The position numbers and the translations under genes are program-made. 13,531 nt of DNA from NCBI GenBank assembly GCA_029555085.1, contig JAKPTO010000022.1:1-13531 (forward strand). The letters are read 5' to 3'. The stretch comes from a bacterium. Its GTDB lineage: Bacteria; Patescibacteriota; Patescibacteriia; UBA1558; S5-K13. Position 1 is the first letter of the stretch; every line of letters begins with the position of its first letter. Shown here in pieces: positions 1-13,531 of the stretch. Under the pieces are notes generated by a model that searched no databases, was not told the origin of the DNA, and saw nothing but the letters and a program-made list of their open reading frames with translations.

Positions 1-55
1 TATTAACTGCTTTAGCTCTTAATCTTGGTAAATTAGGATTAATAGTATATGCCAT
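1..55 (-). mobile_element. 5' end of a probable IS-type DDE transposase/integrase gene (runs off the window)
   Basis: The reverse strand from ATG at 55 reads MAYTINPNLPRLRAKAVN.., resembling from memory the N-terminus (M-x-Y-T-x-N-P-x-L-P-R-L-R-x-x-A-V) of HTH-DDE (IS481/IS3-like) transposases common in CPR genomes. Only 18 codons are visible. Confidence 0.55.
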
Positions 56-145
56 ACACTTTAAAGATTAATAATTATTATATTGTATATATATTTAATT
101 ATTACACTTAAAGCGTTGCCAAGCTATTGGGCTATTACGCATTGC

Positions 146-174
146 TTGACAGTATTAAATAAATATAATAAAGT
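146..174 (+). promoter_or_regulatory. sigma70-like promoter for the small ORF at 203
   Basis: TTGACA (146-151), 17-nt spacer, TAAAGT (169-174); a TATAAT also lies at 164-169. Confidence 0.5.
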
Positions 175-202
175 CATAAAAACAAAACTAATGGAGGTTA
201 GT

Positions 203-427
203 ATGATAATCCCAACCGTCGTGGCTGAAGACATCGAAGCTCAAGCAATCAAATCAGGGCGTCCTGAAGAGTTTCTAGCGGGAGTAATTATTGTTTGTCA
301 AATAACAGGAGTAGGAACAGAAAACTTAACCGCTTTTCTTAAAAAAAGTAAAATGACGAACTTTAAAAATGTAGAAAAAATTGTAAACAGAATCAAAGGA
401 GGTATAAAGTATTCTAAAAACAAATAA
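203..427 (+). CDS. small hypothetical protein (74 aa, MIIPTVVAEDIEAQ...)
   Basis: GGAGG at 193-197 precedes ATG 203, with a promoter upstream and a terminator downstream. This start is preferred over the TTG start at 83 in the ORF track. Confidence 0.65.
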   Translation: MIIPTVVAEDIEAQAIKSGRPEEFLAGVIIVCQITGVGTENLTAFLKKSKMTNFKNVEKIVNRIKGGIKYSKNK

Positions 428-432
428 TCATC

Positions 433-472
433 AAAACCTCGTCCACTAGCCGTGACGAGGTTTTCTTTTTTT
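433..472. terminator. intrinsic terminator, probably bidirectional, between convergent genes
   Basis: AAAACCTCGTC (433-443) pairs with GACGAGGTTTT (454-464), followed by a T-rich tail on +. Confidence 0.8.
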
Positions 473-479
473 ATAAAAA

Positions 480-1184
480 CTACTTATTCATATAAAATTC
501 TCTTTTCTTTTCATCAAATTTTTCAATTGCATATCTAAGCATTGTTCTTGGCATTTTTTTATAATGTTTTTTCAAAAATTCTTCTTCTTTTTTCTGATCT
601 ACTCTTTTTCCTAATTCACGCAACATCCAACCAACTGCCTTATGAATTAAATCGTGCTTATCATTTATTAAAATTTCAGCAATACTTAAAGCATCTTTTG
701 TTTCTTTATTTTTTATAAATGTAAAGCACGATATCATTGCAATTCTTTTCGTCCATAAATGATTTGATTTTGCAAATTCATATAAAATTTTTCTATCCTT
801 ATTAAGTAAATAATTTCCTACAATATTTGGAGCTGATAAATCAACTAAATCCCAATTATTTATATATTGTTTATTTTTTATATAAAGATTAAAAATATTT
901 TTTCTTTCTGTTTCCTTTTTAGATATTTCAAATTTTTTTACTAAAATTAAAAGAGCAGTTAATCTATGCTCATGGATTTTGCTATGTAATAATTTCTCCG
1001 TATCTTTTAAAGAAATATTAAAATATTTTTTTACAATTTGACGCTGAATTGGAACTTTTATTCCTAAAAAAATATCCCCTTCTCCATATTGACCAGGACC
1101 AGTTTTAAAAAATCTTTGTAAATTTTTTGCTTGATTTTTATCCTCTAAGGATTTTAATTCATTTACAAGTTTATCGTATTTCAT
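480..1184 (-). CDS. DNA alkylation repair protein, AlkD-like HEAT-repeat family
   Basis: Family motifs FFKTGPGQYGEGDIFLG, NNWDLVD, HDLIHKAVGWMLRE and MPRTMLRYAIE. Confidence 0.9.
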   Translation of the reverse strand: MKYDKLVNELKSLEDKNQAKNLQRFFKTGPGQYGEGDIFLGIKVPIQRQIVKKYFNISLKDTEKLLHSKIHEHRLTALLILVKKFEISKKETERKNIFNLYIKNKQYINNWDLVDLSAPNIVGNYLLNKDRKILYEFAKSNHLWTKRIAMISCFTFIKNKETKDALSIAEILINDKHDLIHKAVGWMLRELGKRVDQKKEEEFLKKHYKKMPRTMLRYAIEKFDEKKREFYMNK

Positions 1185-2218
1185 CTTCTATTTTTCAATT
1201 TATCGTACTTATCTTCATAATAATTTATTTGATCTACCATACTGCTCTCAAATTCAAATTGCTCCACCGGAGCATGTCTGAAATAAAAATTATCATATTC
1301 CATAATATCCAAAAGATATCCTGCCGCTTCTTCTGGAGTTTTTATAAAATTCGGAATACAATTTTTATTTTGTAAAAAAACAACATAATCTTTGGCTACT
1401 ACATAACCTCTCTGAAATGCCCTGTCCAAATGAACAGCCATCCAAAAGGGACTAATGAAATAATCTTCATAGCACCAGTCACCCACATTTTCTATTGTTG
1501 CATCTCCATATTTATTTATTTCTTCGGAGTACAACCTTACCGCCTTAGTTAATTGTTTATATTTTGGAACACTATAACTTTCATCAAATTCATATTGAGT
1601 TATCCTAATAACATGCCTTATTGTATCCATCAAACATTGTCTTGTTAAAATAATCTCATCTTCTTTAGCAATTATTTCATTTATAGTAAAATCTCTGGTT
1701 TCAAAATAATCATCCAAATCTAATGCCAGCTCAACCCCATCACCGTATTCAAAATCTTCTGGCATAAATTCTTTGGCAATCTCATTATCCGAGGCCTCAA
1801 AATCTCCATCATTAGATATTCTAACAATATCAATATCTCTTGGTTTTTCATTTTTTTCATCTAAAAAATTTATTTTCAGCAAAGCTCTCGCTGCCCCACC
1901 TTTATAAGCATATCCATTTGGTAATTTTTTATCGTGAAAAGAATTCTCAATCTTAATATGAAACAATCCAGTTTCTTTGTCTTCGAAAATATTCTTACTC
2001 TCTATTGGTATTCCATACTCCTTTAATAAATTTAAAATACTCGAATCGTTAACAAGATTCTCTCTTTTTGTAACATCTTCTAATAATTCTTGCCTATCCG
2101 ATAAATCAATCTCTAGTTTATCACCCAAATTTTTTTCTAAAAATTTTACTAAATTTTGTATTGGATCTGCGTCGTAAATTAGAGGAATTTTTTCATACTT
2201 ATTCATAATTAAGATCAC
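1181..2218 (-). CDS. divergent class II nucleotidyltransferase (CCA-adding/poly(A) polymerase head-domain-like)
   Basis: YKGGAARALL..PRDIDIV (motif A, GG..R..DxD), TRDFTINEI (motif B, RRDFTIN) and LTKAVRL (cf. LRAxRF). The start may be the ATG at 2206 rather than 2218. Confidence 0.7.
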   Translation of the reverse strand: MILIMNKYEKIPLIYDADPIQNLVKFLEKNLGDKLEIDLSDRQELLEDVTKRENLVNDSSILNLLKEYGIPIESKNIFEDKETGLFHIKIENSFHDKKLPNGYAYKGGAARALLKINFLDEKNEKPRDIDIVRISNDGDFEASDNEIAKEFMPEDFEYGDGVELALDLDDYFETRDFTINEIIAKEDEIILTRQCLMDTIRHVIRITQYEFDESYSVPKYKQLTKAVRLYSEEINKYGDATIENVGDWCYEDYFISPFWMAVHLDRAFQRGYVVAKDYVVFLQNKNCIPNFIKTPEEAAGYLLDIMEYDNFYFRHAPVEQFEFESSMVDQINYYEDKYDKLKNRR

Positions 2219-2661
2219 TTAATATTCGTGTTTCTAAACACAACAAAAAGTCCGATTATTATAATTATATATGGCCATAAAATACGCCAATTAAACAAGT
2301 AATAAAAGTGGACGGGAAAATACATTTTCAATATATATACTAATCCCACTAAAATCATTGCGAATCCTAAAAAAATTTTTACGCTTCTTTTTCTATTGAT
2401 TTCTTCTATGGTGTCGTCTATTTCTTGTTTTGAAGAATCTTCTTTTATGCCTCTCTCAAGTGGTATGAGAATTGCTAAAATTAAATATAAAACTAATCCA
2501 AATCCACTAAAAAATGTAAAAGTAATAAAAAGTATTCTTATAATCCAGGAATCTATTTCAAAATAAACTCCAAGACCACCACTAATTCCTAATATTACTC
2601 TATCATGTCTTGAACGATATAGTTTTTTTATTGGCAAATTAGGCTTTTTTGTTTCTTCCAT
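2215..2661 (-). CDS. PspC domain-containing membrane protein with LiaI/LiaF-like C-terminal TM segments
   Basis: KKLYRSRHDRVILGISGGLGVYFEID..IIRILF..LYLILAILIP is the PspC signature; the C-terminal LWPYIIIIIGL is a LiaF-like TM motif. Confidence 0.88.
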   Translation of the reverse strand: MEETKKPNLPIKKLYRSRHDRVILGISGGLGVYFEIDSWIIRILFITFTFFSGFGLVLYLILAILIPLERGIKEDSSKQEIDDTIEEINRKRSVKIFLGFAMILVGLVYILKMYFPVHFYYLFNWRILWPYIIIIIGLFVVFRNTNIK

Positions 2662-2666
2662 ATTTT

Positions 2667-4196
2667 TTATTGTTTAATTAAGTAAATTGCATAATTAAGT
2701 TGGGCATCAACATTTGAATTATCTGGATTTTTGACAATTACATCTGGATTGATTCCATTTTTTTCTATAGATCTTTTATTGGGAGTGAGCCAAAAAGCTG
2801 TTGTAATCTTAATTGAAGATCCGTCTTGCATGGTTAAAAGCTCTTGTATGCTACCTTTTCCAAAAGTTTTTTCGCCCACTATGGTCGCTAATTTATAATC
2901 CTGTAACGCTCCTGCTAAAATTTCTGAAGCAGATGCTGAACCTTCATTTACTAAAACTATTGTTTTTTTATTTTTTAACATTGCATCATTATCAGAAGTA
3001 AAAACAATTTCAGATCCTTCTGTTTTGTTTTTTTGTATAACAACAACATCGTGATCTACCCAAAGTCCTGAAATTTTAATAGCCATATCTAAATATCCAC
3101 CGGGATTATTTCTTAAATCTATTATAAATCTGTTAGCTCCTCGATTTGTCAATTCATTTATAGCTTTAACTGTCAAGTCATAACTATCAGAACCAAAACT
3201 TGTAATTTTTATATAACCAACTTCGTCCTTTAATCCATAAGAAACATTATTAATGTGAATTTTGGCTCTCACTATATTTAAAACTACTTCTGTATTATCT
3301 AAATGTCTAATTTTTAAAGAAACACTTGTGCCAGCAGCTCCTCTTATTAGGCTGACAACTTTATCAAGAGTCATACCCGTAGTTGATTGTCCATTAACCT
3401 CCAAAATCATATCTCCTGATTTTATTCCTGCGTTTTTTGCTGGGCTATCATCAATTGGCGCAACAACTGTTATATAACCATTTTTCAAATCAAGTTGAGC
3501 ACCAATTCCTTCTAAATCGCCAGTAAGCTGAGTCATAAATATATCTGAATCATTTTTTGTCATATAAATAGAATAATCATCTTCTAAAGAAGAAACCATT
3601 CCAGATATTGCTCCTTCAAGCATTTTATTATAATCAATATTCCCAGCATATTTTGATTTTATAAAACCCCATATATCATAAAACTTTTGAAAATTAACAT
3701 CCGTTGGTTCATTTAATTGTTTCACGGTTATGTTTAATGCCTGATTTATAATTTTATTACCACTTTCATCAAATTTTACCAAATCCATTGTATTAAAATC
3801 TGACTGAGTAATTGTTTGTGAAATTTTACTCAAATCAATTTCTAAAGTTCTGGTTTTTATTTCATGCGCTATACCGTTAAAATCTATATAAAACAACTTT
3901 CCTTTTCCAGTTACTTCTAATAATAATTTTCCCTTATATTTATTTAATAAAGTTTTATTATTTAATATTTTTGAAATTTCCGTATCTTTTAAACCAATCG
4001 TGATTGTTTTAAATAATTTTGCAAAATTATTTTTTGTAACTTCGTAAATTGCACTATTCTTTGGATTTACATAATAAAATTTATTATTATCATTTTCTAA
4101 TAAAAATTTTCCATCATAAATACTTGAAGCAAAGGTTAAATAAAATGGAAAAATTAAAATTGATAAAAATAATCCGATTTTTAAATATTTTTTCAT
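2667..4196 (-). CDS. ctpA: S41 family carboxy-terminal processing protease (PDZ + S41) with signal peptide and N-terminal repeat extension
   Basis: GIGA and DSPAKNAGIKSGD (PDZ), DLRNNPGG, catalytic SASASEI and TFGKGSIQ motifs, and a hydrophobic N-terminal signal. Confidence 0.93.
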   Translation of the reverse strand: MKKYLKIGLFLSILIFPFYLTFASSIYDGKFLLENDNNKFYYVNPKNSAIYEVTKNNFAKLFKTITIGLKDTEISKILNNKTLLNKYKGKLLLEVTGKGKLFYIDFNGIAHEIKTRTLEIDLSKISQTITQSDFNTMDLVKFDESGNKIINQALNITVKQLNEPTDVNFQKFYDIWGFIKSKYAGNIDYNKMLEGAISGMVSSLEDDYSIYMTKNDSDIFMTQLTGDLEGIGAQLDLKNGYITVVAPIDDSPAKNAGIKSGDMILEVNGQSTTGMTLDKVVSLIRGAAGTSVSLKIRHLDNTEVVLNIVRAKIHINNVSYGLKDEVGYIKITSFGSDSYDLTVKAINELTNRGANRFIIDLRNNPGGYLDMAIKISGLWVDHDVVVIQKNKTEGSEIVFTSDNDAMLKNKKTIVLVNEGSASASEILAGALQDYKLATIVGEKTFGKGSIQELLTMQDGSSIKITTAFWLTPNKRSIEKNGINPDVIVKNPDNSNVDAQLNYAIYLIKQ

Positions 4197-4253
4197 ATTT
4201 ATTATTGTTTAATTTTTAGTATATATAATTATAGCAAACAATTCTAGATAAAT

Positions 4254-4282
4254 AAAAAGCTAGGTTTCTCAAGACCTAGCTT
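4254..4282 (-). terminator. intrinsic terminator for the 4292-4513 gene
   Basis: AAGCTAGGT (4257-4265) pairs with ACCTAGCTT (4274-4282); it is followed by a T-run on the minus strand and lies 10 nt after the stop. Confidence 0.8.
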
Positions 4283-4291
4283 AAATGAGTT

Positions 4292-4513
4292 TTATTTATA
4301 CTTCCCACTTTGGGATGGGAGGCGTTTGTCTGGTTTGCTATTATGACAATTTTGACACGAACCGCGTCCCTTGTTACAACCACAAGTTGATTTTTCTAAT
4401 TTTCCTGAAGAGTCAAGAAAATTTTGAGTGTCTTTTGTTGGTTGTTCAACAATTCCAGGCAAAACAGGATCCACCTCAAAGTTTGGAATTCCGATGCTTT
4501 TACTTTTACTCAT
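4292..4513 (-). CDS. small 73-aa protein with a CxC-x7-CxxCH cluster
   Basis: GGAGG RBS 7 nt before the ATG, upstream promoter and downstream terminator; contains TCGCNKGRGSCQNCH. Confidence 0.75.
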   Translation of the reverse strand: MSKSKSIGIPNFEVDPVLPGIVEQPTKDTQNFLDSSGKLEKSTCGCNKGRGSCQNCHNSKPDKRLPSQSGKYK

Positions 4514-4544
4514 TTTTTTCCTCCATTAAATTTTACTAAAACTA

Positions 4545-4573
4545 AAATTACTAAAATATAAATAATTTGTCAA
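4545..4573 (-). promoter_or_regulatory. sigma70-like promoter for the 73-aa gene
   Basis: Minus strand TTGACA (4573-4568), 17 nt, TAATTT (4550-4545). Confidence 0.55.
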
Positions 4574-4800
4574 CAATAAAACATTCTCAACAATAAGAAC
4601 GCAATCTTATTTTACTATTTTTTACAAAGTCAAAACATTGATGACGAATTTTAAAAATTTCTGAATTATTCAAGTATAAATTATTAAAAAAATAATCCAT
4701 AAACATACTTATCGTTAATTTTTATAAAATAAACATCTGTTTACAAAAATATTCTTTTATATTAATATTCTTACATAAAACTTAAAAATTAGGAGGAAAA

Positions 4801-5511
4801 ATGGAAAAGACCGATGTCGAAAAAAGGTTATCAGAAATATATGGCATCCTAATCAATAACGAATTGAGGGAATATTCAAATTATTTGAGACAAAAGGAAT
4901 CTCAACTGATTGAATATGTTAGGGATAAAAAAATTCATCCTAAAAATATTCTGCCAGTAATTCCAGTTACAGATACAATTGACAAACAACTGGAATTAGC
5001 AGAGTCAAATTTCCCTCAATTTTCTCTAGATGCAGATTTGTGCAAAAAACCAAATAAGGATTGTCCGAAATTCAAAAGACCATCAATCGCCCAATGTGAA
5101 TATTTAGAATATTTCAAAGACATTCCAAAAACACCACAACAAGCATATTTTGCAGTAGAAAAAAATGTTTTTTGTAGTCCAGCCACGCCTGCTTATTTAA
5201 GAGAAAAGGCTCGTAGCTCACAAAACAATGGTGAAGATGGATTAATGACAATGTTTGAAGTATTTGCTTTTATGGCTTTTGGGTCTTTTAATGATGTCTT
5301 TAAGAGTCAAAACTTTGAATCTCTTTATATCTTAAATTCATATTTGGCCGAAAATGATAATCATAGAATAATTTTGGAAATCATCAATAGAAATGGCTTT
5401 CCAGCGATAATTCTCCATGAAGAAGAAATAAACAGAAAACACCATTATGGTTATACACGCGATGGAATTGGGACAGTCAATATGGTGTCCACAGTTGAAA
5501 TAAGAATTTAA
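4801..5511 (+). CDS. hypothetical protein, possibly a distant DUF5701-like protein
   Basis: 236-aa ORF with AGGAGG RBS and a terminator. The pattern LPVIP...DIPKTP..AY...SP...LMTMFEVFA recalls DUF5701 proteins from memory; the family call is weak. Confidence 0.7.
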   Translation: MEKTDVEKRLSEIYGILINNELREYSNYLRQKESQLIEYVRDKKIHPKNILPVIPVTDTIDKQLELAESNFPQFSLDADLCKKPNKDCPKFKRPSIAQCEYLEYFKDIPKTPQQAYFAVEKNVFCSPATPAYLREKARSSQNNGEDGLMTMFEVFAFMAFGSFNDVFKSQNFESLYILNSYLAENDNHRIILEIINRNGFPAIILHEEEINRKHHYGYTRDGIGTVNMVSTVEIRI

Positions 5512-5514
5512 TAT

Positions 5515-5542
5515 AAAGGAGCATTTATATGCTCCTTTTTTT
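5515..5542 (+). terminator. intrinsic terminator
   Basis: AAAGGAGCAT (5515-5524), TTAT loop, ATGCTCCTTT (5529-5538), continuing into a T-run directly after the stop at 5511. Confidence 0.85.
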
Positions 5543-5563
5543 GTATCAATATATCAAAAATAA

Positions 5564-6004
5564 TTATTTAATATAAAATTTTCCTAATTTATAATTTTCT
5601 AAAACCTTTGCACTTGGAAAATACATTGGACTTGGCAGATTATCAATATCAAACCAATTCCACTCTGTAATTTCATCTGGTTCCATTACCTTTGCTTCAC
5701 CTTCAAAATCCTCAGATATTAACCCAATTGTAACAAAATGCGCTGTCTCAACAATATCATTATTTACACATATTACTTCAACATTATTTAACTTAATTCC
5801 AGTTTCTTCCATTGTTTCTCTTTTTCCGCCATCTTCAAATGATTCAGCAAAATGTAACTTTCCACCCGGCATAGTCCAGCACCCTGCTCCATTTAATAAG
5901 CTAGACGCTTTTTCTGGATCTTCGTGTCTTTTTCCAAGTAAAACTTTTCCATCTTTAAGTAACATTACTCCAAAACCAACACCAACTTTTTTGTTTTCTT
6001 CCAT
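5564..6004 (-). CDS. Nudix hydrolase (NUDT15/MutT-like)
   Basis: Nudix box GGKLHFAESFEDGGKRETMEETG; VGVGFGV, HFVTIG and MEPDEITEWNWF are typical of the NUDT15-like group. Confidence 0.92.
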   Translation of the reverse strand: MEENKKVGVGFGVMLLKDGKVLLGKRHEDPEKASSLLNGAGCWTMPGGKLHFAESFEDGGKRETMEETGIKLNNVEVICVNNDIVETAHFVTIGLISEDFEGEAKVMEPDEITEWNWFDIDNLPSPMYFPSAKVLENYKLGKFYIK

Positions 6005-6105
6005 ATATTTATTTTTCGAGTAAGACTCGATTTTAATTATTATTTATGATTATCTATAATTGAAAAATGCAAACTTTTTTAACATTACAATCATAACAAA
6101 ATTAC

Positions 6106-6143
6106 AAAAAAAGAAAAGAGTGGTAGCATTTTAGCTACCACTC
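6106..6143 (-). terminator. intrinsic terminator ending the radical SAM operon
   Basis: GAGTGGTAGC (6118-6127) pairs perfectly with GCTACCACTC (6134-6143); a long T-tract follows on the minus strand. Confidence 0.88.
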
Positions 6144-6157
6144 AAGTAAGATCATAA

Positions 6158-7153
6158 CTATTTGTCTTTTGTGTTTTTCATATATATATGGGCAAGTTGA
6201 CCACAGCAAAGCCCAGCTTCTTCACACTTGGCAATCGTGTCGACGACGACATTGAGACCTAAATTGCGAATTTCATCTCCCTTTTGTTTTAACAAGTCGA
6301 AATTACGATAATTCGCAAATGTCTTTAGGCCATCTCTGTGGCCACGCGTCGTTTTATTGAGGGGAATTAACTTGACCACAAATTTCTCTGGATCTAGTCC
6401 TTTGAGTTTGTCAGGTTTGAGCTCCCAACCCTCTCCACAAATAAAATTGAGAGTTATTGTTCTATTCGTGATGGTCTGTTTATCAAAGAATTCGATAAGA
6501 CGATCTAAAGAAACGACTTTCGCTCCGTGAAAAAGCCAACGTCGTTCATCTTCATTTGTCGAATTGATTGACAATTGAAAATGGAGAAACCCGTCGAATA
6601 TCTCCTCTTTGACACGCAAAACTTCTTTTAAAATCTCAAAGGGACCGACTCCGTCAATTATCGTATCGGGCACGATTGAATTATAACACGGCAAAAAACG
6701 GAAATCACCCCAACGATGATTCTTGAGGTAGTGAATCGCCTTAAGCACATTACTCCAATTGAGAGCCGGTTCACCCATACGAGCGAATCCAATTTTTGCT
6801 TTTTGTGTTTTTCGAACATGTGGCGATTCTCGGATAATCAAATCAATCTGTTCTATGATCTGCTCCGCGCTCAAGTTACCACGAAACGGTAAAAGTGGCA
6901 CATCGCAAAAACGGCATTGATAGCCACAACCGAATTGCGTCGAAACAGTCATTAACCATTTTTGTTCGTGAGGGACAAGATTTGCTCGAATCAAATCCAC
7001 ATCATCAGTGACAAGAACCTGAGGATTCTCCTTTCCGGTAACATCCTGCATCTCCGTGCATTCCACGATATATGGATCACCCTTCGAATCAATCGTCTCG
7101 CAAATAAAAATTCTGCCACTCGGCAGTTCAACTATATCTTTCAGGGTTATCAT
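6158..7153 (-). CDS. RlmN/Cfr-like radical SAM enzyme (divergent, 331 aa)
   Basis: VSTQFGCGYQCRFC (CxxxCxxC), GNLSAEQIIEQI, ARMGEP (cf. MGMGEP), QLSINS, KLIPLN and C-terminal CCGQL (cf. AACGQL). Start placed at ATG 7153 behind an AAGGAG RBS. Confidence 0.85.
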   Translation of the reverse strand: MITLKDIVELPSGRIFICETIDSKGDPYIVECTEMQDVTGKENPQVLVTDDVDLIRANLVPHEQKWLMTVSTQFGCGYQCRFCDVPLLPFRGNLSAEQIIEQIDLIIRESPHVRKTQKAKIGFARMGEPALNWSNVLKAIHYLKNHRWGDFRFLPCYNSIVPDTIIDGVGPFEILKEVLRVKEEIFDGFLHFQLSINSTNEDERRWLFHGAKVVSLDRLIEFFDKQTITNRTITLNFICGEGWELKPDKLKGLDPEKFVVKLIPLNKTTRGHRDGLKTFANYRNFDLLKQKGDEIRNLGLNVVVDTIAKCEEAGLCCGQLAHIYMKNTKDK

Positions 7154-7877
7154 TGTTTCTTCTCCTTTCTTTTCTTTGAAATTCACGAGCCAAAGTTGTG
7201 GCTTCGTAGTCATCATAAACAAGATTATCTGGCATGAAGTAGTAATTGTACTCCCCATCTTCCAAAAAACAAACATTTGGAAATTCACTTGATAGCGTCT
7301 TCCGTATGTTATCGAAATCATTAACAACACCACGACATTCCCGTACTGTCAGTTTAGGAACGAACGAATAAAACTTAATCCATTGCCGAACCCAATCCAC
7401 GCCTTGACCCACATAGACCACTACTGCTCTTAAGTGAGAAAATTTCAGAAGTCTTTCCAGTTCTTCTTTACGAACTTCTGAAATAGTATGCGTGGACACC
7501 ACCACCTGATGAAAACCAAGCGACTCAATCACTGCCAATTTATCAAGCAAATCTTCGTTTGTGTGAAGATCAACCTGACGACCGTGATTGTTGCAAATAG
7601 CAATAATTTTTTTAAGCGTTGGGAGATTTTCCTCTAAATTAAACAATGGGTCACCACCACCGGAAACTGAAACTTTCAGCCCAGTAAATTGCCCAATACA
7701 CCAATTCAAATAATCCCAGTCAATCGCTTGTCTCTTTTGCTTCAACCTATGGTTGGCAAAAGCACAAAAAAAACATTGCCTTGCGCAACCAAAATTGGTG
7801 ACAATGGAAAAATTCCTGCTTTGACAACACAAAGTATTATCAGGCTCAGATTTCTCCTTTCGCACCTGTATCGTCAT
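7128..7877 (-). CDS. short radical SAM superfamily protein (249 aa, no SPASM domain)
   Basis: SIVTNFGCARQCFFC (CxxxCxxC), SVSGGGDPL (GGEP variant) and LHTN. AAGGAGG RBS; overlaps the downstream gene by 26 nt. Confidence 0.88.
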   Translation of the reverse strand: MTIQVRKEKSEPDNTLCCQSRNFSIVTNFGCARQCFFCAFANHRLKQKRQAIDWDYLNWCIGQFTGLKVSVSGGGDPLFNLEENLPTLKKIIAICNNHGRQVDLHTNEDLLDKLAVIESLGFHQVVVSTHTISEVRKEELERLLKFSHLRAVVVYVGQGVDWVRQWIKFYSFVPKLTVRECRGVVNDFDNIRKTLSSEFPNVCFLEDGEYNYYFMPDNLVYDDYEATTLAREFQRKERRRNNDNPERYS

Positions 7878-7914
7878 GATTATTCCTCCTTATTATTTGA
7901 TTTGTAAATTTTTA

Positions 7915-7975
7915 AATATACAAAAATATTAACAAATTTTCAAATCATTATACAAAAAAATGAATAAAAAGTCAA
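7915..7975 (-). promoter_or_regulatory. tandem sigma70 promoters for the radical SAM operon
   Basis: TTGACT (7975-7970), 17 nt, TATAAT (7952-7947); and TTGAAA (7943-7938), 17 nt, TATATT (7920-7915). Confidence 0.7.
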
Positions 7976-8508
7976 TGGTGCCCAATGATTTTTCTCAAAT
8001 ACTGAAAACAAGAATGAATTTTAGGGTCAGTTATTTTTTGCCAAGCAGATATATTCCCCCTTAGAAGATATTCACGCAATTGAGTGGCACTAATGTCATC
8101 TCGATCAACTTTTTCAAACCCAATCTTGTAATTTATATAAATCCACTCCAACTTCGTTTCACTCCCACCATAAACAACATCGGGGATTTTTCCTGTATAA
8201 AATTGACAGAAGGAAATTATCCAATTACCCCATTCGCTATATTCCCTTTCGGTTTTTGGGGTATTATGCGGGTCTGGAAAAAATCCAATTTTCAACCTTT
8301 TATTATCACCGTAAATTTGTTTTATCAAATAAATTCTATCTAAAATATTAAAAGGATTTCTTTTGCTACCATATGACTGGCATTCACCAACAAGTAAAAT
8401 TGCTTCCCTGCATTCCGAAAGCATTTTATCAACGATTTTCTGGTGACCAACATGAACATGTTGGAATCTACCATGAAACAATCCAAATTTATATTTGTAT
8501 TTAGCCAT
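7972..8508 (-). CDS. HxGH nucleotidyltransferase, NMN adenylyltransferase (NadM/NadR-like) / cytidylyltransferase-like
   Basis: GRFQHVHVGH, RNPF..DR and ISATQLR motifs; AAGGAG RBS. Confidence 0.88.
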   Translation of the reverse strand: MAKYKYKFGLFHGRFQHVHVGHQKIVDKMLSECREAILLVGECQSYGSKRNPFNILDRIYLIKQIYGDNKRLKIGFFPDPHNTPKTEREYSEWGNWIISFCQFYTGKIPDVVYGGSETKLEWIYINYKIGFEKVDRDDISATQLREYLLRGNISAWQKITDPKIHSCFQYLRKIIGHH

Positions 8509-8532
8509 AAACCCAACTCCTTTCTTCCTATT

Positions 8533-8608
8533 TGGTGGGCATGAGAGGATTCGAACCTCTGACTTTCACGATGTGAACGTGACACTCTAACCACTGAGTT
8601 ACATGCCC
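8533..8608 (-). tRNA. tRNA-Val(CAC), encoded CCA
   Basis: GGGCATG/CATGCCC acceptor stem, D arm, TCACG-TT CAC AT-CGTGA anticodon arm, GGTTCGAATCC T arm and ACCA end. Confidence 0.97.
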
Positions 8609-8681
8609 AAAACAAACTATTAATTACAAAATTTCAAATATATAATCAATTAAAAAAACACCTAAAAAAACCTTCTTTAAC

Positions 8682-10478
8682 CTATTCTACTGTTACAGAT
8701 TTTGCTAAATTTCTTGGTTTATCAACATTTAATCCTTTTGCATCAGCAACAAAATAACTCATAAGCTGAAGTGGTATTACATTTATAAGTGGTGATAATT
8801 CTTCTTGTGTTTGCGGAACAGAAATTATGAAATTTGATAATTTTTTTATCATTTCATCCTCAGGACAGTCTGTTATTGTTATAATATTTCCTCCTCGAGC
8901 GCGAACTTCTTGCATATTACTAATTACTTTTTCAAAAATTTCTCCACGATTAATAATAAAAACAATAAACATATTTTCATCAATAAGAGCTATTGGTCCG
9001 TGCTTCATTTCAGCAGCTGGATAACCCTCTGCGTGAATATATGAAATCTCTTTTAATTTGAGCGCGCCTTCAAGAGCAACAGGAAAATTAATTCCACGAC
9101 CTAAATATAAAAAATTTTTTGCATCTTTAAAATTTGTAGAAATTTCCTGAATTTTATCCGCTTTATCTAATATACTATTTATTTTCTCTGAAATCAAACT
9201 TAATTCATTTATAAGTTTAGAATCTAATTCTAAACCCAATTCTTGCCTTAAAAAAAGTGAAAATAATATAAGAGCTGTAACTTGGCAGGTAAAAGCTTTT
9301 GTACTCGCAACGCCAATTTCAGGTCCCGCATGAAGATATATTCCAAAATCCACCTCTCTTGCAATACTAGACCCCACAACATTTACAATTCCAAGTGTTT
9401 TACAATTCTTTGCGACCCTTAGCGCAGCTAATGTGTCTGCTGTTTCCCCTGATTGTGAAATTGCAATTAATAAATCATTGTCTTTTATAATTGGATTTCT
9501 GTATCTAAACTCTGAAGCATAATCAACCACTGTTTCGATTCCGGAAATTTTTTCAATTAAATATTTTCCAATGAGAGCTGAGTGCCAACTTGTCCCACAC
9601 GCTGTAATAATTATTTTATTAATTAATTTTGGATCAATATCAAAACTTAATTTAATTTTATTATCTCTAATTCTTCCTCTTAAAGTATTTTCAATTGAGT
9701 GCGGTTGTTCGTAAATTTCTTTTAACATGAAATGTTTAAATCCTGCTTTCTCTATTTCTTTTAAATTCCATTTTATTTCTTGAATTTCGCTATTTACTAA
9801 ATTTCCATTTAAATTTTTTACATCATAACTATTTTTTGTAAGTGTAACTATTTCGTCATCCTTTATATAAATAACTTTTCTTGTATACTCAAGTATTGCG
9901 GAAGCATCACTTGTCACAAACATTTCATCATCCCCTATTCCTATTATAAGTGGCGAGCCACGACGCGCCGCAATAATACATTCTTCACTTTCACAGATTA
10001 CGACTAAGCCAAAAGTTCCCTCAATATATTTTATTGCTTTTATTACAGCTTCCTCTAAATTTCCATTATAAAATTTTTCTATTAAGTGCGCTACGATTTC
10101 AGAATCAGTATCTGAAATAATTTTATGCCCACCTGCTTCTAAAATTTTTTTCAAAGCTCCATAATTTTCTATAATCCCATTGTGGATTATTGCAATTTTA
10201 TTTTTACAATCCAAGTGTGGATGAGCATTTACAACACTAGAATCTCCGTGAGTTGCCCATCTGGTATGAGCTATTCCCATTGTTCCATTTATTCCCCTTC
10301 CTATTAATTCGTTTTCAAGTTCTGTGATTTGCCCTTTTTTCTTTACTGTTTCAAGTTTATTTTGAGATAAAACACAAATACCTGCGCTATCATAACCTCG
10401 GTATTCTAATCTTTTGAGTCCATTTATTAAAATAGGCACAACTTCTTTATTTCCAATATATCCTATTATTCCGCACAT
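8682..10478 (-). CDS. glmS: glutamine--fructose-6-phosphate transaminase (isomerizing)
   Basis: MCGI N-terminal nucleophile, HTRWATHG, SQSGETADT, EGALKLKE and the C-terminal KPRNLAKSVTVE. Confidence 0.98.
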   Translation of the reverse strand: MCGIIGYIGNKEVVPILINGLKRLEYRGYDSAGICVLSQNKLETVKKKGQITELENELIGRGINGTMGIAHTRWATHGDSSVVNAHPHLDCKNKIAIIHNGIIENYGALKKILEAGGHKIISDTDSEIVAHLIEKFYNGNLEEAVIKAIKYIEGTFGLVVICESEECIIAARRGSPLIIGIGDDEMFVTSDASAILEYTRKVIYIKDDEIVTLTKNSYDVKNLNGNLVNSEIQEIKWNLKEIEKAGFKHFMLKEIYEQPHSIENTLRGRIRDNKIKLSFDIDPKLINKIIITACGTSWHSALIGKYLIEKISGIETVVDYASEFRYRNPIIKDNDLLIAISQSGETADTLAALRVAKNCKTLGIVNVVGSSIAREVDFGIYLHAGPEIGVASTKAFTCQVTALILFSLFLRQELGLELDSKLINELSLISEKINSILDKADKIQEISTNFKDAKNFLYLGRGINFPVALEGALKLKEISYIHAEGYPAAEMKHGPIALIDENMFIVFIINRGEIFEKVISNMQEVRARGGNIITITDCPEDEMIKKLSNFIISVPQTQEELSPLINVIPLQLMSYFVADAKGLNVDKPRNLAKSVTVE

Positions 10479-10626
10479 AATATTGAGTAATTAATGTAAA
10501 TAAAAAAATTTATGTTTATCTGTGACACTAGCACTTATCATTTAAACAATATTTAAATTATAAATAAACAAAATTAATATCACAAAATTTAACATATTTT
10601 AATTCAAAATTCAAACTCTTGCGTTA

Positions 10627-11364
10627 TTATCTAAGCGTCCAACCACCATCAACTATAATTGTCTGACCTGTTATATAATTTGATAAATCAGATGCTAAAA
10701 AAACAACAGCACCAGCGATATCTTCCGCTTGTCCCATTCTAGCAAGTGGAATCATTGATATTGTCTGTTTTTTGATATTTTCATCTGGGTTGTTAGCACC
10801 AGGAGTTTCAATAGAACCTGGAGCAACTGCGTTTACTCTAATTTTTCTATCAGCCAATTCTAAGGCAAGAGCTCTAATCATACTATTTACTGCTCCTTTT
10901 GAAGCGCAATAATGTGTAAGACCATTAAATCCCACAAAAGATGCAATGGAAGAAATATTTATTATACTTGCTCCATTTGACATTATTTCTAAAGATTTTT
11001 GAGAGCACAAAAAAACACTCTTTAAATTTACTGACAATACCCTATCCCAATCTTCCTCTGTTATTTCTGTAAAAGATTTAAACGGATAAATTCCCGCATT
11101 ATTTACTAAAATATCAAGTCCACCAAAAAATTCTTTTGTTTTATCAATCATATTATCAACTTGATCTTTTTGAGAAACATCGCATTTCACAGCTAATACT
11201 TTTGTTCCAAGTAATTTAATTTCCTCTTCTACATTTTTCAATTCTATATCATCAATATCAGAAATAACTACACTACAACCTTGTTTGACTAAAGCAAGTG
11301 CGATTCCCTTACCAATTCCTTTGCTAGCCCCAGTAACTAGGGCAATTTTATTTTTTAATAACAT
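10627..11364 (-). CDS. SDR family NAD(P)-dependent oxidoreductase (FabG-like)
   Basis: TGASKGIG, NNAG, catalytic YCASK and ITGQTIIVDGG. Confidence 0.95.
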   Translation of the reverse strand: MLLKNKIALVTGASKGIGKGIALALVKQGCSVVISDIDDIELKNVEEEIKLLGTKVLAVKCDVSQKDQVDNMIDKTKEFFGGLDILVNNAGIYPFKSFTEITEEDWDRVLSVNLKSVFLCSQKSLEIMSNGASIINISSIASFVGFNGLTHYCASKGAVNSMIRALALELADRKIRVNAVAPGSIETPGANNPDENIKKQTISMIPLARMGQAEDIAGAVVFLASDLSNYITGQTIIVDGGWTLR

Positions 11365-11497
11365 AGTTTTATTTTAATTATTTATAAATTGCTTTATCAA
11401 ATATATTGAAATATTTTTCACACAAAAAATCTCTCCCGTACTCCTTCTTTTATTCTTCTAAATAATCATTAAACATAATAATAATTTTAGTTTATTT

Positions 11498-12544
11498 TTA
11501 CTGTTTGTTTTTTAATTTTTCTAAATTATCCAAAATTTCTAATTTTTGTTTTGCATTTTCAAGATAATCTAAAACTTCAATTGACTTATCAATAAAATCT
11601 TCTTTAGTTATATTATAATTTTTATCTGAAATATATCTAGAAATAATATCAATATATTGAACTACCATTGTTCCCATTTTTTTATTATTTTCCATTACCT
11701 GCTTTACATATTCATCTTTAAATAAAATATCTTTTATAGACGCTTCATTTTTCCCTTCTAATTTTGCAAATATGAGATTCCAAAAATCTTCAAATTTTGA
11801 TTCAATTTTTTGTTTTCTATGCTCGTATTCATTCATCAATGCATTTCTTACAATTTCAAAATCCTTGAATTCTAATTTATCTACAATATTTTCTAAATCT
11901 TTTATATCGCTTTCCCTAGTATTATCCCAAGAATATGCATATATTTTATGATAAAGAATAAGTGCTGGATGGGAAAGATTAACTTCTTTTCCGTTGGGAA
12001 GTTTATGTTTTGTAATTTCCATATATTCTTTTGGAAATACTGTACCAGAATAATTGATAACTAAATTGCCCTCTTTATCTCTATCATGAATATGTAAATC
12101 AACTGCATTAAATTGATCCCTCGTCGTAATAAAATTACCATCTGAGCCAAGTTTTTTAATAAAAAAATGATTTGGGTCATTTTCATCAATACCAAATCCT
12201 TTGTCTTTTAAAAATTCCTTTATTTCATTGTAGTTTTCTTTAAGTATACACATATCTAAATCCTTGTGTTCTCTATCTATGTATTGTTCATTGTCTTTAT
12301 TGTATAATGGGATATTCGCTCCTCCATCTATACACCAAAAAAAAGTAGCGTTTTCAAAAACTTCTGACATGGTTTTTAGTCCATCTTCAAATCTTTGCTT
12401 TTGCTCTGGCGTTGCTATTTGATTTGGAATCTTATTTTTTCTCTCTTCCAAAGTTGGAAAATTTTCATTTTTAGAAACATTTTCTTTTTTCTGTTCTGAG
12501 GTTGGGGAGTTTTCATTTTTTATGTAGTTTTTTTCACCTTCCAT
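11498..12544 (-). CDS. pol-beta-fold nucleotidyltransferase, ANT(2'')/LnuA-like, with a long helical C-terminal extension
   Basis: WCIDGGANI..REHKDLDMCI matches the W.xGGW..R.H.DxD pattern; third Asp in AVDLH; later HK..RESDIKD. Confidence 0.75.
   Translation of the reverse strand: MEGEKNYIKNENSPTSEQKKENVSKNENFPTLEERKNKIPNQIATPEQKQRFEDGLKTMSEVFENATFFWCIDGGANIPLYNKDNEQYIDREHKDLDMCILKENYNEIKEFLKDKGFGIDENDPNHFFIKKLGSDGNFITTRDQFNAVDLHIHDRDKEGNLVINYSGTVFPKEYMEITKHKLPNGKEVNLSHPALILYHKIYAYSWDNTRESDIKDLENIVDKLEFKDFEIVRNALMNEYEHRKQKIESKFEDFWNLIFAKLEGKNEASIKDILFKDEYVKQVMENNKKMGTMVVQYIDIISRYISDKNYNITKEDFIDKSIEVLDYLENAKQKLEILDNLEKLKNKQ
12453..12520. repeat. imperfect 48-nt-period intragenic repeat (KNENSPT / KNENFPT)
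   Basis: gttggaaaattttcattttt (12453-12472) versus gttggggagttttcattttt (12501-12520). Confidence 0.6.
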
Positions 12545-12545
12545 A

Positions 12546-13106
12546 TTATTTTAAATAAAACTTTTTAGCTTTTTTAAATAGTTTATTCATTAATTTAATT
12601 CCTGTCTTTGTTTTAAATCTTGGCATTCTTTTTTTTTCAAAACCATTTATAAATCTTATTCTATCGTCTTTGCTCAGGTTTGATTTTGCTCTTTTTATAT
12701 CAATCTGAGCTAAAGAATCTGCTTCAAAAACTAATTGTTTGTCAGAATCAAAAACACCATCTAAATTATCGTGGGTTCCTACTAAATGCAATATTTTCTT
12801 TGATTCTTCTTCGCTATAGCCCAATTTTTGCAAAATAGGTCTTCCAAAAATTACTCCATTTTTCATATGATCTAATTTTGATTTCTTTACATTATCTCTT
12901 GTACTCAAATCTCCCCTAATCCATGAATAACCTATATCATGTAAATACATTGTTGTTATTAAAATTTTTTCATTACCAGCTTCTTTTTTTAACAATTTTT
13001 TCATATAATACACAGATGTCAAAGTGTGTGGAATATCCCAATCAGGACGACCATTTTGTAAAATATTCAAAACCTCTGTTTCAAGTTGTTTAAAATTATT
13101 TTTCAT
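12546..13106 (-). CDS. HD domain-containing metal-dependent phosphohydrolase
   Basis: H(TL)...YLHDIG...H...THD...EADSL metal-ligand pattern. Confidence 0.9.
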   Translation of the reverse strand: MKNNFKQLETEVLNILQNGRPDWDIPHTLTSVYYMKKLLKKEAGNEKILITTMYLHDIGYSWIRGDLSTRDNVKKSKLDHMKNGVIFGRPILQKLGYSEEESKKILHLVGTHDNLDGVFDSDKQLVFEADSLAQIDIKRAKSNLSKDDRIRFINGFEKKRMPRFKTKTGIKLMNKLFKKAKKFYLK

Positions 13107-13165
13107 AGAAATAATTAATTATCCCCTGATTTAATTATACAATACATTTGATATAGTCGTAAGAC

Positions 13166-13194
13166 TTGCAATAATACAAAAAAATCAATATTAT
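13166..13194 (+). promoter_or_regulatory. sigma70-like promoter for the tRNA-Ser locus
   Basis: TTGCAA (13166-13171), 17 nt, TATTAT (13189-13194), about 10 nt before the tRNA-like fragment. Confidence 0.55.
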
Positions 13195-13204
13195 AAGAAT
13201 ATAC

Positions 13205-13285
13205 AGAGAGGTCGCATAGTTGGTCTAGTGCGCTTGCTTGGCCACCGCCTACTGCGGGGTTCCGCCAAGGGCGGAAAAAGCTAAG
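13205..13285 (+). pseudogene. truncated tRNA-Ser 5'-half copy interrupted in the anticodon loop
   Basis: 13206-13241 is identical over 36 nt to 13309-13344. A GC-rich insert follows, then AAAGCTAAG resembling the 3' anticodon arm AAAGCAAG. There is no T arm. Confidence 0.85.
13242..13276. repeat. GC-rich double mini-hairpin (REP-like) insert
   Basis: CCGC-CTACT-GCGG (13245-13257) and a perfect TTCCGCC-AAG-GGCGGAA (13260-13276). Confidence 0.65.
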
Positions 13286-13307
13286 CAATAAATATTTTTA
13301 CACATAC

Positions 13308-13396
13308 GGAGAGGTCGCATAGTTGGTCTAGTGCGCTTGCTTGGAAAGCAAGTATACCGCAAGGTATCGCAGGTTCGAATCCTGTCCTCTCCGCCA
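13308..13396 (+). tRNA. tRNA-Ser(GGA), encoded CCA
   Basis: GGAGAGG/CCTCTCC acceptor stem, CTTGC-TT GGA AA-GCAAG anticodon arm, long variable arm ATACC-GCAA-GGTAT, GGTTCGAATCC and GCCA end. Confidence 0.97.
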
Positions 13397-13531
13397 ATTT
13401 TCACTTTTTGTGAATAAAATTTAAACTATTTTTAATTGATAAAGAGAAGGGTTTTTCTCAGAATCATCTATCAAAAGAAGCGGAAGTGTGTATAATACAA
13501 TTATAAAAATAGAGTCAGGAGAGAATCCTAA

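Follow-up and report, generated by a model that had tools for sequence, protein, structure and literature searches.

Organization of the locus

The window, that is, the whole 13,531-nt stretch of contig DNA analysed here, belongs to genome G000. On its minus strand it carries a tRNA-Val(cac) gene followed by three co-oriented genes, labelled A, B and C. The features of the region are listed below (window coordinates; strand; feature; basis).

6016..8675; no strand; insertion of 2660 bp relative to the same-genus genome G003; blastn/tblastn
8609..8675; minus; upstream region of tRNA-Val within the insert; similarity to the tRNA-Val locus of genome G001
8533..8608; minus; tRNA-Val(cac), single cac copy in the genome; ARAGORN and Rfam
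7972..8508; minus; gene A, NMNAT/NadM-like nucleotidyltransferase, 178 aa; PF01467, HxGH and SxTxxR-type motifs
7878..7971; minus; A-B spacer with three overlapping sigma-70-like sites and the AAGGAGG of B; motif scan
7128..7877; minus; gene B, minimal radical SAM enzyme, 249 aa; PF04055, phrog_17662
6158..7153; minus; gene C, RlmN/Cfr-like radical SAM enzyme, 331 aa; phrog_24834, TIGR00048, Foldseek
6118..6143; minus; intrinsic terminator at the end of the B-C unit; 10-pair stem (6 G-C) followed by a T run

For gene C, the ATG at 7153 was chosen over the GTG at 7333 of the longest open reading frame (ORF), because an AAGGAG motif lies 8 nt upstream of the former and homologues have a length of 320–350 aa. 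A preliminary description of this DNA had placed the start of three co-oriented genes 25 nt behind the tRNA; the orientation was correct, but A has its ATG 24 nt from the 3' end of the tRNA. Its other readings of the layout were borne out: strong Shine-Dalgarno motifs (AAGGAG/AAGGAGG) precede A, B and C and are absent before 10 of the 11 remaining genes in the window (the exception being orf236), B and C overlap by 26 nt (7128–7153), and the terminator stem is perfect over all 10 pairs (6143–6118). The promoters that it had assigned to B-C exist as candidate sites in the A-B spacer, the best of the three being TTGACT-17-TATAAT (11/12), but sigma-70-like sites are not in excess, with 5 observed in the whole region versus 8.8 ± 3.1 in shuffled sequences; promoters in the spacer are plausible from their motifs and not above chance. 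No promoter-like site was detected by motif scan between tRNA-Val and A. The region 8609–8675 is probably the promoter of tRNA-Val and may also drive gene A; a 34-nt stretch in it (8621–8654) resembles part of the A-B spacer (7927–7960; 71%). An Rfam scan of the stretch returned only two tRNAs and hence no riboswitch.

Contigs from RNA library X15, which like all RNA-library contigs can contain DNA and whose depth cannot rank genes, match the window without differences at positions 6191–7459 (C into B), 7564–7861 (B) and 7980–8181 (A). Libraries X16 and X17, from two studies, likewise contain contigs for C, the B/C junction and A, and one RNA-library contig ends at 6141, inside the terminator. 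The flanking nudix gene, the tRNA and most of glmS are without such cover, which is not evidence of silence.

Acquisition of the block

In G003, glmS lies directly beside the nudix gene, at a distance of ~44 bp and with none of the block in between: window positions 5560–6015 correspond to the nudix gene at 9311–9769 and positions 8676–10484 to glmS at 7457–9266 of L250 (G003:C4). Since the two genes are contiguous in G003, positions 6016–8675 constitute a 2.66-kb insertion. Judged from this alignment, the nudix gene is part of the ancestral locus and not of the insert. The site downstream of glmS is variable within the genus, and G001 carries HD and patatin genes there. The joint across the insert was not found in one DNA run; contigs drop rare variants, so that this result has no bearing on polymorphism.

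The G+C counts that had drawn attention to the block were exact (27 in 6841–6900, 11 in 3901–3960). B-C has a GC content of 40.6%, compared to a genome mean of 29.0%, which ranks in the top 0.53% when 4702 windows of 1720 nt are compared, and GC3 is 0.35 in B and 0.40 in C versus 0.17 in glmS and 0.18 in nudix; gene A is GC-poorer than B-C. Neither A nor B was found in 40 relatives (0/40), nor was B detected in 400 further genomes of the phylum (0/400). For C, the 40 relatives yielded 3 weak matches (E ~1e-16), which clustered with host RlmN. With 76–88% identity, the A-B-C trio recurs in metagenome contigs and in a Falkowbacteria MAG, where its surroundings are unrelated. The proposed horizontal acquisition is supported by the empty site in G003, the deviant GC, GC3 and Shine-Dalgarno use, and the lack of matches to A and B in the relatives and to B in the phylum-wide set. 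An accompanying premise, that genomes of this kind hold little Fe-S chemistry, proved weak, as PF04055 gives 12 above-threshold matches in G000 and 10 of these lie elsewhere than in the islet.

Integration into a resident tRNA gene, as originally envisaged, finds no support in the relatives. Orthologous tRNA-Val(cac) genes of G001, G002, G003 and G005 sit at another locus, between homologues of G000:C41 positions ~59390 and ~59733, an interval that, unlike in these four genomes, contains no tRNA in G000 itself. The suggested search for an empty tRNA-Val site gave the same picture, as relatives lack this tRNA at the present locus and the G003 site is empty of both block and tRNA. Given the different position in the relatives and the empty site without a tRNA, tRNA-Val arrived with the block; window positions 8529–8651 share 85% identity with the corresponding G001 tRNA-Val locus. 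There is no integrase ORF in the window, the neighbours encoding GlmS, Nudix, SDR, HD, S41 peptidase and other proteins, and a repeat search of positions 5900–8720 linked nothing in 8533–8560 with the 6016–6160 boundary, as an att-like repeat would. Here a tRNA gene has moved along with a cassette instead of acting as a fixed integration site.

Phage distribution and pairing of B and C

A search of 1.84 billion representatives with the B profile gave 588 matches at E ≤ 1e-3, and the B family comprises 588 clusters at 50% identity. The suspected phage link was substantiated for B and C by PHROG matches (phrog_17662, 6.6e-11, and phrog_24834, 3.4e-34, respectively) and by many IMG/VR contigs of 90–390 kb; most occurrences of the B/C family are on viral contigs. 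In a 394-kb phage, C is split by an intein, and distant isolate-phage homologues of C lie amid replication and recombination genes. The natural home of the cassette would be large phages, with the direction of transfer from phage to cell resting on distribution, as the tree has no reliable root. Its frequency in large phages and the intein in C suggest that the product is probably important in infection.

Linkage was counted within a set of loci fetched for holding B or C: 222 of the sources scanned contain B-like and 152 C-like ORFs, and in the 139 with both the two are invariably co-oriented (139/139). The distance between them is at most 200 nt in 97 pairs (order C-then-B in 71 and B-then-C in 26) and at most 3 kb in the other 42. 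Among 108 non-redundant loci, B is present in 108, C in 106 and the next gene cluster in 17. B and C form a conserved, mostly overlapping pair on many large viral contigs.

Among the neighbours in viral loci are DNA methyltransferases of the N6/N4 and Dam types, whose clusters occur in 8 and 5 of the 108 loci, and Tad4, Sir2 and SLOG genes occur beside the cassette in phages. The methyltransferases, like the replication and recombination genes around distant C homologues, would fit a pair that builds a modified deoxynucleotide or modifies replicated phage DNA as a protection against restriction, leaving the bacterial copy as a stranded remnant. Such a role is very unlikely, since the bacterial cassette has intact frames, its own signals, identical RNA-library contigs and no phage genes nearby, and since the 108 loci have no conserved dNTP-metabolism or glycosylase-type partner. 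In addition, NMNAT-type enzymes act on ribonucleotides.

Gene A and its fusion to B

The B-profile search retrieved proteins with an N-terminal PF01467 domain fused to B (P0155, P0174, representing a cluster of 29, and P0257). The fused domains have NMNAT/NadM as their best NCBIfam match and keep the HxGH and SxTxxR motifs in the fusion alignment. P0134, which is 58% identical to window B, was tried as an A-B fusion and not supported by BLASTP and hhalign (probability 1.2%); the candidate was revived by the other fusions and by P0308, a full-length fusion whose B half falls into the P0134 cluster and whose N-terminus shares 40% identity with A across 48 aa. In L124 and L222 (a 115-kb IMG/VR contig), fusion ORFs lie directly downstream of C. 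NMNAT-like::B fusions were thus found in at least four separate 50%-identity clusters, with an adjacent C in two loci. They occur in several distant lineages, tie A to B-C as one system and uphold the notion of a three-gene functional unit. This link of a third component to B-C, seen in the fused reading frames, appears to be new; it points to a nucleotide substrate and offers a concrete starting point in vitro.

An NMNAT-like profile detected 12 ORFs near B-C loci, 3 of which stem from the window (WIN) with its duplicates L004 and L009. In the majority of B-C loci, the surrounding 5–8 kb are free of NMNAT-like ORFs, which argues for A as an accessory and not a core part. Scans of IMG/VR with A-type and fusion-alignment queries found nothing; since L222, which holds a fusion, is in IMG/VR, such pattern scans miss real cases.

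Gene A itself belongs to a tiny family (10 clusters). PF01467 is the sole superfamily model that it passes (34 bits, cut-off 21), its best NCBIfam matches are NMNAT models scoring under their cut-offs (NF003786, 53.3/397; NF002243, 51.6/127; TIGR01527, 47.4/181), and the PDB sequence matched is that of archaeal NMNAT 1f9a (9.8e-9). It contains the motifs H19-x-G21-H22 and S140-A-T142-x-x-R145; the first His of HxGH is replaced by Gln in 2/9 members of the family. Like archaeal NMNAT/NadM (1f9a; TIGR01527, NF003786), the best match of both A and the fused domains, it is a predicted Rossmann-type nucleotidyltransferase with HxGH and SxTxxR. Unlike those enzymes, it stays at 47–53 bits against equivalog cut-offs of 127–397 bits and has a radical SAM enzyme as its neighbour or fusion partner.

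A is the only PF01467 match in G000, and 16/20 relatives have one, so that A could double as the NAD-salvage enzyme of the cell. Taken further, this would make A a salvage NMNAT merely travelling with an unrelated phage gene pair, in keeping with its GC content below that of B-C and with the nudix hydrolase just beyond the cassette. We consider a block of this kind, with no common function, extremely improbable in view of the fusions in at least four clusters (two loci with adjacent C), the motifs retained in the fused domains, the company of A and B-C in different genomic contexts and the ancestral position of the nudix gene.

Gene B

B matches PF04055 with 33 bits. Its invariant residues, taken from an alignment of 66 sequences, include the CxxxCxxC cluster, a GGGDP SAM motif and a conserved C-terminal GDYNxYxMPDN; auxiliary-cluster cysteines are absent. 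The predicted model (pLDDT 89) has its best fold matches with viperin (5vsl; Z 17.6, rmsd 3.0, 205 residues aligned), SuiB (16.1) and MoaA (15.2), followed by PqqE and others (14–15). With viperin just 1.5 Z above SuiB, the matches of the model are those of a generic radical SAM core. TAL-effector matches of B in the PDB sequence search contained no passing stretch and were judged repeat or composition artefacts.

With viperin as top structural neighbour (Z 17.6), and with HD and patatin domains, common in defence islands, at the corresponding site of G001, B might be pictured as converting a substrate that A provides into an antiviral nucleotide of the viperin type, which C then modifies. This role in anti-phage defence, already raised in the preliminary description, is most improbable: PADLOC returned nothing for A or B and for C only a sub-threshold pVip match without a passing stretch (PDLC02903, E 0.0091), the family resides mainly on viral contigs, and the lead of viperin over SuiB is small (1.5 Z). 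B resembles viperin and the pVips in being a small radical SAM enzyme with viperin as its best structural neighbour, and its link to a nucleotide-handling enzyme is paralleled in the pVips. In contrast to them, it has no pVip HMM match (PADLOC), its partner is an NMNAT-type transferase instead of a nucleotide kinase, the cassette contains an obligatory second, RlmN-like radical SAM enzyme, and its carriers are mostly phages and not defence islands.

Gene C

C scores far below the cut-offs of the RlmN model TIGR00048 (54 bits, cut-off 290) and of the Cfr models (35–37 versus 468–550). Its predicted model (pLDDT 90.9) retrieves RlmN (3e-14) and Cfr (1.2e-7) in Foldseek, the next family following at 4e-6, and the sequence of C can be aligned to either enzyme at the cluster motif as well as at the CGQL motif near the C-terminus. 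These two enzymes serve as the model of how radical SAM methylation proceeds by means of a methyl-cysteine and a resolving cysteine. In the C family, the cluster cysteines of CxxxCxxC (C76, C80, C83) are conserved in 121/121 ORFs, as is the methyl-carrying Cys (C355 of RlmN), with C317-G-Q-L aligning with the CGQL of Cfr; the latter Cys is also present in 4/4 host RlmNs. The resolving position, seven residues before the cluster motif, is occupied by T69 in C, where wild-type RlmN (3rf9; C118) and Cfr (9p0p) have the resolving Cys. Across the 121 family ORFs it is T in 82, A in 38, N in 1 and C in 0, versus Cys in 4/4 host RlmNs. Two extra cysteines, C316 and C156, are each found in 120/121 ORFs, and C316-C317 forms a Cys-Cys doublet.

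C thus shares with RlmN/Cfr (3rfa, 5hr7, 6fz6, 9p0p) the cluster motif, the overall fold (Foldseek 3e-14 to 1e-7) and the methyl-carrying Cys in CGQL. It differs in lacking the resolving Cys throughout (121/121), in the gain of C316 and C156, in the pairing of its family with a second radical SAM enzyme and in the presence of a separate RlmN in the host. A large family that is always without the resolving Cys and always with a second radical SAM enzyme points to an unknown way of finishing or redirecting the chemistry.

The closest relatives of C in sequence and structure being RlmN and Cfr, C could methylate an adenine of tRNA or rRNA, with B resolving the covalent enzyme-RNA intermediate or modifying the same base and A only loosely connected. 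Large phages as carriers would suit this idea, as would the presence of tRNA genes next to the cassette in two lineages, namely tRNA-Val in the present genome and, in L090 and L097, a tRNA-Ser(cga) ~740 nt upstream. Set against it are the canonical RlmN that G000 keeps on contig C5, the fusions, which point to a small-molecule nucleotide step, and the N-terminus of C. RlmN uses its N-terminal domain for RNA. The RlmN HMM match to C starts at model position 71 of 355, and residues 1–35 of the C model are three beta strands, so that the RlmN-type RNA domain appears to be missing. On balance, RNA modification is unlikely.

Proposed pathway

The reading that we favour, with roughly even confidence, is that positions 6016–8675 are an acquired, expressed cassette of tRNA-Val(cac) and a three-part enzyme system of phage type, which would make a modified adenine nucleotide. 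Its core would be the obligate radical SAM pair of B, a minimal viperin/MoaA-like enzyme, and C, a putative class-A (RlmN/Cfr-type) methyl synthase that has kept the methyl-carrying Cys, lost the product-releasing Cys and gained C316 and C156. A, as an NMNAT-type nucleotidyltransferase, would work directly with B, with which it shares one polypeptide in several lineages. As to the order of steps, A might first couple a nucleoside monophosphate, with ATP or a different NTP as its source, to a phosphorylated partner; the product would be a dinucleotide or an NDP-type compound. Loci without A could draw on an abundant cellular nucleotide as substitute substrate. B would then abstract a hydrogen from this nucleotide by radical chemistry, and C would place a one-carbon unit on an sp2 carbon of the adenine ring. 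In phages, the modified adenine nucleotide may serve phage-host conflict or phage nucleotide metabolism. Since RlmN and Cfr act on RNA and not on free nucleotides, a macromolecular target is possible.

A bolder version of the favoured pathway, which we rate as decidedly unlikely, would be an undescribed phage route to a C-methylated or methylene-bridged adenine dinucleotide resembling NAD or ADP-ribose, with which large phages would subvert NAD+/ADPR-based immunity; the Tad4, Sir2 and SLOG genes beside the phage cassettes would fit this idea. By a new route of completing the reaction of C, the vicinal Cys316 or B would replace the resolving Cys, and the bacterium would have captured the pathway along with a tRNA gene.

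A full-text literature search, covering articles without their supplementary files, returned no published description of the B-C pair or the A-B-C trio. The Ophion system of Gammaproteobacteria is described as a defence system of radical SAM, PHP and PRTase proteins proposed to act on nucleic acids (10.1101/2025.09.30.679545). Compared by that description, it resembles the cassette in having three genes that combine radical SAM and nucleotide-handling enzymes; it differs in its PHP and phosphoribosyltransferase partners, its single radical SAM enzyme and its role in host defence (10.1101/2025.09.30.679545). The bacterial copy described here is compact, intact and present in RNA libraries, and provides a minimal three-gene version for expression.

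Gene organization of the cassette

The genome under study (G000; 1.02 Mb, 29% GC) comprises 53 contigs, one of which, contig C38, is represented in its entirety by the window. Genes A, B and C follow tRNA-Val(cac) in this order on the minus strand, with a spacing of 24 nt between the tRNA gene and A:

8608..8533, minus strand, tRNA-Val(cac), from tRNA gene calls
8508..7972, minus strand, gene A (NMNAT-like nucleotidyltransferase), 178 aa
7877..7128, minus strand, gene B (minimal radical SAM enzyme), 249 aa
7153..6158, minus strand, gene C (RlmN/Cfr-like radical SAM enzyme), 331 aa, ATG start at 7153
6143-6118, minus strand, terminator with a 10-pair stem, closing the B-C unit

A mechanical ORF list also offered a GTG codon at 7333 as a start for C. 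The ATG was adopted because it is preceded by AAGGAG and because homologues are 320-350 aa long, so the 26-nt overlap between B and C claimed in the preliminary description is correct. The strong SD motifs and the perfect 10-bp terminator reported there were recovered as well, with AAGGAG or AAGGAGG located before A, B and C and missing from 10 of the 11 remaining genes of the window. Analysis of GC content and codon positions bore out that the radical SAM genes are GC-richer: B-C reached 40.6% GC, which only 0.53% of 4702 equally long segments of the genome attain, with GC3 values of 0.35-0.40 for B and C versus 0.17-0.18 for the flanking genes glmS and nudix. As for the proposed separate promoters, three promoter-like sites are present in the A-B spacer, but their frequency here is not above that in shuffled sequence.

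Insertion site and origin of the tRNA gene

In G003, a genome of the same genus, glmS and the downstream nudix gene are separated by ~44 bp, compared with 2660 bp (6016-8675) in the window, where the interval contains the terminator, C, B, A, tRNA-Val(cac) and the upstream region of the tRNA gene. The empty site of G003 carries no tRNA gene. In four related genomes (G001, G002, G003 and G005), the orthologous tRNA-Val(cac) is instead flanked by genes whose G000 homologues lie on contig C41 near 59390 and 59733; G000 has no tRNA gene at this position, and the window copy is its only cac copy. No integrase was found among the window genes, and a repeat search detected no second copy of the tRNA end at the opposite edge of the block. 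Sequence comparison identifies 6016-8675 as an insertion with the tRNA gene as its cargo. Because the empty site is tRNA-free, the tRNA of the relatives lies elsewhere and neither an integrase nor an end repeat was found, the block was acquired, though not through classic integration into a resident tRNA gene. The notion of a horizontally acquired islet anchored at tRNA-Val thus holds for the acquisition, given the empty site, and is not supported for the anchoring, since the tRNA gene is part of the insert; an empty tRNA-Val site, as sought in relatives, was not what the vacant glmS-nudix junction turned out to be.

At the ancestral tRNA-Val(cac) site (C41, ~59390-59733), the relatives have a 157-nt gap with the tRNA gene versus 343 nt without it in G000, where the gap seemingly contains a small minus-strand ORF.

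The site downstream of glmS varies within the genus and is a variable hotspot. In G001, of the same genus, genes for an HD-domain protein (325 aa) and a patatin-like phospholipase (296 aa) replace nudix and the cassette between S41 and glmS (contig C3, locus L251, 1403-3304). The window further contains orf236 (4801-5511, plus strand), which has no Pfam match, is preceded by a strong TAGGAGG SD motif unlike those of the core genes and is not present in the matching S41-nudix interval of either G003 or G001; it resembles an additional, separate insertion adjoining the cassette. At 11498-13106 (minus strand), a gene for a protein of 348 aa, whose aminoglycoside-2''-adenylyltransferase-like match is weak, lies beside one for an HD-domain protein, and both are kept in G003.

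Distribution in bacteria, metagenomes and phages

Neither A nor B was detected in any of 40 relatives, and a sample of 400 additional genomes from the whole phylum gave no match to B either. C gave three weak matches among the 40 relatives, which cluster with host-type RlmN. Together with the empty site and the deviant GC content of B-C, this supports horizontal acquisition of the block. Several metagenome contigs and one from a Falkowbacteria MAG carry the same A-B-C trio, 76-88% identical and with unrelated flanks; in two cases it lies ~740 nt downstream of tRNA-Ser(cga).

More remote homologues are abundant. C has >400 homologues at ~50% identity, and a profile search with B against 1.84 billion representatives yielded 588 clusters at 50% identity. 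Both proteins match PHROG families without assigned function, many IMG/VR contigs of 90-390 kb carry homologues of the two, and most Atlas neighbours of B come from viruses. In a quick, unrooted tree, the bacterial cassette clade is placed beside an IMG/VR sequence, within a mixed viral/metagenome family and far from the host RlmNs. The best-supported reading is that the cassette is a phage-derived, three-part nucleotide-modifying system that was captured by the bacterium along with a tRNA gene. A full-text literature search did not find a description of this three-gene system.

Several variants were noted. A contig binned to an archaeal MAG (Methanosarcinales; L091, 7024-8612) carries a phage-type pair, C then B, which may be a provirus or a binning artefact. 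In a close relative of the cassette (L098, 1307-2317), B and C are separated by a third radical SAM gene, whose 336-aa product has a B12-binding domain. In L095 (7150-7916) and L096 (5921-6687), A is an 89-aa C-terminal remnant, and the ORF ahead of it encodes an MliC-like domain; B and C are intact.

Linkage of the three genes

Using B or C as bait, 139 loci containing both genes were retrieved. The two are co-oriented in every one of them and within 200 nt of each other in 97, among which overlaps are common and both gene orders occur. No third gene is common to the 108 non-redundant loci, with the next commonest gene cluster present in 17. Stand-alone A-like ORFs are confined to the closest cassette clade. 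Some proteins recovered in the B-profile search exceed the usual length. Three of them (P0155, encoded on a 205-kb contig; P0174, representing a 29-member cluster; and P0257) have a complete N-terminal PF01467 domain fused to B; the best family matches of these domains are NMNAT/NadM, and their HxGH and SGTxxR motifs are intact in the alignment. P0308, which represents the P0134 cluster at full length (P0134 being 58% identical to the window B), is also such a fusion, with an N-terminus 40% identical to A across 48 residues. In L124 and L222 (a 115-kb IMG/VR contig), the fusion ORF is located immediately downstream of C. Coincidence, with A sharing no function with B-C, is a less likely explanation: these A/B domain fusions in several distant lineages are the strongest evidence that the three genes constitute one system, present in phages too, and they support the three-gene unit originally proposed.

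Occasional neighbours of B-C in viral loci include DNA methyltransferases, Tad4, Sir2, a SLOG protein and further radical SAM enzymes; DNA modification is nevertheless considered a less likely function. Genes for Tad4 (which inhibits Thoeris), Sir2 and YpsA/SLOG turn up repeatedly at distances of up to 4 kb from B-C, in 5-6 of the 108 loci (for example L194, 8869-9300; L197, 6059-6796; L190, 8960-9469), which hints at an NAD/ADPR-conflict neighbourhood. Host defence by the cassette itself is also judged less likely. Ophion is a radical SAM defence system whose partners are unlike those of the cassette.

Predicted activities of the gene products

A carries nucleotidyltransferase motifs, in line with its earlier description as NMNAT-like, and resembles archaeal NMNAT; its scores fall short of all equivalog cut-offs. 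G000 has no other PF01467 protein, whereas the superfamily is represented in 16 of 20 relatives. In an alignment of the A family (A5), the first His of HxGH is Gln in two of nine members.

B, a minimal radical SAM enzyme, is devoid of auxiliary-cluster cysteines, and its family alignment shows H105, R150, Y210 and Y213 to be invariant outside the cluster and SAM motifs. The predicted model (pLDDT 89) is nearest in fold to viperin (Z 17.6), followed by SuiB and MoaA. This likeness may point to a nucleotide substrate, as a lead rather than proof.

RNA modification is the main rival reading. By sequence and fold, C (predicted model pLDDT 90.9) is nearest to RlmN and Cfr, and the CGQL cysteine, the methyl carrier in these enzymes, is kept in 121/121 family ORFs. 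Unlike them, however, C has no resolving cysteine, its position being occupied by Thr, Ala or Asn in 121/121 family ORFs and by Cys in 4/4 host RlmNs, and it possesses two extra cysteines, C316 (beside the methyl carrier) and C156, each conserved in 120/121 family ORFs and lacking in host RlmNs. In RlmN, the C118A mutant traps covalent adducts of enzyme and substrate. The RlmN profile match to C begins only at profile position 71. For the nucleotide-modifying system, an adenine-containing small nucleotide is the most likely substrate. It would be made or activated by A and subjected to radical chemistry by B, after which C would move a one-carbon unit onto the adenine ring and release the product via a step other than that of RlmN.

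Inteins are often located in important genes. One C homologue (L010, an IMG/VR phage contig of 393,839 nt, 8626-10680) reaches 684 aa because it contains a LAGLIDADG homing-endonuclease intein after the radical SAM motif.

Occurrence in sequencing libraries

The stretch occurs at full length in 14 DNA runs, whose samples came from sludge, wastewater, soil and digesters. RNA libraries of two studies yielded contigs that match the window without a single difference and span C, the B/C junction, B and A, which shows that the cassette is present in RNA libraries; as the data are contigs, they speak to presence and not to transcript structure or level. One of them extends from 6191 to 7459, spanning the B/C overlap, and another stops at 6141, at the terminator.
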